A stretch of 64,000 nucleotides of DNA, taken from contig DNHS01000051.1 in assembly GCA_003485765.1 (NCBI GenBank), positions 2,314 to 66,313 on the forward strand. Reading direction: 5' to 3'. Source of the DNA: Candidatus Omnitrophota bacterium. Its GTDB lineage: Bacteria; Omnitrophota; Gorgyraeia; Gorgyraeales; Gorgyraeaceae. The position numbers and the translations under genes are program-made. This document shows, piece by piece, positions 1 to 64,000 of this stretch (position 1 is the stretch's first letter; the number at the start of each line of letters is the position of its first letter). The notes under the pieces were generated by a model, which saw nothing but the letters and a program-made list of their open reading frames with translations, made no database searches and was not told where the DNA came from.

Positions 1-1994
1 AGGGTTAGTTCCTTTAACCCGCTTTCTTCCAGTTCTGAAAAATATATGAAGCCCCCTTTATAATGTTTCGCGACTACATCTCCTTCCAGCCGTATCGCAT
101 CCATTACCTCCTTAGTAGTGCGGGCCCTGTCTTTTATAGGAACTAATTTAATATATATCTTTGAAGACCCTGGCTCAATCCTGGATGTAAACGTCTTTAT
201 CTCTTTTATATGCTTAAGCTTCTCTTCTAATTCCTTTGCCATTTTATCAGTGACATCTAATTTAGCGCCTGGTTCCAGCTCAACAAAGATTGTAAAACGG
301 CCTTCTTCTGCGTCTACCATAAATTCTTTTTCCAGTTTCATTCCAAAAAATAATGCTATACCTAACATCAAAAATGCCGCACCCATCAATAAATACCTGA
401 ACCTGAGCGCCATAACCAGCCCTTTTCTATATATGCCTTTTATTTTAATAGCTAAACTTTTCTTTAACGCCTTTTGCTCCTTTTTTTCTATTGGCTTGCG
501 CGCCATCTGGCTCAATAAAGTAGGCACCAGAGTCATAGCTACAAATAAACTCGTCAATAGAGAATAAGTAACAGTAAAGGCAAGCCCGCTCCAGAGCATC
601 CTTGTCTCTTTATTTACAAATGCAAACGGAAGAAACACTATGATAGTAGTTATAGTGGACGCAATTATTGCTAACCCCATTTCTGAGGCGCCTTCTATAA
701 CCGCGTTCTTATCCTTATCTCTCCAGCCAGGTAAAGGTAAAATCTCAGACCTTTTTTTATCCACATTATCAAGCACAACTATAGAATTATCCACAAGCAT
801 ACCTATGCCGAGCGCAAGCCCGCTCAATGTCATTACATTCAATGAAAGCCTTTGAAAATACATGAGGATGAATGTAAACATAACTGAAATTGGAATAGTG
901 ACGCTTATTATAAACGTCGGCCTTAAATCTCTCAGCGTTACCAAAAGTATCAATATTGAAAGAAACGCTCCGCTTATAAGGGAGCTTTTGACTGCGTCTA
1001 TAGCATCGTTTATTATATCTGCCTGATTAAGCGTAGCCTTCGTGTAAATATTCTTATCTATTATATTCTTGATCTGATTGAGTTCCTTCTTTATGCCTTC
1101 AACTACTTTGATTGTATTGGCTGTAGATTCCTTCTGGATATATATTGAAACTACCGGTTCCACATCGGTCCTGGCGTAATTTGAAGGATCCGCATAAGAA
1201 TCTTTCACAGTTGCAACATCTTTAAGTTTTATAACACTGCCTTGCGGCGTAACACTCACGCCTATGTTTTCTATGTCTTTAATGCTCTCAAAAATTCCTA
1301 TAGCCCGTATAAGATATTTATTCTTAGCTCTGGGAAGGTCGCCCAAAAGCAGGCTGAAATTATTCGCTCCTAATGAACTTACTACATTATCTATAGGCAC
1401 ATGATGAGCTTGAAGCCTTGCCTGATCTATTTCGACAAGAATCTTTCTTTCCCTTCCACCATATACATCCACATTTGCCACGCCTTCCACCCTTAATATT
1501 CTCTCCTTAATCTTTTCATCGACAACCCTTCTCAATGTTTCTACTGTATGGGCCTTGCTTGTAATCGCAAGCACCATTATAGGGGTATCAGATTCCTTGT
1601 ATTGGGCTAATATTGGTTTTTCAATTTCTTTGGGAAGTTTGTCTTTTATCTTTGAAAATTTCTCTCTTGTCTCCAACGCGGCAAAATCCATATTAATGCC
1701 TGGTTCAAACTCAAGCCATATCCTGGACTCTCCTGCAGTTGATTTGGAATAGATATTTTCTAGATGGGTAACTGTAGATACAGCTTCTTCTATCGGCTTT
1801 GTAACCATACTCTCTACTTCCTGCGGCGGCATGCCTCCTCTTACTGCTACTATTATACTTATATCTCCATAGGAAATATTTGGTTTCAACTCAACAGGAA
1901 GCCTGAGCAAAGAAACTGCTCCAACAATAACAATGCCTATAAAAAACATTGTTATGCTTACAGGCTTATTGACTGAATAACTCGAAAGGCTCAT
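1..1994 (-). CDS. RND (HAE1/AcrB-like) efflux permease, second of two tandem copies. The 3' end runs off the window.
   Basis: I translated the reverse complement from the ATG at 1994. It reads MSLSSYSVNKPVSITMFFIGIVIVGAVSLLRLPVELKPNISYGD..., a classic AcrB N-terminus. The start overlaps the stop of the upstream RND gene as ATGA. It is absent from the ORF track because the stop lies outside the window. Confidence 0.8.
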   Translation of the reverse strand, partial: MSLSSYSVNKPVSITMFFIGIVIVGAVSLLRLPVELKPNISYGDISIIVAVRGGMPPQEVESMVTKPIEEAVSTVTHLENIYSKSTAGESRIWLEFEPGINMDFAALETREKFSKIKDKLPKEIEKPILAQYKESDTPIMVLAITSKAHTVETLRRVVDEKIKERILRVEGVANVDVYGGRERKILVEIDQARLQAHHVPIDNVVSSLGANNFSLLLGDLPRAKNKYLIRAIGIFESIKDIENIGVSVTPQGSVIKLKDVATVKDSYADPSNYARTDVEPVVSIYIQKESTANTIKVVEGIKKELNQIKNIIDKNIYTKATLNQADIINDAIDAVKSSLISGAFLSILILLVTLRDLRPTFIISVTIPISVMFTFILMYFQRLSLNVMTLSGLALGIGMLVDNSIVVLDNVDKKRSEILPLPGWRDKDKNAVIEGASEMGLAIIASTITTIIVFLPFAFVNKETRMLWSGLAFTVTYSLLTSLFVAMTLVPTLLSQMARKPIEKKEQKALKKSLAIKIKGIYRKGLVMALRFRYLLMGAAFLMLGIALFFGMKLEKEFMVDAEEGRFTIFVELEPGAKLDVTDKMAKELEEKLKHIKEIKTFTSRIEPGSSKIYIKLVPIKDRARTTKEVMDAIRLEGDVVAKHYKGGFIYFSELEESGLKELT

Positions 1995-4900
1995 TTTAAC
2001 TCATACCATCTTCCAGGCCCAAGCGGGCCCTCTGCTTTTAAAAAACCTTTATCCATAAGATATCTCAAATCCCGCGCTGCAGTAGGTATTGATATCTTAA
2101 ATAAATCCGCATATTCTTTTCTTGTGATCTTTCCAGTCTCTTTGATGCGCTCCAATAATTGAACCTGTCTTTTGGTAAGCTGCGCGTCTTTGGGTTCTTC
2201 TTGCTTTTTAGCAGAGAACGGTTTTAAACCGTTCTCTACAGAAAGTTTTTCCAAGGCCTTTGTAGGCATTATAATTATCTCTTTTGCAGGTTCAGGCTCT
2301 ATTTTAACTGGCTCAAACTCAGTCGACACTACAATAGGCGCAACCTGCGGTCTTCTTTTTTCTAACCACGCTGCGGCTGTAATATAAAGCGCCGGGATTA
2401 CGAAAAGTGTCAGGAAAGTGCAGACAGTAAGGCCTCCCATTACAGTTATTGCCATAGGAGCTTGAAGCTCAGAACCTTCTCCAAGGCCAAGCGCTAACGG
2501 AAAAAGGCCTAAAACTGTAGTGAATGATGTCATCATTATGGGCCTTAGCCTGTTTGACCCTGCCTGGCTTACTGCTGTAATAAGATCTTTGCCTTCATTT
2601 CTAAGAACGTTTATCTTATCTATCAAGACAATTCCGTTATCTACAACAACTCCGCCGAGCATGATAACACCCAGTATAACCACAACGCTAATAGGCGTAT
2701 GTGTTAAAAACAGCACCCATGCAACGCCTATTAAAGATAAAGGCAGGGTAAACATAATAATAAACGGCTGCCAGAATGATTCAAATTCGCTCGCCATAAT
2801 CATATACACCAGTAACACTGAAAGGATCAACGCAAACATCAAGCTTAAAAATGATTCTTTCATCTCTTGATTCTCTCCTGCCAGTTGTATCGTAAAATCT
2901 TTTTCAACTTGTCTTGCGGCCTGCTTTTTGATATCAGCGTGGCTAGCCATTACAGAATCTATTGCTTTATTAGCGTCGTCTATTACTTTATTCAAGGCTC
3001 TTCCTGTGACATTCGCAGTCATCATGATTACTCTTTGCTGGTCCAATCTTTTTATTTCGCTTGGGCCTACGCCGTGTGAAATATAAGCAACCTCTGAGAG
3101 CGGGACATCTATTCCTAATGGCGAATGCACTAATATGCTTCTTATGCTTGAAAGCTTTTTCCTATCCTCAGGCCTAAGCCTTACTTTTATATTTATCTCT
3201 CTTCCCTCTTCTTTAAACTTTGTAGCAGTAACTCCCTTAATAGCGATATGAGCTGCCTGAGATATAGAGGCCACTGAAAGATTATATAAAGCAGCTTTAT
3301 CTTTAATAATATTCACTTTTGTTTCTGGCGCAGGGGACGCAAGGCTCGTTCTTATGCCATATACGCCAGGTATCTTAGCCAGCCCAAAATGAAGTTCTTC
3401 ATAAAGCTTTTTTATAAAATTAAGATTGTAGCCTTTTATCTCTATCACTATAGGAGCGCTGCCCATCAATGCGCTCTTAAAAATACTTTCCTGTAAGATA
3501 TATTCTACTTCCGCGCCTTCTAGATTCTCTTTATCCAGTTCTTTTTTTAGATTCTGAATTATTTCAGCAGTAGCAAACTTGCCCTTCTCTTTGCCTTTTT
3601 TAAGATTAACTATGATATTCGCCTGATGCGAACCAAGGGTCTCAATCATGTCTCCCGCGCCTTTTTCTTTGCTGGAGCCAATAGTAACTGCTACGCTATA
3701 GACGTCCTTATTATTTAAAAGTTTTTCTTCTATCTTTCTAACGCTGGAATCTGTTATCTCAAGCTTTGTGCCTGTTGGTAAATTAACTTTCATAACAAAT
3801 TCGCGCTGATCTATTTTTGGCATAAACTCTTTATTAAGAAACCGAAATATAATCATGCTGAATAAGAATAAAACAAGAGCTCCAAGTATTATCAGCTTTT
3901 TATTTTTCAGCGCAATCGGCAGAGACTTGCCATATACAGTTCCCATCCATTTAACTAATTTAAACTCTGAACCTACGGCCATAGGCGCTTCTTCGCCAGA
4001 GCCGGGCTTCTTCTTCCTGCTACCTATAGTCACAAACAAAGGGATTAACGCTAAAGACACATACAAAGAAGCCATAAGAGAATACGTAACAGTTATGGCG
4101 ACTTCTTTAAAAAGCTGTCCAGCAATGCCTGTAACAAATATCATAGGTAAAAATACAACTACTGTTGTCATGACTGAGCCCCATATAGGGCTCTCAACCT
4201 CATTTGCGCCAATCCTCGCAGCCTCTTTTAATTCTTTCCCGCTCTGAATATGATTTGATATATTTTCAATAACTACAATCCCTGCGTCTACAAGCATGCC
4301 TATACCCAACGCAAGCCCGCCTAGAGAAAGCATATTGAGCGTTATGCCGCTAAAATACATAAGGGTAAATGTAATCATTATTGAAATAGGGATAGACATA
4401 GCAACTATCAGGGATGGTTTTAATTTCTTTAAAAATAACCACAAAACCAGGAACGCTAAAAGTCCGCCCTGCCACGCAGCGTCTCCAACATCTCTAATTG
4501 ACTTTCTGATAAAAATAGACTGATCATACACTATATTTACATTTATGCCTTCATGCAGGTCCTTTTTTATGTCATTAAGCCGCTTCTTGATTTTGTCCGC
4601 CACTTGCAATGTATTAGAGCCTGCCTGTTTTAAAATAGCTACAGATATATTTTCCTTCCCATTAAACCTGGAGATAGAGGCGCGCTCCTGGAATGTATCT
4701 TTTATTTCTGCGATATCTCTAAGGTATACAAGCCTCGCCCTCTCTTCTTTTTTCTTTTGAGCCTCCAGGTTTTCTAAAGCAGGCCTCTGATTTTCAGGTT
4801 CGTCAGTCCCTACGACTGTATCCTTTATCTGAGAGATTATTTCAAATTCCCCTATGGTGCGTATAAGATATTCGTAAAAATGCTCCTCTATGGTGCCTGC

Positions 4901-5542
4901 GGGATAGTTAAGGTTTGAAGATTTGAGCGCATCCACTATTCTATTTATTCCTATGCCCGATGCCCTTAGCCTTGCCTGGTCAATTGATACAACTATTTCC
5001 CTTTCCAGCCCGCCTGTTATATTACAGGACGCAACGCCAGGCACTTTCTCAAGTTCATCTTTTATGAATTTTCTGGTAAGTTTTAAAAGTTCTGAAGACG
5101 TTTTCTCACCTGTAACGCTAAGGGTCATTACAGGTAATTCGAACGGATTAAATTTCATTACAATAGGGTCTGCGGAACCAAGAGGCAATCTTTCTTTTAC
5201 AAGGTCTATCTTTTCTCTCACGCCTAGAGAAGCAAAATCCATATTAGTTCCCCAGTTGAATTCTGTTGTTACAAGGGAAATACCTTCCTTTGAATTAGAG
5301 CTGATCCGCTTAAGATTGCCAACAGTGCCTACTGCTTCTTCTATAATCTTAGTTATAAGGGTTTCTACTTCTTCTGGCGCGGCGTTTTCATATGTTGTTA
5401 CAATGGTAAGCTGAGGATAGGAAATAGCTGGAAACAATTCCTGGGGAAGCCTGCCAAGGGAAATCAGGCCCATCAGCACTATCCCCAAAAAAATCATTGT
5501 TACAGTTACAGGTTTATTTATTGAGAGGTCTGGTAGTTTCAT
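1991..5542 (-). CDS. RND efflux permease (AcrB family, 1183 aa) with a C-terminal extension of about 140 aa that ends in a winged helix-turn-helix.
   Basis: The N-terminus MKLPDLSINKPVTVTMIFLGIVLMGLISLGRLPQELFP and the 12-TM architecture are typical of AcrB. The C-terminus LTKRQVQLLERIKETGKITRKEYADLFKISIPTAARDLRYLMDKGFLKAEGPLGPGRWYEL resembles the wHTH found in Fic/DeoR-type DNA-binding modules. Confidence 0.85.
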   Translation of the reverse strand: MKLPDLSINKPVTVTMIFLGIVLMGLISLGRLPQELFPAISYPQLTIVTTYENAAPEEVETLITKIIEEAVGTVGNLKRISSNSKEGISLVTTEFNWGTNMDFASLGVREKIDLVKERLPLGSADPIVMKFNPFELPVMTLSVTGEKTSSELLKLTRKFIKDELEKVPGVASCNITGGLEREIVVSIDQARLRASGIGINRIVDALKSSNLNYPAGTIEEHFYEYLIRTIGEFEIISQIKDTVVGTDEPENQRPALENLEAQKKKEERARLVYLRDIAEIKDTFQERASISRFNGKENISVAILKQAGSNTLQVADKIKKRLNDIKKDLHEGINVNIVYDQSIFIRKSIRDVGDAAWQGGLLAFLVLWLFLKKLKPSLIVAMSIPISIMITFTLMYFSGITLNMLSLGGLALGIGMLVDAGIVVIENISNHIQSGKELKEAARIGANEVESPIWGSVMTTVVVFLPMIFVTGIAGQLFKEVAITVTYSLMASLYVSLALIPLFVTIGSRKKKPGSGEEAPMAVGSEFKLVKWMGTVYGKSLPIALKNKKLIILGALVLFLFSMIIFRFLNKEFMPKIDQREFVMKVNLPTGTKLEITDSSVRKIEEKLLNNKDVYSVAVTIGSSKEKGAGDMIETLGSHQANIIVNLKKGKEKGKFATAEIIQNLKKELDKENLEGAEVEYILQESIFKSALMGSAPIVIEIKGYNLNFIKKLYEELHFGLAKIPGVYGIRTSLASPAPETKVNIIKDKAALYNLSVASISQAAHIAIKGVTATKFKEEGREINIKVRLRPEDRKKLSSIRSILVHSPLGIDVPLSEVAYISHGVGPSEIKRLDQQRVIMMTANVTGRALNKVIDDANKAIDSVMASHADIKKQAARQVEKDFTIQLAGENQEMKESFLSLMFALILSVLLVYMIMASEFESFWQPFIIMFTLPLSLIGVAWVLFLTHTPISVVVILGVIMLGGVVVDNGIVLIDKINVLRNEGKDLITAVSQAGSNRLRPIMMTSFTTVLGLFPLALGLGEGSELQAPMAITVMGGLTVCTFLTLFVIPALYITAAAWLEKRRPQVAPIVVSTEFEPVKIEPEPAKEIIIMPTKALEKLSVENGLKPFSAKKQEEPKDAQLTKRQVQLLERIKETGKITRKEYADLFKISIPTAARDLRYLMDKGFLKAEGPLGPGRWYELK

Positions 5543-6753
5543 TGAGCTGGGGTATTTTCCTGGACTTCTATAACTTGAACAGGCATCTCTTCTTTCAGCT
5601 CCTGAGGAGTTTCTGTAACCACTAACTCGCCTTCGCTGAGGCCTTCGCCTATAACAGAATAATCTGTAGTAACATATTCTACCTTGACCGGCTTGATGTG
5701 CGCTTTATTTTGCTCGCTAACCACAGATACAGTATACCCTTCGTCTCCCTTATTCAGGCTGAGGCTTGGAATAACTATCGCATTGCTGAATTCAGCAACT
5801 GTTATCATGGCCCTTGCAAACATCCCAGGCAAAAGCTGAGCATCCGGATTAGGGAGTCTGACCTTGGCAGTCAGAGTCCTGGATTTTCCTTCTATAACAG
5901 GGTAGATATAATCTATTTTGCCATTAAATGCGGCTCCGGAATGCGCATCCACCGTTACTACAACATTCTGTCCAAGCGTAATTTTATCAATGTCCTTCTC
6001 CACTATGCCAAGTTCTACAAATACTTCCTTTACGTCATAAATAGTTGCGATTTTATTATTTGGCGTCACAAATTCGCCTGCTTCAGCTTCTCTTGCGCCA
6101 AGGACTCCTTCGCGAAACGCATATAGATCTGTCTTTTTAAACTCTGCCTCTGCAGATTTAAGTTCCACTTCCGCTGACTTAGCCTGCTCGCTAGCGCTTT
6201 TTGCTTCCAACTCCACTTCTTCTAATTTTGCCTTTATAATGCCGCCTATATCATAAAGATGCTTATGTATCTCATATTTCTTTTTTGCAGCAAGGGCTTG
6301 TGTCTTTGCGGATTCCAGTTTACTTTTTGCATAGTCTATTTTTAATTGCGCGTCTTTTTTATTAAGGGACGCTATTATCTCGCCTTCATTTATCACATCG
6401 CCTTCCCTGAAATTAATAGAATCTATCATGCCATTAACCTCAAATTTAAGAGGTATTTCTAATGCCCCCTTTACAGTGCCCATGCTAGGAAGATCATCTT
6501 TAAAATCCATAGGCGTAACTTTATAGCACCTCACAGGAACCGCTTCTTGTTCTTTCTGTTCCTGAGCCACGCCTTCAGGCCCTGATTTTTTAGCCTCCTG
6601 CTTCTTTCCTATATTTCCAACCATCTGTTTTATCGAATCAAGGCCTTTTCCTGGCTGGCCTTTCTTTCCGATACTCTTTATCCACATAACTCCAAAAACC
6701 AGAACCCATAAAGCTATAAAACCTATTATTAATGCTTTTGATCTCTTTTTCAT
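5539..6753 (-). CDS. RND efflux periplasmic adaptor (membrane fusion protein, HlyD/AcrA family).
   Basis: It has an N-terminal TM segment, coiled-coil hairpin segments (EVELEAKSASEQAKSAEVELKSAEAEF) and beta-barrel/lipoyl-like regions. It overlaps the RND gene by 4 nt. Confidence 0.8.
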   Translation of the reverse strand: MKKRSKALIIGFIALWVLVFGVMWIKSIGKKGQPGKGLDSIKQMVGNIGKKQEAKKSGPEGVAQEQKEQEAVPVRCYKVTPMDFKDDLPSMGTVKGALEIPLKFEVNGMIDSINFREGDVINEGEIIASLNKKDAQLKIDYAKSKLESAKTQALAAKKKYEIHKHLYDIGGIIKAKLEEVELEAKSASEQAKSAEVELKSAEAEFKKTDLYAFREGVLGAREAEAGEFVTPNNKIATIYDVKEVFVELGIVEKDIDKITLGQNVVVTVDAHSGAAFNGKIDYIYPVIEGKSRTLTAKVRLPNPDAQLLPGMFARAMITVAEFSNAIVIPSLSLNKGDEGYTVSVVSEQNKAHIKPVKVEYVTTDYSVIGEGLSEGELVVTETPQELKEEMPVQVIEVQENTPAQ

Positions 6754-6887
6754 AATATCCTCTTTTCATACATTCGCGGCCACAAAACTGCGCCCCTCAG
6801 AGCGTGGATGGAGCTTGGCCGCTCAGTATTCCGCCCAAGCCTGCCTGCCGATAGGCAGGAAACCTTGGGCTTTAGCCCAGATAAGCT

Positions 6888-8720
6888 TCATTTTCTATTA
6901 GCTAATTTAAAACTCTCATCATCTAAAAACAGCGCGTATCCTGTGGCTTTATTCAGCTTTGCCAGAGACTGATACAAACTCCCAAGCGCCTCTACGTAAT
7001 AAGCCTTTTCATCTGTAAGGCTCATATAGGCTTGGATTAATTCTGAAAGCGATGCCTCATTTAATTCTGCGCGGGCTTTGATAATCTTAAATTCCTCTTC
7101 TTTATATTTAATCTTATTAAGATTTGTCATTATTTGGATTAAACCTTTTTTATAATTTAAATATGATTCTTTGACTTCTCTAACAATACTGTCTTTTACC
7201 TGCTCCAGCTCATCCTTTGCTTTTTTATACCCTATCTCCGCGGATTTTTCTTCAGAAAAATGTTGAAGCCCGTCCAATAGCCCGTATTCTACAGATTTAC
7301 TGATAGATTCTGTCCTTGTCGACTGACCATGTTTCTGGCTTGTCTTATCCTTCGTAAAGGTACTAGAAAGAGTATTCCCGCCCAATGGTTTTGACACCTT
7401 AAACCCTAGATACCAGTCATTCCCCAGAGTTAAGGGTTCGCTTTCATATGCGCCACCGGATTTCCCATATGTTCCGGTCAAGTCCACTCTAAGCTGATTC
7501 TTGCTCTCTGTAATCTTGCGCTCATAGTCATTAAATTCCAGCATATATGTTTTTGCCTTAAGATCTGGCCTGGATCTAAAGGCTAAATCCGCGCATTCTT
7601 CTAGAGTTACATCTACCACAATTGGCTCCAGGTCTTTTCCCGGCTCTTTATCTATTATCTCTATTGCTTTTTCTCCTCCCTTGGCATTAACTGCCTGCGC
7701 CAAAGTAAGTTTTGCCATAGCCAGTGTGTTCTCGCTCGATATAACCTGGTAATTTATCTGCTGCATTTGAGATTCTATCTGTAAAAATTCTGCCCTGGTA
7801 ATTAAGCCAAGCTCAAGCCTTTTCTTAGCTCCAGCGAATATACTGCTTGTCTCTTCTAAAAGCGCTTTGTGTAATTTTATATCCATCTTGCTGGCCATAT
7901 ATGCGTAAAATGCTGATTCCACCTCGGCTCTTAAATCCTGCAATGTCTTATCATAATTTGATGTAGACGCTTTAAGATTACTCATCGCCTGTTCAACTGC
8001 ATATTTAAGCCTCCACCCATAATACAATGGATACTCAAACTTAAGCTTGTATTCCTTATCTGTAAAATCCTGAGTTGTGCCGGCAGTCTTTCCTGTAGTC
8101 TCTAAATAATTCAAGGTTGCTGCTGGATAAAGGCCGCGCCTGGCTTCCCGTATCTTGAGTTTAGATAATTCTATTTCTTCCTGGGCTATTTTTGCAGCCA
8201 TATGATTTTCCAATGCTATGTCCACTGCGTCATTGATACCTAAATTTGTTACTTCTCGATTTGCGGAGTTTATCTCAAACGAAGTCAAGGGGCTCGCTCG
8301 AGAACTATCAATATCAAATATGATCGGCACATCTATCCACAAATCTTCACTCCCTAAAACCTCTGGAAATGGCTGGTATCTTTGATACATCCAAACTGTC
8401 TTTAAACATAAATTATCTAATTCTCTATTGTCAGAAGACTCAGAAATATACACATCCTTAAGTTCTCCCCAAGGAGAAAGAAAAAGCTTTAGCTTTACCT
8501 CGCCTTTTGAGCTATATAAAATAGAGGGATCTGGTTTTGGAATAGACCTATAAATATCTTTAGATATATCTATTATATATTGTGCTATCTCTTCTTGTGA
8601 TTGGCTATATGCAGATGATACGGTAGGATTTATTACTGTAACTACAATGAATACAAAGAAATATAATAATATGATACGCTTTATACGCATCCCTTCTCCT
8701 ATTTTTGAGAAGTATATCAT
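6888..8720 (-). CDS. TolC-like outer membrane efflux protein with an extra N-terminal domain of about 150 aa (TonB-C-like).
   Basis: It has a signal peptide, then GEVKLKLFLSPWGELKDVYISESSDNRELDNLCLKTVWMYQRYQPFP, which is similar to a TonB C-terminal domain. Two TolC/OEP repeats with long coiled coils follow. It is the first gene of the efflux operon. Confidence 0.7.
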   Translation of the reverse strand: MIYFSKIGEGMRIKRIILLYFFVFIVVTVINPTVSSAYSQSQEEIAQYIIDISKDIYRSIPKPDPSILYSSKGEVKLKLFLSPWGELKDVYISESSDNRELDNLCLKTVWMYQRYQPFPEVLGSEDLWIDVPIIFDIDSSRASPLTSFEINSANREVTNLGINDAVDIALENHMAAKIAQEEIELSKLKIREARRGLYPAATLNYLETTGKTAGTTQDFTDKEYKLKFEYPLYYGWRLKYAVEQAMSNLKASTSNYDKTLQDLRAEVESAFYAYMASKMDIKLHKALLEETSSIFAGAKKRLELGLITRAEFLQIESQMQQINYQVISSENTLAMAKLTLAQAVNAKGGEKAIEIIDKEPGKDLEPIVVDVTLEECADLAFRSRPDLKAKTYMLEFNDYERKITESKNQLRVDLTGTYGKSGGAYESEPLTLGNDWYLGFKVSKPLGGNTLSSTFTKDKTSQKHGQSTRTESISKSVEYGLLDGLQHFSEEKSAEIGYKKAKDELEQVKDSIVREVKESYLNYKKGLIQIMTNLNKIKYKEEEFKIIKARAELNEASLSELIQAYMSLTDEKAYYVEALGSLYQSLAKLNKATGYALFLDDESFKLANRK

Positions 8721-8784
8721 ATTATTATTATTTTGTCAAGAATGATACGGTTATGATACAGTAGGGAACAGGCATGCCTGTTCC

Positions 8785-10041
8785 CTACGCCTGCACAAAA
8801 ATATCTCTTATTACAACACTTGCTGCGCCTAATGCCACAGAATCTTCTCCAAGCTTTGCTGGTATTATTTTAACAACATTTGCAGGCTCTTCAAATGCCC
8901 ATTTTCTAACAGTCCTTCTTAAGGGCTCTAAAAGCAAACTACCAGCCTTTTCAATTCCTCCTCCAATAACCACTATCTCAGGATTAAATAAATTTACAAG
9001 ATACGCAATCCTTATTCCAAGATTCACAGCTCCATCTTCCAGGAGTTCTATTGCAAGAGTATCTCCTGCCTTTGCAGCTTCTATGATATGATCCACTGTA
9101 AGATTATCCAGTTTATTATCGCAGAATTCAAGTATCTTTGTCTTAACATCGTCTTCTTTTATAAGTTTCTTGACCTGGCTCACTAACCCTAAATCAAGCC
9201 CTGTAGGAAGAAGAAAAGAAATATTCTTTGAAACCTGCAGATATTCTTCGTTGCGCGGATAATTAATCCTTATCTCTCCTGCGCTGCCTGATGCTCCGGC
9301 ATACATGGCGCCTTTTATAATAATGCCGCTTCCTACATCGGAATACATGTAAATCACATCCTGTATATCCATAGGAAGAGCATGCATCTTTTCTCCGAAC
9401 GCAGCAAAAGTTGCGTCGTTACCTATAAAAGAAGGAAACCCAAATCTTTGTTCAATTATCCCTTTTATGGATACATAACTAGCCCTTATCCCATTCTTTG
9501 CAGAGTCCCTCACTGTGCCGAGATGTTCATCTATAATTCCGCTTACCCCTATACCAACACCTTTTATTTTATTTTTGTCCACGCCTTTCTTCTTTAACAA
9601 CTCATCTATTAGTTCAAGCGAAGCTTCTATAATCTTATCCATACTATCTTTTATTCTTACCTTTTTCACCTTGGTTACAATCCTTCCTGCAAGATCAGTC
9701 ACAAGGCCTATCATAGTTGTGCCAAAGACGTCCAAGTGGCCTAAATCAAGCCCTATTACATGCATACTATCATCATTTAATTTAACAACCGTGGGTTTCC
9801 TGCCTCCCGTAGAAACCTCCATACCCCCTTCTGAAACCAGTCCCTTATCAATATAACTATTTATATAATTAGAAACAGTCACTATGTTCAGGTCTGTAAC
9901 CTTTGAGATATCAGCTCTTGTAATAGGGCCATTTCTGCGTATGAGTTCAAGTATCGCAAAATTCTTTCTCTCGTGGTCTGAGAACATATAATTATCGTAC
10001 ATCCTGCCTTTCCTGATAGCCATACATGCCTCCTTGTCCAA
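8785..10041 (-). CDS. ROK family transcriptional regulator (N-terminal wHTH plus sugar-kinase-like fold).
   Basis: The N-terminal HTH is ELIRRNGPITRADISKVTDLNIVTVSNYINSYIDKGLV. The ROK kinase core includes the glycine-rich motifs GLDLGHLDVFGT and GSGIIIKGAMYAG. Confidence 0.8.
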   Translation of the reverse strand: MDKEACMAIRKGRMYDNYMFSDHERKNFAILELIRRNGPITRADISKVTDLNIVTVSNYINSYIDKGLVSEGGMEVSTGGRKPTVVKLNDDSMHVIGLDLGHLDVFGTTMIGLVTDLAGRIVTKVKKVRIKDSMDKIIEASLELIDELLKKKGVDKNKIKGVGIGVSGIIDEHLGTVRDSAKNGIRASYVSIKGIIEQRFGFPSFIGNDATFAAFGEKMHALPMDIQDVIYMYSDVGSGIIIKGAMYAGASGSAGEIRINYPRNEEYLQVSKNISFLLPTGLDLGLVSQVKKLIKEDDVKTKILEFCDNKLDNLTVDHIIEAAKAGDTLAIELLEDGAVNLGIRIAYLVNLFNPEIVVIGGGIEKAGSLLLEPLRRTVRKWAFEEPANVVKIIPAKLGEDSVALGAASVVIRDIFVQA

Positions 10042-10233
10042 CTTACTGTTTTTAGTTAATATTACTATTTTATATTATACTTCTTTTTGCGCTCCAACGT
10101 CAATAGTTTCTTTTTAAAATACTTCTTAAATTTAATTTATTAACTCTTTTGCAAATTTTTAAATTATGAGAGGAATTAAATTGCGTCTAATCTTGCTCTA
10201 AATTGATTAGTTTTTATAATGGCCTGGTTCCAC

Positions 10234-10276
10234 AAAAAAAAACTTCCGAAGCCGCCATACGGCAACTTCGGAAGTT
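10234..10276 (-). terminator. Rho-independent terminator after the small membrane-protein gene.
   Basis: On the minus strand a stem CTTCCGAAG/CTTCGGAAG with a 13-nt loop is followed by a T9 run. Confidence 0.55.
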
Positions 10277-10300
10277 GGTTAAATTCAGATATATAAAAAT

Positions 10301-10549
10301 CTATACGCCTTTTTCAACTTTTGAACGTATTTCTAAAAGCAGAGTTACTACTTCTGCTGTAACAAGAAATATGAAGAAATACACTATTCCTAATAAAAGC
10401 CCTATAAAACCTGTTGCTTTAGGAGCCTCTGGTGTGCCGCCTCCTATGAATATGACAATAGCAGCTACTATCCCTATTGCCAGAGAAGCCCAGGATAAAA
10501 CCTTGAATACTACAGAACTAATTTCTAAAACTTTGTATTTTTTATCCAT
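10301..10549 (-). CDS. Small hypothetical membrane protein (82 aa, two predicted TM helices).
   Basis: It has two hydrophobic helices (LSWASLAIGIVAAIVIFIGG and FIGLLLGIVYFFIFLVTAEVV) and is followed by an intrinsic terminator. The antisense plus-strand ORF 10203-10568 has a junk-like composition. Confidence 0.5.
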   Translation of the reverse strand: MDKKYKVLEISSVVFKVLSWASLAIGIVAAIVIFIGGGTPEAPKATGFIGLLLGIVYFFIFLVTAEVVTLLLEIRSKVEKGV

Positions 10550-10679
10550 TACATCCCCCTTTCTTTAACTTGTTTATTTTAAAATAGTTACGCTATACGA
10601 TACGGTTATTTGACCTTTGCCCTCGCAACGCCATGAAAAAAACAAGAGCTGCTCGGGACAGTTTTTGCTTTGCAAAAAC

Positions 10680-10757
10680 TGGTAGCCCCAACCGGATTTG
10701 AACCGGTGTCTGATGGCTGAGAACCACCTGTCCTAGACCAGGCTAGACGATAGGGCC
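10680..10757 (-). tRNA. tRNA-Glu (anticodon CUC) with encoded CCA.
   Basis: I folded the cloverleaf by hand. The acceptor is GGCCCUA/UGGGGCU, the D-stem GUCU/GGAC, the anticodon stem GGUGG/CCAUC with loop UUCUCAG, and the T-arm ACCGG-UUCAAAU-CCGGU. The discriminator is A, followed by CCA. Confidence 0.7.
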
Positions 10758-10942
10758 TATAGTTCTCCAATCCGCATCAGTACCCGGCCTTTTGCCTATT
10801 CCTAAATTATATTAAAGAACAAATTACAAGATAACCAAATTTACTATAGCGTAGACATCATTTTAATGATTTTTCTGAGTTTGTCAAGCTGAAATTTGAT
10901 TTTGATCTTTGTTTTTGTTATTTAAGAAATCAATAAAAACAT

Positions 10943-10972
10943 TGACATAGTATATCTTATTAGGTATTATTC
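10943..10972 (+). promoter_or_regulatory. Sigma70-like promoter for the FIST/HK/RR operon.
   Basis: TTGACA, a 17-nt spacer and TATTAT lie about 20 nt upstream of the FIST gene start region. Confidence 0.35.
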
Positions 10973-10988
10973 TTGATGAGAACAAAAA

Positions 10989-12176
10989 ATGGCTACTGTT
11001 ATAGGAACTGGTATAAGCACTAAATTAGATTCCTTCGCTTCAGGTAAAGAAGCTGCCTTAAGCGCCTATTATCAAATCGAAAAAAAAGACCCTAGTATAG
11101 TAATTACATTTATATCTACAATATTCAATCAAGAGGCCGTAATAAAAGGTATACGTTCTATAATAAGAGATGCGCCATTAATAGGATGCTCCAGTATAGG
11201 GTCTATTTCTACCTATGGTTCTCACAGAGACTCGGTAGCTGTATTTATAATCAGCTCTGATTCTATTGAATTTTCTTATGGGATAGGCCGCGAGATTAAT
11301 AAGTCTTCGCGTTTAGCAGGGCACAAAGCTAGTAAACAGGCTTCTGACTCAACGCACAGTCCAAAACAGCTTTATATGATGTTTTCTGACAGCCTGTCAG
11401 GAAACAGCGCTGATATTCTAAGAGGCGCGCAGGAAGTGCTGGGAACAAGTTTTCCTATAATAGGCGGCGGCGCGTGCAATAAATCATGCATTGAAAAAAC
11501 ATATCAATATATAAATGGCGATATACATACAAATTCTGTAGTGGGAATTCTATTATCAGGAGACATAAAGTTAGGCATGGGGCAATCCAGCGGATGGCAG
11601 CCTATAGGAAAACCGCATAAAGTCACAAAAGCAAAATCTAATACCATAAAAGAAATAGATAAAAAAATCGCCGTGGAAATATATGAGGATTATTTTGAAA
11701 AATCTGCTGAGAAACTTAGAAATGAAGATATTTGTAAACTAGGTCTTTATTATCCTATTGGCATGCGTTGGATCAATAAAGATAAAGAGTATCTTACGAG
11801 GATCCCTTTAACAATAGAGGAGAACGGAAGCCTTATTTTAAACGGAGATATACAAGAAGATGAGTATATAAGCTTGATGATAGGCGATAAAGATCTTGTT
11901 TTGGAATCTGCAAAAAAGGCTGCGTTAATGGCTATAAGTAATAGCAAAAACGCAAAAATAGAATTCGCCATTATGTTCAGCGGCATAAGCCGGCTATTAT
12001 TACTAAGAAAAGACGCCTACAAAGAAATAGATACTGTGAAAAAAATTATAGGTAAAAATATACCTATCTTGGGATGCTACACGCTAGGAGAATACGCGCC
12101 TTTTAACGCAGAAGAATCTAAAGGCCAGTGTCATTTTAATAACCAGAGTATCTCTATAGCATTATTTTCAGAGTAA
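10989..12176 (+). CDS. FIST-domain sensory protein (FIST_N + FIST_C).
   Basis: It is about 395 aa and soluble. The N-terminal region (GISTKLDSFASGKEAAL ... DPSIVITFIS ... APLIGCSSIGSI) matches FIST patterns. It sits immediately upstream of the histidine kinase in the same operon. Confidence 0.55.
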   Translation: MATVIGTGISTKLDSFASGKEAALSAYYQIEKKDPSIVITFISTIFNQEAVIKGIRSIIRDAPLIGCSSIGSISTYGSHRDSVAVFIISSDSIEFSYGIGREINKSSRLAGHKASKQASDSTHSPKQLYMMFSDSLSGNSADILRGAQEVLGTSFPIIGGGACNKSCIEKTYQYINGDIHTNSVVGILLSGDIKLGMGQSSGWQPIGKPHKVTKAKSNTIKEIDKKIAVEIYEDYFEKSAEKLRNEDICKLGLYYPIGMRWINKDKEYLTRIPLTIEENGSLILNGDIQEDEYISLMIGDKDLVLESAKKAALMAISNSKNAKIEFAIMFSGISRLLLLRKDAYKEIDTVKKIIGKNIPILGCYTLGEYAPFNAEESKGQCHFNNQSISIALFSE

Positions 12177-12178
12177 AT

Positions 12179-13648
12179 ATGGACATATATATAATAATCT
12201 CTGTTTTAATTATTGGCGTTCTTTTTATATTATATTATTTTGAAAGAAATAGGCGTGGAGGGTCTGAAAAACTAAATAAAAGACTACAGGATATAATAGA
12301 CCAGTTGGATAGCCAGGCAAGGATAATCATAAAAACTGACTTGGCGCTTAATAGGGCGCAAGAAGACCTGGACAGGAAAATAACAGGCCTATACACGCTT
12401 CACGAACTTGGCAAAGAGGTAAGTTCCACTTTTAATATAGAAAATATTTTTAGCCTGATAAACCAGCCTTTTGTGCTTAAATTAGGTTTTTCAAAATTAT
12501 TGATTATGTTAAAAGATAATCTCTCAGGAATGCTCGTGACAAAAAGTTCCATAGGTTATTCTGATGCTGAAATAAAAACAATAGAACTAGATCTCAATAA
12601 AAGAAAGTTTGCTAATTTGCTATTTAAAAAAGAAAAACCCATGCTAATCAATAGAGATACTGAAAGCGCGAGCCAGGAATACGCTCTTCTGGATATCTTA
12701 AACACAGAATCTTTTATAACAGCTCCTATTGCAGTAAAAGACGAATCCGTTGGCTTTATACTTATGGGAAACACTTCTCTGTATGGCAAAGTCGTTGAAG
12801 GCGATTCAGAACTTTTGTCCATATTCGCCAACCAGATAGGGGCAGCTATTGAAAATACAAAACTCTACACAGAACTTTTCGGTTCGCATAAGGAACTGGA
12901 AAGAAGGGTTGTAGAACGCACCCAGGAACTCGAAAAATTGAATGAAGAGCTTAAAAATCTCAATAAAATGAAATCTGATTTCATATCTAGCGTATCTCAT
13001 GAACTGCGTACGCCTCTGACATCCATAAAAGGCTATGCCTCGATCCTGATGACAGGTAAACTGGGGGATGTTTTGCCAGCTCAGAAAGAACGGCTGGAAA
13101 AGATAGATAAACACTCCAATAGCCTGGTCCATCTGATAAATAACCTCCTGGATATAGCCAGGATAGAATCTGGGAATGTCCAGATGGAGATGAAAGACAT
13201 CTCTATAAAAGAAATGCTAGATTCAATTGTGGATATAATCATTCCCCAGGTTAAAGAAAAAAATATCTCCTTAAAAATAAATTCTAAAATAAAATTCGAC
13301 AGGATAAAAGTTGACCCGAGCCAAATGGAAAGGGTGTTTTTGAATCTTTTAAGTAACGCTGTAAAATTCACTCCTGAGAAAGGTATGGTAATCATTGAAA
13401 TAAAAGAAAAAAATGATGATATCCAATTCAGCATAGAGGACACAGGCATAGGGATTCCTACTCAGGATATACCAAAAGTATTTCAGGAATTTTTCAGGGC
13501 AGACAATGCCCTGGACCAGAAGATAAAAGGATCCGGGCTTGGCCTATCTCTTGTTAAAAAAATAATAGAGGCTCATAAGGGCAAAATCTGGTTTGATAGC
13601 GAATTAGGCAAAGGCTCAAGATTCACATTTACGCTGCCCAAATATTAA
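12179..13648 (+). CDS. Sensor histidine kinase (TM anchor, GAF domain, HisKA, HATPase_c).
   Basis: It has an N-terminal TM helix, a coiled coil and a GAF-like region. The H-box is SHELRTPLTSIKGY. The N, G1 and G2 boxes are NLLSNAVKFT, DTGIGIP and GSGLGLS. Confidence 0.85.
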   Translation: MDIYIIISVLIIGVLFILYYFERNRRGGSEKLNKRLQDIIDQLDSQARIIIKTDLALNRAQEDLDRKITGLYTLHELGKEVSSTFNIENIFSLINQPFVLKLGFSKLLIMLKDNLSGMLVTKSSIGYSDAEIKTIELDLNKRKFANLLFKKEKPMLINRDTESASQEYALLDILNTESFITAPIAVKDESVGFILMGNTSLYGKVVEGDSELLSIFANQIGAAIENTKLYTELFGSHKELERRVVERTQELEKLNEELKNLNKMKSDFISSVSHELRTPLTSIKGYASILMTGKLGDVLPAQKERLEKIDKHSNSLVHLINNLLDIARIESGNVQMEMKDISIKEMLDSIVDIIIPQVKEKNISLKINSKIKFDRIKVDPSQMERVFLNLLSNAVKFTPEKGMVIIEIKEKNDDIQFSIEDTGIGIPTQDIPKVFQEFFRADNALDQKIKGSGLGLSLVKKIIEAHKGKIWFDSELGKGSRFTFTLPKY

Positions 13649-13662
13649 AGGAGCTGGAGTAT

Positions 13663-14598
13663 ATGCTAAAAGAAAAGATACTAATAGCAGACGATGATCT
13701 GGATATACTGGATGTCATAAAAATAACTCTTGAAACAGAAGGTTATGAAGTTTTAGAGGCTCATGACGGCAAAGAAGCTATTGAGATGATAAAAAAATCC
13801 ACTCCTGACCTTCTTATAATAGACTTTAAAATGCCTAGGATGTGCGGAGATGAGGTATGCAAAATATTAAAACAGGACATACTGATACAGCACATGCCTA
13901 TTATAATGCTTACAGGTAAAGGCGAGGTAACTGATAAGATATATGGCATCAACGCAGGCGCTGACGATTATATGGTGAAACCTTTTGAGCCCCAGGAATT
14001 AGTAGCCAGGGTAAAAATGGTGCTTCGCAGAACAGCCAGGGATCTGGATGCGAATCCGCTTACAAGGCTTCCTGGTAATGTTTCTATAATAAATGAGCTA
14101 CGCATCCGAATAAATAAAAACGAACTTTTTGCAGTGTGCTATGTTGACCTTGATAAATTCAAGGCATTTAATGATAAATACGGATTTGAAAAAGGCGATG
14201 AGGTAATAAAAAATACCGCCAGGATACTGATAGACTCTGTGCAGAAAAAAGGCACGCCTCAGGATTTCATAGGCCATATAGGAGGCGATGATTTTGTAGT
14301 AGTAACAGTTCCTGATAAAGTAGATGAGTTGTGCAAAAAAATCATAGCTGACTTCAGCTCAATGGTTCCTGGGCTATACAATAAAGAAGACCTGAAAAAA
14401 GGCTATATAATAGGGAAAGATCGGCAAAAAAAAATCAGAAAGATCCCTCTTCTTTCAATATCAATAGGAGTTGTAACTAACGAGAAGAATGAAATCAATC
14501 ATGTGGGAGAAATTGGCGAATTAGGCGCTGAACTAAAAGAATACGCCAAAAGCCTTCCTGGAAGCAACTACGTAAAAGAACGAAGAGAGATTAGTTGA
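13663..14598 (+). CDS. Response regulator with REC plus GGDEF domain; the active-site motif reads GGDDF (non-canonical).
   Basis: The REC region is ILIADDDLDILDVIKITLETEGYEV...DLLIIDFKMP. The GGDEF fold is LTRLPGN...CYVDLDKFKAFNDKYGFEKGDEVI...GHIGGDDFVVV. Confidence 0.8.
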   Translation: MLKEKILIADDDLDILDVIKITLETEGYEVLEAHDGKEAIEMIKKSTPDLLIIDFKMPRMCGDEVCKILKQDILIQHMPIIMLTGKGEVTDKIYGINAGADDYMVKPFEPQELVARVKMVLRRTARDLDANPLTRLPGNVSIINELRIRINKNELFAVCYVDLDKFKAFNDKYGFEKGDEVIKNTARILIDSVQKKGTPQDFIGHIGGDDFVVVTVPDKVDELCKKIIADFSSMVPGLYNKEDLKKGYIIGKDRQKKIRKIPLLSISIGVVTNEKNEINHVGEIGELGAELKEYAKSLPGSNYVKERREIS

Positions 14599-14663
14599 AT
14601 ATCCTTCCCTTCACTCAGCATTGTAGGCCCTTCGACTGCTCTTTATTCAATCGCAGTCTCAGG

Positions 14664-14690
14664 ACCAAATTTGCCTTCGGCAAATTTGGT
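14664..14690. other. Perfect 12-bp stem hairpin that includes the encoded CCA end of tRNA-Leu.
   Basis: The sequence is ACCAAATTTGCC-TTCG-GGCAAATTTGGT. No U-tract follows on either strand. Confidence 0.5.
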
Positions 14691-14773
14691 GCGCGGGACA
14701 GGATTTGAACCTGCAAAGGATTGCTCCCAACAGCCCCTCAAACTGTCGTGTCTGCCAATTTCACCACCCGCGC
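14687..14773 (-). tRNA. tRNA-Leu (anticodon GAG), type II with a long variable arm and encoded CCA.
   Basis: The acceptor is GCGCGGG/CCCGCGC, the anticodon stem ACAGU/GCUGU with loop UUGAGGG, the variable arm UGGGAGCAAUCCUUU, and the T-arm GCAGG-UUCAAAU-CCUGU. The discriminator is A, followed by CCA. Confidence 0.8.
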
Positions 14774-14842
14774 GCTAAAATCTAGAGCTATTATATAAAA
14801 CATAGTATTAAATATCAAGCATAATTGACTAAAAGATACGTT

Positions 14843-14884
14843 AAACAACTTTACAAATTGACAATGTCAATTTGTAAAGTTGTT
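14843..14884. repeat. Copy 1 of the roughly 40-bp palindromic element family (AACAACTTTACAAATTGACAATGTCAATTTGTAAAGTTGTT).
   Basis: It is a near-perfect dyad. Related copies are at 32337-32491, 47110-47150, 53082-53123 and 53864-53900. It lies between the 5' side of tRNA-Leu and the 3' end of the acyl-CoA ligase gene. Confidence 0.7.
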
Positions 14885-14907
14885 ATACATTGGGAGAACA
14901 ACTAGAA

Positions 14908-16452
14908 CTATATCTTTTCCCGCAGCTGTCTTTTGAGTATTTTCCCTGTAGATGTCCTAGGAAAAATCTGCTTAAATTCTACAAATTTAGGAATTTTAAA
15001 TAAAGCCAGATTTTTTCTTAGATATTTAATAACCTCTGATCCGCTGAGCGTTTCATTTTCTTTTAAAATAATAAATGCCTTTGGCACCTCTCCTTTAAAT
15101 TTATCAGCTATGCCTATAACTGCCGCTTCTTTAATCTTAGGATGCTTCAGCAAAACCTTTTCTATTTCTACTGGATAAACATTAAAGCCCCGAACATTGA
15201 TCATGTCCTTTTTTCTATCTACAATATAAATATATCCATCTTCATCAAGCTTGGCTATATCTCCTGTATAAAGCCAATTATCTTTTATGACTTCTTTTGT
15301 TTCAGCATCGTTATTAAAATACCCTTTCATTATATTATCTCCCTTAACCAGAAGCTCGCCTACCTCATTACAAGTTAACTGGTTATTCTTATCATCAACT
15401 ATTTTTACTTCTACGCCCTCAATAGGTAAGCCCACTGAACCAGGTTTTCTTATTCCACGCGCTGGATTAAATGATACCACAGGCGAAGCTTCTGTTAATC
15501 CATACCCTTCCACAAGAGGAACTCTGAATTTATTTTCAAAAGCCTTTAAAACCTCTGTTGGTAATGCCGCTGCGCCTGAAATGCAGAGTTTAATAGGATC
15601 TATAAGCTTAAGCACTCTGGAAGTAAACACATGAGGTATCTCCATATGAGCTAAGACATTAAATATGGCAGGTATGCCGATAAATACAGTGATTTTCTTT
15701 TTTATTATATTTCTAATAACCCTGCGAAAAGGCCTTACGTGCTCGATTATAGTAATGCTAGCCCCCACTGCAAGCGGCAGAAGAATACAGACAGTGAAAG
15801 CAAAAGAGTGAAACATAGGCAAGACGCAAATAAAGTTATCTTTTTCAGATACATCTATGCCGGATATACAACTCTTAACATTGGAGAGAAAATTTTTATG
15901 AGTGAGCATTGCGCCTTTAGGGTTACCGGTTGTGCCAGAAGTATAAAGTATAGAGGCGACTTCATCTGGTTTTATCAAAACATCTTCTTTTTTTATAATA
16001 CTCCGCTCTATTATTTCATAAAAATTAAAAGTATTGGGGACTAAGCCATCTATAATAACTGTATATTTCAAATCAGGAGATTTCATCTTCGCTAAGTTTA
16101 TAATATCTAAATTTGCGACTGAGCTTATAATAAGCTTTGCGCCGGAATCCTTTAAAATGAATCCAAGCTCCTCCTCCTTTAGCATATTATTTATAGGCAC
16201 GCAGATTGTCTCTATATTAATAATGGCAAAATAACTGACTATAAATTCCGGGGTATTATGTAAAAATAACGCTACCTTATCTTTCTTTTTAATACCCAGA
16301 TTTTTCAAGCCCTGGCCCAACCTGCTGGCTGTATGGTATAATTCTTTATAACTAATCTTTTTATCTAAAAAAAATAAAGCAGTTTTATCGGGAAATTTAT
16401 CTGCGCTTTTTTCAAACATCATTGTTAAATTTTCAACTAATCTATCTCTCAT
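14908..16452 (-). CDS. AMP-dependent synthetase/ligase (long-chain fatty acid-CoA ligase, FadD-like).
   Basis: The AMP-binding motif is YTSGTTGNPKGAMLTH. The C-terminal end carries GEL, DGYIYIVDRKKDMI and the lysine region. Confidence 0.85.
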   Translation of the reverse strand: MRDRLVENLTMMFEKSADKFPDKTALFFLDKKISYKELYHTASRLGQGLKNLGIKKKDKVALFLHNTPEFIVSYFAIINIETICVPINNMLKEEELGFILKDSGAKLIISSVANLDIINLAKMKSPDLKYTVIIDGLVPNTFNFYEIIERSIIKKEDVLIKPDEVASILYTSGTTGNPKGAMLTHKNFLSNVKSCISGIDVSEKDNFICVLPMFHSFAFTVCILLPLAVGASITIIEHVRPFRRVIRNIIKKKITVFIGIPAIFNVLAHMEIPHVFTSRVLKLIDPIKLCISGAAALPTEVLKAFENKFRVPLVEGYGLTEASPVVSFNPARGIRKPGSVGLPIEGVEVKIVDDKNNQLTCNEVGELLVKGDNIMKGYFNNDAETKEVIKDNWLYTGDIAKLDEDGYIYIVDRKKDMINVRGFNVYPVEIEKVLLKHPKIKEAAVIGIADKFKGEVPKAFIILKENETLSGSEVIKYLRKNLALFKIPKFVEFKQIFPRTSTGKILKRQLREKI

Positions 16453-16460
16453 ATTTTTTT

Positions 16461-16513
16461 ATCCAGACTCTTAAAAAAAATAAGGCCCGGCGTTATACTA
16501 TAGCCGGGCCTTA
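16461..16513 (-). terminator. Rho-independent terminator after cspA; may act bidirectionally.
   Basis: An AAGGCCCGGC...GCCGGGCCTT stem is followed on the minus strand by a T8 run. Confidence 0.6.
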
Positions 16514-16525
16514 TTTGCATCTAAG

Positions 16526-16729
16526 TTATACCTTTACTACGTTTGTTGCCTGAGGTCCCTTGGGCCCCTCTCCGATTTCAAATTCAACTGCCTGTCCTTC
16601 GCTTAAAGATTTGAAACCTTCGCCTTGAATTGCATTGTGGTGAACAAAACAATCTTTGCTTCCATCATCAGGTGTAATAAATCCATAACCTTTTTGGTCG
16701 TTGAACCACTTAACTTTTCCTTTTGCCAT
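16526..16729 (-). CDS. cspA: Cold-shock protein (CspA family).
   Basis: [35 protein letters not shown]... carries the RNP1 and RNP2 motifs. The 150-bp upstream region is typical of a csp 5' UTR. Confidence 0.95.
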
Positions 16730-16882
16730 TGTCCGCTACCTCCTTCCAATAAAATTTTAGCAAATAATGGCAGAAAGAAAAACCGCAAGGCGAATTCTAT
16801 TTTACCTTACGGCTATAAACTTCTACTCACCTATTTACTATTGAGTTTAGTATACCTTAGTTCTCTCTAGTTGTCAATAAAA

Positions 16883-19360
16883 TTATATATTAAAATCTAA
16901 TACCCTGTGATCTCTTTTGATGTCTTGTATTGTCGCCGGACTGAGGTCGTCTTCTATAAGGTCCTTACTTTTAGCTATCTCCGCAGCTTCAAGGTGCATT
17001 TCGAGATCTAGGCTGGCATTGCGATTGTGAATTAAAAATCCCGGCATACGATCCAGACCCATGAGTTTTCTGAATTTATTATAAGTTTTGCCAACTACGG
17101 AGCGACTCATAGAAAGCTTACGGCCGATTTCTCTATTTGATAATCCTTGGATCTTATAGCTAAGAATCCTGCTTCCATTTACAATAGTTTTCAGCAACCT
17201 GACATCAGCTTTTTCGACAAGGCCTATTTCATCAGCTATCCCAAAAACATAAAGACATTGCTCGAGTTTAGCAGCGTAACCCTCATCTCTCACAGGATAC
17301 AACCCCAGCTTTTTTATGGCGTTAATGTAATATCTCGCATTAAGAGCCTCGGTGACGCCTTTCTCTAATAACAGTTGAGGCACACGAGCCAATGCTTCTT
17401 TTTCTCTCGGATTGAGCTGAGGCAAGCCTAGAAATCGTCTTAACAAAGCAAAATCAACATTGACCACTCCATTTTCTCTAGCCTGATTTAATTCATCTGA
17501 GCTCGTATAAGTATAGATCAAGGCCCTTTTAAATGCTCTGTAAATATCTTCTTGCCTGTATTTAAAATCTGTCTGTCCACGTAAAGCTCTTGCCCATATG
17601 ACAAAAAAGTACAAGAACATACTGCCCTCTAATTTTCTAACTTCTCCATGCCCTGATTTATAAATAAGAATTTTATCCACGACATTTTCATAGCTATGGT
17701 CTGTTGCGTTATTTCTCCACGCTTCAATTAATCTATCCACGTCCATTCCTACATCAACACTCTTTGCTCCAAATTTAACCGCTTCTGTCAATATCTTTGC
17801 TAACATTGAATTTTCATCCGGGACCTTTCTCTGCCAGAATGTGTCCAATTTGTCGAGCGCAATTAGCATATCAAGTTTTAACATTGCCTCACAAGCGTCA
17901 ATAAGGAGTTTCTGTTCCCTGGCATCGGCCGGATGGTAGAATCCAGGACTTTCGCTTAATTTACCAAATTCTATTTTCTCTGACCATGGCTTGTCGTTCT
18001 GATTAACAACCTTGTCTTTTTCATCTATAATTGTGGCACTGACAGGCTCTCTGTAGAGAAAACGGACCTTAACAGGCAAACCTGCGGCTTCATTGCGTGG
18101 CTCAAAGTATGTTAAATACTTACCAAATATAAACAGGTTTGCTTGCTGACTAAGTCTTGGCCCGAAAAGATAACTATCCGCGGCCCCATCCAATACATCA
18201 AGATTGACTTCAGTCCATAGATAACGGGCATCTTCTTTATCGCCTTCGGCTTGACCTATCCACCTGCCTGTAATATTATCGAAAATAGCATACCTAAATC
18301 CTCCTTCTATTGTCTTTTCATCCAAATCCCTTTCTCGTATAGGATATAATCTAGCCACCTGCCTTCTTACATACCACTGATGCCTCTCTGAAACAGGCCT
18401 TATATCAAGCGTAAGAGGATTCCCCAGATAGTCCATAATGGGGTTGCCTCTATAATCCAGGGTAGGCTTTCCATCTTCATCCACAAATCGCATCCTCGAC
18501 ATATAATAGTCTGCGTGCTTATTTTTCCGCGCAGTTGTCCAATCGAATTCTGCTTCAAATCTTGCCCCTTGCAGCCTTTTGTCTTCAAGCGTAACCCACC
18601 TTTTAGGCATTTTTTGCTTGGGACTAGATATTGTGTTTAGCCCTAAGGACACAGTTCCGTCTTTCTTGCTCACACAGGCCTTCTCTCCTCTTATTAAGAT
18701 CCTGCGCCCTTCAAATCTCATCATCCTGCTCCTGCTTAACCTATTGCAAGAACCTGCAAGCTTTAATTCACCATTGTCTTCGATAACGTATATAAGAAGC
18801 GGCTCTATTATCTTGATTATGCTCTCGTCTTTTACAATCCTAACCTGTGTCACCTGGCCCTGGATAACATCAAACTCTATTTCCAAGCCTTCGTGCTCTC
18901 CTAAATTTAATCTGTGCTCTCCGCCTATATGAAGTTTACTCGATGATGAGAAATGACCTATAGTAACCCTATCTAACTTTAAAAAATCCTCTCCAGATAT
19001 TCCTTTTGCCGGGTCAAAGTAAACAACATCCCCTGTATCCCAGTGATAAATAAAAGCTTCATTACCTCTCCGGCCGATATGTGCGCCAGTGGCAGGGTCT
19101 AGCAACCTGTCATGGGCTATCTGTAAATTATTGGCCGCCTTTTTATCATCCGGAATACCGGCAAGAAATTTCTTCCGCTCACTATCCCTTAAACTTTCTA
19201 ATAATCTCTCCCGGCCATCTTTGTTATTAGAAATAAGCTGAGGCCTCAGATTGGTTTTTTTGGGTAGCTCTATACCATAGCATGTACTTGTAACAGTGAA
19301 TGTTACAAGTACAATTGTTGATATTATCCTGATGATGAAAAGTTTTTTAAAGTTTAACAT
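16883..19360 (-). CDS. Large hypothetical protein (825 aa) with an N-terminal signal/anchor and a C-terminal LuxR/sigma70-region-4-type HTH.
   Basis: The N-terminus MLNFKKLFIIRIISTIVLVTFTVTSTCYG is hydrophobic. The C-terminus LSNREIGRKLSMSRSVVGKTYNKFRKLMGL matches the LuxR-type HTH. I recognised no other domains. Confidence 0.5.
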   Translation of the reverse strand: MLNFKKLFIIRIISTIVLVTFTVTSTCYGIELPKKTNLRPQLISNNKDGRERLLESLRDSERKKFLAGIPDDKKAANNLQIAHDRLLDPATGAHIGRRGNEAFIYHWDTGDVVYFDPAKGISGEDFLKLDRVTIGHFSSSSKLHIGGEHRLNLGEHEGLEIEFDVIQGQVTQVRIVKDESIIKIIEPLLIYVIEDNGELKLAGSCNRLSRSRMMRFEGRRILIRGEKACVSKKDGTVSLGLNTISSPKQKMPKRWVTLEDKRLQGARFEAEFDWTTARKNKHADYYMSRMRFVDEDGKPTLDYRGNPIMDYLGNPLTLDIRPVSERHQWYVRRQVARLYPIRERDLDEKTIEGGFRYAIFDNITGRWIGQAEGDKEDARYLWTEVNLDVLDGAADSYLFGPRLSQQANLFIFGKYLTYFEPRNEAAGLPVKVRFLYREPVSATIIDEKDKVVNQNDKPWSEKIEFGKLSESPGFYHPADAREQKLLIDACEAMLKLDMLIALDKLDTFWQRKVPDENSMLAKILTEAVKFGAKSVDVGMDVDRLIEAWRNNATDHSYENVVDKILIYKSGHGEVRKLEGSMFLYFFVIWARALRGQTDFKYRQEDIYRAFKRALIYTYTSSDELNQARENGVVNVDFALLRRFLGLPQLNPREKEALARVPQLLLEKGVTEALNARYYINAIKKLGLYPVRDEGYAAKLEQCLYVFGIADEIGLVEKADVRLLKTIVNGSRILSYKIQGLSNREIGRKLSMSRSVVGKTYNKFRKLMGLDRMPGFLIHNRNASLDLEMHLEAAEIAKSKDLIEDDLSPATIQDIKRDHRVLDFNI

Positions 19361-19430
19361 AATATAGACAAAAAAATAACCTTTCCAAATAAATTCCCAG
19401 TTTCGGTTATGTATTTAAATTTTGATAAGC

Positions 19431-20309
19431 CTAGCTCGCCTTATTTTTATGCTCTTCTTTCTTCAATGGCAATATTCCCGCCATTTCGCCAATCACGTTC
19501 ACCAATTCCGTATTCGCTGGAATCACAATCTTCGCGTTATTGGCTAAAGATTTCTCCACTGCCTCAAGTTTACGCAATACCTGGGCATTGCCGATAAAAT
19601 ACTTTTCCGCTGCTTCGTTTAACAGGCGGATTGCCTCTGCCTCGCCCTCTGCTTCCAGAATTCTAGCCTGCCTGAAACCTTCTGCTTTTTTAATCTCCGC
19701 TCTTTTCTGGCCGTCGGCTGCGGTTTCCGTGGCAGTAGCAAAATCCACTGCTGCGATTTTTTCATTTTCCGCCTTAACCACCTTGTTCATTGTTTCCTGC
19801 ACATCCTTTGGCGGATCAATCTCTTTTAATTCTGTGCGCACAATTTCAATACCCCAGCTCGAAGTCTCCTCCATTAAAGTTTTATGCAGCTCCGCATTAA
19901 TCTTGCCCCGCTCGCTATTTGCAGATTTTAAAGTCAGAGTGCCTATAATATTCCTCAAGGTAGTCCTGGCCAGGTTTACAATCTGGTATTGATAATTAAA
20001 AACATTGTACTGGCAGCCTTTGACGCTTTCCTGATCTGCCTTCACTTTAAAATATATCTGGGCATCCACCTTGGCATTAAGATTATCGTTGGTGATAATC
20101 TCCTGAGGGTCAGCATCCACCATTTTTTCGGTAATGTTTATCTGGTACATCTTATCTATTCCTGGGATAATCCAGTTAAAGCCGGCATTAGCAAAAGTAC
20201 GGTATTTTCCTAATCTCTCAATTAACCCGCGATGAGTAGGCCTGACAATCCTTATCCCTGCAAAAAATATCACAATCACAGCCATACCAAGTAAATAAAA
20301 AATATTCAC
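19431..20309 (-). CDS. SPFH/band-7 (stomatin/prohibitin/HflKC-like) membrane protein. A GTG start is likely.
   Basis: An N-terminal TM helix is followed by the SPFH core (IERLGKYRTFANAGFNWIIPGIDKMYQINI...QIYFKV) and a C-terminal coiled coil. An AAGGAGG RBS sits upstream of the GTG. Confidence 0.85.
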   Translation of the reverse strand: MNIFYLLGMAVIVIFFAGIRIVRPTHRGLIERLGKYRTFANAGFNWIIPGIDKMYQINITEKMVDADPQEIITNDNLNAKVDAQIYFKVKADQESVKGCQYNVFNYQYQIVNLARTTLRNIIGTLTLKSANSERGKINAELHKTLMEETSSWGIEIVRTELKEIDPPKDVQETMNKVVKAENEKIAAVDFATATETAADGQKRAEIKKAEGFRQARILEAEGEAEAIRLLNEAAEKYFIGNAQVLRKLEAVEKSLANNAKIVIPANTELVNVIGEMAGILPLKKEEHKNKAS

Positions 20310-20424
20310 CTTGCTCCTCCTTTTTTTAAAGCATTATTAAAACAACCTTTAAGCAGACTAACTATATTATTATACTACCCCCTATTAACAAATCAAGCAG
20401 CAAGAAGCAGCGCTGGGAATCCGG

Positions 20425-21522
20425 TTATATTTTTTGCACTGATAGGCTGCTCGTTCTATTTTCGCCATGTTTTTGGCTCCACTTCTCATACACTTCTTTT
20501 TGTATACGCGCTTGACGACATAATTCTGACGACGTCGTCAAGAAAGAACCTGTTTCAAAATAAGTGTAGGAAGGGCAATAACTACAATAAGAAAGCGATG
20601 GACACCCCCTGCAGTGCTTTCTATCTCGCATACGTGATGCCCTTAAGCTCTTGAATAACTTATTATCACACCATATACGAATGAATGAGGCGCGCTTCAG
20701 GCTATTCCCATTGTTAAATCTCAATCGCACACACGGATTTAATTGGCCGTAAGGGGTTATGTTGCTTACCCTTCTTCCTGCGCCGCACAATGGTAGATTT
20801 GGGTCAATGTTCAAAAGTTTGTTCGAAGATCTCATAGGCTGGTGACGATATAGCCCATCTTCTATATAATGTTTCATCTGCAAATCACTCAGTGCATGAT
20901 GTAATGGTCCTGTACTCGCATCATCGCAAGGGAAAATACGATATAATCCCTTGGAATCAAGAAACTGCGCTTTAAGCGTATGCTTTACAAATTGCCGCAA
21001 CTTCCACAGTTCATGCACATTATATTGTAATACAGTGGTCTTAACCAGTACATTTACTCCCATCTCAATCAATTTTGCAATGGCATTTATAGTTTTAGCG
21101 AATGAACCTTGCATCCGGGTAACCTTCTCATGGGTATTCTTAAAGCCATAAAGGCTAATTTCAACAGCGCTTGGAACTATCTTTCTAATTTTTATAGCAG
21201 CTCTCTTATCTATTAAGGTACCGTTTGTAAATATTCGAATGTCAAAATCTAAGCTACGGGCGTGTTCAAGAATTTCAAAAATATCCTTTCGAAGAAATGG
21301 TTCTCCTCCGGTGAATATCAAATGTAAGCATCCCGCATTCTTGAGTTGCTTCAAATATGTTACAATTTCTCCTGTGGTTAGCTCAGCTGTTTTTTTTCGC
21401 ACAATATAACAATGAATACAATGCATATTACATTGATAGGTAAGCTCAAAATGGCAAGAAATTGGGAATTGTCTGTTATGGACAGCTGCTATGAAATCTT
21501 TAGCAGTTTTTATGGGGGCCAT
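20425..21522 (-). CDS. Radical SAM enzyme with a C-terminal SPASM domain (peptide-modifying maturase type).
   Basis: CNMHCIHCY is the CxxxCxxC radical-SAM cluster motif. The C-terminal cysteine-rich SPASM region is CGAGRRV...CVRL...CRGCPSLSYCSYCPSY. Confidence 0.85.
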   Translation of the reverse strand: MAPIKTAKDFIAAVHNRQFPISCHFELTYQCNMHCIHCYIVRKKTAELTTGEIVTYLKQLKNAGCLHLIFTGGEPFLRKDIFEILEHARSLDFDIRIFTNGTLIDKRAAIKIRKIVPSAVEISLYGFKNTHEKVTRMQGSFAKTINAIAKLIEMGVNVLVKTTVLQYNVHELWKLRQFVKHTLKAQFLDSKGLYRIFPCDDASTGPLHHALSDLQMKHYIEDGLYRHQPMRSSNKLLNIDPNLPLCGAGRRVSNITPYGQLNPCVRLRFNNGNSLKRASFIRIWCDNKLFKSLRASRMRDRKHCRGCPSLSYCSYCPSYTYFETGSFLTTSSELCRQARIQKEVYEKWSQKHGENRTSSLSVQKI

Positions 21523-21658
21523 TAAAAGTATGTACTTATGATAGAATAGAAACGGCTAACAACATGACCCAGGGGACATCAAGGCTCCACTGGTCCCGGA
21601 ACACCCGCTATACACACGCCATTCATGTTCTTTAATTTCTATGTGTTTTATAAGCGGC

Positions 21659-21994
21659 TTAATCCACTGTTTTTTCTTTTTTTCCATTTTCATGGATTAC
21701 CTCTTCCAACTCAATGAGATCTTTCTTTGTCAACCAGCCTAAAAAACTCGTTATGTCCGATTCGGCTTCTTTAAAATTTACCTCATAGTCATCAATAATT
21801 CTTTTAATTATTTCTGCGACCGTGCTCTTGCCATCTATTGCCTCCCAAATCGCTGTGCCAGTTTGATTGCACACTTCAAGGCTTTCGCGATCTATCGTTT
21901 GTCTTTCTGCAGGTATTAAAACTGCTTCCCCTTCAATAACCCGCCATGCGACATTTTTCTTTTTCTTAGGAATTGTCCTGAGCCACTCCATCAA
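21659..21994 (-). CDS. PqqD-family peptide chaperone (RiPP recognition element).
   Basis: WRVIEGEAVLIPAERQTIDRESLEVCNQTGTAIWEAIDGKSTVAEIIKRIIDDYEV...DITSFLGWLTKKDLIE matches the canonical PqqD/RRE pattern. Confidence 0.75.
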   Translation of the reverse strand: MMEWLRTIPKKKKNVAWRVIEGEAVLIPAERQTIDRESLEVCNQTGTAIWEAIDGKSTVAEIIKRIIDDYEVNFKEAESDITSFLGWLTKKDLIELEEVIHENGKKEKTVD

Positions 21995-22820
21995 CTATTC
22001 TCCAAAATGAATCGTCAGGTTTAAAATCCAGCCAATAACACTTTATATTATTGCTTAGATCCTGACATGTGTCAAGCAGAACACTAATTATCTCTTGGTT
22101 AACCGGTATACAATGATTATGTCTTAATAATGCTACCATCGCTTCAACCTTGGTCATAGGTTCAATCTTGTTTGATGTATTTTTGCGAAGGAAAAAAAAT
22201 TCTTTAATACAGTGTGAACCATTCGAATAGTGGCGTACATTTCCACTCCAGGGAGTGCCATATATTTTGTATAATCTTTTCTCTTTACGTATCACAATGG
22301 TCTCATCATTTAGAATTTTTAGCCCACGTTTAAGCGCCAATTTGGCTATTGTAGATTTTCCTCCTCCGCTGGCAGCAAGAAATAAATATGCCTTTTTCAT
22401 ACCCACAACTCCACAACTATGCAACATCAATGACTGTGTTTTCGGTAATAGTAAACTGTACCAAAATTCTGGGAAAAAGTTTTCTACAATCCTTCCGGAG
22501 GGCTCTTTGGTATATAATAGTATTTTTTTCATAGAGGTATCTAAATACCCTGCATAAAAATATTTCCCCTTATCAGGAAAAATCAAACAAAATCTTTCAT
22601 CTATTTTACCAAACTTCCAGTTACGAGCTTGAAAAATTATAGAATCCAGAGTAGGGCGCTTTAAGCCAGGCTCATATTTCACTTCTATATGTATATCCGG
22701 ACTTCCGCTAGCTGTGTAATGCCTATAGTATTGTTCGAGACGCCTCCTAATCGTAGGGTGGGATATTTGAAAGGCAAAAGAGACTCCGCCTATACTATAC
22801 ACTAGTTTATGATGATGCAT
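21966..22820 (-). CDS. HPr kinase-related (HprK-like) P-loop protein, of the type associated with PqqD/radical-SAM cassettes.
   Basis: The glycine-rich P-loop LAASGGGKSTIAKLALKRG and an HprK C-terminal-like fold are present. It overlaps the PqqD-like gene. Confidence 0.65.
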   Translation of the reverse strand: MHHHKLVYSIGGVSFAFQISHPTIRRRLEQYYRHYTASGSPDIHIEVKYEPGLKRPTLDSIIFQARNWKFGKIDERFCLIFPDKGKYFYAGYLDTSMKKILLYTKEPSGRIVENFFPEFWYSLLLPKTQSLMLHSCGVVGMKKAYLFLAASGGGKSTIAKLALKRGLKILNDETIVIRKEKRLYKIYGTPWSGNVRHYSNGSHCIKEFFFLRKNTSNKIEPMTKVEAMVALLRHNHCIPVNQEIISVLLDTCQDLSNNIKCYWLDFKPDDSFWRIVDGVAQDNS

Positions 22821-22865
22821 ATAGATAGGTTTTATTAAATACTGGCACAGTTTAATGGGGTCAGG

Positions 22866-23951
22866 TCAAGGCGTATTTAAACAAACCTCTGCCTCTGTAA
22901 CAAGTTCACAGATCAAGTCTTTGACTGAGATTATCTTTTTAATCCGGTAGGCATTACTGCCACACATGGCAAATCCCTTGTCCAACTCTCCTCGGTAAGC
23001 ATTCAACAGCGCTTTGGCAATACAATAATTAACTTTTTTGGCGTCACAAGTATACAAACATTTATATTCGCAACCAAAATCCATACGTTCCCCTTTAGAA
23101 ATCCTCTGCACAAATTCATTACGAATAACTCTTCCCGGCATCCCCACAGGACTCTGGATAACTACAATATCCTCTTTCCTGGCTGAGATATATGCCTCTT
23201 TATATTTCAGAGATACATCACACTCGTGCGTACATACAAAACGTGTAGCTATCTGTACCCCGCTTGCGCCTAAACGCATAACCCTGGCAATATCTTTACC
23301 ATCAAAGATTCCTCCAGCGGCAATAACAGGAATACGCGATTTATCGTTCTCAAAAGCACGCGTAACCGCCAATACCTCGGTCAGGATGCTATCCAGAGAA
23401 AAATGCTCTTCATCAGCAAGCTCGGCCATACTATAGCCCAAATGTCCGCCTGCAAGCGGCCCTTCGACAACAATAGCATCAGGCAGGCGCTTATACCTCC
23501 TGGCCCAAGTACTGCAAATAATCTGCGCTGCGCGGCCGGAAGAAACAATCGGAACAAGTTTAGTCTGATCATTTTTAATCAAAGATGGCAAACGTAACGG
23601 TAGGCCTGCCCCGGAAATAATCACATCCACAGATTCAGCTTGAGCCGCCTCCACTAACTCATCGTAGTTAGTAAGGACACACATAATATTTACGCCGAAC
23701 GGATTTTTCGTCATGCTCCTGGTATCTCGAATGATATTTGTTAGTTCCTCGCGCGAACGCATCTTATAATCACGTTTCTCATTACCGCATTCCTCCCCCA
23801 GCCCCACCGCGGCAATAATCCCAAGCGCCCCTTCGTTGGATACTGCCGAAGCTAATGAAGACGAAGACACACGCGCGCCCATTCCACCTTGAATGATCGG
23901 CAGCTCTATTCTTAAATTACCTATATCTAGATTCTTAAACTCTATATTCAT
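22866..23951 (-). CDS. Nitronate monooxygenase / FabK-like FMN-dependent oxidoreductase (NPD family).
   Basis: LPIIQGGMGARVSS...GALGIIAA is the typical NMO/FabK N-terminus. The FMN-binding TIM-barrel motifs are present. Confidence 0.85.
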   Translation of the reverse strand: MNIEFKNLDIGNLRIELPIIQGGMGARVSSSSLASAVSNEGALGIIAAVGLGEECGNEKRDYKMRSREELTNIIRDTRSMTKNPFGVNIMCVLTNYDELVEAAQAESVDVIISGAGLPLRLPSLIKNDQTKLVPIVSSGRAAQIICSTWARRYKRLPDAIVVEGPLAGGHLGYSMAELADEEHFSLDSILTEVLAVTRAFENDKSRIPVIAAGGIFDGKDIARVMRLGASGVQIATRFVCTHECDVSLKYKEAYISARKEDIVVIQSPVGMPGRVIRNEFVQRISKGERMDFGCEYKCLYTCDAKKVNYCIAKALLNAYRGELDKGFAMCGSNAYRIKKIISVKDLICELVTEAEVCLNTP

Positions 23952-24135
23952 AAATTCTTGTTGTTAAAACATGTTCCCTATAAGCTGCCTGCCGTTTCTC
24001 TAAGGAGTCCCCCAGTCCTGTATATATAGTATTTTTTTTGATTATATCACTTTTATAACTATTTGCATAATAATTATAACTTTTTTCAAAAATTTTATAC
24101 TATTGCTTTTGGTTTAAGGGGGTCTTTTAAGGGGG

Positions 24136-24861
24136 TCAGACACCGGTTAACGCTTTTATCTCCTCCGGCTTAAGATAGCGAAACTGCCCAGGATTTATTC
24201 CTTCTAGCTTTAAACAGCCTAAGGCAACACGCTTAAGCTGGATGACTTCATGGCCGAGGGATTTGAATAACCTGCGAATTTCCCTATTTTTCCCCTCGGT
24301 TAATTCTACGATCAAGTGTGATTCCTTATTGCTGGCCTTGCGCAGCATTATTCTAGCAGGCTTTAAAAACTCCCCTTCATCCCAAATCCCCTTAGCTAAG
24401 TTTAGTAGTTTTTCTTGCGTGAGATTTCCCTTAACAACTACCACATAAACACGCATAACAGCGTTTGCCGGGTCTGTCAAGTAAGCGGATAGCCTGGTAT
24501 CGTTAGTGAGCAGTAATAACCCGGTTGTAGCCATATCCAAGCGGCCAACGGCATGAAGATACCTGAGTTCTCTAGGTAATAGATCAAAAACCGTAGCTCT
24601 GCCGCGTTCATCGCATCTGGTGGTAACAACAGATTTAGGTTTATACAGCATGATCGTCTGGGGGCTATTCTTCTTGAGAGGCTGGCCGTCTAAAACAAAC
24701 TTATCTTTCTCAGGTACGACCAAATAAAGCGGATCCTTGATAATCTTCCCATTAACCTTAAGTTTCCCATCTAATATCCATCCTCTAGTCTGGGTACGGG
24801 AAGCCAAACCCATTTTCGATAAAGCCCTCTCTAATGCAACTTTTCCAAGCTTCATAGTCAT
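24136..24861 (-). CDS. Pseudouridine synthase (RsuA/RluB family) with an S4 RNA-binding domain.
   Basis: The S4 region is RLDKALSKMGLASRTQTRGWILDGKLKVNG. The catalytic motif is HAVGRLDMATTGLLLLTND. Confidence 0.9.
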   Translation of the reverse strand: MTMKLGKVALERALSKMGLASRTQTRGWILDGKLKVNGKIIKDPLYLVVPEKDKFVLDGQPLKKNSPQTIMLYKPKSVVTTRCDERGRATVFDLLPRELRYLHAVGRLDMATTGLLLLTNDTRLSAYLTDPANAVMRVYVVVVKGNLTQEKLLNLAKGIWDEGEFLKPARIMLRKASNKESHLIVELTEGKNREIRRLFKSLGHEVIQLKRVALGCLKLEGINPGQFRYLKPEEIKALTGV

Positions 24862-25004
24862 GGTAACTATTTTACATCAAACAAAAACTCTCTGCAACGA
24901 ATACTACCGCAACCACATTATGCTGCGGATGGCGAATTCTTCGCCTAAATGCCAATTAAATGCCCGCGATTAAATAATAGCCAATATAGAGATAAAGAGA
25001 TGGT

Positions 25005-25358
25005 TCAATCGCGGGATTTGCTTGATTGCTTAAGGAGCGATTTATTGTGGGATATGAAGGCTAATTTTTTCTTTTTAGTCCATTTTTTAATCTGCGCTTC
25101 GCGCGACTGGGCATTGGATCTATTTAGGTGGATTTCTTTATAGATAAGTCTGACTGGGTGGCGGATTCGGGTGTAGCTGCCACCTTTACTGGAGTTATGT
25201 TCTTTTATTCGACGACAAATGTCGGTAGTGCTGCCTGTGTATAAACTGCCATCTTTACAGCGGAGTATGTAGACATGCCACATAATTTCTTTTGAGTAGA
25301 ACCATGGCGGTTCGACGCGGCCGCCTTTGGCGGCTTTGCTCACCGTCACCTTGAGCAA
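25005..25358 (-). CDS. GIY-YIG nuclease family protein (UPF0213/YhbQ-like). The true start is probably the internal Met at about 25283.
   Basis: WHVYILRCKDGSLYTGSTTDICRRIKEHN carries the GIY...YTG motif. The first 25 codons of the ORF-track model overlap hairpins and look like 5' UTR. Confidence 0.75.
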   Translation of the reverse strand: MLKVTVSKAAKGGRVEPPWFYSKEIMWHVYILRCKDGSLYTGSTTDICRRIKEHNSSKGGSYTRIRHPVRLIYKEIHLNRSNAQSREAQIKKWTKKKKLAFISHNKSLLKQSSKSRD

Positions 25359-25544
25359 GCGAAAGGTGGCTGCCAGAGATAGATTCGTATAACTATATCT
25401 TTACGGCATTGTAACTTGGATTCTAACTTTTTCTATTATCGCTTCTTATTGCAATATCTATGGTTATATTAATAGCATAAAACTATAATGGTCTCTTTGG
25501 CTGTTTTTCATTGTTCAACTGCGAACTTTTATTTAATAGACTGC

Positions 25545-25814
25545 TTAATGCGTCTGGGCAATCCTATGTATAACCTCGGAGACAAAAGTCTGGTATTTAA
25601 TCCCGAGCTTCTGGGCCCTTTGTTTAATAGTAGCCAGGTCGTGGCTATTTACGCGAACATTCAAAACAGCATCTTTTCTTCTTGCAGCGATACTTTCAGC
25701 GATAGACGCAAAGTTACTCTTGCTGACATTGATATATTCACCTTTTAAAAGGCTATCCTCAATGGTTTTTTCTTGTCTAGTCAGATTAATCTTTTTCTTC
25801 AACATAAGGAACAA
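25545..25814 (-). CDS. BrnA-like antitoxin (CopG/RHH-like, DUF4415 type).
   Basis: The C-terminus VLNVRVNSHDLATIKQRAQKLGIKYQTFVSEVIHRIA matches the BrnA pattern. The gene overlaps the upstream BrnT-like gene. Confidence 0.55.
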   Translation of the reverse strand: MFLMLKKKINLTRQEKTIEDSLLKGEYINVSKSNFASIAESIAARRKDAVLNVRVNSHDLATIKQRAQKLGIKYQTFVSEVIHRIAQTH

Positions 25815-26001
25815 TCCAAATATAGCCCTTAAGCTTAAAGAGCATAATGTTTTGATCCACTCTTTTGGGATGGCTTTTAACAGCGATTAATTGTGAAGAA
25901 ATAATCTCTTCAAAAGAAACACCTCTTGTTCTTTTAAGCCTTTCGCTCTTTAACTGGCTCCAGCGTATATCTTTCATTCGGCCTCTAGTTTGTATATACA
26001 A
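25786..26001 (-). CDS. BrnT-like toxin (DUF497), apparently C-terminally truncated or frameshifted.
   Basis: MKDIRWSQLKSERLKRTRGVSFEEI resembles the BrnT N-terminus. The expected C-terminal residues, similar to INLTRQEKTIE, appear in the overlapping frame of the antitoxin ORF. Confidence 0.5.
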   Translation of the reverse strand: MYIQTRGRMKDIRWSQLKSERLKRTRGVSFEEIISSQLIAVKSHPKRVDQNIMLFKLKGYIWIVPYVEEKD

Positions 26002-26174
26002 TTGTATGTCAAATACCTTAGGATGTCAAGCAAAATCTGCTCTTCTGGCAGAAACTTTAGCAGATTTTGCGCAGACCCTGAGCAAGGCCGAAGGCCGCGT
26101 CGAAGGGTCAAGTCGAAGGGTCAAATTGAGCACAAATATGTAACTCTCTTATTTACAATTACTTACGATAAATC

Positions 26175-26248
26175 TGGCTGGAGGAGATGGAATCGAACCA
26201 TCATACCGGGTTCCAGAGACCCGTGTCCTACCGTTAGACGATCCTCCA
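26175..26248 (-). tRNA. tRNA-Gln (anticodon CUG), U1-A72, discriminator G, encoded CCA.
   Basis: The acceptor is UGGAGGA/UCCUCCA, the D-stem GUCU/GGAC, the anticodon stem CGGGU/ACCCG with loop CUCUGGA, and the T-arm GAUGG-UUCGAUU-CCAUC. Confidence 0.75.
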
Positions 26249-26254
26249 AAAAAT

Positions 26255-26611
26255 CTAAATCTTTCTTCTTTCCTTTATTTCATTCTCAATATACATCTTA
26301 AAACGTTTCTGATCGATCTGGCTGATGCCTTTAAAAATAACTCCTACTTCAAAAGTTTTGGAATTCTCTTCGCCTATTTTTTTTATCCAAGCTATTTCGC
26401 CTTTAGCGAAAATGGGCATTGAATCAAAAGGCACTTCAAGCTGCACATCTAATTTAGTGCCTTTCATAAGTCGTTCGTAAACTATAAACCGCGCCCCGCC
26501 TTCGCTTATATCTCTGCCTACAATCTGATCCTGAGCGCAAGGCTCCTCTATGGTTTTATATTTTATTATAACAGGCCATTCAATCCTTACAAATTTTCTA
26601 TTCTCTTCCAT
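26255..26611 (-). CDS. PilZ-domain protein (c-di-GMP receptor).
   Basis: The RxxxR motif (RKFVR) and the DxSxGG motif (DISEGGARF) are both present. Confidence 0.7.
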   Translation of the reverse strand: MEENRKFVRIEWPVIIKYKTIEEPCAQDQIVGRDISEGGARFIVYERLMKGTKLDVQLEVPFDSMPIFAKGEIAWIKKIGEENSKTFEVGVIFKGISQIDQKRFKMYIENEIKERRKI

Positions 26612-27878
26612 AACCCGCCCCTACAACTCTTTCCAATCTTTTTATAACCTTATCTTTGCCTAAAAGAGCTAAGACTTCGAATACGCCTGCTGAAACAGCT
26701 TTACCTGTCACTGCAACCCTTAATGGATGTATTAGATCAGCGCTTTCTATCTTCAGCTCTTCTATCAGTGCCCTGGATTCTTTTTCTATATTTTCCTGCG
26801 TAAAAGGGCCTACTTTTTCAAGCCGCTCTCTTGTTATGCTTAGTATACTTGAAACTTTGTCTTTTTTCAAAAATTTTTCTACTGCCTCTTCATTGTACTG
26901 CACATCGTCTGAGGTAAATATGCCAAATTCTTCTTTAAATTCAACTAGGGTTTTAACCCTGGGATGATAAAGCTCTGCGAATTTTCTGAACCACGCCTCG
27001 TCGCATTCAGGCCTGATAAAATCCATCCCTATCTTTACAAATTCATCCAGAGTAAGCTTTCTTATATGTTCCCCGTTAATCCATCTTAATTTATCCTGGT
27101 TGAATTCAGCGCCTGTTTTATTTATACGTTTCAGGCTGAATTTTTTTATAATCTCCTCCGCAGTCATGAATTCCTTGTTGTCTCCGGGCGACCACCCCAG
27201 TAGCGAAAGATAATTAACCAGCGCCTGAGGCAGATAGCCCATCTGGCGGTAATCAGTTATTGAAACTGCGCCAAAACGTTTAGATAAAGGCGCTTTGTCA
27301 GGCCCGAGTATCAAAGGTACATGCGCAAATTTCGGAGGCTTTACCCCAAGCGCATCATAAACCGCTGCTTGTTTATTGGTATTTGAAATATGGTCATCGC
27401 CTCTTATTACATGCGTTATCTGCATCTCTATATCATCCACAACACACGCAAAATTATAGGCAGGGCTTCCATCTGATTTCATCAGCACCAGGTCGTCTAT
27501 CAGGGTATTGTCCACCTCTATCTCGCCGTGCACAAGATCGTATATTTTTATCTTTTCATCCAGTATCTTAAAAATAATTGCTTCTCCGTCTTTATAGGCC
27601 AGCTCTTTTTCAAGCAGCCTCTGAGCATAAGATCTGTAAATATCAAATCTATTTGTCTGAAAATAAGGCCCTTCGTCCCAATTTAAACCAAGCCATTTTA
27701 AATCTGCGATAATCTCTTCCAGGTAAACATCGCTTGAACGCTTCTGATCAGTATCTTCTATTCTCAATATAAATACTCCTGCCTGAGACCTTGCGTATAG
27801 CCAATTAAATAATGCTGTTCTTACGCTTCCTATATGTAGATAACCTGTAGGGCTTGGCGCGAACCTAACGCGAACCAT
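26598..27878 (-). CDS. gltX: Glutamate-tRNA ligase.
   Basis: MVRVRFAPSPTGYLHIGSVRTALFNWLYAR carries the HIGH motif. The KMSKS-type motif is LSKRFG. Confidence 0.9.
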   Translation of the reverse strand: MVRVRFAPSPTGYLHIGSVRTALFNWLYARSQAGVFILRIEDTDQKRSSDVYLEEIIADLKWLGLNWDEGPYFQTNRFDIYRSYAQRLLEKELAYKDGEAIIFKILDEKIKIYDLVHGEIEVDNTLIDDLVLMKSDGSPAYNFACVVDDIEMQITHVIRGDDHISNTNKQAAVYDALGVKPPKFAHVPLILGPDKAPLSKRFGAVSITDYRQMGYLPQALVNYLSLLGWSPGDNKEFMTAEEIIKKFSLKRINKTGAEFNQDKLRWINGEHIRKLTLDEFVKIGMDFIRPECDEAWFRKFAELYHPRVKTLVEFKEEFGIFTSDDVQYNEEAVEKFLKKDKVSSILSITRERLEKVGPFTQENIEKESRALIEELKIESADLIHPLRVAVTGKAVSAGVFEVLALLGKDKVIKRLERVVGAGYGRE

Positions 27879-28404
27879 ATTCGTACCCCTTTCTTATAGC
27901 CTTTTCATTAATAGGTATCATGTTATGATAAGAAGCTGGAAATATGTCTTTGAGCGCGTCTATCAATGTTATTAAAGATGCTATTTTTTTTCTTGCCAGA
28001 AGCGCTCCCAATATAACCATATTTGCTACCTTGAGATTCCCCAGTTCTGAAGCCATGCTAGTTGCAGGAATATTCAGAATATCAATGTCTTTTCTTTCAG
28101 CGTCTATATTTATAAGCGATTTATTAACTATCAGAAGGCCATTTTCCTTCACCCTGGTTTCGAATTTTTGAAGAGAAGGCCTGTTCATCACAATGCATAT
28201 GCCCGGCTCTTTTACAATAGGTGTCGCGATAATTTCATCTGAAATAATCACCATGGAATGCGCAGTCCCTCCCCTGACTTCTGCGCCATAAGAAGGCATC
28301 CATGTAACATGTTTCCCATCGCTCATGGCTGCATAAGATATGGCCTTGCCCATCAACATTATTCCCTGGCCGCCAAAACCTGCGAAGATTATTTCTTCTT
28401 TCAC
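27865..28404 (-). CDS. 2-oxoacid:ferredoxin oxidoreductase, gamma subunit.
   Basis: FAGFGGQGIMLMGKAISYAAM is the POR/KOR gamma-subunit signature. It is the last gene of the four-gene operon. Confidence 0.85.
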   Translation of the reverse strand: MKEEIIFAGFGGQGIMLMGKAISYAAMSDGKHVTWMPSYGAEVRGGTAHSMVIISDEIIATPIVKEPGICIVMNRPSLQKFETRVKENGLLIVNKSLINIDAERKDIDILNIPATSMASELGNLKVANMVILGALLARKKIASLITLIDALKDIFPASYHNMIPINEKAIRKGYEYGSR

Positions 28405-29138
28405 GTTATATCCTTAAAAATTTTTAAAGGGTATTCCTTTGTCATCTCTTCTCCTACCCATTTCACTGCTTCCTGCGGCGAAAGCCCCAGATATGTGGGG
28501 CAGGGAGAAAGAACTTCAACTATTGAAAAACCAACATTTTTAATCTGATTTTCAAATGCTTTCTTTATTGCCCGCTTTGCCTTTAACACATTCTGCGGAT
28601 TATTAATAGCAACTCTTTCTGCGTACATGACACCTGACAAATTAGATAATAGCTCGCAAACCCTTAATGGGAAACCATGTATTTTCTGGTCTCTTCCTAA
28701 AGGTGTAGTTGCTGTCTTCTGTTTTAACATCGTTGTAGGCGCCATCTGGCCGCCTGTCATCCCATATACCGCATTATTCACAAATATTATTGTGATATTC
28801 TCTCCTCTGTTAGCGGCGTGGATTATCTCTGCTGTCCCTATCGCAGCCAGGTCTCCGTCTCCCTGATAACCGAAAACTATTTTATCAGGCCTTGTCCTTT
28901 TTATGCCTGTTGCAACGCTTGGGACTCTGCCATGCGCTGCCTCTGTCACGTCAAAATTCCAGTAATCATAGGCTATGACAGCGCATCCTACAGGAGCTAT
29001 ACCGATCAGTCTTTCTCTTATATCAAGCTCATCTACTATCTCGCATATAATACGATGCACAATGCCATGGCCGCAGCCGGCGCAATAATGGGTAACAGCG
29101 TCTTTCATACTTTCTGGCCTACTGCTAATTTTATTCAT
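28401..29138 (-). CDS. 2-oxoacid:ferredoxin oxidoreductase, beta subunit (TPP-binding).
   Basis: The sequence carries the YCAGCGHGI cysteine motif and the GDGD TPP-binding motif. Confidence 0.9.
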   Translation of the reverse strand: MNKISSRPESMKDAVTHYCAGCGHGIVHRIICEIVDELDIRERLIGIAPVGCAVIAYDYWNFDVTEAAHGRVPSVATGIKRTRPDKIVFGYQGDGDLAAIGTAEIIHAANRGENITIIFVNNAVYGMTGGQMAPTTMLKQKTATTPLGRDQKIHGFPLRVCELLSNLSGVMYAERVAINNPQNVLKAKRAIKKAFENQIKNVGFSIVEVLSPCPTYLGLSPQEAVKWVGEEMTKEYPLKIFKDIT

Positions 29139-30192
29139 AGATTTTTTCTATCTCTTTTATTATTTCGCTCTCGCTGGGCACCTGTCCCCCGCTTCTTCCA
29201 TAAAAATAAACAGGCTTTGAACAATCTATGGCAAGCTTCACATCTTCCACCATCTGGCCGCAGTTCATCTCTATAACTAAAAATGCTTTTACTTTTTTCG
29301 CCAGTTTCTTAAATTCTTTCTCAGGAAAAGGCCATAAAGAGATAGGCCTTAACATCCCTATTTTTTTACCAGTTTTGCGCAGTTTTTCAACAACGCTCCT
29401 TGTGATTCTGCTGGGAGTGCCATAAGCTACCAGCATAACCTTGCTATCGTCTCCGTATAAAATTTCGCAGCGCTCTTCTTTATCTTTTATTTCGTTATAT
29501 TTCTTCTGCAATTTCAAATTCAATCTCTCCAGTTCCCCTTCGGCAAGCAAAAGAGACCTTATTATCCGCGGTTTCCTTCCCTTGCACCCGTCCAGTATCC
29601 AGTCTTTTTTACCAAAACTTTTAACTTTAGACTTTAAACTTTTAAACTCTACTGGCGCCATCATCTGGCCTAATATTCCATCGCCCAGTATCATAACAGG
29701 CATCCTGTATTTATCCGCCAAGTCAAACGAAAGCATTGTTAAATCAGCTATCTCCTGCACAGATGCCGGCGCAATAACTATTTGGTGATAATCGCCATGG
29801 CCTCCGCTTTTAACTGCCTGGAAATAATCGCTCTGGCTTGGCCCGATATTACCTAATCCTGGCCCGCCTCTCATAATATTAACTATAACTGCTGGAAGTT
29901 CGCATGCAGCAAGGTAAGATATCCCTTCTTGTTTCAAGCTAATGCCAGGGCTTGAAGAAGAAGTCATCGCCCTGACGCCTGTAAGAGACGCCCCGAAAAC
30001 CATATTTATCGCAGAAATCTCGCTTTCAGACTGTATAAAAACTCCACCCACTTCAGGCATGCGTTTTGACATATAGCTAGGGAGCTCATTTTGAGGCGTA
30101 ATAGGATAGCCTGCGTAAAACCTGCAGCCTGCTATTATAGCCGCCTCTGCGATTGCTTCGTTTCCACACATTAAAACTTTTTTCATTTCCAA
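29131..30192 (-). CDS. 2-oxoacid:ferredoxin oxidoreductase, alpha subunit.
   Basis: The N-terminus MCGNEAIAEAAIIAGCRFYAGYPITP is typical of the POR/KOR alpha subunit. Confidence 0.9.
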   Translation of the reverse strand: MEMKKVLMCGNEAIAEAAIIAGCRFYAGYPITPQNELPSYMSKRMPEVGGVFIQSESEISAINMVFGASLTGVRAMTSSSSPGISLKQEGISYLAACELPAVIVNIMRGGPGLGNIGPSQSDYFQAVKSGGHGDYHQIVIAPASVQEIADLTMLSFDLADKYRMPVMILGDGILGQMMAPVEFKSLKSKVKSFGKKDWILDGCKGRKPRIIRSLLLAEGELERLNLKLQKKYNEIKDKEERCEILYGDDSKVMLVAYGTPSRITRSVVEKLRKTGKKIGMLRPISLWPFPEKEFKKLAKKVKAFLVIEMNCGQMVEDVKLAIDCSKPVYFYGRSGGQVPSESEIIKEIEKIYE

Positions 30193-30202
30193 CCTACGAA
30201 GT

Positions 30203-30406
30203 TTATTTATAAATCGTTATGCATAGATCAGGGCATATAATTGCGCAAAAAGAGCACCCTGAGCATCCGTCTTTTTCTATAAATCCAACAGGATACACGC
30301 CTTTTTTATTGAGCGACTTGGATTGTTTTATATGGCCTTTTGGACAATATAAAATACAAAGCCCGCAGCCTTTACATTTTTCTATATCAATCTTTATCTT
30401 AGGCAT
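30203..30406 (-). CDS. 4Fe-4S ferredoxin-type delta subunit of the 2-oxoacid:ferredoxin oxidoreductase.
   Basis: Two cysteine cluster motifs are present: CKGCGLCILYCP and CSGCSFCAIICP. Confidence 0.85.
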   Translation of the reverse strand: MPKIKIDIEKCKGCGLCILYCPKGHIKQSKSLNKKGVYPVGFIEKDGCSGCSFCAIICPDLCITIYK

Positions 30407-32315
30407 AGTTATTTTTTATAGTTTCTGCTATTTTTTTAGAGGATAACCCATACTTATCTAATAATAAAGCCCTGTCCCCATGTTCAATAAATTTATCAGG
30501 CAAGGCTATATTTTTAATTATAATATCTTTCTTTATTTTATCAATGATTAATTCCAAAACGCCTGAACCAAACCCTCCTTCAAGAACGCCTTCCTCTATT
30601 GTAAACAATCTGCCTGTCTTAAAAACTGACTGCGCTATTAATTCTATGTCCATGGGCTTTATAAATCTCGCATTTATGACTTCGCAGTTTATGCCTTCGT
30701 CCATTAAAAAAGATGCTGCCTCCAACGCAATATTAGACATATAACCAATATTTACTATTGTAGCGTCTTTGCCTTTTTTTAATAGCTCTCCTTTGCCTAA
30801 AGTTATAGGAGTTCTCGACTCGTCCGCCAATGCCGTAATAGCGGACTTGCTCGAACAATACTTGTAGCTTGCGCCGCGCGGATATCTTATTGCAACAGGG
30901 CCTTTATCATAAGAAACAGCCCAGCTAAACATATTATTCAATTCTTCTTCATTTCTTGGAGCCATAGACACAATATTCGGCAAATGCCTTATATAACTCA
31001 TGTCAAATGTTCCGTGATGCGTAGGCCCGTCTTCTCCCACAAGGCCTGCCCTATCAAGCATTAAAACTACATTCAAATTCTGGAGGCACACATCATGGAA
31101 CAACTGGTCATAAGAACGCTGTAAAAAAGTAGAATATATGGCCACCACGGGTTTAAAACCAGCCCTTGCCAAGCCCGCTGCAAACCCCACAGCATGCTGT
31201 TCAGCCATGCCTACGTCAAAAAATCTATTAGGAAAAAGATTCGCAAATTTATCAAGGCCTGTGCCTTCCGGCATTGCAGCTGTTATAGCTACTATCCTTT
31301 TATTCTCTTTAGCTATTTCTACTATTTTATTGCCAAATGCCTTTGTAAAACCTTCTTCAGGCGTAATATCTTTCGCTAGAGCTATTTTCTCGCCTGTATT
31401 CACATTAAAGCTAGATATGCCGTGAAATTTTTCAGGCCCTTTTTCTGCAAAACTATAGCCTTTTCCTTTTTTTGTAACCACATGCAGCAGAATAGGCTCA
31501 TCCAGGTTTACAATATTTTTCATGGTATCTATAACCGTAGTCACGTCATTTCCGTCAATCGGCCCAAAATACCTGAACCCAAGTTCTTCAAAAAGCATTC
31601 CAGGAACAAGAAGATTTTTAAGCCCTTCTTCTAACCTTCTTGCTGAACGTATAACGCTGAAACCAAAGCGAGGGACTTTTGAAAGAAGTCCCTCAATATC
31701 TTTTCTTATCCTGTTATATGCAGGCGCTGTAATAATTCTATTCAAATATTTACTCAACGCCCCAACACTTTTGGATATACTCATCTCATTATCATTCAGG
31801 ATAACAAGCATGTTTTTATGCAAATGGCCTGCGTGATTTAAGGCCTCCAATGCCATCCCTCCTCCAAGAGACGCGTCTCCTATAACTGCCACAACTTTAT
31901 AATTTTTATGCTCTATATCCCTCGCCGCAGCCATACCGAGCGCTGTAGAAATAGAAGTTGAGCCGTGGCCTGTGGTAAATACATCATACTCGCTTTCATA
32001 TTTATTCGGAAACCCGCTAATGCCTCCTGCTTTACGAAGCGTATTGAATCTGTCTTTTCTACCCGTTAAAATCTTGTGGGCATACGCCTGATGCCCCACA
32101 TCCCATATGATAATATCTTCAGGCGCGTTTAAACAATAATGAATGCCTATTATAAGCTCGACTGCCCCAAGGCTTGACGCTAAGTGCCCACCCGAAGAAG
32201 CCACATTGTTTATAATAACCTCTCGTATCTCCTGCGCTAAAATAGGTAATTTATCTACGCTGAGTTTTTTTAAATCTAATGGGCTATTTATACTATCCAA
32301 CAATCTCTCTGCCAT
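30399..32315 (-). CDS. dxs: 1-deoxy-D-xylulose-5-phosphate synthase.
   Basis: The sequence carries GHLASSLGAVELIIGIHY, DVGHQAYAHKILTGR and TPP/transketolase-like motifs throughout. Confidence 0.95.
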   Translation of the reverse strand: MAERLLDSINSPLDLKKLSVDKLPILAQEIREVIINNVASSGGHLASSLGAVELIIGIHYCLNAPEDIIIWDVGHQAYAHKILTGRKDRFNTLRKAGGISGFPNKYESEYDVFTTGHGSTSISTALGMAAARDIEHKNYKVVAVIGDASLGGGMALEALNHAGHLHKNMLVILNDNEMSISKSVGALSKYLNRIITAPAYNRIRKDIEGLLSKVPRFGFSVIRSARRLEEGLKNLLVPGMLFEELGFRYFGPIDGNDVTTVIDTMKNIVNLDEPILLHVVTKKGKGYSFAEKGPEKFHGISSFNVNTGEKIALAKDITPEEGFTKAFGNKIVEIAKENKRIVAITAAMPEGTGLDKFANLFPNRFFDVGMAEQHAVGFAAGLARAGFKPVVAIYSTFLQRSYDQLFHDVCLQNLNVVLMLDRAGLVGEDGPTHHGTFDMSYIRHLPNIVSMAPRNEEELNNMFSWAVSYDKGPVAIRYPRGASYKYCSSKSAITALADESRTPITLGKGELLKKGKDATIVNIGYMSNIALEAASFLMDEGINCEVINARFIKPMDIELIAQSVFKTGRLFTIEEGVLEGGFGSGVLELIIDKIKKDIIIKNIALPDKFIEHGDRALLLDKYGLSSKKIAETIKNNYA

Positions 32316-32336
32316 ATCCTAATCCTAATCCAATTC

Positions 32337-32491
32337 AAACAACTTTACAAAATGACATTCAGACTGTGTTACAATCGGTAGCCGCAGGCTTTAGCCTGCG
32401 ATATGTTGCGCAACCTAAAGGTTGCGGCTACCATATATAGGCACCGATGAGGATTACAACACAGTCTGAATGTCAAAATGTAAAGTTGTTT
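32337..32491. repeat. Expanded composite copy of the palindromic element: 35-bp inverted arms flanking an 85-bp GC-rich nested-hairpin core.
   Basis: The arms are AAACAACTTTACAAAATGACATTCAGACTGTGTT and its near-perfect reverse complement. The core contains GGTAGCCGC...GCGGCTACC enclosing the hairpins GCAGGC-TTTA-GCCTGC and GCAACC-TAAA-GGTTGC. The right arm supplies the last 5 codons and the stop of ispA. Confidence 0.7.
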
Positions 32492-33288
32492 AGCATCAAA
32501 TCGCCTAATTGTGCTAACTTATCTGCTTTTTTGCCAAAAATCTTTAGATAGCTTTTTGCTTTGTTTGCTAAAGCTCTGGCTTTTTCTTTTGTGAGATATT
32601 CGCCATATAGTTTTACATATCCGTCTTTATCCTTTAAATCATCAAATAGCTGAAATGCAAGGCCGATATCTCTTCCGAAATTTCCCAAAGCATTTATTTC
32701 CAGCTTACTTGCGCCTTTAATAATCCCGCCTGATTTAACTGCAACTTCAAACAGCACTGCTGTCTTCTTTAAATTAATATATTCTATCTCTGCCCTCTGC
32801 CCTCTGCCCTCTGCCCTTTTTTTTAAAATATCCACAACCTGTCCGCCTATTGTACCGCGAGTCCCAACTGCTTTTGATATCTCTTTTATTGCCTTTATGC
32901 TGCCTGATTCTGCTATCACCTGAAATGCCAGAGTCAGAAGTCCGTCCCCTGCTAGAAGCGCTATATCTTCTCCGTATTTTTTATGGCATGTTTTTTTGCC
33001 GCGCCTGAAATTATCATCATCCATACATGGCATATCATCGTGCACAAGGGTATAGGAATGCGCTAATTCTATGCCGCACGCAACAGGTATTATTGAGTTA
33101 CCTTTTCCTCCGCATGCCTCAAACCCTGCAATAGCAAATATAGGCCTTATTCTTTTGCCTCCTGGAAATACTGAATACCTCATGGCCCTGTGTATAATCT
33201 GAGGCTTCAGCGAACATGAAGGAAGATATCTATCCAAAGCCCTATCTATTATCTTCTTTTTATCTAATATATACTTTTTAATATCCAT
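32473..33288 (-). CDS. ispA: Polyprenyl synthetase (farnesyl-diphosphate synthase / geranyltranstransferase).
   Basis: The first and second aspartate-rich motifs are LVHDDMPCMDDD and FQLFDDLKD. A (CTCTGCC)x4 tandem 7-mer lies in the CDS. Confidence 0.9.
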   Translation of the reverse strand: MDIKKYILDKKKIIDRALDRYLPSCSLKPQIIHRAMRYSVFPGGKRIRPIFAIAGFEACGGKGNSIIPVACGIELAHSYTLVHDDMPCMDDDNFRRGKKTCHKKYGEDIALLAGDGLLTLAFQVIAESGSIKAIKEISKAVGTRGTIGGQVVDILKKRAEGRGQRAEIEYINLKKTAVLFEVAVKSGGIIKGASKLEINALGNFGRDIGLAFQLFDDLKDKDGYVKLYGEYLTKEKARALANKAKSYLKIFGKKADKLAQLGDLMLNNFTF

Positions 33289-33292
33289 GCGA

Positions 33293-33514
33293 TCATTCTT
33301 TAAAAGGTTCCAGCGTAACCTTGCCGTCTTTTTTAATGAGGACTTCTACCTTGCGTTTTGTCTCATCCAGCCTTTTTCTGCAAGCCTGGATCAATTTTAC
33401 TCCCTCTTCATATTTTTTTAATGACTCCTCTAGAGGCATATTCCCGCTCTCAAGCTCATTTACAATCTCTTCCAGCTTTTTCATCATCTCTTCAAATTTT
33501 AATTCTTTTGCCAT
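33293..33514 (-). CDS. xseB: Exodeoxyribonuclease VII small subunit.
   Basis: FEEMMKKLEEIVNELESGNMPLEESLKKYEEGVKLIQACRKRL matches the XseB signature. Confidence 0.9.
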   Translation of the reverse strand: MAKELKFEEMMKKLEEIVNELESGNMPLEESLKKYEEGVKLIQACRKRLDETKRKVEVLIKKDGKVTLEPFKE

Positions 33515-33522
33515 ATATCCTC

Positions 33523-34650
33523 CTACTCAATCCTGCTTGTAAAACTGCCTTTAGAAACTTTTGTTTCTACTAAATCTCCTTTTTTAAGAGATTGGCTATT
33601 TTTTATTATCTTTCTATCTGGAAGTTTGAAACTGATGCTATAACCTCTATCTAAAATTCCAACGGGGCTAAGTATGCCTAATTTTTCAGAAAGCAATTTA
33701 AAACCTTCTTCTTTTAATTCCATATAATGCCTGAATCTTAAGACCATGCCCTCTTCTATCTCATCCAGCCTCTGCTCGTATTCCTTAACTATGTCCATTG
33801 GAAAACCTATTATCTTTTTTTCTATCTCATCAAGCCTGTCCTCAAGCTCGCTCTTTTTTGCTATCACAATTTCTGCGGCTACAGAAGGCGTGGGAGCCCT
33901 CATATCCGCTACAAAATCGCTTATTGTCCAATCTATCTCATGGCCAACTGCGCTTATAATAGGTATCTTTGAGTTATATATGGCTCTTGCCACTATCTCT
34001 TCGTTAAAAGCCCACAGATCTTCCAAGCTTCCGCCTCCTCTACCTACTATCATGACATCCACATTTTTAAGAGCGTTGAATTCTTCTATTGCAGAGGCTA
34101 TCTCTTCCCTTGCCCCATCTCCCTGGACTTTTACAGGATTTATAATCACCTCTACATTAGAAAATCTTTTATTTAAAACATGCAGAATATCTCTTATGGC
34201 AGCGCCTGTTATGGACGTGACGATTCCTATTCTTTCAGGAAGAAGCGGTATCTCTTTTTTATGCGCCTCTTCAAAAAGCCCCTCTTTGAAAAGTTTTTCT
34301 TTCAGTTGTTCAAACGCAAGCTGCAGCTCTCCTACGCCCCTTGGCTCCATCTTTGTTACATAAAGCTGATAAACGCCTCTTTTTTCATATATACTGATTC
34401 TTCCGGAGCATAAAACCTGCATGCCGTCTTTTATTTCAAATTTTATCTTTTCGTTACTGTTTTTAAAAAATACGCATTTTAATTCACTTCTTTCATCCTT
34501 TAATGTAAAATAAAAATGGCCCGAAGAGGGCCTGTCAAAATTCGATATCTCTCCTTCAATCCATATGTTTTGGAATGAGTCCTCCAGCACTATTTTTATG
34601 CTGGCGCTCAACTGGCTTACTGTATAAATATATCTTCCCTTATCTTCCAT
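33523..34650 (-). CDS. xseA: Exodeoxyribonuclease VII large subunit.
   Basis: YTVSQLSASIKIVLE...IWIEGEISNF is the OB-fold N-terminus, followed by the catalytic core. The gene is adjacent to xseB. Confidence 0.85.
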   Translation of the reverse strand: MEDKGRYIYTVSQLSASIKIVLEDSFQNIWIEGEISNFDRPSSGHFYFTLKDERSELKCVFFKNSNEKIKFEIKDGMQVLCSGRISIYEKRGVYQLYVTKMEPRGVGELQLAFEQLKEKLFKEGLFEEAHKKEIPLLPERIGIVTSITGAAIRDILHVLNKRFSNVEVIINPVKVQGDGAREEIASAIEEFNALKNVDVMIVGRGGGSLEDLWAFNEEIVARAIYNSKIPIISAVGHEIDWTISDFVADMRAPTPSVAAEIVIAKKSELEDRLDEIEKKIIGFPMDIVKEYEQRLDEIEEGMVLRFRHYMELKEEGFKLLSEKLGILSPVGILDRGYSISFKLPDRKIIKNSQSLKKGDLVETKVSKGSFTSRIE

Positions 34651-34651
34651 A

Positions 34652-35443
34652 CTAGCGATAATTCTCTATCTTTTCTTTTACCCTTTCTATCAAAAGGCAC
34701 TTGCCGCTTTCATCATCTATCTTCACTATGGCTCCCTGTAATTCCACATTTTTATCCGCTATTTCAAATTTTTTCGGCAGAAGCGTTAAAAAATGCTCTA
34801 CTATTGCGTCGCTTCTTCTGCCTATTACTGAATCCTGGGGCCCTGTCATTCCTAAATCAGTGATATATCCAGTGCCCTGAGAAAATATCTTCTCATCTGC
34901 TGTTTGAACATGCGTATGAGTGCCGAATACAACGCTGACTCTAGAATCCAAGAATATTCCCATGGCTATTTTTTCGCTTGTAGCCTCTGCGTGCATATCC
35001 ACTAAAATAATCTTTGTAACTCTATTGATTTTTTCTATCTCTTTCTCAGCTGCTGTAAAAGGGCAATCAACCGGATGCATAAAAACCCTGCCCAAAAGAT
35101 TTATCACAGCTACCTTTTTCCCGTTCTCCAGAGAAATAACTGTCATACCTGAGCCAGGAGAAGTCTGGGGATAATTCGCAGGCCTTAAAATACGATTGTC
35201 CTTGGAAAGCCTCTCGTATATCTCCTTTTTCTTCCAGACATGGTCTCCTGAAGTTATAACGTCTATCTTATTCTGCAATAGTTCATCTACAGTTTCAGGG
35301 GTAAGCCCTGAGCCTCCTGCAACATTCTCTGCATTTGCAATGACAAAATCAATATCTCTATCTTTGCGTAATCTAGGAACTATTTTTTTAACAGCTTCTC
35401 TGCCAGGGCTCCCGACTATGTCGCCTATTAACAGTATCCTCAT
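34652..35443 (-). CDS. YmdB-like metallophosphoesterase (TIGR00282 family).
   Basis: [18 protein letters not shown]...[12 protein letters not shown] is diagnostic of the family. It lies downstream of rny, as in Firmicutes. Confidence 0.85.
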
Positions 35444-37011
35444 TTAGCATACTCCACTGCTCTTGTTTCGCGTATCACAGTAACTCTTATCTGCCCGGGA
35501 TATTCAAGGCCTTCTTCTATTTTCTTTGTTATCTCCCTGGCTAATCCCATAGCCTGAAGGTCGCTTATCTTTTCAGGCTGTACAACCACCCTTATCTCTC
35601 TCCCAGCCTGTATTGCAAATGCCTTCTCAACGCCTTTAAATGAATCAGCTATAGCTTCCAGTTTTTCAAGCCGCTTTATATAATTCTCAAGGGACTCGCG
35701 CCTTGCGCCCGGCCTTGTAGCGCTAACAGTATCCGCAGCCTGCAAAAGCACTGCATAAATAGTCCCCGGCGCTTCTTCTTCGTGATGGGACGCTATTGCA
35801 TTTATAATATCTGACGCCTCGCCGTATTTTTTGGCCAGGTCTGCGCCTATCTTTGCATGCGGGCCCTCTACTTCATGAGTCACTGCCTTGCCTATATCAT
35901 GCAAAAGCCCTATTCGCTTTGCAAGAGTCACATCCAAATTAAGTTCTCCTGCCATAACTCCCATAATAACGCTTACCTCTTTCATATGTTGAAGCGCATT
36001 TTGCCCGTAACTAGTCCTGTATTTTAATCTTCCTATAAGCCTCACTATTTCAGGATGTATCTTTTGAAGCCCTAATTCAAAAAGCGTTCGCTCTCCTTCT
36101 TCTTTAATAGTAGCTTCCATTTCCTGTTTGACTTTATTGACAACTTCTTCTATGCGGCCAGGGTGAATACGTCCATCCTGCAAAAGCCGCTCTAAACTTA
36201 TCCTTGCTATCTCGCGCTTCACAATATCAAAGCCAGAGAGTATTACAGCCTCTGGGGTATCATCAATAATCACATCCACTCCTGTGGCCATTTCAAGCGC
36301 CCGGATATTGCGGCCTTCTCTCCCTATAATCCTTCCTTTCATCTCGTCATTTGGCAAATTCACAACAGATACGGTTGTATTTATTACATGTTCTGCAGCG
36401 CACTTCTGCATGCTGAGCGAAAGAATTTCCTTGGCCTTTTTCTCCGCAGATTCCCTAGCCCTGTCCTCTATTGCTTTAAAAAGTATTTGCGCTTCTCTCT
36501 GAGCATCAGTCTCCACTCTCTGTAAAAACAGCTTCTTTGCCTCTTCAACGCTCAGGCCGGATATCCTTTGCAGTTTCGCTTTTTCTTCTTCAATAAGCCT
36601 TAAAAACTCATTATGCCTTGATTCAATGGATCTTTCCTTGTCCACCAAAAGAGATTCTCTTCTCTGTATTTCCTTTTCTTTTCTGTCAAGAACATCCACT
36701 TTCCTATCTATATTTTCTTCCTTCTGCACAAGCCTTTTTTCAAGATTGGTCATCTCCTGGCGTCTATCTTTTGTAGTTTGTTCAAAGTCTGACTGTATCT
36801 TGAATTTCAGGTCTTTTACTTCCAGCTCTACCTCTTTTTTTCTGTTCTCAAATTCTTTTCTGGAATTCTCGAGGCTCTTCTTTGCCCTGTCCTCCATCTC
36901 TTTTAGATGCCTCTCTCCGAAAAACTTCCTTATGAAATACCCTGCGAAAAATATCAGGATAAAAACCAGGACTTCTATTGCATAAATTATTATTTTAAGA
37001 TTCGAACTCAT
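35440..37011 (-). CDS. rny: Ribonuclease Y (N-terminal TM, coiled coil, KH, HD).
   Basis: The KH motif is [15 protein letters not shown]. The HD-domain motif is [21 protein letters not shown]. Confidence 0.95.
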
Positions 37012-37047
37012 GTCAGCACCTCCCAGCTATTTTATGTGAAAGCAGCG

Positions 37048-37605
37048 TTAGTCGGTTATGACACTGGCGAGAGGGACATCTCTTCTTGTAGCAGGGACTT
37101 TATCAAGCAGTTGAAATCTGAAGCCAAGGCCTATCTTTGATCTGCCTTTTGGAAGGCGTCTTAGAAAATTATCGTAATAGCCCTTTCCGTGTCCAATACG
37201 GTTGTTGCTTTTGTCAAAGGCAATTCCAGGCACTATTACCAGGTCTATGTCTTTCAACGCTGCAGATTTTTTATTTGAGGGCCCAATTGGCTCATAAATG
37301 CCGTACGGCCCTTTTTCCAATCTCTTGATATCCCTTAGATATACAGGTTTAATATTTCTATCCTTCGCCAATGTAACCGGTAAAACTACTTTTTTGCCCA
37401 TTATAAGGGCTTTTTTTATTATTGGGCCTGTTTCTACCTCCCCAGTCCCTTTAGAAACATAAAGCATCACGCATTTAGATTTTAAAAAATCTTCATTCAG
37501 AAATAACTTTTTGTGTATAGCTCTGCTTCTTTGTCTCCTTTCCGATCCTTTTTGACTTTTTATTTTTATTTTCATCTTTTTTCTGACAATCTCTTTTGCT
37601 TCCAT
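37048..37605 (-). CDS. 5-formyltetrahydrofolate cyclo-ligase.
   Basis: LYVSKGTGEVETGPII...VVLPV and the GxGxGYYD region (GHGKGYYD) match the family. Confidence 0.8.
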   Translation of the reverse strand: MEAKEIVRKKMKIKIKSQKGSERRQRSRAIHKKLFLNEDFLKSKCVMLYVSKGTGEVETGPIIKKALIMGKKVVLPVTLAKDRNIKPVYLRDIKRLEKGPYGIYEPIGPSNKKSAALKDIDLVIVPGIAFDKSNNRIGHGKGYYDNFLRRLPKGRSKIGLGFRFQLLDKVPATRRDVPLASVITD

Positions 37606-37616
37606 AGCCAGTAACT

Positions 37617-38036
37617 CTATTTCTTGTTCTTTTTCAAATAGTCGTCTATTGCTGATTTAAGGGCCTCTTCCGCAAGCACAGAGCAATGCATTTTCACCTT
37701 TGGAAGCCCGCCAAGCGCTTCAGCAACAGCCCTGTTGGAAACCTGCAACGCTTCTTCTATTGTCTTTCCCTTTACAATCTCAGTAACCATGCTGCTAGTA
37801 GCTATGGCTGCTCCGCAACCGAATGTTTTAAACTTTGCGTCAGTAATTCTGTTATCCTTTACCTTGATGTAAAGCCTCATAATGTCGCCGCACACAGGGT
37901 TTCCTACGTTTCCAATCCCGTCTGCGTCAAGGATCTCGCCCACATTCCTTGGGTTTTTGAAATGCTCCATTACTGTTTCACTGTATTGTGTGTGAAAACT
38001 TTCCATAACCACTCCTTTGTTATAACTTATTCCCAA
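37617..38036 (-). CDS. NifU/IscU-type Fe-S cluster scaffold.
   Basis: The three conserved scaffold cysteines are present within NPVCGDIMRLYIKV, KFKTFGCGAAIAT and the LPKVKMHCSVLAEEAL region. Confidence 0.9.
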   Translation of the reverse strand: MGISYNKGVVMESFHTQYSETVMEHFKNPRNVGEILDADGIGNVGNPVCGDIMRLYIKVKDNRITDAKFKTFGCGAAIATSSMVTEIVKGKTIEEALQVSNRAVAEALGGLPKVKMHCSVLAEEALKSAIDDYLKKNKK

Positions 38037-38682
38037 GGATAACTTCCCTCGGCCTATTAACCTTGGAATAATCTTTTGCTGGTTTTATACTTTTCAAACT
38101 ATCCAGCTTGTTTAAATCTTTCAGCCTGTTGTAAATCAATATCCACGCGCAGTCTTTATTCTTATCAACCTCGCACTTGCCCTTATTGGAACCTCCGCAT
38201 GGCCCGTTCAAAAGGCCTTTTGCGCATCTTGTTACAGGACATATACCTGCTGTCGTATTCAGAACACACTCCCCGCACATAGCGCATCTTTCAAAAAATC
38301 CATAACCTGTCGCATCCAATATAGACCCGAATATAGTATCGCAGCCTATATAAACAGGCCTTTTAGCCCTGTCATTTTCAAACACTGACTGGCCGCCTAA
38401 ACCGCACGCTAGCACCAGAAAAGCATCTGAGTCATCCACCATTTTCTTATTTTTCGCAAAATGAAGCTTGGCCTGGCTTGCTACGCAAGGCGCTTTGGGT
38501 ATTGCCCATCCTGTAACAGTCTTTCCATTTGCCTCAAGCATGGCCTTCATCTCTATGATTTCTTTTTCTCCGCCTGTCTTGCAAGTAGTAGCGCACTCCC
38601 CGCATCCTATTATAAAAATTTTTGACGCAGGGCCAAGCGCCTTTAATATCTCTTCGATTGGTTTTTTCTTAGTGACTATCAT
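38020..38682 (-). CDS. Cysteine-rich zinc-ribbon protein resembling the C-terminal domain of methylene-THF reductase (MetV-like).
   Basis: Several CxxC pairs are present (CGEC, CAMCGEC, CPVTRC, CGGSNKGKC). It is adjacent to the folate enzyme 5-FCL. Confidence 0.5.
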   Translation of the reverse strand: MIVTKKKPIEEILKALGPASKIFIIGCGECATTCKTGGEKEIIEMKAMLEANGKTVTGWAIPKAPCVASQAKLHFAKNKKMVDDSDAFLVLACGLGGQSVFENDRAKRPVYIGCDTIFGSILDATGYGFFERCAMCGECVLNTTAGICPVTRCAKGLLNGPCGGSNKGKCEVDKNKDCAWILIYNRLKDLNKLDSLKSIKPAKDYSKVNRPREVILGNKL

Positions 38683-38683
38683 A

Positions 38684-39235
38684 TTACAGAAGCTCCTTTA
38701 TGTCTTTTTCAAATACCTCTTTATCATTATACCCTATATATTTTTTTCTGATATTGCCGTCTTTATCCACAATAAAAGTAGTTGGGATTGCTCTTATGCC
38801 TCCGTATAAATCGCTCACTTCTTCATTGCCAAGCAAAATAGTGTAATTTATCTTGTTTTTTAATACAAATCCAGGCACTACCTTTTCTCCTTGCATATCC
38901 AGCGCAATACCTATTACCTCCAAGCCTTGTTCTTTGTATTGATTATAAAGATCGATAAAATGCGGTATCTCTTCCCTACAGGGCGGACACCAGGTAGCCC
39001 AAAAATCAATAATAATAACTTTGCCTTTAAAATCGGAAAGCTTTTTTTCTATCCCGTTTACATCCTTAAGCGAAAATTTAGGAGCTTGTTTTAAACGCGG
39101 CTTCTTTTGCGCGCTGATTTCCTGCGGGATTTCTTTTATAGGCACTATTTTTGGAACAGTATTAATCTTTACTATTCCAAAAATAATCATAGCTCCGATC
39201 ACTGCCAGAACAATAATAAAAGTCTTATTATTCAT
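38684..39235 (-). CDS. TlpA-like thiol:disulfide oxidoreductase (thioredoxin fold, membrane-anchored).
   Basis: The sequence carries the WATWCPPC active site and an N-terminal TM helix. Confidence 0.85.
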   Translation of the reverse strand: MNNKTFIIVLAVIGAMIIFGIVKINTVPKIVPIKEIPQEISAQKKPRLKQAPKFSLKDVNGIEKKLSDFKGKVIIIDFWATWCPPCREEIPHFIDLYNQYKEQGLEVIGIALDMQGEKVVPGFVLKNKINYTILLGNEEVSDLYGGIRAIPTTFIVDKDGNIRKKYIGYNDKEVFEKDIKELL

Positions 39236-39237
39236 TT

Positions 39238-39957
39238 TTAGCCTTTTGTAAATAGGCTGCTAAGCCTGGAAAACTGCCCGGAAAATAATATTGCGCCCAT
39301 CAATATCAGAAATACACCTGAAACTAAAGGCGCGAAACGCATAAAGTTCTTGAATTTTGCGAAAAGAAACAGAAATTGGTTTATCGCAAGGCTTGCTATA
39401 AAAAACGGCAGGCCTAGACCCATAGAATAGGCTAATAAAAGGGTTGTGGCTTTAGGCAGGCTTTCAAGCGTAGAGGCATATATAAGAATGCTTGATAATA
39501 TTGGCCCCACGCATGGCGTCCATCCAAATGCAAATGCCATGCCCACTAATAAAGACCCTAGATAACCAAAATTCTTTCTCTTTAAACTAATCCCTTTCCC
39601 CTGGCTTAAAAACCTTGTTTTTATTACACCCATTATATTAAGGCCGAATAAAATTATTAATACCCCTCCTATCCTTTCAAGCCATATTCTTTTTATTCCA
39701 AAAAAACTGCCAAAATATGACAGCGTCAGCCCCAGCAATACAAAAATTATTGAAAACCCTAAAATAAAGAATAAAGAGTTTAGCCCAGTAAGCTTTGTTA
39801 TATCAGAGGGCTTTCCGGAGGATTTTATATCCTCAAAAGACCTGCCTGTAATATAAGTAATATAAGACGGGAAAAGCGGCAAGATGCAAGGAGAAAGAAA
39901 TGAAAGAACGCCTGCAGAAAACGCTATAAGAATAGAGACTTCGCTTCCGGAAAACAT
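39238..39957 (-). CDS. ccdA: Cytochrome c-type biogenesis protein CcdA (DsbD transmembrane domain family).
   Basis: The protein is multi-TM and carries the conserved cysteines LSPCILPLFP and GWTPCVGPIL. Confidence 0.85.
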   Translation of the reverse strand: MFSGSEVSILIAFSAGVLSFLSPCILPLFPSYITYITGRSFEDIKSSGKPSDITKLTGLNSLFFILGFSIIFVLLGLTLSYFGSFFGIKRIWLERIGGVLIILFGLNIMGVIKTRFLSQGKGISLKRKNFGYLGSLLVGMAFAFGWTPCVGPILSSILIYASTLESLPKATTLLLAYSMGLGLPFFIASLAINQFLFLFAKFKNFMRFAPLVSGVFLILMGAILFSGQFSRLSSLFTKG

Positions 39958-39972
39958 GACTCCCCCTTCAGT

Positions 39973-40203
39973 TTACCTGGCCGAAGCCCTTACTTTTATA
40001 ATATCAAGCTCCTGACGTATGTCAGTAAGCCGTGCGATTATGTCTTCCTGGTTCTTTAAAACCCTGTCTATTCTCTCTGAAAGCTTTATTGCGTCACTCT
40101 TTGGATCCTGGTTATTTTCTTTGCCAAAGATATTAAGCGTAAATATGCAGAGAGATACAAGAATCGCTCCTAATAGCGATAAAATCCAAATCTTTCTCAT
40201 CAT
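39973..40203 (-). CDS. Small hypothetical protein (76 aa; signal/TM plus coiled coil).
   Basis: Gene-like codon usage, a hydrophobic N-terminus and a position inside the operon support it. Confidence 0.35.
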   Translation of the reverse strand: MMRKIWILSLLGAILVSLCIFTLNIFGKENNQDPKSDAIKLSERIDRVLKNQEDIIARLTDIRQELDIIKVRASAR

Positions 40204-40252
40204 TTATTACCTCTTTTCCAAGTATATATTATAACAAACCCGCCTTGTGCAG

Positions 40253-41962
40253 TCAACCCAAGTTTTTTAATTTCAACTTGCTAAAAATAGCGGTATTTAA
40301 TATGTCATTTTTCTCAAGCCACGCTCTCCTTGCCACTGCCACTCCAAATTTCATCATATTCAAATGTTCTGCAAGATGAGAATCTGTATTTATAACAATC
40401 TTTACGCCGGCTTCCTTTGCCATTCTGGAATTTATGTCATTCAGATCCAGCCTCTCGGGAAAACTATTTATCTCAAACGCCGTATTAGTATCTAAAGCTG
40501 CTTTAAAAACCTCTTTAAAATCCATATCATACGCATCTCTTGAGCCCCACAACCTGCCTGTAGGATGGGCGATTATGTTTACATATTTATTCTGGCATGC
40601 CTTTATAATACGCTTTGTAATAAAAGAGCTTGGCTGTTTAAAGCCTGTATGTATTGCGCCTATTACAATATCCATTCCCCGAAGCAAGCTATCTGGATAA
40701 TCCAGATTCCCATCTGAATCAATGTCAACCTCTGAGCCAAAAAGAATCTTTATGTCCCTATATTTTTTATTTAACTCATCTATCTCTTTTCTTTTAAGTT
40801 CTAGTTCATGCGTATTTAATCCGCCCGCTATCTTCAGACCTTGAGAATGATCGGTAATAGCTATATATTCATAACCCAGCTCCATGGACTTTATCACCAT
40901 CTCTTCCATAGAGTTCCCGCCATCAGACCATGTTGAATGCATGTGAAGGTCGCCTTTTATATCCTCTATCTTTACCAGATCCGGCAATGCGCCTTTAAGG
41001 CTCGCTTCAAATTCTCCTCTATCTTCTCTTAATTCAGGCTCTATATATGAAAGGCCGAGTGCTTTATACATCTCTTCTTCTGTCTTACCTGCTATTCTTC
41101 TTTCGGCCTTAAATATCCCGTATTCATTCAGTTTCAGGCCATGTTTAATCGCAAGCTGGCGAAGCTTTATATTATGCTCTTTGGAGCCTGTAAAATACAT
41201 TAAGCTAGCTCCGTAAGACGACTCGCCCACTACCCTCGCATCTACCTGTATATTGTCTTTTGTGCGGATTGATGATTTTGCAGGGCCTTTTGCAATTACA
41301 TCTTTTACATCCGCTAATGTTGTAAATGCATCCATTATTTTTTGAGGGTTGTTTGAAGAAATAAGAATATCTATATCCCTTACTGTGTCTTTCATCCTTC
41401 TCAGGCTTCCCGCAGGATTTATTCTTTTCACATCTTTTAATTTCTCAAGCTGGGCTACAAAACCTTCAGCCACTTCCGTTGCGATTTTTAAATCAAGCCT
41501 CTCCCTCGTTTTTTTAAAAAGCTCTATGCCGGCCAATATATTCTCTTCTGTCTTCTCTCCCATGCCTTCAAGATCCCTTATCTTTCCTGCATGCGCCATC
41601 CTCTCAAGCATGACTACATCCTGTATATCCAGTTTTTCATACAATAATTTTGCTGTCTTAGGCCCTATGCCGGGCACATTTAAAATCTCAATCAGGCCTT
41701 CGGGTATATCCTTTTTTAATTTCTCCAGATATTCAAGTTTTCCTGTAGATACAATCTCTTTTATCTTCTCCTCCAGATCCTTGCCTATGCCGGATATGTC
41801 TTTCAATTTATCTTCCTTTACAAAGGCCTCTATGTCATCCGGAAGCGACTCTATGTTCTGACTCGCCCTTTCATACGCGCGGATCCTGAAATGATTCTCT
41901 CCCTTAATTTCCAGAATCTCTGCAATATCCCTGAAAATCTTGGCAACGAGTTTATTTTTCAT
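40253..41962 (-). CDS. polX: DNA polymerase X family protein with a C-terminal PHP phosphoesterase domain.
   Basis: The helix-hairpin-helix regions are GIGKDLEEKI and GIGPKTA. The Pol beta-like core is followed by PHP histidines (DLHMHSTWSDG). Confidence 0.9.
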   Translation of the reverse strand: MKNKLVAKIFRDIAEILEIKGENHFRIRAYERASQNIESLPDDIEAFVKEDKLKDISGIGKDLEEKIKEIVSTGKLEYLEKLKKDIPEGLIEILNVPGIGPKTAKLLYEKLDIQDVVMLERMAHAGKIRDLEGMGEKTEENILAGIELFKKTRERLDLKIATEVAEGFVAQLEKLKDVKRINPAGSLRRMKDTVRDIDILISSNNPQKIMDAFTTLADVKDVIAKGPAKSSIRTKDNIQVDARVVGESSYGASLMYFTGSKEHNIKLRQLAIKHGLKLNEYGIFKAERRIAGKTEEEMYKALGLSYIEPELREDRGEFEASLKGALPDLVKIEDIKGDLHMHSTWSDGGNSMEEMVIKSMELGYEYIAITDHSQGLKIAGGLNTHELELKRKEIDELNKKYRDIKILFGSEVDIDSDGNLDYPDSLLRGMDIVIGAIHTGFKQPSSFITKRIIKACQNKYVNIIAHPTGRLWGSRDAYDMDFKEVFKAALDTNTAFEINSFPERLDLNDINSRMAKEAGVKIVINTDSHLAEHLNMMKFGVAVARRAWLEKNDILNTAIFSKLKLKNLG

Positions 41963-42035
41963 AGTAAGATTATTTTACCATAGATTTTTTTATGTAGAAA
42001 GGATATAATGTCTTAAAATTAATAAGGAGAACATT

Positions 42036-43457
42036 ATGCTATTAAAATTCTTACGCAAACGTAAAAATATGAGGCGTATTATGTGGGCGCTGGCAATACT
42101 GATAATTCCTGCTTTTGTCATATGGGGAGCTGGCTCATCTGGTAAAGATAAAGGCAATAAGCCTGACTACGCAGGAAAACTCTTCGGCAAAAAGGTTTCC
42201 TATGAGGACTATCATGATATGTGGAATGTGTCAAGAGACTATGCTGTAAAGTCTTTCGGCAATAACGTGCCTGTGGAATTCATAGACCAGATGGCGTGGA
42301 GCCGCATAATACTAATAGAGGAAGCAAAAAGGCAAAACCTCCGCGCGACTGACCGGGAGGTTGTAGAAAAAATAACCTCTTTCCCTGCATTTCAAAGAAA
42401 CGGTTCTTTTGACAAAAGGCTTTACAAATCAATGCTCCAGGATACAGCCAGGTCCTTTGAAGAAAAATTAAGAGACGACCTCTTGATATCTAAACTAAAA
42501 GATAAAATCACGTCTGACATTAAGGTAAATGACGAAGACGTTAAAAATGAATATAAGAAAAAGTTTGAAAAGATAAAATCCGCTTATGCGCTTATACCTT
42601 TTATCGACTCTGAAAAAGATGCGCAATATGATGATTCTTCCTTGGAAAATTTCTACGAGCAGAATAAGCAGGCTTTCGAAAAGGACGAACAGATCAATAT
42701 AAAATATATAGAAATCCTGCTTTCTAACCCAAACGCTGAAGAGCTAGCTTATAAAGTTTTAGACCAGGTAAACACAAAAAAGAATTTAGAAGAACCTGCC
42801 AGAGTTAATTCGCTGGAAATAAAGGAAACTGGGTTCTTCTCAGCTAATGAAGAAATACCTGATATAGGCTGGTCTTATGATTTCGCTAAGAGAGGCTTTG
42901 AACTGCAGAAAAACGAGATAAACCGCATACTGGTAAAAACAGATAAAGGCTTATACATTATACAACTGAAAGAAAAAAAAGATCCCTATATCCCTGATTA
43001 TACGGAAGCTAAAGACATTGTTAAAAAGGAATTTATAAAAGAAGAATCCATTAAGTTATCCCAGAAAAAATCAGAGGCTATATACTTGGATATAGCCAAT
43101 GGCATTAAAACTAATGAAACGTTTGAAAGCGTTGTAAAAAAATACGGCCTTCAGGTAAAGCAAACTGATTTCATAGCCAGGGATGGCTATATACCTGAAA
43201 TAGGGCCTGCCAAGGAATTTATAGACATTGCTTCCTCTATAAAAATAGGCTCTATCTCAAAGCCTTTAAAAACCCTTCAGGGCTGGGTTATACTAGAGCC
43301 TCTTGAATTTAAGAGTATAGACGAGGTAAAATTCATAGAAGAAAAAGATAAATTCAAAGAAAATCTTCTTGCTAATAGGAAAGAGGAAGAATTTAACAAA
43401 TATTTTCAGGATCTGAAAACAAAGGCTGATTTTGTAAGCTACACCGAAAAGCGGTAA
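42036..43457 (+). CDS. Periplasmic chaperone / peptidyl-prolyl isomerase of the PpiD/SurA type.
   Basis: It has an N-terminal TM anchor, a SurA-N-like chaperone domain and a PpiC-type parvulin region near the C-terminus. Confidence 0.75.
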   Translation: MLLKFLRKRKNMRRIMWALAILIIPAFVIWGAGSSGKDKGNKPDYAGKLFGKKVSYEDYHDMWNVSRDYAVKSFGNNVPVEFIDQMAWSRIILIEEAKRQNLRATDREVVEKITSFPAFQRNGSFDKRLYKSMLQDTARSFEEKLRDDLLISKLKDKITSDIKVNDEDVKNEYKKKFEKIKSAYALIPFIDSEKDAQYDDSSLENFYEQNKQAFEKDEQINIKYIEILLSNPNAEELAYKVLDQVNTKKNLEEPARVNSLEIKETGFFSANEEIPDIGWSYDFAKRGFELQKNEINRILVKTDKGLYIIQLKEKKDPYIPDYTEAKDIVKKEFIKEESIKLSQKKSEAIYLDIANGIKTNETFESVVKKYGLQVKQTDFIARDGYIPEIGPAKEFIDIASSIKIGSISKPLKTLQGWVILEPLEFKSIDEVKFIEEKDKFKENLLANRKEEEFNKYFQDLKTKADFVSYTEKR

Positions 43458-43458
43458 T

Positions 43459-43917
43459 CTATTTAGTGTGATTTAACAGGTCCTTCAGCTCTTTCATGAA
43501 TTGATTAATATCCTTAAACTGGCGGTACACAGAAGCAAATCTCACGTAGGCAACCTCGTCAAGCTTATAGAGAAGCTCCATTAATAATTCGCCCACTTCT
43601 CTGGATGGCGCTTCTTTTTCAAATTTACTCTGGAGAGTGTATTCAATTTTATCTGCCAGCGCTTCAAGCTGTTCTGTGCTTATGGGCCTTTTTTCGCACG
43701 CCTTTGTAAGCCCGTTTAATATCTTTTTCCTGTCAAACGGCTCTCGTCTTCCGTCTTTTTTTATAACTATTAAAGTAGTTTCTTCTATGTTTTCATATGT
43801 CGTAAAGCGCCTCTGGCAATTAAGGCACTCTCTCCGCCTTCTTATCGAACGGCCTTCTTCGCTGGACCTGGAATCAATAACCTTGTCTTCATTATGTCCG
43901 CAGAATGGGCATTTCAT
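43459..43917 (-). CDS. nrdR: Transcriptional repressor NrdR.
   Basis: [42 protein letters not shown] is the zinc ribbon, followed by the ATP-cone. Confidence 0.95.
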
Positions 43918-43931
43918 AAATGTCTCCTTGT

Positions 43932-45188
43932 TTAGATTTTGTTCAGTTCAGGATAAAGAGGAAATTTCTTTATTAACTTCTCCACATCTTTTTTGCATTC
44001 ATCTAACTTATCATGGCAATCTCTATATTTAATGGCATTATTAATAATCTGGGCTATCTTCTCCATATCTTTTTCATTCATACCTCTTGTAGTAACCGCG
44101 GGCGTGCCAAGCCTTATGCCGCTTGTAAGTGTAGAGGGATTCTTGTCAAAAGGTATAAGGTTTTTATTTACTGTTATGTGAATCCTGTCCAGAATTTCGC
44201 TCGCAACTCTCCCTGTGATATTTTTTGAAGTGAGATCAACCAGAAATAAATGGTTATCAGTCCCTCCTGAAACTATCCTGTAGCCTGATTTATTTAATGC
44301 GCTCGCAAGAGACCTTGCATTTTTTATAACCTGCGCCTGATATTGCCTGAATTCTTTTGTGTCTGCCTCTTTAAGCGCAATCGCCTTACTGGCTATTATA
44401 TGCATCAAAGGCCCGCCCTGTTCGCCTGGAAAAACTTCTATGTCTATCTTTTTAGCGAACTCCTGTTTACAGAGTATCATACCGCCGCGCGGCCCTCTCA
44501 GTGTCTTGTGAGTTGTAGTGCTAACTACATGAGCGTATTCAACCGGGTTAGGGTGCAGCCCTGCTGCTACAAGGCCTGCTATGTGAGCCATGTCCACGAA
44601 AAGATATGCCCCTACTTTATCCGCTATTCCCCTGAATTTTTTGAAATCTATCACGCGCGAATAAGCAGACGCTCCTGCAAGTATCATCCTCGGTTTATGT
44701 CTTTTTGCCAATGATTCTATCTCGTCATAATCCAGCATCTCTGTATCTTTATTGAGCCCATACGAAACTACATTAAAGAACCTTCCTGAAAAATTATGCT
44801 TAAGCCCATGCGTGAGATGCCCCCCGCAGGCAAGGTCCATTGCCAGGACTGTGTCGCCCGGCTCTAGCAGAGCAAAATACACAGCCATATTTGCCTGGCT
44901 TCCTGAGTGCGGCTGAACATTTACATGTTCTGCTCCGAATATCTTCTTGGCCCTTTCTATAGCAAGGCTTTCAACATCATCCACATGTTCGCATCCGCCA
45001 TACCACCTTTTGGAAAGATACCCTTCTGCGTATTTATTTGTCAATACAGACCCTGCTGCTTCCAGGACAGCGAGGCTGGTAAAATTCTCGCTTGCAATAA
45101 GCTCTATATTATTCTGCTGCCGCTTAAGTTCTTTGCGTATTAAATTATAAATTTCAGGGTCTACTTTTCTTAATGCCTTCATATTCAA
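43932..45188 (-). CDS. glyA: Serine hydroxymethyltransferase.
   Basis: [10 protein letters not shown] is present, and the PLP-lysine region is [15 protein letters not shown]. Confidence 0.95.
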
Positions 45189-45624
45189 AGCCCTCTATTT
45201 TTTTGATCTGACTCACTCTCCTGGCGTGTCTATCGCCAAGATGTTTTGCCATAAGCCACGCCTCTAAAATCTTTTTTGCTTTGCTAGGTGTAACTATATT
45301 TGCCGCAAATACAAGGATATTGCTGTCATTATGCTCTTTGCTTGAACGGGCAATATCCGGCCTGTCGCATAATGCAGCCCTGACGCCTTTTACCTTATTC
45401 GCAACCATTGACATGCCTATCCCGGTTTTACAGATAAGTATTCCTCTGGGGTAAGTTTTGGCTGCAACAAGTTTTGCCACTTCATAACCTATCACAGGGT
45501 AATCGCAAGCTTCCTCTGAAAAAGTCCCCATGTCTTTCACTGCGTGGCCTTTTGCCTTTAGAAATTTTATAAGTGCCTCTTTTAATTTAAATCCGCCATG
45601 GTCTGCCCCGATTACTATCCTCAT
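45154..45624 (-). CDS. rpiB: Ribose-5-phosphate isomerase B.
   Basis: [18 protein letters not shown] and [13 protein letters not shown] match the RpiB/LacAB family. Confidence 0.9.
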
Positions 45625-46674
45625 CTATTTCTTCTCCTCTTTAAATATCTCCAGAAATATATTACTAACCTCTTCTTTTATAACACCAAGGATATTTTTA
45701 TATTCTTCTAAAGACCTTCCTATAGGGTCAGGTATATCCTGGCCTTCTTTAAGAAGCCTTACCCGGTCTTTGATTTCAGGCATCAGATTTATCATAACAT
45801 CTCTATGAAATTTTTCCATCACAAATACAATATCTGATCTTTTCAAAATGTCCTTATTGATATTCTTGCTTATATGCCTTGAAACATCTACGCCTTCTTC
45901 TTTCATAACAGAAATTGTGTTAGGGGCTGCTCCTATACCGGCAAATGTTGAAGTCCCTGCAGAATCAATATGCACCTTTTCAGAAAGGTTTGCTTCATTT
46001 ACAAACTTTTCCATTAACCCTTTTGCCATCACGCTCCTGCAGCTATTTCCAGTACATACAAAAAGTAATACGTAATCTGTTAACGCCTCTTTAGCGGGTA
46101 TGGCTCCCTGCCTCAATATCTTAAAAGGCTTTTCTGTTACATCCATAACAGTTGACTCTATGCCTATCCTTGCCCTTCCGCCATCCAGTATTATATCCAC
46201 ATGGCCGTCCATCTCTAAAAGGACTTCTCCAATTGAAACAGGCGGTTTATTTCCTGACAGATTAGCGCTGGGCGCAACCACGCTCACTCCTGCTTTTTTT
46301 ATCAATGAAACTGCAATCCTATTATCAGGCATGCGAAGGCCTATCTTTTCTTTTTTATCATTGAGCGCTACCAATGTCAACGGCCCTGGCCAGAATCTTT
46401 TAGCAACCCTCTCCGCGTCTTTTGAAAGAACAATCCCTAACTGCTTTAATGAATCAAAATCAGCTATATGGACGCTGAATGGCTTGTCCTTTGGCCTTTT
46501 TTTTATTTCATACAGCCTGTCTATGGTGTCTTTATTAAGAATATTCGCAGCTATGCCATAAACTGTTTCAGTAGGGAATACTACCAGGCCTCCGTTTTTT
46601 AAGACCTCGGCTGCTTCATTAATAAGCCTCTCTTCTGGAAAATTTGGATTCAGCTTTATAACTTTTGTTTTCAT
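45625..46674 (-). CDS. tsaC: Fusion protein: L-threonylcarbamoyladenylate synthase (TsaC/YrdC domain) plus low-molecular-weight protein tyrosine/arginine phosphatase.
   Basis: The N-terminal YrdC fold is GGLVVFPTETVYGIAAN ... FWPGPLTLV. The C-terminal LMW-PTP P-loop is VCTGNSCRSVMA, with DSAGT and the D-loop. Confidence 0.8.
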   Translation of the reverse strand: MKTKVIKLNPNFPEERLINEAAEVLKNGGLVVFPTETVYGIAANILNKDTIDRLYEIKKRPKDKPFSVHIADFDSLKQLGIVLSKDAERVAKRFWPGPLTLVALNDKKEKIGLRMPDNRIAVSLIKKAGVSVVAPSANLSGNKPPVSIGEVLLEMDGHVDIILDGGRARIGIESTVMDVTEKPFKILRQGAIPAKEALTDYVLLFVCTGNSCRSVMAKGLMEKFVNEANLSEKVHIDSAGTSTFAGIGAAPNTISVMKEEGVDVSRHISKNINKDILKRSDIVFVMEKFHRDVMINLMPEIKDRVRLLKEGQDIPDPIGRSLEEYKNILGVIKEEVSNIFLEIFKEEKK

Positions 46675-46676
46675 TA

Positions 46677-47114
46677 TTATTTAAATGCTTTTAATATTCT
46701 TACTGCGAATATAGCAGCGTTTTTAGCGCCTGCTTTACCTATAGCCATACAAGCAACAGGAACGCCTCCGGGCATCTGGACTGTTGATAAAAGTGAGTCT
46801 AAGCCTTGCAATGATTTGGTTTCTATTGGCACGCCTATAACAGGCAAACTAGTATGAGAACTTACAACGCCGGCTAGAGCTGCAGCCATCCCAGCCCCGC
46901 ATATTAGAATCTTTATGCCTCTTTTCTCTGCTATCTTAGTGTATTTACGCACTGCGTCAGGATTCCTGTGCGCTGAAAGCACATTTATCTCATAAGGAAT
47001 TTTATTTTCTTTCAATATCTTTTCTGTCTCAACCATTGTCTCAGCGTCTGAAGCGCTTCCCATCAATATCCCTACCAAAATTTTCTTGTTTTTAACCATG
47101 CCCCCTCCCAACAA
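46677..47114 (-). CDS. purE: N5-carboxyaminoimidazole ribonucleotide mutase. The real ATG is probably at 47099.
   Basis: [16 protein letters not shown]...SAHRNPD matches purE. The ORF-track start is a TTG inside the palindromic element; the GGGAGGGGG RBS precedes the ATG at 47099. Confidence 0.9.
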
Positions 47115-47150
47115 CTTTACAAATTAACAATGTTAGTTTGTAAAGTTGTT
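47110..47150. repeat. Copy 3 of the palindromic element (AACAACTTTACAAATTAACAATGTTAGTTTGTAAAGTTGTT).
   Basis: It lies immediately upstream of the purE start. It also encodes the last 10 codons ([12 protein letters not shown]) and the stop of purD. Confidence 0.7.
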
Positions 47151-48418
47151 TGCTTGATTGCTCTATCGCCAATGTCTTTTCTATATTGCATACCTTCGAA
47201 TTTTATATGCTCTATTGCCTTATACGCATTGAGTTTAGCTGATTTAATATCCTTCCCAAGGCTCGTTACCCCAAGCACCCTGCCGCCATTTGTAAGGATC
47301 TTTCCGTTTTCATTCTTTGTGCCTGCGTGGAATACAATTATATCTTTTATTTTTTTTGCCTCTTCCAGCCCGAATATCTCTTTATTTTTTTCATACTCAT
47401 CCGGATATCCTTTTGAAGCGCATACCACGGATATACAGGGAGATTTATCCCATTTAACATCTATTTTATCAAGCGTTCCATCTACGCAGGCCATCATAAT
47501 ATCCGCAAGATCTGATTTTAATCTCGGCAATATCGCCTGCGTCTCAGGATCCCCGAACCTCACATTAAATTCTAAAACCATAGGCCCATTTTTAGTTATC
47601 ATTAAACCTGCGTATAAAACGCCTTTATAAACTTTGCCCTCTTTTTTAAGGCCTTCTACCACAGGCCTGAAAACATTTTTTATAATTTCTTCCAGCATAT
47701 CTTTTGTAACTACAGGCGCAGGCGAATAAGCCCCCATGCCGCCTGTATTAGGGCCCTTATCTTTGTCAAAAATCCTTTTATGGTCCTGGGAGGATTCTAA
47801 AGGCACGATGGTTTTCCCATCTGTAAAAACCAGCATAGAAGCCTCTTCGCCTTCCAGGCAATCTTCCAGAATGATTCTATTTCCGCTATCTCCAAAAATC
47901 CTTTCTACCATTATAGAATCTATTACCTTTAATCCTTCTTCTATTGTCTTTGGTATTATCACGCCTTTACCGGCTGCCAGGCCGTCTGCTTTTATTACAA
48001 TGGGTATACCTTTTTCATTCAAATATTTTTTTGCGCCGTTAGAATTATCGAAAACCTTAAATCCCGCCGTAGCTAGGCCGAACTTTTTCATTACATTTTT
48101 AGAAAAAACTTTACTGCCTTCTAACATTGCAACGTCTTTAAAAGGCCCGAATGCCTTTAATCCGTTTTCATTGAAGATATCCACTATGCCTTTTACTAAA
48201 GGCGCTTCCGGGCCTACCACAGTCAAATCTATCTTATTATTTTTTGCGAAATCTAAAAGCTTGGGAACATCATCTGGTTTTACATCAACTAATTCCGCAA
48301 TCTCTTTTATACCGCTATTTCCAGGAGCGCAGAATATCTTTTTCACTTTTTTACTCTGGGATAATTTCCACACTATAGCATGTTCCCTTCCCCCAGAGCC
48401 GATAACCAAGATTTTCAT
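47117..48418 (-). CDS. purD: Phosphoribosylamine-glycine ligase.
   Basis: [19 protein letters not shown] is the purD N-terminus. The ATP-grasp motifs are present. Confidence 0.95.
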
Positions 48419-49404
48419 ATTATAACTTCTCCATTGCCTTTGATAATCTCGCCGATAGTCCAGGATTTTAATCTAAATTTTTTTATTACCTCATGCACTT
48501 TTTTAACGTCAGATTTGCTGACAACTATCACCATGCCTATCCCCATATTGAATGTCCTGTACATCTCTTCGTAGCTGATCCCAGCCCTTTTTTGAATGAC
48601 TCTGAATATCTGAGGGACTTGCCATAGTTCTTTATATATCAGAACGGATTTGTCGCTCGGCACAACCCTTGGAATATTATCATAGAAGCCTCCGCCTGTA
48701 ATATGCGCAATGGATTTTATTTTGACCTTCTCCATTAATTTTAAAATCGTCTTTACATAAATTATTGTCGGGGTCAAAAGGATCCTGCCGAATTTTCCTT
48801 TTAATTCGCTTTTAGAAAATAATTTTCTTATTAAACTAAAACCGTTTGAATGGGGCCCGCTTGAGCCTATGCCTATCACTATATCGCCTGCATTTACAGA
48901 CGACCCATCTATTATTTTGGTTTTTTCAACTATACCCACTGAAAATCCCGCCAGATCATATTCTTCGCCATTATACATGCTGGGCATCTCTGCGGTTTCT
49001 CCTCCCACAAGAGCGCACCCAGCCTGCCTGCACCCTTTCACTATACCTTTCATTATATCCACAGCCTTTTTACTATTCAATTTTCCTGTTGCAAAATAAT
49101 CCAGGAATAGAAGCGGCTCTGCGCCTGTAACCACTATATCGTTCACAGACATTGCCACAAGATCTATGCCTATTGTGTCGTGCTTATTCAGGCTATCGGC
49201 AATTTTTAATTTTGTGCCTACCCCGTCAGTGGAAGATACAAGGATAGGCTCTTTATATTTTTTTGGGATACTCGTAAGAGCGCTGAATCCTCCTATGCCG
49301 CATATAACCTCTTTGCGTCTTGTAGTTTTGGCCATGCGGCCAATATTCTTTACAAAATCATTTGCCCTATCTATATTTACTCCTGAGCGTTTATAATCAA
49401 TCAT
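48415..49404 (-). CDS. purM: Phosphoribosylformylglycinamidine cyclo-ligase (AIR synthetase).
   Basis: YKRSGVNIDRANDFV...GIGGFSAL...SSTDGVGTKLKIA matches purM. Confidence 0.95.
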   Translation of the reverse strand: MIDYKRSGVNIDRANDFVKNIGRMAKTTRRKEVICGIGGFSALTSIPKKYKEPILVSSTDGVGTKLKIADSLNKHDTIGIDLVAMSVNDIVVTGAEPLLFLDYFATGKLNSKKAVDIMKGIVKGCRQAGCALVGGETAEMPSMYNGEEYDLAGFSVGIVEKTKIIDGSSVNAGDIVIGIGSSGPHSNGFSLIRKLFSKSELKGKFGRILLTPTIIYVKTILKLMEKVKIKSIAHITGGGFYDNIPRVVPSDKSVLIYKELWQVPQIFRVIQKRAGISYEEMYRTFNMGIGMVIVVSKSDVKKVHEVIKKFRLKSWTIGEIIKGNGEVII

Positions 49405-50207
49405 AGCTTCTCCTTTATATAATCCACGCCATTTTTAAAAATCATAAAGCCGTCGCCGCGCTCTTTTAAGCCTTCGCGGGTCCATCTGGGATGCTGCGTG
49501 CCAAGGACATGCCTTTCAGGATGTGGCATCATGCCCAGGACCCTGCCTGTTGTATCGCATATTCCTGCAATATCATCTATTGAGCCATTGGGGTTATCAA
49601 CATACTTGAAAACGATTTGTCTATTTTTTCTTAACTGATTTAAAACATCATTATCTCTTGGTATAAATTTTCCTTCTCCATGCGCAATCGGAAGATATAT
49701 AGTTTCTGGAAGATTTTTTGCCCAAACACATTTATTAACTCGCCCCTCGACTTCGCTCGGGACTCGTAATAATGTCCATTTATCGATGAAACTCCCGGAA
49801 TCATTAAAACTAAGAGTTGATTCTATTGTCCCGCTGTTTATACCGGGTAAAATCCCTGCTTTTACAAGCGCCTGAAAACCATTGCATATCCCTATCACAA
49901 GCTTTCCGCTATTTATAAAATTTTTAAGGTCTGCGTTGAGTTTATATTTAATTTCATTTGCAAGGATCTTGCCTGATGCAATATCGTCCCCGTATGTAAA
50001 CCCCCCAGGAATGGCTAGTATCTGAAAATTCTTTAAAAATTTTTCATCCCTTGCCAATTCATTTATATGCACAAGTTCCGAGTCAGCGCCTGCCATTTTA
50101 AACGCAGCATGGGTTTCATTATCGCAATTTGTTCCTGCGGTCCTTAAAACTATAACCTTTGGTTTTTTCATAAGATGTATAGTTACCAGCGCAGCGGCTT
50201 CTGCCAC
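49401..50207 (-). CDS. purQ: Phosphoribosylformylglycinamidine synthase, glutamine amidotransferase subunit.
   Basis: KVIVLRTAGTNCDNETHAAF...AIPGGFTYGDD...GICNGFQAL carries the triad cysteine. The start is probably MKKPK. Confidence 0.9.
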   Translation of the reverse strand: MAEAAALVTIHLMKKPKVIVLRTAGTNCDNETHAAFKMAGADSELVHINELARDEKFLKNFQILAIPGGFTYGDDIASGKILANEIKYKLNADLKNFINSGKLVIGICNGFQALVKAGILPGINSGTIESTLSFNDSGSFIDKWTLLRVPSEVEGRVNKCVWAKNLPETIYLPIAHGEGKFIPRDNDVLNQLRKNRQIVFKYVDNPNGSIDDIAGICDTTGRVLGMMPHPERHVLGTQHPRWTREGLKERGDGFMIFKNGVDYIKEKL

Positions 50208-53086
50208 GCTTCTTTTAATTTATCCAAGCTTGTATCCACTATTTTCTTGCCGCTAAGCCCATAAATCTTTAAATCTTTTTTGCCCGAAACTTGGCCTATT
50301 AATCCAATGGAAATACCTTTCATTAAATTCTCAAATTTATTTTTATCTTGTTTTTTAACTTCAGCAATAAATCTTGTATTTGATTCTGAAAATAATATTA
50401 TGCTGTCTCTTTTCGCTTTTGAACTTTTAGCTTCATAAGGCGCTTCTTTAAGCTCTGCCTCTATGCCAAATCCTCCGCTGAAAGCCATCTCAGCCAATGC
50501 GCAAGCTATGCCGCCCTCTGATAAGTCATGGCAAGCCCTTAATAACCCTAGCCTGGTTGCCTCGCTTATTCTATTAAAAATCTTTAGGCCTTTTTTAGCA
50601 TCCACTGTAGGCGCATTATTGCCCACGCAATTATTTATAAGATTATAATGAGAGCCTCCCATTTCATCCTTTGTCTCGCCTATAATGTATAAAAGATTAC
50701 CTTTTTCTTTCAGATCCATTGTAATAGCCTTTGTTACATCATCCATTACTGATATTGCTGAAATTAAAAGCGTACATGGTATCGCAATAGATTCGCCGTG
50801 CACAGAATATTCATTATTAAGGCTGTCCTTGCCGGAAATAAATGGGACGCCGTATGTCTTTGCAATATCATAACAGCCGAAACTCGCCCTTACTAAACTC
50901 CCAAGCCTGTCAGGCTTATCAGTATTGCCCCAGCAAAAATTATCTAAAAGCGCGGTCCTATTTAAAGACCCGCCCACTGCTATCACCTGGCGAAGCGCTT
51001 CATCTATCGAGGAAGCAGCCATCCAGTATGGGTCTATAAATCCGAACCTGGGATTTATCCCGTTTGAGATTATAATACCTTTCTTAGAATTAAACTTTGG
51101 CCTTATGATACTGGCGTCTCCCGGCCCGTCATTTTCTATGCCCACCAAAGGTTTCAAAACACTTTGGCCCTGCACCTCATGGTCATACTGCCTTATGACC
51201 CATTCCTTGCTGCAGACATTCCAGCTTGAAAGAATCTTTAATAAATCCTGAGTGAAATCTTTTTTGTCTTTTGCATCACATTCTCTGTGGCTAGGCTTTG
51301 ACCACACTGCTTTTCGTTCAAACCTCGGAATTCCACCATGCAAAAATTCCATATCCATGTCGCATACCACATTCCCGTTATATCTTAATTTAAGCCTTTT
51401 ATTTGAAGTAAAACATCCTATCACAACTGCTTCGACATCCTCTTTCTTGAAAATATCCATCAATTCTTTCAAATTTTCCCTGGGAACAGAAAGAACCATT
51501 CTTTCCTGAGCTTCTGATATCCATATCTCTGTATAACTTAGGCCCTGATATTTTAAAGGCGCTTTTTCCAAATCAACTTCTGCGCCAAGGTCCTCGCCCA
51601 TCTCTCCTACAGCGCTTGAAAAACCTCCTGCCCCGCAGTCAGTTACAGCTGTGTATAAATTTTTGTCGCGGCCTTTTAGAAGAGTATCTGTAAGCTTTTT
51701 TTCCGTAATCGGGTTTCCTATCTGAACTGCGCCGCCTGATACAGTCTCAGACTCATGAGTAAGCTCTCCTGAAGAAAATGTAGCGCCGTGAATCCCATCC
51801 CTTCCTGTGCGGCCGCCTACAGCCACAATCAAATCTCCGCATTTCGCGGCTTTAAATGATTTATCCTTGGGCATTATGCCCACTGTGCCGCAATACACTA
51901 AAGGGTTTCCGATATAACGTTCGTCAAAAAGCACAGCGCCATTTGCAGTAGGTATGCCCATGCGGTTGCCATAATCTCTTACTCCGCTTACAACGCCTTT
52001 CATTATGCGCTTTGGATGCAGCATGCCCTTAGGCACATTTTTATGCGGCGTATCAGGCAGGCCGAAACAAAATACATCTGTGTTCATAATAGGCTTTGCG
52101 CCTAATCCTACTCCCAATATATCCCTTATAACGCCTCCTATGCCTGTCCCGGCTCCTCCGTAAGGTTCAAGCGCAGAAGGATGGTTATGCGTTTCCACCT
52201 TAAAACAGATATTGTCGTCCTCGTCAAATCTAATAACCCCTGCATTATCCTTAAACACTGACACACACCATGGTTTTTTCAGTTCACTCGTAACTTTCAT
52301 TATTGTGTTTTTAAGCAGGTTGTCGATTATCTTTCTCTTCCCATCTTCCTCATATTCTATAACTCCGCGGAATGTCTTATGGCCGCAATGTTCTGACCAT
52401 GTCTGGGCAATTGTTTCAAGCTCGCAATCAGTAGGATTCCTGCCTAATTTTTTAAAATGGTTTTTTATCTGGGTCATTTCCTTTAGATTTAAAAACAACT
52501 GGCCGTCCTTGCTAATCTTTGTCAATCTCTTGTCATCTGCGCCAAGCAGGTTTACTGTTACCAATTTAAATTTATACCCATTACTACGCTCTATGCGCTT
52601 TGCGCTATGCTCTTTTACCACATGCTGTATAACTTTATTATAGAGCAGCTTTTCGCATATATTCCTGAAATCATTTTCTGTGATCTTCCCTTCTATAAAA
52701 TATTTTTTTTCTGTCCTGAGAGATTTTACTCCATAAATCCCCATATCTTTTATTGCTTTTCTCGCGCTTTCTTCTACAGGATCCATCACGCCTGGATTAT
52801 ACGCAATCTCCACAACCCTTCCCTTTGCCCTCTGCCCCGCCAGGCCCTCTGCCCATAATAAGTATTCTTCAGTTATAGAGTCTACCAGCAATTCCCCGGC
52901 TATCCTCTTAATATCAGATTCAGTGATGTCTCCGGAAATAATAAAGACCTGGCTAACATTAACTTTCTTCACGCCGCTAATGCCCAGATCTGATATATCT
53001 TTTTTAACCCCGTTTCCTAAAGGGTCAAAAACACCTTTTCTATTCTTTATCTCTATCTTCCATTCCATGCTATTCATCCTCAACAA
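50183..53086 (-). CDS. purL: Fused PurS-PurS-PurL (FGAM synthase II with two N-terminal PurS-like modules). The real start is probably MNSMEW or MEWK, a few codons in.
   Basis: The two PurS-like segments are IEIKNRKGVFDPLGNGV... and VEIAYNPGVMDPVEESARKAI.... The PurL core then follows, including HNHPSALEPYGGAGTGIGGVIRD. The ORF-track start is a TTG inside a palindromic element. Confidence 0.9.
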   Translation of the reverse strand: MLRMNSMEWKIEIKNRKGVFDPLGNGVKKDISDLGISGVKKVNVSQVFIISGDITESDIKRIAGELLVDSITEEYLLWAEGLAGQRAKGRVVEIAYNPGVMDPVEESARKAIKDMGIYGVKSLRTEKKYFIEGKITENDFRNICEKLLYNKVIQHVVKEHSAKRIERSNGYKFKLVTVNLLGADDKRLTKISKDGQLFLNLKEMTQIKNHFKKLGRNPTDCELETIAQTWSEHCGHKTFRGVIEYEEDGKRKIIDNLLKNTIMKVTSELKKPWCVSVFKDNAGVIRFDEDDNICFKVETHNHPSALEPYGGAGTGIGGVIRDILGVGLGAKPIMNTDVFCFGLPDTPHKNVPKGMLHPKRIMKGVVSGVRDYGNRMGIPTANGAVLFDERYIGNPLVYCGTVGIMPKDKSFKAAKCGDLIVAVGGRTGRDGIHGATFSSGELTHESETVSGGAVQIGNPITEKKLTDTLLKGRDKNLYTAVTDCGAGGFSSAVGEMGEDLGAEVDLEKAPLKYQGLSYTEIWISEAQERMVLSVPRENLKELMDIFKKEDVEAVVIGCFTSNKRLKLRYNGNVVCDMDMEFLHGGIPRFERKAVWSKPSHRECDAKDKKDFTQDLLKILSSWNVCSKEWVIRQYDHEVQGQSVLKPLVGIENDGPGDASIIRPKFNSKKGIIISNGINPRFGFIDPYWMAASSIDEALRQVIAVGGSLNRTALLDNFCWGNTDKPDRLGSLVRASFGCYDIAKTYGVPFISGKDSLNNEYSVHGESIAIPCTLLISAISVMDDVTKAITMDLKEKGNLLYIIGETKDEMGGSHYNLINNCVGNNAPTVDAKKGLKIFNRISEATRLGLLRACHDLSEGGIACALAEMAFSGGFGIEAELKEAPYEAKSSKAKRDSIILFSESNTRFIAEVKKQDKNKFENLMKGISIGLIGQVSGKKDLKIYGLSGKKIVDTSLDKLKEAWQKPLRW

Positions 53087-53123
53087 CTTGACATTTTAAC
53101 AATGTTAGAGTGTCAAGTTGTTT
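53082..53123. repeat. Copy 4 of the palindromic element (AACAACTTGACATTTTAACAATGTTAGAGTGTCAAGTTGTTT).
   Basis: It lies directly upstream of, and overlaps, the purSL start region. It sits between purC and purSL. Confidence 0.7.
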
Positions 53124-53135
53124 GAAATCGCAAAA

Positions 53136-53882
53136 CTATGTCTTTATTCTTTTAAGAACTTCCTGGTAGGCTTCCTCAATCTTTCCTAAATCCCGTCTGA
53201 AACGGTCCTTGTCCAGCTTCTCATTTGTAACCTTATCCCACAACCTGCATGTATCTGGGGAGATTTCGTCTCCGAGCAATATTTTTCCTTTATGCCTGCC
53301 GAATTCCAGCTTGAAATCAACTAGTTTCAAACTGACCTTGTCAAAAAAATCCTTCATGATCTGGTTCACGCTGAACGAATAATCCTTTATCTTCTTCATT
53401 TCCTGAGGAGTTGCAAGTTTAAGGATATCTATGTGATAATCGTTTATCAACGGGTCATGAAGGCTGTCATCTTTATAATGATATTCCAGGACAGGCGTTT
53501 TCAAAACAATGCCTTCTTCTATCCCGAGCATTTTTGACAGCCCGCCCGCTGATATATTTCTTATAGTTACTTCTACCATGATTATCTTTAATCTCTTAAC
53601 AAGCATATCCCTGTCGCTTAATTTTTTTACAAAATGCGTCGGGATGCCTTTTGATTCCAGAAGTTGAAAAATAGCCGAAGATATCTCGTTATTTATAACC
53701 CCTTTCCCCTTTATAGTGCCTCTCTTTGTGGCGTCAAAAGCAGTTGCATCGTCTTTAAACTCCTGTATCACTAAATCAGGGTTATCTGTATCGTATAAAA
53801 TCTTTGCTTTTCCCTCGTATATCTTATTCCCTTTTTCCATAACCTTCCTTCCCTCTCTAAATATAAGTTGACACTGTAACAA
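53136..53882 (-). CDS. purC: SAICAR synthetase. The real start is probably MEKGNK at about 53840.
   Basis: [29 protein letters not shown] matches the purC N-terminus. Confidence 0.9.
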
Positions 53883-53900
53883 TGTCAGAGTGTCAACTTA
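53864..53900. repeat. Copy 5 of the palindromic element (TAAGTTGACACTGTAACAATGTCAGAGTGTCAACTTA).
   Basis: It lies about 25 nt upstream of the likely purC ATG and just downstream of the purB stop. Confidence 0.7.
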
Positions 53901-53901
53901 T

Positions 53902-55233
53902 TTAGATGCCGACTTTTTTGAAAATAGTATTTACGTGTTTTGTATAATATGCAACTTCAAAGAAACTACTCATTTCCTTGGGTTTCACAAATTTCATAAA
54001 ATCGCTGTCATCCCGTAACGCATCTTTGAAATTAATATCTTTTTCCCAGACTTTCATGGCGCATCTTTGAATAATATTATACGCCTTTCTGCGCTCAAGG
54101 CCTTTTTTCTCAAGCTCTACCAGAATCCTTGCAGAAAATACAAGGCCTTTTGTTTTACTGAGATTATTCACCATGTTTTCTGGATACACTAAAAGCCCTC
54201 TTATAATCTCTATCATCTGGTTCAACATATAGTCCAGTAATATTGCGCTGTCAGGAATAATAATGCGCTCTGCTGAAGAATGGCTTATATCTCTTTCGTG
54301 CCACAGCGCAACATTTTCCATGGAGACAATTGCATTCGCCCGTAAAACCCTTGCAAGGCCTGTAATCCTTTCGCACATAACAGGATTTCTCTTGTGAGGC
54401 ATTGCGCTGGAACCTTTCTGGCCTTTTCCAAAAGGCTCTTCAACCTCTCTAACCTCTGTCTTCTGGAGATTTCTGAATTCCGTCGCTATTTTTTCAAGAG
54501 TAGCGCCCACAATAGCTATTTCTGACAAATATTCCGCATGCCTGTCTCTCTGGAGAATCTGCGTAGATATATTAGCAGGCTTAAGCCCTAATTTTTTGCA
54601 TACATAATTCTCAACATAAGGCTCTATATTTGAATATGTGCCTACAGGCCCGGAAATTTTGCCTACGGATATAATTTCCCTGGCTCTTTCAATCCTAACA
54701 ATGCTTCTATTTATCTCATCAAAAAATAACGCTAATTTTAGGCCAAATGTAGTTGGTTCAGCGTGCACGCCATGGCTTCTTCCGACCATAATAGTATAGG
54801 CGTATTTTTTAGCCTTTTTTCTCAGTTCTTCTTTTAATATCTTCAGGTCTTCCAGAATAATATCGGCTGATTCCTTCATCATTATAGATAAACCTGTATC
54901 CAAGACATCGCTTGAAGTAAGGCCCTGATGCACAAACCTTGAAGAATCTCCTATATATTCAGCTATATTGTGAAGAAACGCTATTACGTCATGGCGGGTT
55001 GTTTTTTCTATTTTTTCTATGCGTTTTACATCAAATTTTGCTTTGGATTTTATTTTTCTAAGCTCTTTTTTCGGTATTTTGCCTAGACTAGTTAGGGCTT
55101 CGCAGGCTAGAATTTCAACATCCAGCATCTTCTGGAATTTATTCTCATCAGACCATATAGCAGACATCTTAGGAAGCGAATATCTTGGTATCATAAGGAC
55201 TATAATATACCATATATAGATTATATGCGTCAA
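53902..55233 (-). CDS. purB: Adenylosuccinate lyase. The start is probably the internal MIPRYS.
   Basis: RYSLPKMSAIWSDENKFQ...TSSDVLDTGL...GSSAMPHKRNP matches the fumarate-lyase signature. Confidence 0.9.
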   Translation of the reverse strand: MTHIIYIWYIIVLMIPRYSLPKMSAIWSDENKFQKMLDVEILACEALTSLGKIPKKELRKIKSKAKFDVKRIEKIEKTTRHDVIAFLHNIAEYIGDSSRFVHQGLTSSDVLDTGLSIMMKESADIILEDLKILKEELRKKAKKYAYTIMVGRSHGVHAEPTTFGLKLALFFDEINRSIVRIERAREIISVGKISGPVGTYSNIEPYVENYVCKKLGLKPANISTQILQRDRHAEYLSEIAIVGATLEKIATEFRNLQKTEVREVEEPFGKGQKGSSAMPHKRNPVMCERITGLARVLRANAIVSMENVALWHERDISHSSAERIIIPDSAILLDYMLNQMIEIIRGLLVYPENMVNNLSKTKGLVFSARILVELEKKGLERRKAYNIIQRCAMKVWEKDINFKDALRDDSDFMKFVKPKEMSSFFEVAYYTKHVNTIFKKVGI

Positions 55234-55240
55234 TTAAAAA

Positions 55241-55270
55241 ACCCTCTCCCTTTTTAAGAGAGAGGGTAGG
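55241..55270 (-). terminator. Rho-independent terminator downstream of the 55287-56003 gene.
   Basis: On the minus strand a stem ACCCTCTC/GAGAGGGT is followed by a T6 run. Confidence 0.55.
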
Positions 55271-55286
55271 GTAAGGGTACTCTTCC

Positions 55287-56003
55287 CTATTTTTTCTTAG
55301 AAGAATAAAGTATAAGGACTAGTATAAAAACAGCTATCAAGAGAAGCAGTAGAGTAATACTTTGCATAAAGCGCATTGACAAGCGGCCTGATTTTTCTTT
55401 TATTATCACAGAGCCATCTAAATCAGAAACAGGGGAACCATTTTTTAATCTGAGATTACCCAGCGTATCCACCCATAAATAATATACTCTACCTTGGATA
55501 TCAGCCAGCACAATCTTGCTCGGCCCGGTTGTATCACCTTTTAAGATCAGGTCTTTTCTAAGAGTGAGTGATCCTGACATTACAGAATCTATGTCATTTC
55601 TTAATAACTGGCTTGAGTTTATCATATCAATGGATTTTGCATTCAAAGCATAAACAGAACTTGCAAGTTTTATGCGAGGTGTCATCTCTCCATCACTCGC
55701 AACCTCCATGCCAAACCACAAATCTTTATTAAAATCTATTTCCAGAGGTTTCACAGAACCCATGAGCACATTGAACAGGCCATTTTTAATATTAAGGATA
55801 TGCCCTTCTTCCCAGATAGACAGGCCGTCTTTTTCCATATCATAAAACCTGAATGTAACTAAAAAATTGCCTGTTAAGGGGTTGTCGTCTTTATCAGTAA
55901 GTCTCCCTTGATAGTTTATGACACGCGGAATAGCAGCATAGGTAAGAGCAGTTAAACATAAGATTCCGATTAGAATAAAGAGTGTTATGCGAAATTTTCT
56001 CAT
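55287..56003 (-). CDS. Hypothetical envelope protein with an N-terminal signal peptide and a C-terminal TM anchor plus KKK tail.
   Basis: The N-terminus is MRKFRITLFILIGILCLTALTYA. The C-terminus is ITLLLLLIAVFILVLILYSSKKK. The conserved-looking motif INYQGRLTD is of unknown function. Confidence 0.5.
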   Translation of the reverse strand: MRKFRITLFILIGILCLTALTYAAIPRVINYQGRLTDKDDNPLTGNFLVTFRFYDMEKDGLSIWEEGHILNIKNGLFNVLMGSVKPLEIDFNKDLWFGMEVASDGEMTPRIKLASSVYALNAKSIDMINSSQLLRNDIDSVMSGSLTLRKDLILKGDTTGPSKIVLADIQGRVYYLWVDTLGNLRLKNGSPVSDLDGSVIIKEKSGRLSMRFMQSITLLLLLIAVFILVLILYSSKKK

Positions 56004-56127
56004 TTACTGCCTCCTTTTTCAAGTGGTGCCGAGGAGAAGAGTCAATCTCTTCTCTCATATAAGTCATTATGTTATCATCGGTTTTAAACATTGTCAAGCC
56101 CCTCTTGGGACTTTAAGGGTACGATAA

Positions 56128-57240
56128 TTATTTGCCGTCTTTAATTTCCAAGGAAAATTTATCTTTGAATATCTTCTCCATGTAACTTTCTGATAGATGC
56201 TTATACTTTTCCATGGTCTTAGGATTCCTCCAGCCCCCTATCTTCTGTATCACATCTAAAGGAACCCCGAGTTGGCTACTTTGAGAAGCCCAGGTATGTC
56301 TTGTCTTATGTTGCATCTTCACGGGAACGCCTACAGACTCGCATATCTTCCTGAATTCTCTCCTGATGGAGTCCTGAGCAAGATAGTTACCAACTGAGTT
56401 AGTAAAGACCCACCTATCGTGTCCATGATGTAAGGCTTGTAATATACACATTAGCTCAGGTGCGATAGGAACATCTCTAATTTCCTTGTTCTTAACCCTG
56501 AAATAAAGGGTAGGGCTGACCTGCTTTGGTCTTATATAGATCCTGCCTCTGCTGAAATCTATATCATCCCATGTTAAAAATCTCAGCTCATTTCTTCTTA
56601 GTCCAGCATAGAATAAGGTAGCGAGAATAGCATGCCAGTTTATTGATTCACTAAGAGTCTTGGCTTTTTCAAGAATTAATTTTATCTCCTCTAAGCTATA
56701 AAAGAACTCGTCTGCGTCAGGCTCAGCAAAAGGCTTTACCTTCTTTTTGACTGGATTTTTTAATAAGAGGTCTCTCTCATCTATTAAATATTTAAACAAA
56801 CTACTTAGAGTGTCCCTTTCAAAATTAACTGTCCTAGGATGCCTCCCTTTTTCATCCAATCTATAACGCATGAATTCTGCGATGTGGTTGGACTGGATTT
56901 CGTCCAGATACTGCAAAGAAGGATATCTATCCTTTAAGAATTTCTTAAAATTATCCATGACAATGCGATACCTTATATAACTAACGGGACTTCCTAATTG
57001 TTTCTTCTTTGCCTCTAAGTAGGCCTCTATGCCTTGTTTAATCGTAACTCTATAAGAAGAGCAATTAGACTTTTTGCTTTTAAGCTGTCTAACGTAGTCG
57101 CCGTAATTAATGATAGCCTCTTCCCTTGTTTCACCAAGTTTAAGCCAGGACCTTGAGTTATCAGGATTAGTTACTCTAATTGCTAAATATTTTCCACGGC
57201 GTTTAGTTGGGAATTTTGGTATTCTTAATCGCTTTCTCAT
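56128..57240 (-). mobile_element. Tyrosine-type site-specific integrase (phage integrase family). It marks the left edge of the mobile/defence island.
   Basis: The C-terminal catalytic region is HKTRHTWASQ...IGGWRNPKTMEKYKH (R..H..R..Y). An N-terminal SAM-like region is present. Confidence 0.9.
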
Positions 57241-57428
57241 AATAGTTTAGTGTTTACTGAATTTACTAGATGCTCTGTGTTCCAGGCATCGAGATCCTGT
57301 TCCCTGAACCGAAGCAAGCCCCTTATCTTAAGATGAGGGATAAATTTTTTTGCTGTCCATTGATAGAGAGTCCAAAGCTTTATGCTGTATTTCTCGCATA
57401 CCTGCTCTGGAGTTAAAAGGGTGCTCAT
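57237..57428 (-). CDS. Excisionase/AlpA-like small HTH protein.
   Basis: LLTPEQVCEKYSIKLWTLYQWTAKKFIPHLKIRG has the AlpA/MerR-like excisionase pattern. It overlaps the integrase gene. Confidence 0.6.
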   Translation of the reverse strand: MSTLLTPEQVCEKYSIKLWTLYQWTAKKFIPHLKIRGLLRFREQDLDAWNTEHLVNSVNTKLL

Positions 57429-57649
57429 CGCTGTGCCCCTCCCTCTTCTAGAACATAGAACTCTTTGGGCTCCTTATTAAGCGCTATACCGAGCAAAACC
57501 AGAAAATGCCCGGATGGTGTAGATTTTCCGCTCTCCCACATTGACACCAACGGCCTGTCGACGTCAACTCTTGCAGCTAATTCTGCCATAGTGAGCCCTA
57601 ATTCTTTACGTCTAACTTTTAATCTTTCACCTTGCCATATTGCCTTCAT
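57425..57649 (-). CDS. XRE-family (Cro/CI-type) HTH regulator.
   Basis: LKVRRKELGLTMAELAARVDVDRPLVSMWESGKSTP matches the HTH_3 domain. Confidence 0.7.
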   Translation of the reverse strand: MKAIWQGERLKVRRKELGLTMAELAARVDVDRPLVSMWESGKSTPSGHFLVLLGIALNKEPKEFYVLEEGGAQR

Positions 57650-57891
57650 GATTACGCCTCCTTAATGTTATAGAATCGAACGTCTTGTTTAAGCCATTTC
57701 CAAAACTCAGAAGCAAAAGCATACAGTCTTTTACCCCCTTAAATATTATGCTCAATTTTCGGATAGACCTTTAATCAAAATTCAAAAAATATTTCTAATT
57801 TAACCTATTTATTTACAATGTCTTATAAAAGCAGACAAAAAAATATTTTTCGAGCTAATAACTAAATATCGCTTTAACTGTTGCTAAAAGT

Positions 57892-58374
57892 GTGCTATTA
57901 TACTCACTTATGGACAAGTGCTTACCTTGCCAAAAATGTCATAAACCAACTTCCTATATACGCCATGGGAAATTCGCTCTTAAAACTGGCAGACACGTGC
58001 AAAGAATTCGCTGTAAGAATTGTGGAAAGACATCCATTATTAGTTACTCGCCCTTTTTCTTTGACAGAATGCATACAGACCCAGAAAAATTTAACAAAGC
58101 TATGTCACTTTATAAAGAGGGTTACTCTATAAAAAGCATTGCCCTGCAACTTAAAATGCGACCAAATACGGTAATTGACTGGATTAAAAAAGTCAAACAG
58201 TATAAATACCTATATATAAGTTATCTAAAAAAATACCGTTCCTATAATTACCGTCAGGTTGCAGAATTCTTTAAAGATTTCAGCCGTCTTGCCAAAATAA
58301 AAAGAACAAAACAGCTTAAGCAATACAGGAAGAATCGGCCTGTGGAACCATCATCCTCCTTTGCACCCTCATAA
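57892..58374 (+). mobile_element. IS1-like InsA-type protein (zinc ribbon plus HTH); transposase N-terminal fragment.
   Basis: CLPCQKCHK...RHVQRIRCKNCGKTS is the zinc ribbon. The HTH is SLYKEGYSIKSIALQLKMRPNTVIDWIKK. No DDE domain follows. Confidence 0.45.
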
Positions 58375-59140
58375 ATAATCGCTTGCTCACTATCGACTCG
58401 TGCTTACCTCGACTTTTTATTTCGCCGAAAGTAGCCTCGCCATAATAAATCGTATTCCTTAATATATACTTCACAGACTCAATTTGAAAAGGCTTGCCTC
58501 GTCTTGTCAACATCCCACTCTTATTAAGATTTTCAGCGATTTTGGAGTAACTTAGTCCTTTAGCAGCCCAGCGAAATATCTTCTCCACGAATTCTGATTC
58601 CTTGGGGTTAATCTCCAACAGATCTCCTGTCTTCGAATACCCGAACGGTAAAGCACCACAGGCTTTCTTCCCATTCTCGGCAGATTCGATTCGCCCTTCG
58701 CGCAGACGAAAAACAATAAGTTCCTTTTCAAGTTGACTGAAGACATGGGTTATATTACGAAAGGCAACCTGCAGAGGGTCATTGGTATCAAGCTCGGGGT
58801 CTAACACAGAGCTAAGTTCTATATCATATTTCCTGAGTTGTGTCTCAATCCAAATAGCTGTAGTAATTTCACGAGCCAATCGGTCATGCCTAAAAACTAC
58901 TACCCTCTTAATCTTGCCTGTCTCACAATCCTTTAATAAACTGAGCAAAGCCGGTCTGTCTCTAACGGCTCCACTAACGCCTTTCTCCTCATAGAATCTT
59001 GCTAATTCAAATCCTTTCTCATTACAAAATTCAGTTATTCTCTTCTTTTGAATTGCAAGCCCTGCACCGTTTTCCACCTGATTCATACTACTGACTCTTA
59101 CATATCCAATAACAATACCTTCGGAATGCATAACAATCAC
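58316..59140 (-). mobile_element. Serine recombinase (resolvase/invertase N-terminal catalytic domain plus recombinase domain).
   Basis: The catalytic serine region is VIGYVRVSSMNQ. This is followed by GLAIQKKRITEFC...RVVVFRHDRLAR. Confidence 0.85.
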
Positions 59141-59348
59141 CTCCTAAACTATATAGATAACCATCGAGATTTTTGCTTGTCAAGAAAAAATGTATAAAAG
59201 TTTTAATCTTTTATGGGGTTTTACCGACGGAGAACAACTCTGAAATGATAAGCAGGGATTTACTAATTACTTATATCGATAGGATTTAGGCTAAAAAGGT
59301 AAAAGTTTTTTAGAGAAAACTTGAGGACTATTTTAAAAAATAGGTTAG

Positions 59349-59858
59349 TTACTTGGGGTTATCATAATGCTCACGAACTTCGTGCGCCCATTTCACAATA
59401 ACCTCATTCAATGCTTTCTTATTCTGCCTCGATAACTTACCCAGGGGCATTCGATGAATAAATAAGTCAGTAATACCTTTCTCAAAAATACCTCCTGAAA
59501 CATTATCTTCACAAAATACCAGAAGAGGCAATCTCAGAGCAAATAGTATACCAGCTTCTATTTGATTCCAAGGCGTAGGGAATGCTATAAGCTTATTCTG
59601 CTTCGATTGCGAACGTGTTCCCTTCTTCCACGTGCCTGTTTTGGTTTCAAATTGTGAAAAACCGAGAATAAGTCCTCCGGAACAGTGTTTGGCGAGAACG
59701 TGAACTTCATGTAAAGGACACTTAGTAGGATAGTCTGTTTGGCCTAAAGACCTCCATTCTAATTCTAAACGGTCTAATTGGCGAAAAATCATTTTCTTCG
59801 CTTCAAACTGGCGACTATTAATAAGCGTCGGACAAGAACCAAAAATAGGAATTCGCAT
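59349..59858 (-). CDS. Hypothetical protein, third gene of the TIR-SLATT cassette. It may be a nucleotide-sensing (SLOG-like) module.
   Basis: It is 169 aa, soluble and co-oriented with a 16-nt gap after the SLATT gene. The only weak similarity is GG-containing Rossmann-like segments (HCSGGLILGF, SGGIFEKG). Confidence 0.45.
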   Translation of the reverse strand: MRIPIFGSCPTLINSRQFEAKKMIFRQLDRLELEWRSLGQTDYPTKCPLHEVHVLAKHCSGGLILGFSQFETKTGTWKKGTRSQSKQNKLIAFPTPWNQIEAGILFALRLPLLVFCEDNVSGGIFEKGITDLFIHRMPLGKLSRQNKKALNEVIVKWAHEVREHYDNPK

Positions 59859-59874
59859 AGGTTACCCCGCTACT

Positions 59875-60375
59875 CTATTTGTCGGTAGTATCTTGCTTAC
59901 CACAAGAGGAAGCTATATCACCACCTTTATGACGAGAAAACCATCCAGTGCCTTCGCTTATTATCAACGCTTCTACTCTGTCTACAAATAAACACTTCTT
60001 ATCTGGTGCATTCCTGTATTCACCACAGTCTGCGTTATACCAATGAAGCTCATGCCCTAACGCATCCCATGTAGCCCTATAGCTAAGCCAATTTCCATAG
60101 CAACGAAAAAGAGACAGAAGGCCGGCCGCAAGAGCTACTGTTGGTGAAAGAATCGATACTATAACCTTGCCTCCAAATGTAAATGAACCAATTTTTATAA
60201 GAGAATCTGGCAAAAGATTCAGAATTGGAGTAACCGCTACGGAGACTACCAGAATATATGCCGAATAAAACCTATACCAAAACCTGCTACGATTAGCCTT
60301 GTCATCATAATACTTCATTATTTTACTGTAGCGGTCATCCTTATAAACAACAAATTCTTGGTCTGTCATAATCAC
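59875..60375 (-). CDS. SLATT-family (DUF4231-like) two-TM effector protein.
   Basis: Two hydrophobic helices (YILVVSVAVTPILNLL and IVSILSPTVALAAGLLSLF) are followed by NWLSYRATWDALGHELHWY. This matches the DUF4231/SLATT signature (NW.rYR..aE.L..E...Y). Confidence 0.6.
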   Translation of the reverse strand: MIMTDQEFVVYKDDRYSKIMKYYDDKANRSRFWYRFYSAYILVVSVAVTPILNLLPDSLIKIGSFTFGGKVIVSILSPTVALAAGLLSLFRCYGNWLSYRATWDALGHELHWYNADCGEYRNAPDKKCLFVDRVEALIISEGTGWFSRHKGGDIASSCGKQDTTDK

Positions 60376-60388
60376 CTCATTTTAAGAC

Positions 60389-60787
60389 TTATTGAGTTAG
60401 CTCTTCCATCTTCTTAACAATGGCACTTATATTCCACGTTAATCTTGGGTGTCCGTCCAAGGGTGCAGGATAATACTTTGTCCGACCGTCACTATAAAGA
60501 TTCACCCCCATAATAGGCTTACCCAGCTCTAGAGCTTTATTCAATTCCCATTCCACCCACTTACTCTTAGAAGTAGCTGGCCCATAAAGGCAAATTACAA
60601 GACTTGAATATTTTATCTGGTTCGTGATACCTCTGGCGATATAGTCGGAATTATTACTATCGAAGGGTTCCTTTATCGAATAATCATCGAATTCCAAATC
60701 AAGGTCTTCATTCTTAGCCTGCCCTCGAAAAAGATTGACGAGATTCAAGTCTTCTTCAACGAAACTTAAGAAAGCGCGTATTGCCAT
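60389..60787 (-). CDS. TIR-like domain protein (DUF1863/ThsB-like).
   Basis: The N-terminus is IRAFLSFVEEDLNLVNLFRG. The central region is SLVICLYGPATSKSKWVEWELNKALELGKPIMGVNL. It matches the MTH538 TIR-like flavodoxin-fold pattern. Confidence 0.6.
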   Translation of the reverse strand: MAIRAFLSFVEEDLNLVNLFRGQAKNEDLDLEFDDYSIKEPFDSNNSDYIARGITNQIKYSSLVICLYGPATSKSKWVEWELNKALELGKPIMGVNLYSDGRTKYYPAPLDGHPRLTWNISAIVKKMEELTQ

Positions 60788-60992
60788 AGTAACCTCCTTA
60801 TCAGATCTTTATTTATCGTTAAGCCTCACGGCAAATTTTAGAGGGGGCCTCGAAGCCCCACTTAACATATACACTTTAAGATGTATGTGAAAAAGGAGAA
60901 ACTCCCTCTGGTAAACCACTATAATTATAACAGCTACTCACTAATACCTCAATAATGAAAGTATTTAGATTGCTGTCTATACAATGACTTTG

Positions 60993-61060
60993 GAAATCCC
61001 AAAAGGTAAAATCCTTAACTAACCTAAAAAGTCCTTTGCTAAGTCAAACTAAAGCCAAAG
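60993..61060. repeat. Direct repeat A (about 65 bp), paired with repeat B at 62398-62462.
   Basis: AATCCCAAAAGGTAAAATCCTTAAC...TAAAAAGTCCT...CTAAGTCAAACTAAAGCC is about 88% identical to repeat B. It ends 5 nt before the ImmA stop codon. Confidence 0.7.
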
Positions 61061-61064
61061 ACAA

Positions 61065-61571
61065 CTACACTATTTTCAATTTTAACAACCTAATCCAAAG
61101 AGCATCTTTACTAACCCTATATAATTTAGCCACCTCTTCTACATTTCTTGTTTTCTGAAAGTCTCTCTTTAACATAAACAAAGGCATAAGAAGCTCCCCG
61201 GCAAAATAATTTGCTTCTTGCTCTTGAACTTTATTATGTTCTGAATCCGAAGCGTCAAATCTACCTTCTGATATTTCAGACATATCTACAAAAATATCCT
61301 TATAATGTCCTAACAAATAGTGACCTATCTCATGAGCAATAGAAAATCTTTGCCTATTAGGATGATGAGCGTTATTAACTCCTACAACTAGCATGTCGGA
61401 TTCTTTCAGGAGTATAGCAGATACTTTCTCAGGAAACGGATACGGAAGAAGGTTTATTCCTACGTGGGAAAGAATTTTATTAAGGTCAACTGGTGGAATA
61501 TCGGTTTTTGTTTCGCTTATAAGTTTCTGCGCAATTTTTGTGGCGTGTGAATATCGCGGCTTGTCAATCAT
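61065..61571 (-). CDS. ImmA/IrrE-family zinc metallopeptidase (COG2856; CapP-like).
   Basis: The HEXXH motif is AHEIGHYLLGH. The N-terminal region is typical of ImmA. It overlaps the upstream HTH gene by 4 nt. Confidence 0.8.
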   Translation of the reverse strand: MIDKPRYSHATKIAQKLISETKTDIPPVDLNKILSHVGINLLPYPFPEKVSAILLKESDMLVVGVNNAHHPNRQRFSIAHEIGHYLLGHYKDIFVDMSEISEGRFDASDSEHNKVQEQEANYFAGELLMPLFMLKRDFQKTRNVEEVAKLYRVSKDALWIRLLKLKIV

Positions 61572-61933
61572 TTAGTCTTTCCAAACTTCTTCTTCGCGAG
61601 CTCAGTAAAATCAAGGATACTTTTCTCTGTCTCCTTGTCCAATTTATCATAATTCGCCCTTAGCTTTATGGCGAATTCCTTAGGTTCAATCTGTGCAGTA
61701 GCTGCTTTTGGAAGAAAATCTTCAACTGTTTTATTCAGCACCTTGGCAATTTTTATCAGATCATCTATACTTACCTTTCTCGCCCCACTTTCAAAATAAG
61801 AAATTGCGGTAGCGCTATCCTTACCAATTAGTTCTGCAAGCTGAACTTGAGATAGTCCCTTTTGAAGCCTGAACTCTAAGACTTTCCTCCCTATAAAACT
61901 ATTTATCTGCTGGTCAATGTTCTCGTTCGCCAA
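61568..61933 (-). CDS. XRE-family HTH regulator (ImmR/CapH-like).
   Basis: The HTH_3 domain is KVLEFRLQKGLSQVQLAELIGKDSATAISYFESG. It is translationally coupled to the ImmA-like gene. Confidence 0.8.
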   Translation of the reverse strand: MANENIDQQINSFIGRKVLEFRLQKGLSQVQLAELIGKDSATAISYFESGARKVSIDDLIKIAKVLNKTVEDFLPKAATAQIEPKEFAIKLRANYDKLDKETEKSILDFTELAKKKFGKTK

Positions 61934-62009
61934 TCGAATCCTCCTTCAATTTAATAAAATGTTACCATTAAATTAAGCACATGTCAACACTTATTATTAA
62001 AAGAAACAC

Positions 62010-62037
62010 TTGACATCACTTACCAAAATGGTATAAT
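62010..62037 (+). promoter_or_regulatory. Strong sigma70-type promoter (TTGACA-16-TATAAT), divergent from the XRE gene. It is overlapped by the inverted repeat ATGTCAA...TTGACAT.
   Basis: The sequence is CTTGACATCACTTACCAAAATGGTATAATTG. The dyad ATGTCAACAC...CACTTGACAT at 61981-62016 is a candidate operator. Confidence 0.5.
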
Positions 62038-62193
62038 TGTATCGCACAAAAAGCAAACCCGCAAAGGCCCTTGGTGGGAGCTCTACTAAGGTTTGCTAAT
62101 GTGTTTCTTACGATTGATTTGATTTTATAATAGGCCTTAAGGAAAGTCAATACAATTTCCTCCCTTCCCACAAAACAAGAAAGGAGGAAAGCT

Positions 62194-62319
62194 ATGTCTA
62201 AGCCAAAGGGATATAAAATCGGGCGAGATGCCGGTTCAGGTCAGTTTATTCCAGTAAAAGAAGCTCAAACACGAAAGTCAACAGCCGTAGTTGAGGTAAT
62301 GCCCCGGAAGAAAAAATAA
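62194..62319 (+). CDS. Small basic ORF (41 aa, MSKPKGYKIGRDAGSGQFIPVKEAQTRKSTAVVEVMPRKKK).
   Basis: A perfect RBS (AAGGAGGAAAGCT) precedes the ATG. It lies downstream of the strong promoter and is followed by an intrinsic terminator. It falls below the ORF-track size cutoff. Confidence 0.4.
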   Translation: MSKPKGYKIGRDAGSGQFIPVKEAQTRKSTAVVEVMPRKKK

Positions 62320-62349
62320 TAGCTGTTAAAGACAAAGGTGATAAGCAGT

Positions 62350-62384
62350 AAACCCTCTGGTTCGAAAGAGCCAGAGGGTTTTTA
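62350..62384 (+). terminator. Rho-independent terminator.
   Basis: A stem AAACCCTCTGG/CCAGAGGGTTT is followed by T5. Confidence 0.6.
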
Positions 62385-62397
62385 GTGTAACATATAT

Positions 62398-62462
62398 TAT
62401 AATCCAAAAGGTAAAATCCTTAACCTATCTAAAAAGTCCTATACTAAGTTAAACTAAAGCCT
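62398..62462. repeat. Direct repeat B (partner of repeat A).
   Basis: AATCCAAAAGGTAAAATCCTTAACC...TAAAAAGTCCT...CTAAGTTAAACTAAAGCC. It ends about 25 nt before the stop of the GmrSD-like gene. Confidence 0.7.
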
Positions 62463-62485
62463 TACATAGCTACTTAACAAAAGGT

Positions 62486-64000
62486 TTACTCATCGCCATT
62501 ATCGACGTGCTTCTTGAACGCTTGCCTCACTAAAGCCATAACATCATCCAATTGACTGGTAGAACTCAGATGAACCTCCACATCTCCATTACCCCATCTA
62601 CCCAAGTTGGTCACGTCCTTACATAAGTTTTTAGGGTCAATGACTTCGTCAAATCGCATATTAAGCGCAAGTCTCAAACGGCTTTTCTGCGGCACCACAT
62701 CAACGAAATTAGTCGTGGTCTTATAAGCAATGTATAGCTTTAACATTTCTTCTTTAACCGAAGAATCTAAATTAAGCACATGCTTACGAAACTGCTCAAA
62801 CAGCTCTCGCATTTCCCCGGTTAGATGGGGGTAGTTATCAATTGTGTAAGTTTGTTCCTGTAAAATTTCTCGCTTACGATATTTAGTTAACACATCCTCC
62901 GACAATACCGGATACCCCCAAACTTGGGTAACAATTCCTGCTAATACCTGTGCGCGTTTTTGTATCTCCGCCTCATTCCATATAGACAAACTGGCTAAAT
63001 CTCTGTTGAGTCGAATAGGACTATCGGCAAAACCGCCTTTCATATTTCTTTTCTCAAGAAATGATTTATCGGAAAGTTCTGGGTTATAACCTGTTAAAGT
63101 TAAGTTACCGAGTGTATGTAAATAACGAGACTGAATATCTTTCCAATGCTCACCTAAATCCTTTCTCCATTCCGCTGATAGGTTAGGATTTTGCGGCATA
63201 ATATGCTCTGTAGTGTATCCTTCAGTATCAACCATTTCTTTACGGTTGTAATTTTCAAGTTTAAATAGCAGGTAATTTTTACTTCTAAAATTATAGACAT
63301 CTTTCACACCAAGCTCACGAATGAATTCACTATCATCGGGGAATCGCCGGTAAGAATCCTTTAAAAGAAGGGTTGCCTTAAAGCTCTCAAGATAATTTGT
63401 TTTATCCAATTCTCTACTAAGCGTAGCAAAGGTTTTGTTCAATGAGTTAGTAGGTATGCCACAGATTGCTCGGCGGAAGACATAGCTCTCAATTGACTTA
63501 AGAATCTCTATGAGCTCATCACGACTTATGCGCTTCTTCTTATAATCATCATAAGCCTCTAATATAAAAGGGTAGGCTACGTCGACTTTTAAAATATTTA
63601 TGTCACTAAACAACTCTCTCAGCTCCTCATCTGATTCCTTTTCAAGAGCTGTATTAACAAAATGCTTTGCGTAAACATAAATGTCGCCCACAATATCTTT
63701 TATTGATATAGTCCTATGTTCCTTCACATAAGCTTTAAATTCCTCATATACCTCATTAATCTTCGGAATACTGCCCGTCTTTATTGTCAAATAATCTCTC
63801 ATAAAACGGTCGAACTGAGTAACGTAGTCGATTTGACCAAATCCCTGCTCCATCTGAAACCAGTAATCGTTATAAAGAGATTCTTGCTCCTTTGGTTCAA
63901 GCCCCATCAAAACATAATTCCTTATTAAATCAGCTTGGCTTAACTCAAGTCCCGTTGAATTCAGGCTTTCAAAGATAAGCTGTGGGTTATCGTGGTCTCG
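62486..64000 (-). CDS. GmrSD-like type IV restriction endonuclease (DUF262 + DUF1524). The 5' end runs off the window.
   Basis: The DUF1524 HNH-like motifs are TEHIMPQNP and LHTLGNLTLTGYN. The reading frame stays open to the window edge, encoding ...QLIFESLNSTGLELSQADLIRNY, which matches the end of DUF262. Confidence 0.8.
   Translation of the reverse strand, partial: RDHDNPQLIFESLNSTGLELSQADLIRNYVLMGLEPKEQESLYNDYWFQMEQGFGQIDYVTQFDRFMRDYLTIKTGSIPKINEVYEEFKAYVKEHRTISIKDIVGDIYVYAKHFVNTALEKESDEELRELFSDINILKVDVAYPFILEAYDDYKKKRISRDELIEILKSIESYVFRRAICGIPTNSLNKTFATLSRELDKTNYLESFKATLLLKDSYRRFPDDSEFIRELGVKDVYNFRSKNYLLFKLENYNRKEMVDTEGYTTEHIMPQNPNLSAEWRKDLGEHWKDIQSRYLHTLGNLTLTGYNPELSDKSFLEKRNMKGGFADSPIRLNRDLASLSIWNEAEIQKRAQVLAGIVTQVWGYPVLSEDVLTKYRKREILQEQTYTIDNYPHLTGEMRELFEQFRKHVLNLDSSVKEEMLKLYIAYKTTTNFVDVVPQKSRLRLALNMRFDEVIDPKNLCKDVTNLGRWGNGDVEVHLSSTSQLDDVMALVRQAFKKHVDNGDE

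What the first reader, a model, noticed from the sequence alone, without database searches (positions are those of the whole stretch)
20425..22820. HprK-related kinase + PqqD-like RRE + radical-SAM/SPASM cluster: RiPP-like peptide maturation system with no annotated precursor
Three overlapping or adjacent co-oriented genes encode the following. The first is a P-loop protein with an HPr-kinase-like fold (LAASGGGKSTIAKLA). The second is a canonical PqqD-family peptide-binding chaperone (WRVIEGEAVLIP...TAIWEAIDGKSTVAEII). The third is a radical SAM enzyme with a CxxxCxxC cluster plus a C-terminal SPASM domain (CRGCPSLSYCSYCPSY). PqqD plus rSAM/SPASM is the hallmark of ribosomal peptide maturation (PQQ, sactipeptides, ranthipeptides, mycofactocin). 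HprK-related kinases co-occurring with PqqD proteins form a family-level association whose product and substrate remain uncharacterised. No precursor gene is annotated. An FMN oxidoreductase (NMO/FabK-like, 22866-23951) lies immediately upstream and may belong to the cluster.
Basis: partly seen in the sequence, partly recalled or inferred. Interest (0 to 1): 0.7.

Follow-up and report, generated by a model that had tools for sequence, protein, structure and literature searches.

The report
Peptide-modifying operon with hidden precursor gene

Summary
The three genes are where the finding says. They are a P-loop protein with an HPr-kinase/PEPCK fold (21966-22820), a discrete PqqD-type peptide-binding protein, or RRE (21659-21994), and a radical SAM/SPASM enzyme (20425-21522), all on the minus strand.

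The missing precursor is present. It is a 45-codon ORF (21556-21693) with its own ribosome-binding site, and its start overlaps the end of the PqqD gene. Comparable small ORFs turned up in about two dozen related loci. They share:
- a Lys-rich N-terminus;
- a [W/Y/F]xxPx[I/L/V] leader motif, the motif bound by lasso-type RREs;
- a first Cys 17-21 residues after that motif;
- a C-terminal Ser or Thr in 23 of 25 distinct peptides. The window's peptide ends ...PGS-CC.

Against a 98%-identical copy of the cassette, 11 of 52 nucleotide differences fall in peptide codons 29-41 and none in codons 1-28.

Relatives often add an archaeal-type signal peptidase, a PF14907 nucleotidyltransferase and an ABC exporter. 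That is the gene set of the linear polyphosphorylated peptides described in Bacillota in 2026, here combined with radical SAM enzymes.

The FabK/NMO gene does not belong. The product is unknown. I infer phosphorylation near the C-terminus plus a Cys-based cross-link. This is a new variant of a known kind.

The parts
21966..22820 (-). P-loop kinase of the ScmC family with an HPr-kinase/PEPCK fold (284 aa). Key residues are H134, the Walker A motif 150-ASGGGKST-157 and 171-NDE-173.
21659..21994 (-). Discrete PqqD-type RiPP recognition element (110-111 aa; the likely start is the ATG at 21991).
   Evidence: PF05402 scores 51.5 bits, above the gathering score. The best NCBIfam hit is lasso_PqqD_Bac, 4.3e-10, below its cut-off. 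The gene is called as 110 aa in the near-identical locus L004.
21556..21693 (-). Precursor peptide gene: 45 aa, MKMEKKKKQWIKPLIKHIEIKEHEWRVYSGCSGTSGALMSPGSCC. It overlaps the 3' end of the PqqD gene by 35 nt in another frame.
   Evidence: The ORF is listed. It is the only ORF in the 64-kb window that has both the leader motif and a ribosome-binding site. Similar ORFs with ribosome-binding sites occur in related loci and are aligned. No Pfam or NCBIfam family matches these peptides. The exact sequence is called as a gene in JGI, Logan and ENA data, but no NCBI source is listed for it.
21700..21707 (-). Shine-Dalgarno-like GGAAGAGG, 6 nt upstream of the precursor ATG.
   Evidence: Read directly from the sequence. 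In relatives, GGAGG-type sites precede the homologous small ORFs.
21649..21666 (-). Leader recognition motif W10-I-K-P13-L-I15, of the form [W/Y]xxPx[L/V/I].
   Evidence: The motif is present in 24 of 26 aligned peptides, and the first Cys lies 17-21 residues downstream in nearly all of them. The same motif is the one bound by discrete lasso and LPP RREs (PMC13381572).
21559..21603 (-). Predicted core peptide C31-SGTSGALMSPGSC-C45. The leader/core boundary is inferred, not shown.
   Evidence: All three amino-acid differences from the 98%-identical cassette (T34P, G36N, M39A) lie here. Eleven of the 52 nucleotide differences fall in codons 29-41 and none in codons 1-28. The position of the first Cys is fixed relative to the leader motif.
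20425..21522 (-). Radical SAM/SPASM peptide maturase (365 aa) with no fused RRE.
   Evidence: PF04055 and PF13186 both hit. C31, C35, C38, C246, C264, C304, C307, C313 and C316 are invariant and C335 nearly so in 24 homologues. The closest solved relatives are SkfB 6efn (5.6e-18) and PqqE 6c8v (7.9e-12). The best full-length NCBIfam alignments are MftC and StsB, both below their cut-offs.
20398..20415 (-). Weak terminator-like hairpin that marks the 3' end of the unit.
   Evidence: Found by the consensus scan. Similarity to the 98%-identical cassette in L004 ends at window position 20402 although L004 continues for another 4.4 kb.

Best explanation
This is a compact RiPP (ribosomally synthesised, post-translationally modified peptide) operon. 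It is transcribed on the minus strand from about 22820 to about 20400 and has four genes: kinase, RRE, precursor and rSAM/SPASM enzyme.

**Proposed mechanism.**
1. The discrete PqqD-type RRE binds the W10-xx-P13-x-I15 motif of the 45-residue precursor and presents the C-terminal core to two enzymes. This step is inferred from the motif and from published RRE-leader structures.
2. The ScmC-family kinase, which has an HPr-kinase/PEPCK fold, uses ATP to phosphorylate a hydroxyl near the peptide's C-terminus. The most likely site is Ser43. That residue is the counterpart of the terminal Ser or Thr found in 23 of 25 related precursors, and the window's peptide looks like a ...PGS end with Cys-Cys appended. 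This step is inferred by analogy with the HprK-like kinases of paeninodin-type lasso peptides and of the LPPs.
3. The rSAM/SPASM enzyme installs one or more cross-links through a 5'-deoxyadenosyl radical. The most likely product is a thioether from a core Cys, because Cys is the only conserved core residue and the nearest characterised enzymes include thioether formers. This step is inferred.

[quoted passage not shown] The window has neither within 64 kb, so here they must be unlinked or absent.

**What is shown.** The genes, their domains and folds, the conserved precursor family, the hypervariable core and the co-occurrence of the genes are shown.

**What is not shown.** Any enzymatic activity, the modified residues and the product are not shown.
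For: **Domains and fold.**

**Catalytic residues of the kinase.** H134, the P-loop Lys155 with Ser156 and Thr157, and Asp172 are invariant in 77 homologues. They align with His, GxSGxGKS and DD of HprK/P.

**Precursor.**
- It has a ribosome-binding site and overlaps the RRE gene.
- Homologous small ORFs occur in about two dozen loci. The leader motif and the leader-to-Cys spacing are conserved. The C-terminal residue is Ser or Thr in 23 of 25 peptides, against a Ser+Thr frequency of 25% in the cores (binomial p = 2.6e-12).
- The core is hypervariable while the leader is invariant.

**Literature.**
- The [Y/W]xxPx[L/V/I/F/A] motif is bound by discrete RREs.
- LppK phosphorylates a core Ser.
- An SpI-like peptidase removes the leader (PMC13381572).
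- Lasso HprK homologues phosphorylate the C-terminal Ser of the linear precursor (PMC8498205).

**Accessory genes in relatives.** These match the LPP gene set.
- The TIGR02228 signal peptidase I scores above its cut-off in L024 and L020.
- PF14907 nucleotidyltransferases are present.
- ABC exporters are present.

**The rSAM enzyme.** It has all the SPASM cysteines, and its closest solved relative is the thioether-forming SkfB.
Against: - No activity data exist for any member of this family.
- The window's peptide is one of only two types that do not end in Ser or Thr, so the phosphorylation site is the least certain step here.
- In LPPs the phosphorylated Ser is at core position 3, not at the C-terminus, so the analogy does not fix the site.
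- The kinase-like protein fails every curated NCBIfam cut-off and shows no significant sequence match to HprK (E of about 0.07). It could transfer phosphate to a different acceptor, or use ATP for another purpose.
- The rSAM enzyme scores about as well against MftC (a C-C bond former and decarboxylase) and PqqE as against thioether formers, so the chemistry is open.
- The window has no leader peptidase or exporter, so the cassette might be incomplete.
- The ScmC-like gene has no obvious ribosome-binding site.
Confidence: 0.6

Rival explanations
1. The operon and precursor are the same, but the P-loop enzyme does not leave a stable phosphate. It activates a Ser or Thr hydroxyl, or the C-terminus, for elimination or substitution. 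One example is phospho-Ser converted to dehydroalanine, followed by Cys addition to give a lanthionine-like ring. The rSAM enzyme would then perform a separate modification.
For: The cores are rich in Ser, Thr and Cys, and a Ser or Thr sits at or near the C-terminus. Phosphorylation followed by elimination is established chemistry in class III and IV lanthipeptide synthetases (my own knowledge, not tested here). The window's ...S-C-C ending places Cys next to the candidate Ser.
Against: No lyase or cyclase domain is detectable in the cassette. The characterised HprK-like RiPP kinases leave stable phosphates or polyphosphates. Some relatives carry the PF14907 nucleotidyltransferase. In lasso clusters that enzyme decorates the phosphate, which implies the phosphate persists.
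Confidence: 0.15
2. The cassette makes a peptide-derived redox cofactor, as the PQQ and mycofactocin pathways do, rather than a secreted or bioactive peptide. The FabK/NMO flavoenzyme upstream would be a partner.
For: The discrete PqqD plus rSAM/SPASM architecture is the one used by PqqD/PqqE and MftB/MftC. The best full-length NCBIfam alignment of the rSAM enzyme is to MftC, 1.5e-34. No exporter or peptidase lies in the window.
Against: All the cofactor-family scores are far below their cut-offs: MftC 119.7 against 265, PqqE 84.6 against 381, PqqD 31.5 against 46. The core is hypervariable even between 98%-identical cassettes and across the family, which does not fit a fixed cofactor. Relatives carry exporters and leader peptidases. 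No NMO-type gene was noticed next to the cassette in the related gene maps I read.
Confidence: 0.05
3. The kinase-like protein has lost catalysis and serves only as a scaffold or second recognition subunit for the rSAM enzyme. The only modification would then be the rSAM cross-link.
For: The family is too diverged from HprK for a sequence-level match. The second Asp of the HprK 'DD' pair is Glu in the window's protein. In the Endomicrobiales relative L048 the protein is reduced to a 171-residue domain.
Against: The Walker A residues GKST, His134 and Asp172 are invariant across 77 diverged sequences. That argues for selection on nucleotide binding and phosphotransfer. Even the shortened L048 protein keeps the P-loop.
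Confidence: 0.1
4. The 45-codon ORF is a chance ORF, and the true substrate is encoded elsewhere.
For: The ORF is short, overlaps the PqqD gene and appears to be unannotated in GenBank.
Against: The ORF has a ribosome-binding site. It is conserved in position and motif across about two dozen loci whose kinases are only 21-47% identical to the window's. Its leader is invariant and its core variable. The C-terminal Ser/Thr bias has p = 2.6e-12. It is the only such ORF in the window.
Confidence: 0.03

Closest known systems
Linear polyphosphorylated peptide (LPP) gene clusters of Bacillota (Popov et al., Nat Commun 2026, PMC13381572)
   Same: Both have a discrete RRE, a kinase of the HprK fold class and a precursor with a [Y/W]xxPx[L/V/I] leader motif. 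Relatives of the window's cassette also carry an archaeal-type (SipW-like) signal peptidase I, a nucleotidyltransferase (PF14907 in the relatives) and an ABC exporter.
   Different: - LPP clusters have no radical SAM enzyme, and the paper does not mention one.
- The LPP leader consensus YxxPxVLxHQxIxFETxxS is matched only in its first six positions.
- The LPP phospho-site is core Ser3.
- LPPs are reported as restricted to Bacillota, whereas this family is in Omnitrophota and Elusimicrobiota.
- The window lacks the peptidase, the nucleotidyltransferase and the exporter.
- The kinase here belongs to the ScmC family (PF27840) and does not match the classical Hpr_kinase_C model in the local Pfam scan.
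Phosphorylated lasso peptides of the paeninodin type, made by HprK-like kinases (Zhu et al. 2016, as reviewed in PMC8498205)
   Same: The kinase acts on the linear precursor at a C-terminal Ser. The leaders carry WxxP and are read by a discrete B1-type RRE. A nucleotidyltransferase is an optional extra. The best NCBIfam hit of the window's PqqD protein is the Bacillota lasso RRE model.
   Different: The ORFs scanned in the window contain no lasso cyclase (Asn-synthetase-like) and no B2 protease. An rSAM/SPASM enzyme takes the place of the class-defining enzyme.
SynChlorMet cassette ScmC/ScmD/ScmE/ScmF (NCBIfam TIGR04248-TIGR04251; defined by comparative genomics only)
   Same: The architecture is the same: a ScmC-type P-loop protein, a PqqD homologue and PqqE-like rSAM/SPASM enzymes. 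The kinase-like protein falls in Pfam family PF27840 'ScmC' (precomputed hits).
   Different: All four curated models score far below their cut-offs: 22.4 against 125, 24.7 against 100, 103.9 against 400 and 75.7 against 400. The window has one rSAM enzyme, not two. As far as I recall, the curated description names no precursor for that cassette; I did not check this here.
HprK-related kinase A and B systems (NCBIfam TIGR04352, TIGR04355)
   Same: These are also distant HprK relatives with a P-loop. By my recollection of the curated descriptions, they are linked to PqqD-family proteins.
   Different: The scores are 30.7 and 26.4 bits against cut-offs of 200, and the match covers only the P-loop region for family A.
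rSAM/SPASM peptide maturases: SkfB, AlbA and StsB (thioether); PqqE and MftC (work with a discrete RRE)
   Same: All have the CxxxCxxC cluster and a full SPASM cysteine set and act on peptides. The dependence on a separate PqqD-type partner is shared with PqqE and MftC.
   Different: None of these families' cut-offs is reached. The substrate family differs, and the chemistry is unknown.

Membership tests
SynChlorMet cassette (NCBIfam) | ScmC equivalog TIGR04249 at or above 125 bits | tested here: not met
   22.4 bits, E 6.3e-5. Ten Omnitrophota relatives also stay below the cut-off.
SynChlorMet cassette (NCBIfam) | ScmD (PqqD homologue) TIGR04248 at or above 100 bits | tested here: not met
   24.7 bits.
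SynChlorMet cassette (NCBIfam) | Two rSAM/SPASM paralogues, ScmE and ScmF (TIGR04250 and TIGR04251), each at or above 400 bits | tested here: not met
   The window has one rSAM gene. It scores 103.9 bits against ScmE and 75.7 against ScmF. Some relatives carry two or three rSAM genes.
Pfam PF27840 (ScmC family) | A hit to the Pfam model | tested here: inconclusive
   Precomputed PF27840 hits are recorded for the 98%-identical P0001 and for nearly all homologues. The local Pfam scan returned nothing for this protein, possibly because that copy lacks the model.
HprK-related kinase A / B (TIGR04352 / TIGR04355) | Score at or above 200 bits | tested here: not met
   30.7 and 26.4 bits.
Bona fide HPr kinase/phosphorylase | A TIGR00679 match | tested here: not met
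HPr-kinase/PEPCK P-loop fold | Fold similarity plus the conserved His, Walker A and Asp residues | tested here: met
LPP (linear polyphosphorylated peptide) clusters | An SpI-like (archaeal-type signal peptidase I) leader peptidase in the cluster | tested here: not met
   None in the 64-kb window (phmmer E <= 1). It is present in 18 of 47 related loci. L024 and L020 score 60.1 and 57.2 bits against the TIGR02228 cut-off of 51.85.
LPP (linear polyphosphorylated peptide) clusters | Discrete RRE, HprK-like kinase and a [Y/W]xxP leader | tested here: met
   The kinase is similar at fold level only.
LPP (linear polyphosphorylated peptide) clusters | Full leader consensus YxxPxVLxHQxIxFETxxS, no class-defining enzyme other than the kinase, and a phosphorylated core Ser | tested here: not met
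   Only WxxPxI matches. An rSAM/SPASM enzyme is an integral part of the cassette. Phosphorylation cannot be tested with these tools.
Lasso peptides | An Asn-synthetase-like macrolactam cyclase and a B2 cysteine protease | tested here: not met
   The flanking genes and the ten largest other ORFs of the window have unrelated Pfam assignments. Not every ORF of the window was scanned.
PQQ / mycofactocin cofactor pathways | PqqD, PqqE or MftC equivalog scores, and a conserved precursor end (Glu...Tyr, or Val-Tyr) | tested here: not met
   PqqD 31.5 against 46, PqqE 84.6 against 381, MftC 119.7 against 265. The precursor core is hypervariable and ends in Ser, Thr or Cys-Cys.
Sactipeptides / ranthipeptides | rSAM/SPASM-installed Cys thioether cross-links in a Cys-containing core | not testable with these tools
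   Cys is conserved in the cores, and SkfB is the closest solved enzyme. The StsB, AlbA and SkfB models score below their cut-offs, and the RRE is discrete rather than fused. Mass spectrometry or NMR is needed.

The most novel reading that the evidence does not exclude
The cassette, with its relatives in Omnitrophota and Elusimicrobiota, defines a RiPP class that has not been characterised. One precursor would receive both an HprK-type side-chain phosphorylation near its C-terminus and an rSAM/SPASM-installed Cys cross-link. In some members the phosphate may be extended to a polyphosphate or decorated through the PF14907 transferase. That would make the class a hybrid of the LPP or paeninodin tailoring module and sacti- or ranthipeptide-type chemistry. 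The window's subclade carries an unusual appended Cys-Cys terminus.
Probability: 0.4. Interest if true: 0.75.

Novelty: new variant of a known kind. Interest (0 to 1): 0.6.

Why it matters
The ScmC-type kinase family is large. A profile of eight close members finds 364 clusters (50% identity) at E <= 1e-30 and 7,711 at E <= 1e-10. Every source name shown for its members is 'hypothetical protein', and I found no experimental work on it in the library searched.

Four things are now pinned down: the precursor gene, the leader motif, the probable leader/core boundary and a candidate phospho-acceptor. Together they turn an orphan gene association into a 2.4-kb construct that can be expressed and analysed by mass spectrometry.

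The finding also extends the phosphorylated linear peptide module described in 2026. That module was reported as restricted to Bacillota. Here it appears in uncultured, often ultra-small Omnitrophota, combined with radical SAM chemistry. That bears on how RiPP pathways are assembled from modules and on the chemical ecology of candidate phyla.

Tried and rejected
**Approaches that gave little.**
- The local Pfam scan returned nothing for the kinase-like protein.
- A sequence-only PDB search with 8 sequences returned only generic P-loop matches. With 77 sequences it gave HprK/P at E of about 0.07.
- The first structure model, from 8 sequences, was poor (pLDDT 66). I redid it with 77 sequences (pLDDT 91.8).
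- The afdb50 fold library was unavailable.
- Literature searches for 'SynChlorMet' and for HPr kinase + PqqD + radical SAM + precursor found nothing. A search for 'ScmC' was swamped by unrelated acronyms.

**Searches for the missing accessory genes.** phmmer found no signal peptidase I, PF14907 transferase or ABC exporter in the window at E <= 1.

**Attempted negative control.** I looked for homologous rSAM clusters that lack the kinase, to ask whether the C-terminal Ser/Thr disappears with it. Both loci examined, from Endomicrobiales and Elusimicrobia, also carry the kinase, so no control was obtained.

**Precursors not found.** My filters found no precursor in L003, where the contig ends just after the start of the rSAM gene. 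They also found none in L011, L013, L014, L017 and L018.

**Readings rejected.**
- FabK/NMO as a cluster member, because no such gene was noticed beside the cassette in the related gene maps.
- The SPFH/HflK gene (19431-20309) as a member. Similarity to the 98%-identical cassette stops 23 nt after the rSAM stop codon, and a terminator-like hairpin and a promoter-like site lie between the two genes.
- A cofactor pathway, a bona fide HprK and a chance ORF (see the rival explanations).
Full report
**Observation.** The minus strand between 20425 and 22820 carries three ORFs exactly as described.
- A 284-residue protein at 21966-22820 contains LAASGGGKSTIAKLA.
- A 111-residue protein at 21659-21994 overlaps the first by 29 nt.
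- A 365-residue protein at 20425-21522 carries C31xxxC35xxC38 and a Cys-rich C-terminus.

Pfam assigns PqqD to the second protein (51.5 bits) and Radical_SAM plus SPASM to the third (89.5 and 25.9 bits), all above the gathering scores. NCBIfam gives the first protein only weak hits: HprK-related kinase A 30.7 bits, HprK-related kinase B 26.4 bits and ScmC 22.4 bits. Their cut-offs are 200, 200 and 125. The exact proteins are on record as 'hypothetical protein' of a Candidatus Omnitrophica/Omnitrophota MAG, with tags DCY56_06525 and DCY56_06515.

**The kinase-like protein.**
- *Homologues.* Seven homologues were found with the single sequence and 727 with a profile. The named ones are mostly from Omnitrophota, every source name shown is 'hypothetical protein', and almost all carry a precomputed Pfam PF27840 'ScmC' hit.
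- *Size of the family.* In a library of cluster representatives at 50% identity, the profile finds 364 proteins at E <= 1e-30 and 7,711 at E <= 1e-10.
- *Conserved residues.* In an alignment of 77 members, H134, G154-K155-S156-T157, L170, D172, P190-W191 and F266 are invariant.
- *Structure.* A model from that alignment has mean pLDDT 91.8 and pTM 0.88.
- *Sequence link to HprK/P.* The 77-sequence profile aligns H134, the P-loop and the DD motif to His, GxSGxGKS and ADD of HprK/P, but only at E of about 0.07.

The protein is therefore a diverged member of the HprK/PEPCK P-loop kinase fold with its catalytic residues under selection. It is not an HPr kinase proper, since it gives no TIGR00679 hit.

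**The precursor.** A 45-codon ORF lies between the PqqD and rSAM genes at 21556-21693. It encodes MKMEKKKKQWIKPLIKHIEIKEHEWRVYSGCSGTSGALMSPGSCC. GGAAGAGG sits 6 nt upstream of its ATG, and the ORF overlaps the last 35 nt of the PqqD gene in another frame.

All six distinct close relatives with enough DNA have a small ORF with a GGAGG-type ribosome-binding site next to the RRE gene. In L001 it lies before the RRE gene rather than after it. More distant loci from species-representative genomes and from metagenomes yielded further examples.

I aligned 26 of these peptides. They share four features.
- The N-terminus is Lys-rich.
- A [W/Y/F]xxPx[I/L/V/M] motif is present in 24 of the 26. In the more distant members it is followed by ...V-K-L-x-x-E-E/Q-A-V-L.
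- The first Cys lies 17-21 residues after the aromatic residue in nearly all of them.
- Two to four Cys lie in a core that is otherwise variable.

The C-terminal residue is Ser in 20 and Thr in 3 of 25 distinct peptides. Ser plus Thr make up 25% of core residues, so the binomial p is 2.6e-12. The exceptions are the window's type (...SPGS-CC) and L009 (...SPYT-CC), which read as a Ser/Thr terminus with Cys-Cys appended.

No Pfam or NCBIfam model matches any of ten representative peptides.

**Hypervariable core.** A second assembly (L004) carries the cassette at 97.9% nucleotide identity over window 22922-20402. Of the 52 differences, 11 lie in the 138-nt peptide ORF. All 11 are in codons 29-41, and they give T34P, G36N and M39A. 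None lies in codons 1-28. An invariant leader with a variable core is the usual signature of a RiPP precursor.

**The rSAM enzyme.** In 24 homologues the three radical SAM cysteines are invariant, as are C246, C264, C304, C307, C313 and C316. C335 is nearly invariant. This is a complete SPASM set. The enzyme has no N-terminal RRE domain, since the cluster motif starts at residue 31, so it depends on the separate PqqD protein. The closest solved relatives are SkfB (5.6e-18) and PqqE (7.9e-12). The best full-length NCBIfam alignments are to MftC and to the sactipeptide maturase StsB, and none reaches its cut-off. Homologues are named only 'radical SAM protein'.

**Boundaries.** Downstream, similarity to L004 stops 23 nt after the rSAM stop codon although L004 continues for 4.4 kb. 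A weak hairpin (20415-20398) and a promoter-like site (20396-20369) lie there. Upstream, L004 ends at a contig edge, so that side is uninformative. I noticed no NMO/FabK-type gene next to the cassette in the related gene maps I read, so the FabK/NMO gene (22866-23951) is a neighbour and not a component. The SPFH gene (19431-20309) and the 825-residue ORF are likewise not conserved neighbours.

**Accessory genes in relatives.** The counts below cover 47 loci, many of them short contigs.

| Component | Loci carrying it |
|---|---|
| rSAM/SPASM | 32 |
| PqqD | 28 |
| Small S24/S26-type peptidase | 18 |
| ABC exporter | 9 |
| PF14907 nucleotidyltransferase | 7 |

The peptidases hit TIGR02228, archaeal-type signal peptidase I. 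The scores are 60.1 and 57.2 bits in L024 and L020, above the cut-off of 51.85. They also give weaker hits to SipW. The window has none of these three accessory genes within 64 kb.

**Comparison with what is known.**
- *LPPs.* A 2026 paper (PMC13381572) describes linear polyphosphorylated peptides in Bacillota. [quoted passage not shown] Their leaders share the [Y/W]xxPx[L/V/I/F/A] motif with lasso peptides. LppK places several phosphates on core Ser3, and the peptidase removes the leader. That paper mentions no radical SAM enzyme and describes LPPs and paeninodins as restricted to Bacillota.
- *Paeninodin-type lasso peptides.* In these pathways the HprK homologue phosphorylates the C-terminal Ser of the linear precursor (PMC8498205).
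- *This family.* The Omnitrophota and Elusimicrobiota family found here has the same module with one to three rSAM/SPASM enzymes as constant partners. The window's cassette is its minimal form.
- *SynChlorMet and HprK-related kinases.* The NCBIfam 'SynChlorMet' cassette has the same architecture on paper. Every one of its curated models, and the HprK-related kinase A and B models, scores far below cut-off. The window's genes are relatives of those families, not members.

**Mechanism.** I propose the following steps. All three are inferred.
1. The RRE binds W10-xx-P13-x-I15.
2. The kinase phosphorylates a hydroxyl near the C-terminus, most likely Ser43.
3. The rSAM/SPASM enzyme cross-links the core through one or more of its Cys residues.

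I put the existence of the operon and of its precursor at about 0.9. I give 0.6 to the proposed account taken as a whole. I give about 0.4 to the specific reading that phosphorylation and an rSAM-installed cross-link both occur on the same peptide. The main uncertainties are the phospho-acceptor, the rSAM chemistry and how the leader is removed here.

**Verdict.** The precursor is present, and FabK does not belong. The system is a new variant of a known kind, uncharacterised but now directly testable.

Noticed in passing
L004:2522-6957 compared with window 16883-20401: The cassette is 97.9% identical in a second assembly (GCA_041643015.1), but the DNA downstream of it is unrelated. L004 has a 254-residue ORF with no Pfam hit, then a protein of more than 2,800 residues with AAA_28, Radical_SAM, NAGPA, APH, TCAD9 and DUF4922 hits. 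The cause could be a rearrangement, transfer of the cassette, or an assembly chimera.
   Followed up: partly
L001:2609-12536: One relative has a much larger cluster. It comprises a signal-peptidase-like protein, an ABC exporter, a methyltransferase, the kinase, the precursor, an RRE, an rSAM/SPASM enzyme, a second PqqD, a B12-binding rSAM enzyme, a PRMT-like methyltransferase and another rSAM enzyme.
   Followed up: partly
L025:811-987 and L025:2066-2239: Two paralogous precursors lie on either side of the kinase-like gene. Their leaders are similar and their cores differ.
   Followed up: no
L048:4207-4722 and L048:6950-11038: In an Endomicrobiales relative the kinase is reduced to a 171-residue P-loop domain. 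The cassette lies next to a gene called as more than 10,000 residues with no Pfam hit on record.
   Followed up: no
window 16883-19360 (-): This 825-residue ORF has no Pfam hit at E <= 0.01. By eye it has a hydrophobic N-terminus and a helix-turn-helix-like stretch near the C-terminus.
   Followed up: partly
window 25005-26001 (-): A GIY-YIG domain protein (25005-25358) is followed by a CopG-antitoxin-like gene (25545-25814). That gene overlaps a 71-residue ORF (25786-26001) with no Pfam hit. The pair may be a small toxin-antitoxin system.
   Followed up: partly
window 26255-26611 (-): A stand-alone PilZ-domain protein overlaps the 3' end of the glutamyl-tRNA synthetase gene by 14 nt.
   Followed up: no
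window 62486-63910 (-): This ORF has a GmrSD_C restriction-endonuclease domain plus DUF5655 and may be a defence gene.
   Followed up: no
L003:1-449 compared with window 26598-27878: In another Omnitrophota MAG the cassette also lies a few kilobases from a glutamyl-tRNA synthetase gene, which hints at loose synteny. No precursor ORF was found between PqqD and rSAM in that locus.
   Followed up: no

What the first reader, a model, noticed from the sequence alone, without database searches (positions are those of the whole stretch)
32337..32491. Expanded composite copy of the palindromic element between dxs and ispA: 35-bp inverted arms around an 85-bp GC-rich triple-hairpin core
The arms are AAACAACTTTACAAAATGACATTCAGACTGTGTT and its near-perfect complement. 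They differ by one AAA versus TTT block. They flank GGTAGCCGC[GCAGGC-TTTA-GCCTGC]...[GCAACC-TAAA-GGTTGC]GCGGCTACC, a GC-rich structured insert in a roughly 35% GC genome. This looks like a MITE-like or mobile structured RNA element inserted into, or derived from, the same palindrome family. The right arm provides the ispA C-terminus (NNFTF) and stop. It may encode a small structured ncRNA or act as an attenuator between ispA and dxs.
Basis: seen in the sequence. Interest (0 to 1): 0.5.

Follow-up and report, generated by a model that had tools for sequence, protein, structure and literature searches.

The report
Nested mobile palindrome in ispA–dxs spacer
A 113-bp hairpin-forming piece of selfish DNA (two REP-like hairpins between inverted repeats) sits in the tip of an older 43-bp palindrome between two isoprenoid genes of an uncultured Omnitrophota bacterium; it is a new example of a known kind of bacterial repeat, not a dedicated regulatory RNA.

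Summary
The feature is real. Window 32337-32491 is a 155-bp near-perfect inverted repeat in the 157-bp spacer between ispA and dxs (minus strand). It has three nested layers.

1. The outer 21 bp on each side belong to a resident palindrome family, with three solo copies in the window.
2. A 113-bp insert (32358-32470) sits at the apex, with 19-bp terminal inverted repeats (TTCAGACTGTGTYRYAATC).
3. The GC-rich core is a head-to-head pair of GTAG-tagged REP-like hairpins.

Four relatives (IspA 77-88% identical) carry only the short palindrome at the orthologous site, so the insert is a lineage-specific gain. Near-identical cores occur in at least seven other contigs at unrelated loci, in both orientations relative to transcription. 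The same repeats flank different cargo in three other phyla. The REP unit occurs singly in phage contigs. Stem variants keep pairing through compensatory changes.

No Rfam family, terminator or promoter was found. The best reading is a non-autonomous REPIN/BIME-like mobile palindrome. Its effect on the operon mRNA (a hairpin of about -83 kcal/mol that includes the ispA stop codon) is inferred, not shown. The mobilising enzyme was not identified. This is a new member of a known kind, of moderate-to-low interest.

The parts
32337..32357 (.). Left outer arm (AAACAACTTTACAAAATGACA) of the resident 43-bp palindrome family, which served as the target
   Evidence: Matches the arms of the solo palindromes at 14844, 47110 and 53082. 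It is also present without the insert at the orthologous site in L006, L041, L004 and L038.
32358..32376 (+). Left terminal inverted repeat of the 113-bp insert (TTCAGACTGTGTTACAATC)
   Evidence: The same repeat bounds elements in L015, L010, L019, L022, L024, L025 and L028.
32377..32400 (+). REP-like unit A: tag GGTAGC, 7-bp stem CGCAGGC/GCCTGCG, loop TTTA
   Evidence: Covariance model hit of 38.5 bits. Exact copies occur in L023, L024, L034 and as singlets in L029-L033 and L035.
32401..32408 (.). 8-nt linker between the two REP-like units (ATATGTTG)
   Evidence: The linker is variable: absent in L034, and 16-20 nt with a third small hairpin in L022, L023, L028 and L015.
32409..32432 (-). REP-like unit B, inverted: GGTAGC, stem CGCAACC/GGTTGCG, loop TTTA on the minus strand
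   Evidence: Covariance model hit of 39.8 bits. It differs from unit A by compensatory changes in the stem.
32433..32451 (.). 19-nt unpaired spacer (ATATATAGGCACCGATGAG) that makes the insert asymmetric
   Evidence: A related spacer occupies the same position in L076.
32452..32470 (-). Right terminal inverted repeat of the insert (GATTACAACACAGTCTGAA), matching the left repeat at 17 of 19 positions
32471..32491 (.). Right outer arm of the resident palindrome. On the minus strand it encodes the last five ispA codons (NNFTF) and the stop at 32473-32475.
32473..33288 (-). ispA-type polyprenyl diphosphate synthase (271 aa), the upstream gene of the spacer
   Evidence: Homologues are 257-317 aa, so the protein is not truncated.
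30399..32315 (-). dxs (638 aa), the downstream gene. Its start lies 21 nt after the palindrome, preceded by GGATTAGGATTAGGAT.
14844..14884 (.). Solo member of the resident palindrome family, between a gene end (14908) and a tRNA gene (14773-14690), all on the minus strand
47110..47150 (.). Solo member of the palindrome family. It overlaps the 3' end and stop of ORF 47117-48418 (minus) and ends just before the ribosome-binding site and ATG of the next gene.
53082..53122 (.). Solo member of the palindrome family, lying between the stop of ORF 53136-53882 (minus) and the next start

Best explanation
The feature is a three-layer nested palindromic repeat produced by insertion of a non-autonomous mobile element.

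Layer 1 is a resident 41-43-bp palindrome: AAACAACTTTACA, 3-4 variable nt, GACA, A or T, TGTC, 3-4 variable nt, TGTAAAGTTGTTT. This lineage carries it at or just after the stop codon of upstream genes and before the next gene in the same direction.

Layer 2 is a 113-bp insert at the exact apex of that palindrome. It is bounded by 19-bp terminal inverted repeats (TTCAGACTGTGTYRYAATC).

Layer 3, the cargo, is a head-to-head heterodimer of GTAG-tagged REP-like hairpins, that is, a BIME/REPIN-like unit.

Shown:
- The anatomy of the three layers.
- The empty orthologous sites in relatives.
- Copies of the core at unrelated loci and in both orientations.
- Compensatory stem variation among the REP-like units.

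Inferred:
- The element moves as a folded single-stranded DNA hairpin, helped in trans by a HUH (RAYT/TnpA-REP-like) enzyme, or spreads by gene conversion between palindrome copies.
- It prefers hairpin apexes as targets.
- Because it is co-transcribed within xseA-xseB-ispA-dxs, it raises the intercistronic RNA hairpin from about -17 to -26 kcal/mol to about -83 kcal/mol. The ispA stop codon lies inside the stem. This probably changes mRNA processing, 3'-end protection, or termination and coupling between ispA and dxs, as a by-product rather than a designed function.
For: Anatomy.

Empty sites:
- L006 and L041 (IspA 85-87% identical) have AAACAACTTTACACTTGTGACA-T-TGTCAGAAGTGTAAAGTTGTTT in a 62-bp spacer.
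- L004 (88%) has a decayed copy, and L038 (77%) a variant.
- The short palindrome is therefore ancestral and the insert derived.

A second, non-orthologous case: L025, a tRNA cluster, shows the same junction TTTGACA|TTCAGACTGTGT in the same palindrome family.

Core elsewhere:
- L076, in an lptC-lptB spacer, is 55/56 identical.
- L024 is 54/56 identical.
- L034, L022, L023 and L028 also carry it.
- L015 has the same GGTAGCCGC tag with different stems.

Terminal repeats with other cargo: found in Brocadiaceae, Thermodesulfobacteriota and Atribacter assemblies.

Orientation relative to transcription:
- Unit A comes first in L076, L024 and L023.
- Unit B comes first in the window, L022 and L028.

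Stem covariation: 98% of cells paired, and 4 of 7 pairs changed on both sides. No shuffle out of 500 reached the observed pairing or covariation score.

Literature fit:
- REPs are 20-50-nt palindromes preceded by GTAG, often in inverted pairs (PMC8266576).
- HH dimers and heterodimers are described (PMC3733652).
- REP dimers nested inside longer palindromes are known in Anabaena variabilis, Halothiobacillus neapolitanus and Thermomicrobium roseum (PMC3733652).

Fold energies.
Against: - No transposase was identified. There is no RAYT-like sequence in the window or in 758 kb of fetched loci. This is a weak test, because RAYT genes are usually single-copy.
- Copy number in this genome is unknown. 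There is one dimer in 64 kb and none in the loci fetched from relatives, whereas classic REP families have hundreds of copies.
- The terminal repeats are not a standard part of REPs, and in L076 they have diverged while the core is conserved.
- Target-site duplication is ambiguous. None is evident in the window, and L076 has a possible CTA on each side.
- No expression data are available, so every RNA-level effect is inference.
Confidence: 0.75

Rival explanations
1. It is a classical cut-or-copy MITE, mobilised by a DDE transposase of an unidentified insertion sequence that shares the TGTCATTCAGACTGTGT termini. The REP-like dimer is only passenger sequence.
For: The 19-bp terminal inverted repeats are conserved across several phyla and carry different internal cargo. 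L076 has TG...CA-type ends flanked by CTA on both sides, a possible 3-bp target duplication. Contigs break at the element, as in L013 and L025.
Against: There is no unambiguous target-site duplication at the window junction when compared with the empty sites. No full-length element with these termini was found. The core is better conserved than the terminal repeats: window and L076 share 55/56 of the core but have diverged repeats. That is the reverse of what is expected if the termini are the functional part.
Confidence: 0.25
2. The insert reached this site by homologous recombination or gene conversion from another, already composite copy of the palindrome family, using the 21-bp outer arms as homology. 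No transposition into this site took place.
For: The outer arms are shared family sequence. L025 shows a composite with the identical junction at another locus. The absence of a target-site duplication fits this route.
Against: Homology of 21 bp per side is very short for recombination. It also does not explain how the first composite arose, or why elements with the same terminal repeats sit in other sequence contexts (L015, L010, L022, L028).
Confidence: 0.2
3. It is a dedicated structured RNA, either a small ncRNA gene or a cis-acting attenuator or processing signal selected to tune dxs relative to ispA.
For: The fold is very stable on the transcribed strand. The hairpin stems co-vary. The orthologous spacer always carries some palindrome, of different families in L036 and L040, which suggests that a hairpin at this position is tolerated or favoured.
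Against: The insert is absent from the orthologous spacer of the closest relatives. Near-identical cores sit at unrelated loci (tRNA cluster, lptC-lptB, dnaK-dnaJ, upstream of a 907-aa ORF that I read as valS (not checked), phage contigs) and in both orientations. There is no Rfam family, no terminator-like site and no promoter-like site in the element.
Confidence: 0.07
4. The composite is ancestral at this site, and the relatives lost the inner 113 bp by precise deletion, for example replication slippage across the hairpin.
For: Long hairpins are deletion-prone, and the two states alone do not give polarity.
Against: Several lineages at different distances (IspA 88, 87, 85 and 77% identical) all have the short form with an intact GACA-T-TGTC apex. 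This would need several independent precise deletions. Solo palindromes with the same apex exist elsewhere in the window.
Confidence: 0.05

Closest known systems
GTAG-tagged REP sequences arranged as inverted pairs (BIME, REPIN, 'HH heterodimers'), thought to be mobilised by RAYT/TnpA-REP HUH enzymes (PMC3733652, PMC8266576, PMC3116915)
   Same: Each unit has an unpaired GTAG-containing tag (GGTAGC), a perfect 7-bp GC-rich stem and a 4-nt loop. Two units lie inverted with the GTAG ends outside and a short variable linker between them. The partners differ by compensatory stem changes. The location is extragenic, between genes in the same direction and close to the upstream stop codon.
   Different: Copy number in this genome is unknown and low locally (one dimer in 64 kb). 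No RAYT gene was seen. The dimer carries an extra pair of 19-bp terminal inverted repeats. The identical 24-nt unit also occurs in phage contigs and in contigs from other, unidentified organisms, whereas REPIN-RAYT systems are described as mostly vertically inherited (bioRxiv 10.1101/2022.05.22.493013, abstract).
REP dimers nested inside longer palindromes: Anabaena variabilis GTAG-15, Halothiobacillus neapolitanus CGTC-1 in 41-bp palindromes, Thermomicrobium roseum GTAG-23 (PMC3733652, section read)
   Same: A REP dimer sits in the centre of a longer palindromic sequence. As in T. roseum, the target palindrome also exists on its own in many copies.
   Different: Here there are two enclosing layers: terminal repeats shared across phyla, then a lineage-specific palindrome. 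An empty orthologous site documents the gain directly.
Correia repeat-enclosed elements of Neisseria and similar co-transcribed MITEs (PMC2649163; review PMC10969869)
   Same: A non-coding element of about 100-150 bp with terminal inverted repeats, inserted in intergenic spacers and co-transcribed. It is predicted to form a long RNA hairpin that could be an RNase III substrate and alter the expression of neighbouring genes.
   Different: There is no sequence relation. No TA target duplication is present, and no conserved outward promoter or IHF site was found. Processing by RNase III is untested here.
Insertion sequences that target REP hairpins: IS1397 and ISKpn1 into REP loops, and IS110-family elements such as IS621 into REPs
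   Same: Insertion occurs into the central part of a resident extragenic palindrome.
   Different: Those are autonomous elements that encode transposases. This insert is 113 bp and non-coding.

Membership tests
GTAG-tagged REP / BIME / REPIN | A short palindrome (stem 6-13 bp, loop 2-4 nt; 20-50 nt overall) preceded by an unpaired conserved tetranucleotide, usually GTAG | tested here: met
   The units are GGTAGC-CGCAGGC-TTTA-GCCTGCG (32377-32400, plus) and GGTAGC-CGCAACC-TTTA-GGTTGCG (32432-32409, minus). The definition comes from PMC3733652 and PMC8266576.
GTAG-tagged REP / BIME / REPIN | Two units in inverted orientation separated by a variable linker | tested here: met
   The GTAG ends lie outside (the 'HH' arrangement). 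The linker is 8 nt in the window, absent in L034, and 16-20 nt in L022, L023, L028 and L015.
GTAG-tagged REP / BIME / REPIN | Sub-families that differ by complementary (compensatory) stem changes | tested here: met
   Seven distinct units give 98% paired cells, with 4 of 7 pairs changed on both sides. Slid controls pair at 25-33%. The sample is small and the variants are related, so this is supportive rather than conclusive.
GTAG-tagged REP / BIME / REPIN | High copy number (tens to hundreds) spread over the host genome, mostly extragenic | tested here: inconclusive
   Only one dimer is present in the 64-kb window, and none in the loci fetched from relatives. The location is extragenic. The whole genome could not be read.
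GTAG-tagged REP / BIME / REPIN | A cognate RAYT/TnpA-REP gene in the genome, typically flanked by the REPs (a REPtron) | not testable with these tools
   tblastn of the E. coli TnpA-REP sequence (checked against PDB entry 4ER8) found nothing significant in 758 kb held. A HUH/Tyr motif scan also found none. A single-copy gene would probably lie outside the sequence available.
MITE (DDE-type miniature inverted-repeat element) | Small and non-coding, with terminal inverted repeats | tested here: met
   The insert is 113 bp, and its 19-bp terminal repeats match at 17 of 19 positions. The only ORF across it is a spurious 53-aa frame with a single database relative.
MITE (DDE-type miniature inverted-repeat element) | A target-site duplication flanking the element | tested here: inconclusive
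   The filled and empty sites differ by replacement of, or insertion next to, the single apex base. Any 'AT' repeat cannot be told apart from the palindrome itself. L076 shows CTA on both sides.
MITE (DDE-type miniature inverted-repeat element) | Presence/absence polymorphism and multiple copies | tested here: met
   Empty orthologous sites exist in L004, L006, L041 and L038. Copies occur in L015, L022, L023, L024, L025, L028 and L076.
MITE (DDE-type miniature inverted-repeat element) | A parent insertion sequence with the same termini that encodes the transposase | tested here: inconclusive
   None was found in the loci held or in viral contigs.
Cis-regulatory RNA (attenuator, riboswitch) or small RNA gene | Conserved at the orthologous position upstream of the regulated gene, in a fixed orientation | tested here: not met
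   The insert is absent from orthologous spacers. Both orientations relative to transcription occur among copies.
Cis-regulatory RNA (attenuator, riboswitch) or small RNA gene | Its own promoter and/or an intrinsic terminator, or a match to a curated RNA family | tested here: not met
   No terminator-like site was found, and no promoter-like site lies in the element. There is no Rfam match at gathering threshold or at E up to 10.
Correia-like co-transcribed MITE acting through RNase III | Cleavage or protection of the transcript hairpin by RNase III, with an effect on flanking gene expression | not testable with these tools
   Only a predicted stem of about 38 bp and -83 kcal/mol on the mRNA strand is available.

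The most novel reading that the evidence does not exclude
The 24-nt GTAG-tagged hairpin unit (GGTAGCCGCAGGCTTTAGCCTGCG) and the elements built from it could form a horizontally spreading system that targets hairpin apexes. The unit is identical in this Omnitrophota genome, in contigs from unidentified organisms, and in Mu-like and other phage contigs of 49-60% GC. Terminal repeats of the TGTCATT type enclose different cargo in at least four phyla. Palindromes of different families replace one another at the same ispA-dxs spacer. If true, REP/REPIN-like DNA would be moved between phyla, perhaps by phage-borne HUH enzymes, by repeated insertion into the tips of existing hairpins. That would contrast with the prevailing picture of vertically inherited, lineage-bound REPIN-RAYT pairs.
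Probability: 0.15. Interest if true: 0.6.

Novelty: new member of a known kind. Interest (0 to 1): 0.33.

Why it matters
The locus gives a clean, datable example, with filled and empty orthologous sites, of a REP-dimer-type element entering the apex of another palindrome. It comes from Omnitrophota, a phylum I have not seen described as carrying such repeats (that absence is from my own reading and two text searches, not a systematic check). It also warns annotators that the ispA C-terminus and stop codon here are supplied by repeat DNA. The ispA-dxs spacer is a hot spot where unrelated palindromes succeed one another. The identical hairpin unit in phage contigs is a testable lead on how such repeats spread. 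It does not reveal a new regulatory RNA or a new mechanism.

Tried and rejected
- Rfam at gathering and permissive thresholds, on the window and on six other loci with copies: only tRNAs and two chance snoRNA-like matches.
- Hammerhead idea, from CGATGAG in the 19-nt spacer: that spacer is not conserved in L015, L022 or L028, so I dropped it.
- Promoter idea, from the extended -10-like TGTGTTACAAT in the terminal repeats: the key second position of the hexamer varies between A and G among copies, and the scan found no promoter in the element.
- attC (integron) and CRISPR-repeat resemblance: the end motifs do not fit. This was rejected by inspection only.
- Text search for the sequence motifs in the paper library: only unrelated primers.
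- blastn of the insert against INPHARED phages and PLSDB plasmids: no match.
- Viral scans for paired or single terminal repeats: none, or chance matches inside a coding sequence.
- Viral scan for GGTAGCCGC...GCGGCTACC dimers: apart from L034, none carried this dimer. L069 and L071 have other GTAG-type hairpins.
- Protein search with the spurious 53-aa ORF: a single hit, which did yield L076.
- MAFFT alignments of whole cores and of the orthologous spacers misplaced gaps. I used direct sequence comparison and a gap-free unit alignment instead.
- RAYT search by motif and by tblastn: negative but uninformative.

Full report
**Observation**

The region 32337-32491 is a real inverted repeat far beyond chance. 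The arms are 32337-32376 and 32452-32491: 40 nt, 88% complementary, 75 nt apart. The inner 18-mer AACACAGTCTGAATGTCA occurs only at these two places in the window, against 0.01 expected. The mRNA-sense strand folds into one long hairpin of -85.1 kcal/mol (z = -12.5), and the other strand into one of -80.2 kcal/mol.

The flanking ORFs on the minus strand are dxs (30399-32315) and an ispA-type polyprenyl synthase (32473-33288). They lie downstream of xseB and xseA. The ispA ORF runs 19 nt into the right arm, which supplies NNFTF and the TGA stop.

- The arms are up to 40 nt, not 35.
- Window GC is 36-43%, not 35%.
- The minimum-energy fold of the core is a single stem rather than separate hairpins.

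The same 155 nt are present without change in three assemblies from different samples (L001, L002, L009). This rules out an assembly artefact.

**Source organism**

The best IspA homologues (85-88% identical) come from metagenome-assembled genomes labelled Candidatus Omnitrophota/Omnitrophica. Identical copies come from an anammox-reactor metagenome. IspA homologues in this clade are 257-317 aa, so the 271-aa protein is full length.

**Anatomy: three nested layers**

Layer 1: the outer 21 nt of each arm (AAACAACTTTACAAAATGACA and its complement) match a family of 41-43-bp palindromes.
- Three solo copies lie in the window, at 14844-14884, 47110-47150 and 53082-53122.
- Each solo copy lies between minus-strand genes in the same direction. 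It overlaps or closely follows the upstream stop codon and ends a few nucleotides before the next ribosome-binding site or a tRNA gene.

Layer 2: inside the apex lies a 113-nt insert (32358-32470) with its own 19-nt terminal inverted repeats, TTCAGACTGTGTTACAATC and GATTACAACACAGTCTGAA. They match at 17 of 19 positions.

Layer 3: the core is two inverted units of one design.
- Unit A is GGTAGC-CGCAGGC-TTTA-GCCTGCG (32377-32400, plus strand).
- Unit B is GGTAGC-CGCAACC-TTTA-GGTTGCG (32432-32409, minus strand).
- An 8-nt linker separates them, and a 19-nt unpaired spacer follows on one side.

**Is it an insertion?**

I fetched the orthologous ispA-dxs spacer from relatives.
- L006 and L041 (IspA 85-87% identical) have a 62-bp spacer holding only AAACAACTTTACACTTGTGACA-T-TGTCAGAAGTGTAAAGTTGTTT.
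- L004 (88%) has a decayed copy of the same palindrome.
- L038 (77%) has a variant of it.

The short palindrome is therefore the older state, and the 113 nt are a gain on the window's lineage, placed exactly between GACA and TGTC. A 20-nt loss upstream of the palindrome explains why ispA now terminates inside the arm.

Two other relatives carry different palindromes at this spacer. L040 has a different AT-rich palindrome, and L036 has a perfect GC-rich palindrome with 27-nt arms. The site is a hot spot for palindromes.

**Is the core unique?**

No. A scan of one genome per species for the terminal repeat and one metagenome scan for terminal repeat plus GGTAGCCGC returned related elements.
- L015 (Omnitrophota) has the same terminal repeats and the same GGTAGCCGC...GCGGCTACC frame, but entirely different hairpin stems.
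- L024 has a core 54/56 identical to the window's, with the left terminal repeat only. It lies upstream of a 907-aa ORF that I read as valS (not checked with a family search).
- L022, L023 and L028 carry the same two hairpins plus a third small hairpin in the linker.
- L025 is a tRNA-cluster contig carrying the same host palindrome family. It ends in a composite with the identical junction TTTGACA|TTCAGACTGTGT.
- L076, found through a spurious ORF, has a core 55/56 identical between lptC and lptB. Its right spacer is related, but its terminal repeats have diverged (TGAGACTGTTGAAAAA).
- Unit A alone occurs exactly in seven IMG/VR contigs. In L029, L030, L032 and L035 it lies just upstream of a ribosome-binding site and ATG, in sense orientation. 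One of these contigs has a Mu gp29-like portal protein.
- L034 has the dimer without terminal repeats.

The terminal repeats also bound other cargo in assemblies labelled Brocadiaceae, Thermodesulfobacteriota and Atribacter.

Among full copies, unit A comes first in the mRNA sense in L076, L024 and L023. Unit B comes first in the window, L022 and L028. There is no preferred orientation.

**Structure conservation**

Seven distinct 24-nt units align without gaps. For the 7-bp stem:
- 98% of cells are standard pairs.
- Four of the seven pairs show changes on both sides.
- No shuffle out of 500 reaches the observed pairing or covariation score.
- Slid controls pair at 25-33%.

A covariance model built from these units finds only the two units in the 64-kb window and none in the relatives' loci. 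It also recovers extra singlets in phage contigs. The sample is small and the variants share ancestry. I take this as support that hairpin formation is maintained, not as proof of an RNA function.

**Comparison with known families**

After working out the anatomy, I compared the units with published definitions.
[quoted passage not shown] They are frequently paired in inverse orientation with a variable linker (PMC8266576).
- Di Nocera and colleagues describe stems of 6-13 bp, loops of 2-4 nt, 'HH' dimers with the GTAG ends outside, heterodimers with different stems, and a preference for spacers between genes in the same direction, close to the upstream stop (PMC3733652).
- They also report REP dimers inserted inside longer palindromes in Anabaena variabilis, Halothiobacillus neapolitanus and Thermomicrobium roseum. 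In T. roseum, free target palindromes also occur.

The core meets the sequence and structure criteria. Two defining features could not be settled: copy number in the genome and a cognate RAYT gene. The E. coli TnpA-REP sequence, which I verified against PDB entry 4ER8, has no significant tblastn match in the 758 kb held, including the window. A HUH/Tyr motif scan was also empty. Such genes are usually single-copy, so this says little.

The MITE criteria (small, non-coding, terminal inverted repeats, presence/absence polymorphism) are met. Target-site duplication is ambiguous and no parent insertion sequence was found.

**Mechanism**

Shown: a lineage-specific gain at a hairpin apex of a non-coding, multi-locus, multi-genome palindromic element.

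Inferred:
- The element moves as a folded single strand with a HUH-type enzyme supplied in trans. The GTAG-tagged hairpins, the absence of a clear duplication and the indifference to orientation fit this. Alternatively it moves with a DDE transposase that recognises the terminal repeats, or it is copied between palindrome family members by gene conversion.
- The element lies inside the xseA-xseB-ispA-dxs transcription unit. The intercistronic RNA hairpin rises from about -17 kcal/mol (reconstructed empty site) or -26 kcal/mol (L006) to about -83 kcal/mol, and the ispA stop codon lies within the stem.
- By analogy with REPs and Correia elements (PMC3733652; PMC2649163), this could protect the upstream mRNA 3' end, create an RNase III site, or disturb termination and coupling. 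None of this was tested.

**Rejected readings**

A dedicated ncRNA or attenuator is unlikely. The insert is absent from orthologous spacers, copies occur at unrelated loci in both orientations, and there is no Rfam family, no terminator and no promoter in the element. Ancestral presence with precise loss in relatives would need several independent exact deletions.

**Verdict**

The element is a new member of a known kind: REP-dimer or MITE-like nested palindromes. The most interesting open thread is that an identical GTAG hairpin unit occurs in phage contigs and in contigs of other, unidentified organisms, and that the same terminal repeats occur in three other phyla.

Noticed in passing
window 14844-14884, 47110-47150, 53082-53122: A family of 41-43-bp palindromes with conserved outer arms (AAACAACTTTACA ... 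TGTAAAGTTGTTT). Each lies between minus-strand genes in the same direction. The copy at 47110 overlaps the last ~11 codons and the stop of ORF 47117-48418. The family's own function and origin are unknown.
   Followed up: partly
L036 3808-3868; L040 about 3800-3845 (orthologous ispA-dxs spacers): The same spacer holds unrelated palindromes in other relatives. L036 has a perfect GC-rich palindrome with 27-nt arms (-65 kcal/mol), and L040 has a different AT-rich palindrome. Palindromes appear to turn over at a fixed intercistronic site.
   Followed up: partly
L029 4368-4391; L030 2862-2885 and 6680-6703; L032 8563-8586 and 10145-10183; L035 8343-8366; L031, L033: The 24-nt unit GGTAGCCGCAGGCTTTAGCCTGCG, or a near variant, occurs singly in IMG/VR contigs of 49-60% GC. 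One contig has a Mu gp29-like portal. In L029, L030, L032 and L035 the unit lies in sense orientation just upstream of a ribosome-binding site and start codon.
   Followed up: partly
L010 4654-4816; L013 1-75; L019 2735-2880; L022 6600-6740; L023 13960-14020; L028 3960-4060: A second family of nested inverted repeats with termini TGTCATTGCGA...TCGCAATGACA shares the first seven bases with the insert's extended terminus. It is often adjacent to or nested with the insert-type elements, forming mosaic intergenic arrays in several phyla.
   Followed up: no
L034 2559-3605 (ORF) and 3026-3071 (dimer): In this viral contig the REP-like dimer, without terminal repeats, lies inside a 348-aa open reading frame. 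The frame may be spurious, or this may be an intragenic REP.
   Followed up: no
L025 150-340, 620-790, 900-1010: In this tRNA-cluster contig, each tRNA gene is followed by a repeated block of about 100-190 nt (GGATTTGAAGTGAGTCCCGAT...GGCGCCAAA). After one block the 3' end of the tRNA is duplicated. There is no Rfam match apart from the tRNAs.
   Followed up: partly
L003 132-1598 and L004 104-1570, compared with window/L001 NifU (129 aa): The NifU-like gene is 488 aa in the 88%-identity relative, with a faint LAGLIDADG hit between two NifU_N hits. This suggests an intein or homing-endonuclease insertion that is absent from the window's genome.
   Followed up: no
L003 4768-5895: xseA is split into two ORFs (113 and 208 aa) in one assembly of the relative but is intact (375 aa) in L004. 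This is either a frameshift or an assembly error.
   Followed up: no
L003 14038-15678: An IS4-type DDE transposase gene (546 aa) lies downstream of the PilZ gene in the relative. It is absent at the corresponding place in the window, and its ends do not carry the insert's terminal repeat.
   Followed up: partly
window 32316-32336: Directly upstream of the dxs start, the spacer reads GGATTAGGATTAGGAT. This is a short tandem duplication that supplies the AGGA ribosome-binding motif. Relatives have a different sequence here.
   Followed up: no
window 20253-20273 / 20424-20444: A separate 21-nt inverted repeat (86% complementary) with 150 nt between the arms. It is unrelated in sequence to the palindrome family.
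   Followed up: no

What the first reader, a model, noticed from the sequence alone, without database searches (positions are those of the whole stretch)
56128..64000. Integrase-bounded mobile/defence island appended to the purine operon
The island begins at a tyrosine integrase (R..H..R..Y catalytic residues) and extends to the window end. It carries, in order: an excisionase-like HTH, an XRE regulator, an IS1-like InsA fragment, a serine recombinase, the TIR-SLATT cassette with its XRE/ImmA regulators, a promoter with a small ORF, and a GmrSD-like DUF262/DUF1524 endonuclease. Everything left of 56.1 kb is core housekeeping (the pur operon). The right boundary and the attachment site are not in the window. 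No tRNA is adjacent, so the integration target is unclear.
Basis: partly seen in the sequence, partly recalled or inferred. Interest (0 to 1): 0.55.

Follow-up and report, generated by a model that had tools for sequence, protein, structure and literature searches.

The report
Defence-carrying mobile element in tRNA-Phe
The flagged stretch is the left third of a 21-kb mobile DNA element that inserted into a phenylalanine tRNA gene of a groundwater Omnitrophota bacterium and carries three anti-virus defence systems: a clear-cut but ordinary kind of genomic island.

Summary
The window comes from a Candidatus Omnitrophota genome. In seven related species an intact tRNA-Phe(GAA) lies upstream of the conserved p238-purB-purC-purL block. 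In this genome only the last 17 nt of that tRNA remain, at 56024-56040, 87 nt from the integrase stop. A second perfect copy lies 21.3 kb to the right, at window-equivalent 77348-77364 on the extended contig. Between the two copies sits one integrative element, E1. It has three parts:
- Int/Xis/XRE, an InsA-like protein and a serine recombinase.
- About 10.5 kb of defence cargo: a CapH/CapP-regulated TIR-SLATT-p169 operon, GmrSD, and a type I R-M system.
- A replication module: family-A polymerase, two AAA+ proteins, DUF2958 and HD.

A second integrase-bearing element follows in tandem. Close relatives have the empty site. Another species carries the same element end, 437/438 nt identical up to the tRNA CCA. 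Related elements with the same backbone but different cargo abut tRNA-Ser or tRNA-Glu. GC content does not change at the boundary, but tetranucleotide usage does. This is a new member of a known kind. The one oddity is a family-specific 16-nt palindromic motif present five times in E1, at module junctions. The intact tRNA-Phe of this genome was not reached.

The parts
56024..56040 (-). Integrase-proximal att core. It is the last 17 nt of tRNA-Phe(GAA), TCTTCTCCTCGGCACCA on the minus strand, and marks the outer edge of the element.
   Evidence: A perfect 17-bp direct repeat lies at L065 17166-17182, window-equivalent 77348-77364. The same 17-mer is the 3' end of an intact tRNA-Phe in L006, L007, L008, L011, L012, L014 and L015. 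Identity to the element copy in another species (L016) drops from about 100% to about 78% exactly here.
56041..56127 (-). Integrase-proximal att arm. It contains an outward-facing sigma-70-like promoter match at 56097-56069 (TTGACA-17-TAACAT, with TG) that points into p238-purB.
   Evidence: The arm is about 77% alike over 73 nt with the equivalent arm next to int2. The promoter match is and is a consensus match only.
56128..57240 (-). Tyrosine integrase Int1, 370 aa.
   Evidence: PF00589, 5.7e-26. XerC/XerA-like alignment with R215, H311, R314, W337 and Y346. NCBIfam integron-integrase score is 23 bits against a cutoff of 265.
57237..57428 (-). Excisionase-like HTH_17 protein, 63 aa. Its reading frame overlaps that of int1.
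   Evidence: PF12728, 2.8e-10. It is 57% identical to the equivalent gene of the second element.
57425..57649 (-). XRE-family regulator, 74 aa. A backbone gene.
   Evidence: PF01381, 5e-13. 65% identical in the related element L077.
57892..58374 (+). Zn-ribbon plus HTH protein, 160 aa. It resembles InsA / the IS1 transposase N-terminus, but it is a backbone gene and not an IS fragment.
   Evidence: Only HTH hits in Pfam. NCBIfam IS1 transposase N-terminal part, 32 bits against a cutoff of 100. 55% identical in L077.
58316..59140 (-). Serine recombinase, 274 aa, with Resolvase and Recombinase domains. A backbone gene that borders the cargo region.
   Evidence: PF00239, 1.4e-30, and PF07508, 4.6e-20. 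Matches the N-terminal half of CcrB-type large serine recombinases. 67% identical in L077. Present in L075, L085 and L087.
59349..59858 (-). p169, the third gene of the TIR-SLATT operon. It has a TIR / nucleoside-2-deoxyribosyltransferase-like fold.
   Evidence: No Pfam, PADLOC or PHROG hit. 733 relatives, some fused to TIR_2, DUF4231/SLATT or CHAT. AF2 pLDDT 95. Foldseek top hits are the SfSTING TIR domain, MilB CMP hydrolase, NDT and DNPH1.
59875..60375 (-). SLATT/DUF4231 two-TM effector.
   Evidence: PF14015, 3e-10. NCBIfam SLATT_1, 80 bits against a cutoff of 41.
60389..60787 (-). ThsB-type TIR protein, 132 aa.
   Evidence: PF08937, 6e-19. PADLOC ThsB models, best 1.8e-12.
60975..61062 (-). 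Copy 4 of an 88-nt intergenic repeat, with the 16-nt core AAGGATTTTACCTTTT at 61001-61016. It lies between capP-like and TIR, about 72 nt upstream of the -10 of a promoter match at 60952-60924.
61065..61571 (-). ImmA/IrrE M78 peptidase, CapP-like.
   Evidence: PF06114, 1.2e-24. PADLOC capP, 1.1e-30.
61568..61933 (-). XRE repressor, CapH-like, with its own promoter match at 61987-61959.
   Evidence: PF01381, 2.8e-12. PADLOC capH, 1.2e-12. Promoter match.
62010..62319 (+). Divergent perfect-consensus promoter (62010-62037), a leader of about 150 nt, and a 41-aa ORF (62194-62319) with an AAGGAGG ribosome-binding site.
   Evidence: Called as a gene in several independent assemblies. No family hit.
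62380..62467 (-). Copy 3 of the 88-nt repeat, core at 62406-62421. It starts 19 nt after the gmrSD stop and is followed by a hairpin.
62486..64000 (-). GmrSD-family type IV restriction enzyme, C-terminal 504 of 696 aa (GmrSD_C plus DUF5655). The N-terminal DUF262/GmrSD_N part lies beyond the window end.
   Evidence: PF07510, 1.4e-25, and PF18899, 6.5e-13. The ORF runs off the window. The full gene is on L001 at 7358-9448 and includes PF03235. PADLOC Orf5/HEC-06/mREase_IV hits.

Best explanation
Window 56024-64000 is the integrase-proximal third of E1, a 21.3-kb site-specific integrative element. E1 spans window-equivalent 56024-77364 and is inserted in the 3' end of the tRNA-Phe(GAA) gene of a Candidatus Omnitrophota bacterium.

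**Shown**
- The element is bounded by two perfect copies of the last 17 nt of the tRNA.
- Closely related species have the uninterrupted site.
- The same element end sits at the same site in another species.
- The element belongs to a family with a conserved backbone: XRE, InsA-like protein and serine recombinase at one end; p269, DUF2958, family-A polymerase, AAA+ and a 374-aa ATPase at the other. The end with the 374-aa ATPase gene always abuts an intact tRNA.
- Family members differ in their int/xis modules and tRNA targets, and in the defence cargo held between the serine recombinase and p269.

**Inferred**
- Int1, with the HTH_17 excisionase, recombines the element's att site with the tRNA 3' end. 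The element supplies a replacement 3' end plus a terminator, so the tRNA stays intact.
- After excision the element replicates as an episome using its own polymerase and ATPases.
- The cargo protects the host and element against phage. The type I R-M system and GmrSD cut foreign DNA: unmodified DNA for the first, modified DNA for the second. The TIR-SLATT-p169 operon is kept off by the CapH-like repressor until the CapP-like peptidase removes it. The TIR then makes a nucleotide signal that opens the SLATT membrane effector.
- A second element with a 38%-identical integrase has used the same site, giving a tandem array.
For: **Extension of the contig**
- Exact-protein look-ups recovered the same genome on 183.6-kb and 120-kb contigs.

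**Attachment site**
- A 17-bp perfect direct repeat lies at 56024-56040 and at L065 17166-17182 (E 3e-4 in 26 kb).
- The 17-mer is the 3' end of an intact tRNA-Phe in seven related Omnitrophota loci.

**Empty site in relatives**
- Those loci, with PurB up to 94% identical, keep p238-purB-purC-purL but have none of the island genes.
- DNA similarity to them starts at window 56019-56043.

**Same element in another species**
- L016 is a different species (PurB 85.6%, flank about 78% identical). It is 437/438 nt identical across the integrase 3' end and arm, up to the CCA.

**Composition**
- Tetranucleotide distance from the 56-kb core rises to z = 3-7.5 across 56-78 kb. The core maximum is 2.2.

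**Element family**
- L077 has the same order of genes, with a 24/26 direct repeat of the tRNA-Ser(CGA) 3' end.
- L085 abuts tRNA-Ser(GCT) and L086 abuts tRNA-Glu.
- Cargo differs: SIR2-STAND in L085, MTase+ResIII in L075, type I R-M in L087.

**Right end of E1**
- The sequence just after the internal CCA carries a hairpin plus T-run.

**Gene functions**
-.
- TIR plus SLATT has been validated as type VII Thoeris with cADPR as the signal (bioRxiv 10.64898/2025.12.03.692087).
- CapH/CapP regulate many immune operons (PMC13228613 abstract).
Against: - The intact tRNA-Phe and the far end of the tandem array in this genome were not reached. ApbE homologues that I looked up belong to other genomes, and the protein needed for a further extension was not in the database.
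- No excised circular junction was seen. No empty-site variant of this same strain was seen either: all 8 contigs carrying the exact p238 protein have int1 upstream. Present-day mobility is therefore inferred, not shown.
- GC content does not differ between element and core: 0.390 against 0.395.
- Close relatives of Int1 are rare: one identical hit and one 56%-identical hit in JGI metagenomes, and none in IMG/VR.
- Replication and defence functions rest on domain homology only.
Confidence: 0.87

Rival explanations
1. E1 is a phage satellite or a cryptic prophage, not a plasmid-like integrative element. It would be induced by a helper phage and packaged, as PICI or P4-like elements are.
For: The layout resembles that of satellites: int/xis, XRE regulators and a replication module in 13-21 kb, with a defence-cargo hotspot. 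The polymerase, clamp-loader-like AAA, HD and p276 proteins hit PHROG families. The polymerase is about 30% identical to phage DNA polymerases I. The N-terminal HTH of p160 weakly matches terminase PHROG/Pfam models.
Against: None of the 23 E1 ORFs matches a capsid, portal, large-terminase ATPase/nuclease, tail or lysis family in Pfam or PHROGs. The p160 match covers only an HTH. Neither Int1, Int2 nor the polymerase has a relative in IMG/VR viral contigs.
Confidence: 0.12
2. The island is a fixed, no longer mobile remnant. It would be an old insertion whose integrase is retained but inactive, now functioning simply as a chromosomal defence island.
For: All 8 contigs with the exact p238 protein, from several metagenomes, carry the island. 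No circular junction or empty site of the same strain was found. GC content equals that of the host.
Against: The int and xis ORFs are intact with catalytic residues present. The 17-bp repeats are perfect. The element end is 437/438 nt identical in a species whose flanking DNA is only about 78% identical, which implies recent transfer. Tetranucleotide usage is still foreign.
Confidence: 0.12
3. E1 and the second integrase-bearing element form one composite island, and the internal 17-mer is a chance or relic sequence rather than a boundary.
For: Only two att copies were seen, and the outermost one was not reached. Both elements have int, an HTH_17 gene and a serine recombinase.
Against: The internal copy lies 174 nt from the start of the 374-aa ATPase gene. 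This spacing matches that between the homologous gene and the intact tRNA in L077 and L085 (188 nt each). The arm next to int2 resembles the arm next to int1. L077 shows the backbone as a complete stand-alone 12.7-kb element.
Confidence: 0.04
4. The cargo region is a cassette array. The repeated 16-nt palindrome and its 88-nt context would be recombination sites at which the backbone serine recombinase captures or shuffles defence modules, in an integron-like manner.
For: - The strict motif occurs 5 times in E1, all in one orientation, and 0 times in 963 kb of other loci.
- The motif-bearing repeats begin about 1-19 nt after the stop codon of the preceding gene and separate the modules: polymerase | DUF2958 operon, hsdRMS | gmrSD | capH-capP | TIR operon.
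- A serine recombinase borders the cargo in every family member.
- The motif is conserved at the polymerase|DUF2958 junction in L077 and L086, and at the XRE|cargo junction in L075.
Against: - Family members other than E1 show only one copy each, despite multi-gene cargo.
- At the hsdR and TIR operons the motif lies 72-75 nt upstream of a TG-extended -10, which suits a regulatory site.
- No shuffled or permuted arrangement of the same modules was found.
- No significant secondary structure was detected.
- Int1 is not an integron integrase.
Confidence: 0.1

Closest known systems
tRNA-targeting integrative genomic islands and integrative plasmids driven by a tyrosine integrase (for example P4-type islands, or pSAM2-type actinomycete integrative elements that excise and replicate). 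Named from my own knowledge.
   Same: Tyrosine integrase plus excisionase. Integration into the 3' end of a tRNA gene, with duplication of the tRNA end as direct repeats. The element supplies a replacement 3' end. It carries its own replication genes. It is absent from sister species. Tandem accretion occurs at one att site.
   Different: The integrase sits at the end distal to the intact tRNA. The backbone (family-A polymerase domain only, two AAA+ ATPases, DUF2958, HD, p269, a truncated CcrB-like serine recombinase, an InsA-like protein) has no close counterpart in the phage or plasmid collections: at most about 30% identity. No relaxase, transfer gene or virion gene was detected.
Defence-system hotspots on mobile elements (P2/P4 prophage and satellite hotspots, PICIs, ICE hotspots). 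Named from my own knowledge. Mobile loci of Omnitrophota rich in R-M genes are reported in bioRxiv 10.64898/2026.06.07.730766.
   Same: There is one defined cargo slot between conserved backbone genes, filled with different defence systems in different family members: Thoeris-like + GmrSD + type I R-M, SIR2-STAND, MTase+ResIII, or type I R-M + DUF4268.
   Different: The host phylum and the backbone differ. E1 has a family-specific 16-nt motif at every cargo-module junction. No phage structural or packaging genes are present.
Type VII Thoeris (ThsB TIR + ThsH SLATT effector, cADPR signal; bioRxiv 10.64898/2025.12.03.692087) under CapH/CapP control (PMC13228613).
   Same: A ThsB-type TIR lies directly next to a SLATT two-TM protein. 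An XRE repressor and an M78 peptidase lie immediately upstream, in the CapH-CapP order.
   Different: A third co-oriented gene, p169, with a TIR/NDT-like fold, is part of the operon. The signal molecule, the trigger and CapP cleavage are untested. PADLOC's best non-ThsB match for the TIR is a candidate system, PDC-M50B.
GmrSD/BrxU-type type IV restriction enzymes, and type I R-M (HsdRMS).
   Same: GmrSD_N plus GmrSD_C domains. HsdR (ResIII, EcoEI_R_C), HsdM (N6_Mtase) and HsdS (Methylase_S) in one operon.
   Different: This GmrSD carries a C-terminal DUF5655 domain. The R-M genes lie outside the window.

Membership tests
Site-specific integrative element / genomic island at a tRNA gene | Tyrosine recombinase with the catalytic R...H-x-x-R...H/W...Y residues at one end | tested here: met
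   PF00589, 5.7e-26. R215, H311, R314, W337 and Y346 by alignment to XerC/XerA-like structures.
Site-specific integrative element / genomic island at a tRNA gene | Flanking direct repeats that are a duplication of the target (the tRNA 3' end) | tested here: met
   A 17/17 repeat at 56024-56040 and L065 17166-17182. It is identical to the 3' end of tRNA-Phe(GAA) in 7 related loci.
Site-specific integrative element / genomic island at a tRNA gene | Uninterrupted target site in related genomes | tested here: met
   L006, L007, L011, L012 and L015 have tRNA-Phe followed by p238-purB and no island gene.
Site-specific integrative element / genomic island at a tRNA gene | Intact (reconstituted) tRNA gene at the other end of the insertion in this genome | not testable with these tools
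   The far end of the tandem array lies beyond the 81 kb that could be fetched. It is shown for family members L077, L085 and L086.
Site-specific integrative element / genomic island at a tRNA gene | Excision to a circular form (attP junction) | not testable with these tools
   Read-level data are not available. No circular or empty-site contig was found among those fetched.
Site-specific integrative element / genomic island at a tRNA gene | Composition distinct from the host | tested here: inconclusive
   The tetranucleotide signature departs from the core (z = 3-7.5), but GC is equal: 0.390 against 0.395.
Prophage | Capsid, portal, terminase, tail or lysis genes | tested here: not met
   No such Pfam or PHROG hit among the E1 ORFs. 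The only match is an HTH-only match of p160 to terminase models.
ICE / IME | Relaxase, coupling protein or type IV secretion genes | tested here: not met
   None among the Pfam hits of the E1 ORFs. Three ORFs (p269, p113, p276) remain without any domain.
Integron | IntI-type integrase, divergent from an array of attC-bounded cassettes | tested here: not met
   NCBIfam integron integrase scores 23 bits against a cutoff of 265. int1 is co-oriented with the cargo and lies downstream of it. The repeats show no significant structure.
IS1 (InsA fragment) | Match to the IS1 InsA/transposase models, with an IS1 DDE part or inverted repeats nearby | tested here: not met
   No Pfam IS1 hit at E<=10. NCBIfam IS1 scores 32 bits against a cutoff of 100 and covers the N-terminal part only. 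The gene is conserved at 55% identity at the same backbone position in L077.
Type VII Thoeris | ThsB-type TIR gene adjacent to a SLATT-domain membrane effector | tested here: met
   PF08937, 6e-19. NCBIfam SLATT_1, 80 bits against a cutoff of 41. The two genes are 13 nt apart on the same strand.
Type VII Thoeris | Phage-triggered cADPR production that activates the effector | not testable with these tools
   This is a biochemical property. It is known for validated systems only.
CapH/CapP regulator pair | XRE repressor followed by an M78 (ImmA/IrrE) peptidase, upstream of an immune operon | tested here: met
   PADLOC capH, 1.2e-12, and capP, 1.1e-30. The two ORFs overlap, and they lie directly upstream of the TIR operon.
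GmrSD type IV restriction | DUF262 (GmrSD_N) plus DUF1524 (GmrSD_C) in one protein | tested here: met
   GmrSD_C in the window. GmrSD_N is on the full 696-aa gene of the extended contig.

The most novel reading that the evidence does not exclude
E1 may represent an undescribed family of self-replicating, tRNA-integrating elements of Omnitrophota that act as dedicated carriers of defence cassettes. On this reading the family-specific 16-nt palindrome (AAGGATTTTACCTTTT) marks the polymerase|DUF2958 junction in three members and all five module junctions in E1. It would be the site at which the backbone serine recombinase, or the InsA-like protein, captures and stacks new defence modules. That would be a cassette-capture system analogous to integrons but built on a serine recombinase.
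Probability: 0.1. Interest if true: 0.75.

Novelty: new member of a known kind. Interest (0 to 1): 0.33.

Why it matters
- It gives a fully delimited example of how defence systems move between Omnitrophota species. The target, boundaries, backbone and cargo slot are all defined. This phylum is known almost only from metagenomes, and its mobile elements are only starting to be catalogued.
- The family offers natural comparators: the same backbone with different tRNA targets and different defence cargo. These are useful for defence-system discovery. Examples are p169 as a recurrent TIR/SLATT/CHAT partner, and the unannotated genes in the cargo slots of L075, L085 and L087.
- It also gives a candidate regulatory or recombination motif that can be tested directly.
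- For genome annotation, it shows that 'no tRNA adjacent' can hide a 17-nt tRNA remnant that identifies the integration target.

Tried and rejected
1. **Far end of the array.** ApbE lies next to tRNA-Phe in relatives, so I searched for ApbE homologues. None sat on the 183.6-kb or 120-kb contigs. The two I looked up (P0156, P0140) belong to other, island-free genomes. A search with the last visible gene of the second element returned only a 46% homologue.
2. **Episomal or viral copies.** Int1, Int2 and the polymerase have no relatives in IMG/VR. The repeat motif is absent there too. L078 looked as if it might be a circular contig, but it is an exact sub-stretch of the integrated L077 copy that ends in tRNA-Ser repeats.
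3. **Structured RNA in the 88-nt repeats.** Folding z-scores ranged from -1.4 to +0.7, which is not significant. Rfam finds only three unrelated tRNAs in the window.
4. **Repeats as sigma-70 promoters in their own right.** They contain no good consensus match. The good promoter matches lie downstream of them.
5. **Integron reading of int1.** Rejected by the NCBIfam score.
6. **GC break at 56.1 kb.** There is none.
7. **p238 as part of the island.** Rejected. It is conserved next to purB in 10 related loci at 83-96% identity.

Full report
**What is in the window.**

- Tyrosine integrase, 56128-57240.
- HTH_17 excisionase-like gene, 57237-57428.
- XRE, 57425-57649.
- Serine recombinase with Resolvase and Recombinase domains, 58316-59140.
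- An unannotated 169-aa gene, p169, 59349-59858.
- SLATT/DUF4231, 59875-60375.
- ThsB-type TIR, 60389-60787.
- ImmA/M78 peptidase, 61065-61571.
- XRE, 61568-61933.
- The C-terminal 504 aa of a GmrSD enzyme, which runs off the window end.

On the plus strand there are two further ORFs. One is a 160-aa Zn-ribbon/HTH ORF (57892-58374). The other is a 41-aa ORF (62194-62319) behind a perfect TTGACA-16-TATAAT promoter.

The integrase has R215, H311-x-x-R314, W337 and Y346. PADLOC's best hits for the peptidase and the XRE are capP and capH. There is no intact tRNA or other Rfam family nearby.

**Extending the contig and naming the organism.**

The exact CapH-like protein is encoded on a 183.6-kb ENA contig and on a 120-kb Rifle groundwater scaffold, both colinear with the window. 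A second look-up extended the sequence to window-equivalent 80989 (window = L065 + 60182, checked). To the right of the window come these genes:
- The rest of gmrSD (696 aa, including GmrSD_N).
- A type I R-M operon, hsdS-hsdM-hsdR.
- An unannotated 269-aa gene on the other strand.
- Two small unknown genes, an HD hydrolase and DUF2958.
- A 420-aa family-A DNA polymerase domain.
- A clamp-loader-like AAA+ protein.
- A 374-aa ATPase.

After these come a 111-aa ORF, a second tyrosine integrase (38% identical to the first), another HTH_17 gene and another resolvase.

A PurB search of species-representative genomes places the window in Candidatus Omnitrophota. The nearest genomes have 94% identical PurB and about 92-93% DNA identity across the pur region.

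**The empty site and the target.**

Ten related loci keep p238-purB-purC-purL. None has any island gene upstream of p238. DNA similarity to them begins at window 56019-56043.

A short-word search of the integrase-p238 spacer against the extended sequence found one outstanding match. It is a perfect 17-mer at 56024-56040 and at window-equivalent 77348-77364. The same 17-mer occurs once in each related locus. There it is the 3' end, through CCA, of an intact tRNA-Phe(GAA). Where the upstream region was examined (L006, L007, L011, L012, L014), that tRNA lies between apbE and p238.

The element therefore integrated into the tRNA-Phe 3' end.

The left boundary is confirmed independently by L016. 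This contig comes from a different species (PurB 85.6%). It is 437/438 nt identical to the window from inside int1 to the CCA. Beyond that point identity falls to about 78% in p238. This is the signature of recent horizontal transfer of the same element into the same site.

**One element, then another.**

The internal 17-mer lies 174 nt from the start of the 374-aa ATPase gene. On the element side it is followed by a hairpin plus T-run, which would terminate a reconstituted tRNA. The arm next to it on the int2 side is about 77% identical to the arm next to int1.

The layout, in tRNA orientation, is therefore: [tRNA-Phe, not reached] - E2 (int2 ...) - att - E1 (21.3 kb) - att - p238-purB.

**A family with a cargo slot.**

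Homologues of the 269-aa protein (135 at E<=1e-3) led to related elements.

L077 is complete. Reading in locus order, its parts are:
1. An att fragment.
2. Int, XRE and HTH_17.
3. An InsA-like gene and the serine recombinase.
4. A helicase as cargo.
5. XRE, p269 and an MBL-fold protein.
6. DUF2958, the polymerase, the AAA+ protein and a 375-aa ATPase.
7. An intact tRNA-Ser(CGA).

It has a 24/26 direct repeat of the tRNA-Ser 3' end.

Backbone proteins are 55-76% identical to those of E1, but the int/xis module is unrelated. L085 abuts tRNA-Ser(GCT) and L086 abuts tRNA-Glu(TTC).

The slot between the serine recombinase and p269 holds different content in each member:
- L085: SIR2-STAND plus methyltransferases.
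- L075: MTase + ResIII + DUF4145.
- L087: type I R-M plus DUF4268 and an ORC/Cdc6-like gene.
- E1: three systems, TIR-SLATT-p169 with CapH/CapP, GmrSD and type I R-M.

No virion or conjugation genes were detected. The polymerase and the 374-aa ATPase have only about 30% identity to anything in the phage or plasmid collections.

**Composition.**

GC content is the same inside and outside the element (0.390 against 0.395). The tetranucleotide distance from the 56-kb core rises to z = 3-7.5 between 56 and 78 kb, against a core maximum of 2.2. AT skew also shifts near 57.5 kb.

**Cargo mechanism (inferred).**

TIR next to SLATT has been validated as type VII Thoeris, with canonical cADPR as the signal. 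CapH/CapP pairs de-repress immune operons.

p169 has 733 relatives. In some of them the domain is fused to TIR_2, SLATT or CHAT domains. A confident model (pLDDT 95) resembles TIR domains and NDT / CMP-hydrolase enzymes. It is probably a second signal-producing or signal-processing component. I did not test that.

**The unexplained motif.**

An 88-nt intergenic repeat has three long copies and two short ones. Its invariant 16-nt core is AAGGATTTTACCTTTT, a palindrome of the form AAGG-N6-CCTT. The core occurs five times in E1, always in the coding orientation. It does not occur in the other 56 kb of the window or in 963 kb of other fetched loci.

The repeats start about 1-19 nt after a stop codon and separate the modules. 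A near-identical core sits at the polymerase|DUF2958 junction in L077 and L086, and at the XRE|cargo junction in L075.

At the hsdR and TIR operons the core lies 72-75 nt upstream of a TG-extended -10. This favours a shared regulatory site. A recombination role cannot be excluded.

**Limits.**

- The intact tRNA-Phe of this genome and the far end of E2 were not reached.
- No excised form or same-strain empty site was seen.
- All functions are inferred from homology.

**Verdict.**

This is a well-delimited tRNA-integrating element carrying defence systems. It is a new member of a known kind and of moderate interest.

Noticed in passing
window 60975-61062 and 62380-62467 (cores 61001-61016 and 62406-62421); further copies at L065 4433-4448, 9795-9810 and 13585-13600: An 88-nt intergenic repeat with an invariant 16-nt palindromic core, AAGGATTTTACCTTTT. 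It occurs five times in the element at module junctions. It is absent from the rest of the window and from 963 kb of other loci. It is conserved in related elements L075, L077 and L086. Its function is unknown; it could be an operator or a recombination site.
   Followed up: partly
window 59349-59858 (-): p169 is the third gene of the TIR-SLATT operon. It has no family hit but 733 relatives, and in some of those the domain is fused to TIR_2, SLATT/DUF4231 or CHAT. A confident AF2 model has a TIR / nucleoside-deoxyribosyltransferase / CMP-hydrolase-like fold. It may make this a three-component variant of type VII Thoeris.
   Followed up: partly
L065 17183-20807 (window-equivalent 77365-80989): A second integrative element lies in tandem at the same att site. 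It has a 111-aa ORF, Int2 (38% identical to Int1), an HTH_17 gene (57% identical to that of E1), a resolvase and an HTH_17-domain protein. Its far end and cargo were not seen.
   Followed up: partly
L016 1-438 (JAUYDX010000092.1): A different Omnitrophota species (PurB 85.6% identical) carries the same integrase 3' end and att arm, 437/438 nt identical, at the same tRNA-Phe/p238 junction. This implies recent inter-species transfer.
   Followed up: yes
window 56069-56097 (-): A sigma-70-like promoter match (TTGACA-17-TAACAT, TG-extended) lies inside the element's att arm and points out of the element into p238-purB. In relatives p238 starts 8-20 nt after the tRNA-Phe CCA, so the insertion cut p238 off from its native upstream region. 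The element may supply replacement transcription.
   Followed up: no
L014 3068-7425; L006 8293-9231; L066 8038-10133: The interval downstream of tRNA-Phe is variable even without an integrase. L014 has 4.4 kb of radical-SAM, glycosyltransferase and methyltransferase genes. L006 has a 218-aa membrane ORF. L066 has a trpD-like gene and no p238. No second att copy is present in these.
   Followed up: partly
window 62010-62380 (+): A 41-aa ORF (MSKPKGYKIGRDAGSGQFIPVKEAQTRKSTAVVEVMPRKKK) has a perfect consensus promoter, a leader of about 150 nt, a strong ribosome-binding site and a terminator hairpin shared with gmrSD. It is divergent from the CapH-like repressor. It has no family hit and its role is unknown.
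   Followed up: no
L077 3991-5505 versus window 56128-57428: Within the element family the int/xis module is swapped wholesale: there is no detectable similarity, while the rest of the backbone stays 55-76% identical. The swap goes with a change of tRNA target (Phe, Ser-CGA, Ser-GCT, Glu).
   Followed up: partly
L065 9998-10807 (+) (window-equivalent 70180-70989): p269 is a conserved backbone protein with 135 homologues and no Pfam, PHROG or NCBIfam hit. It is always on the strand opposite to its neighbours, at the edge of the cargo slot. Read by eye only, it has a possible D...E-x-K nuclease-like motif (YDMVVL...AAIEFKL).
   Followed up: no
window 57000-58500: AT skew shifts from about -0.13 to about 0 near 57.5 kb and stays near 0 through the island. 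GC content and GC skew do not change.
   Followed up: no
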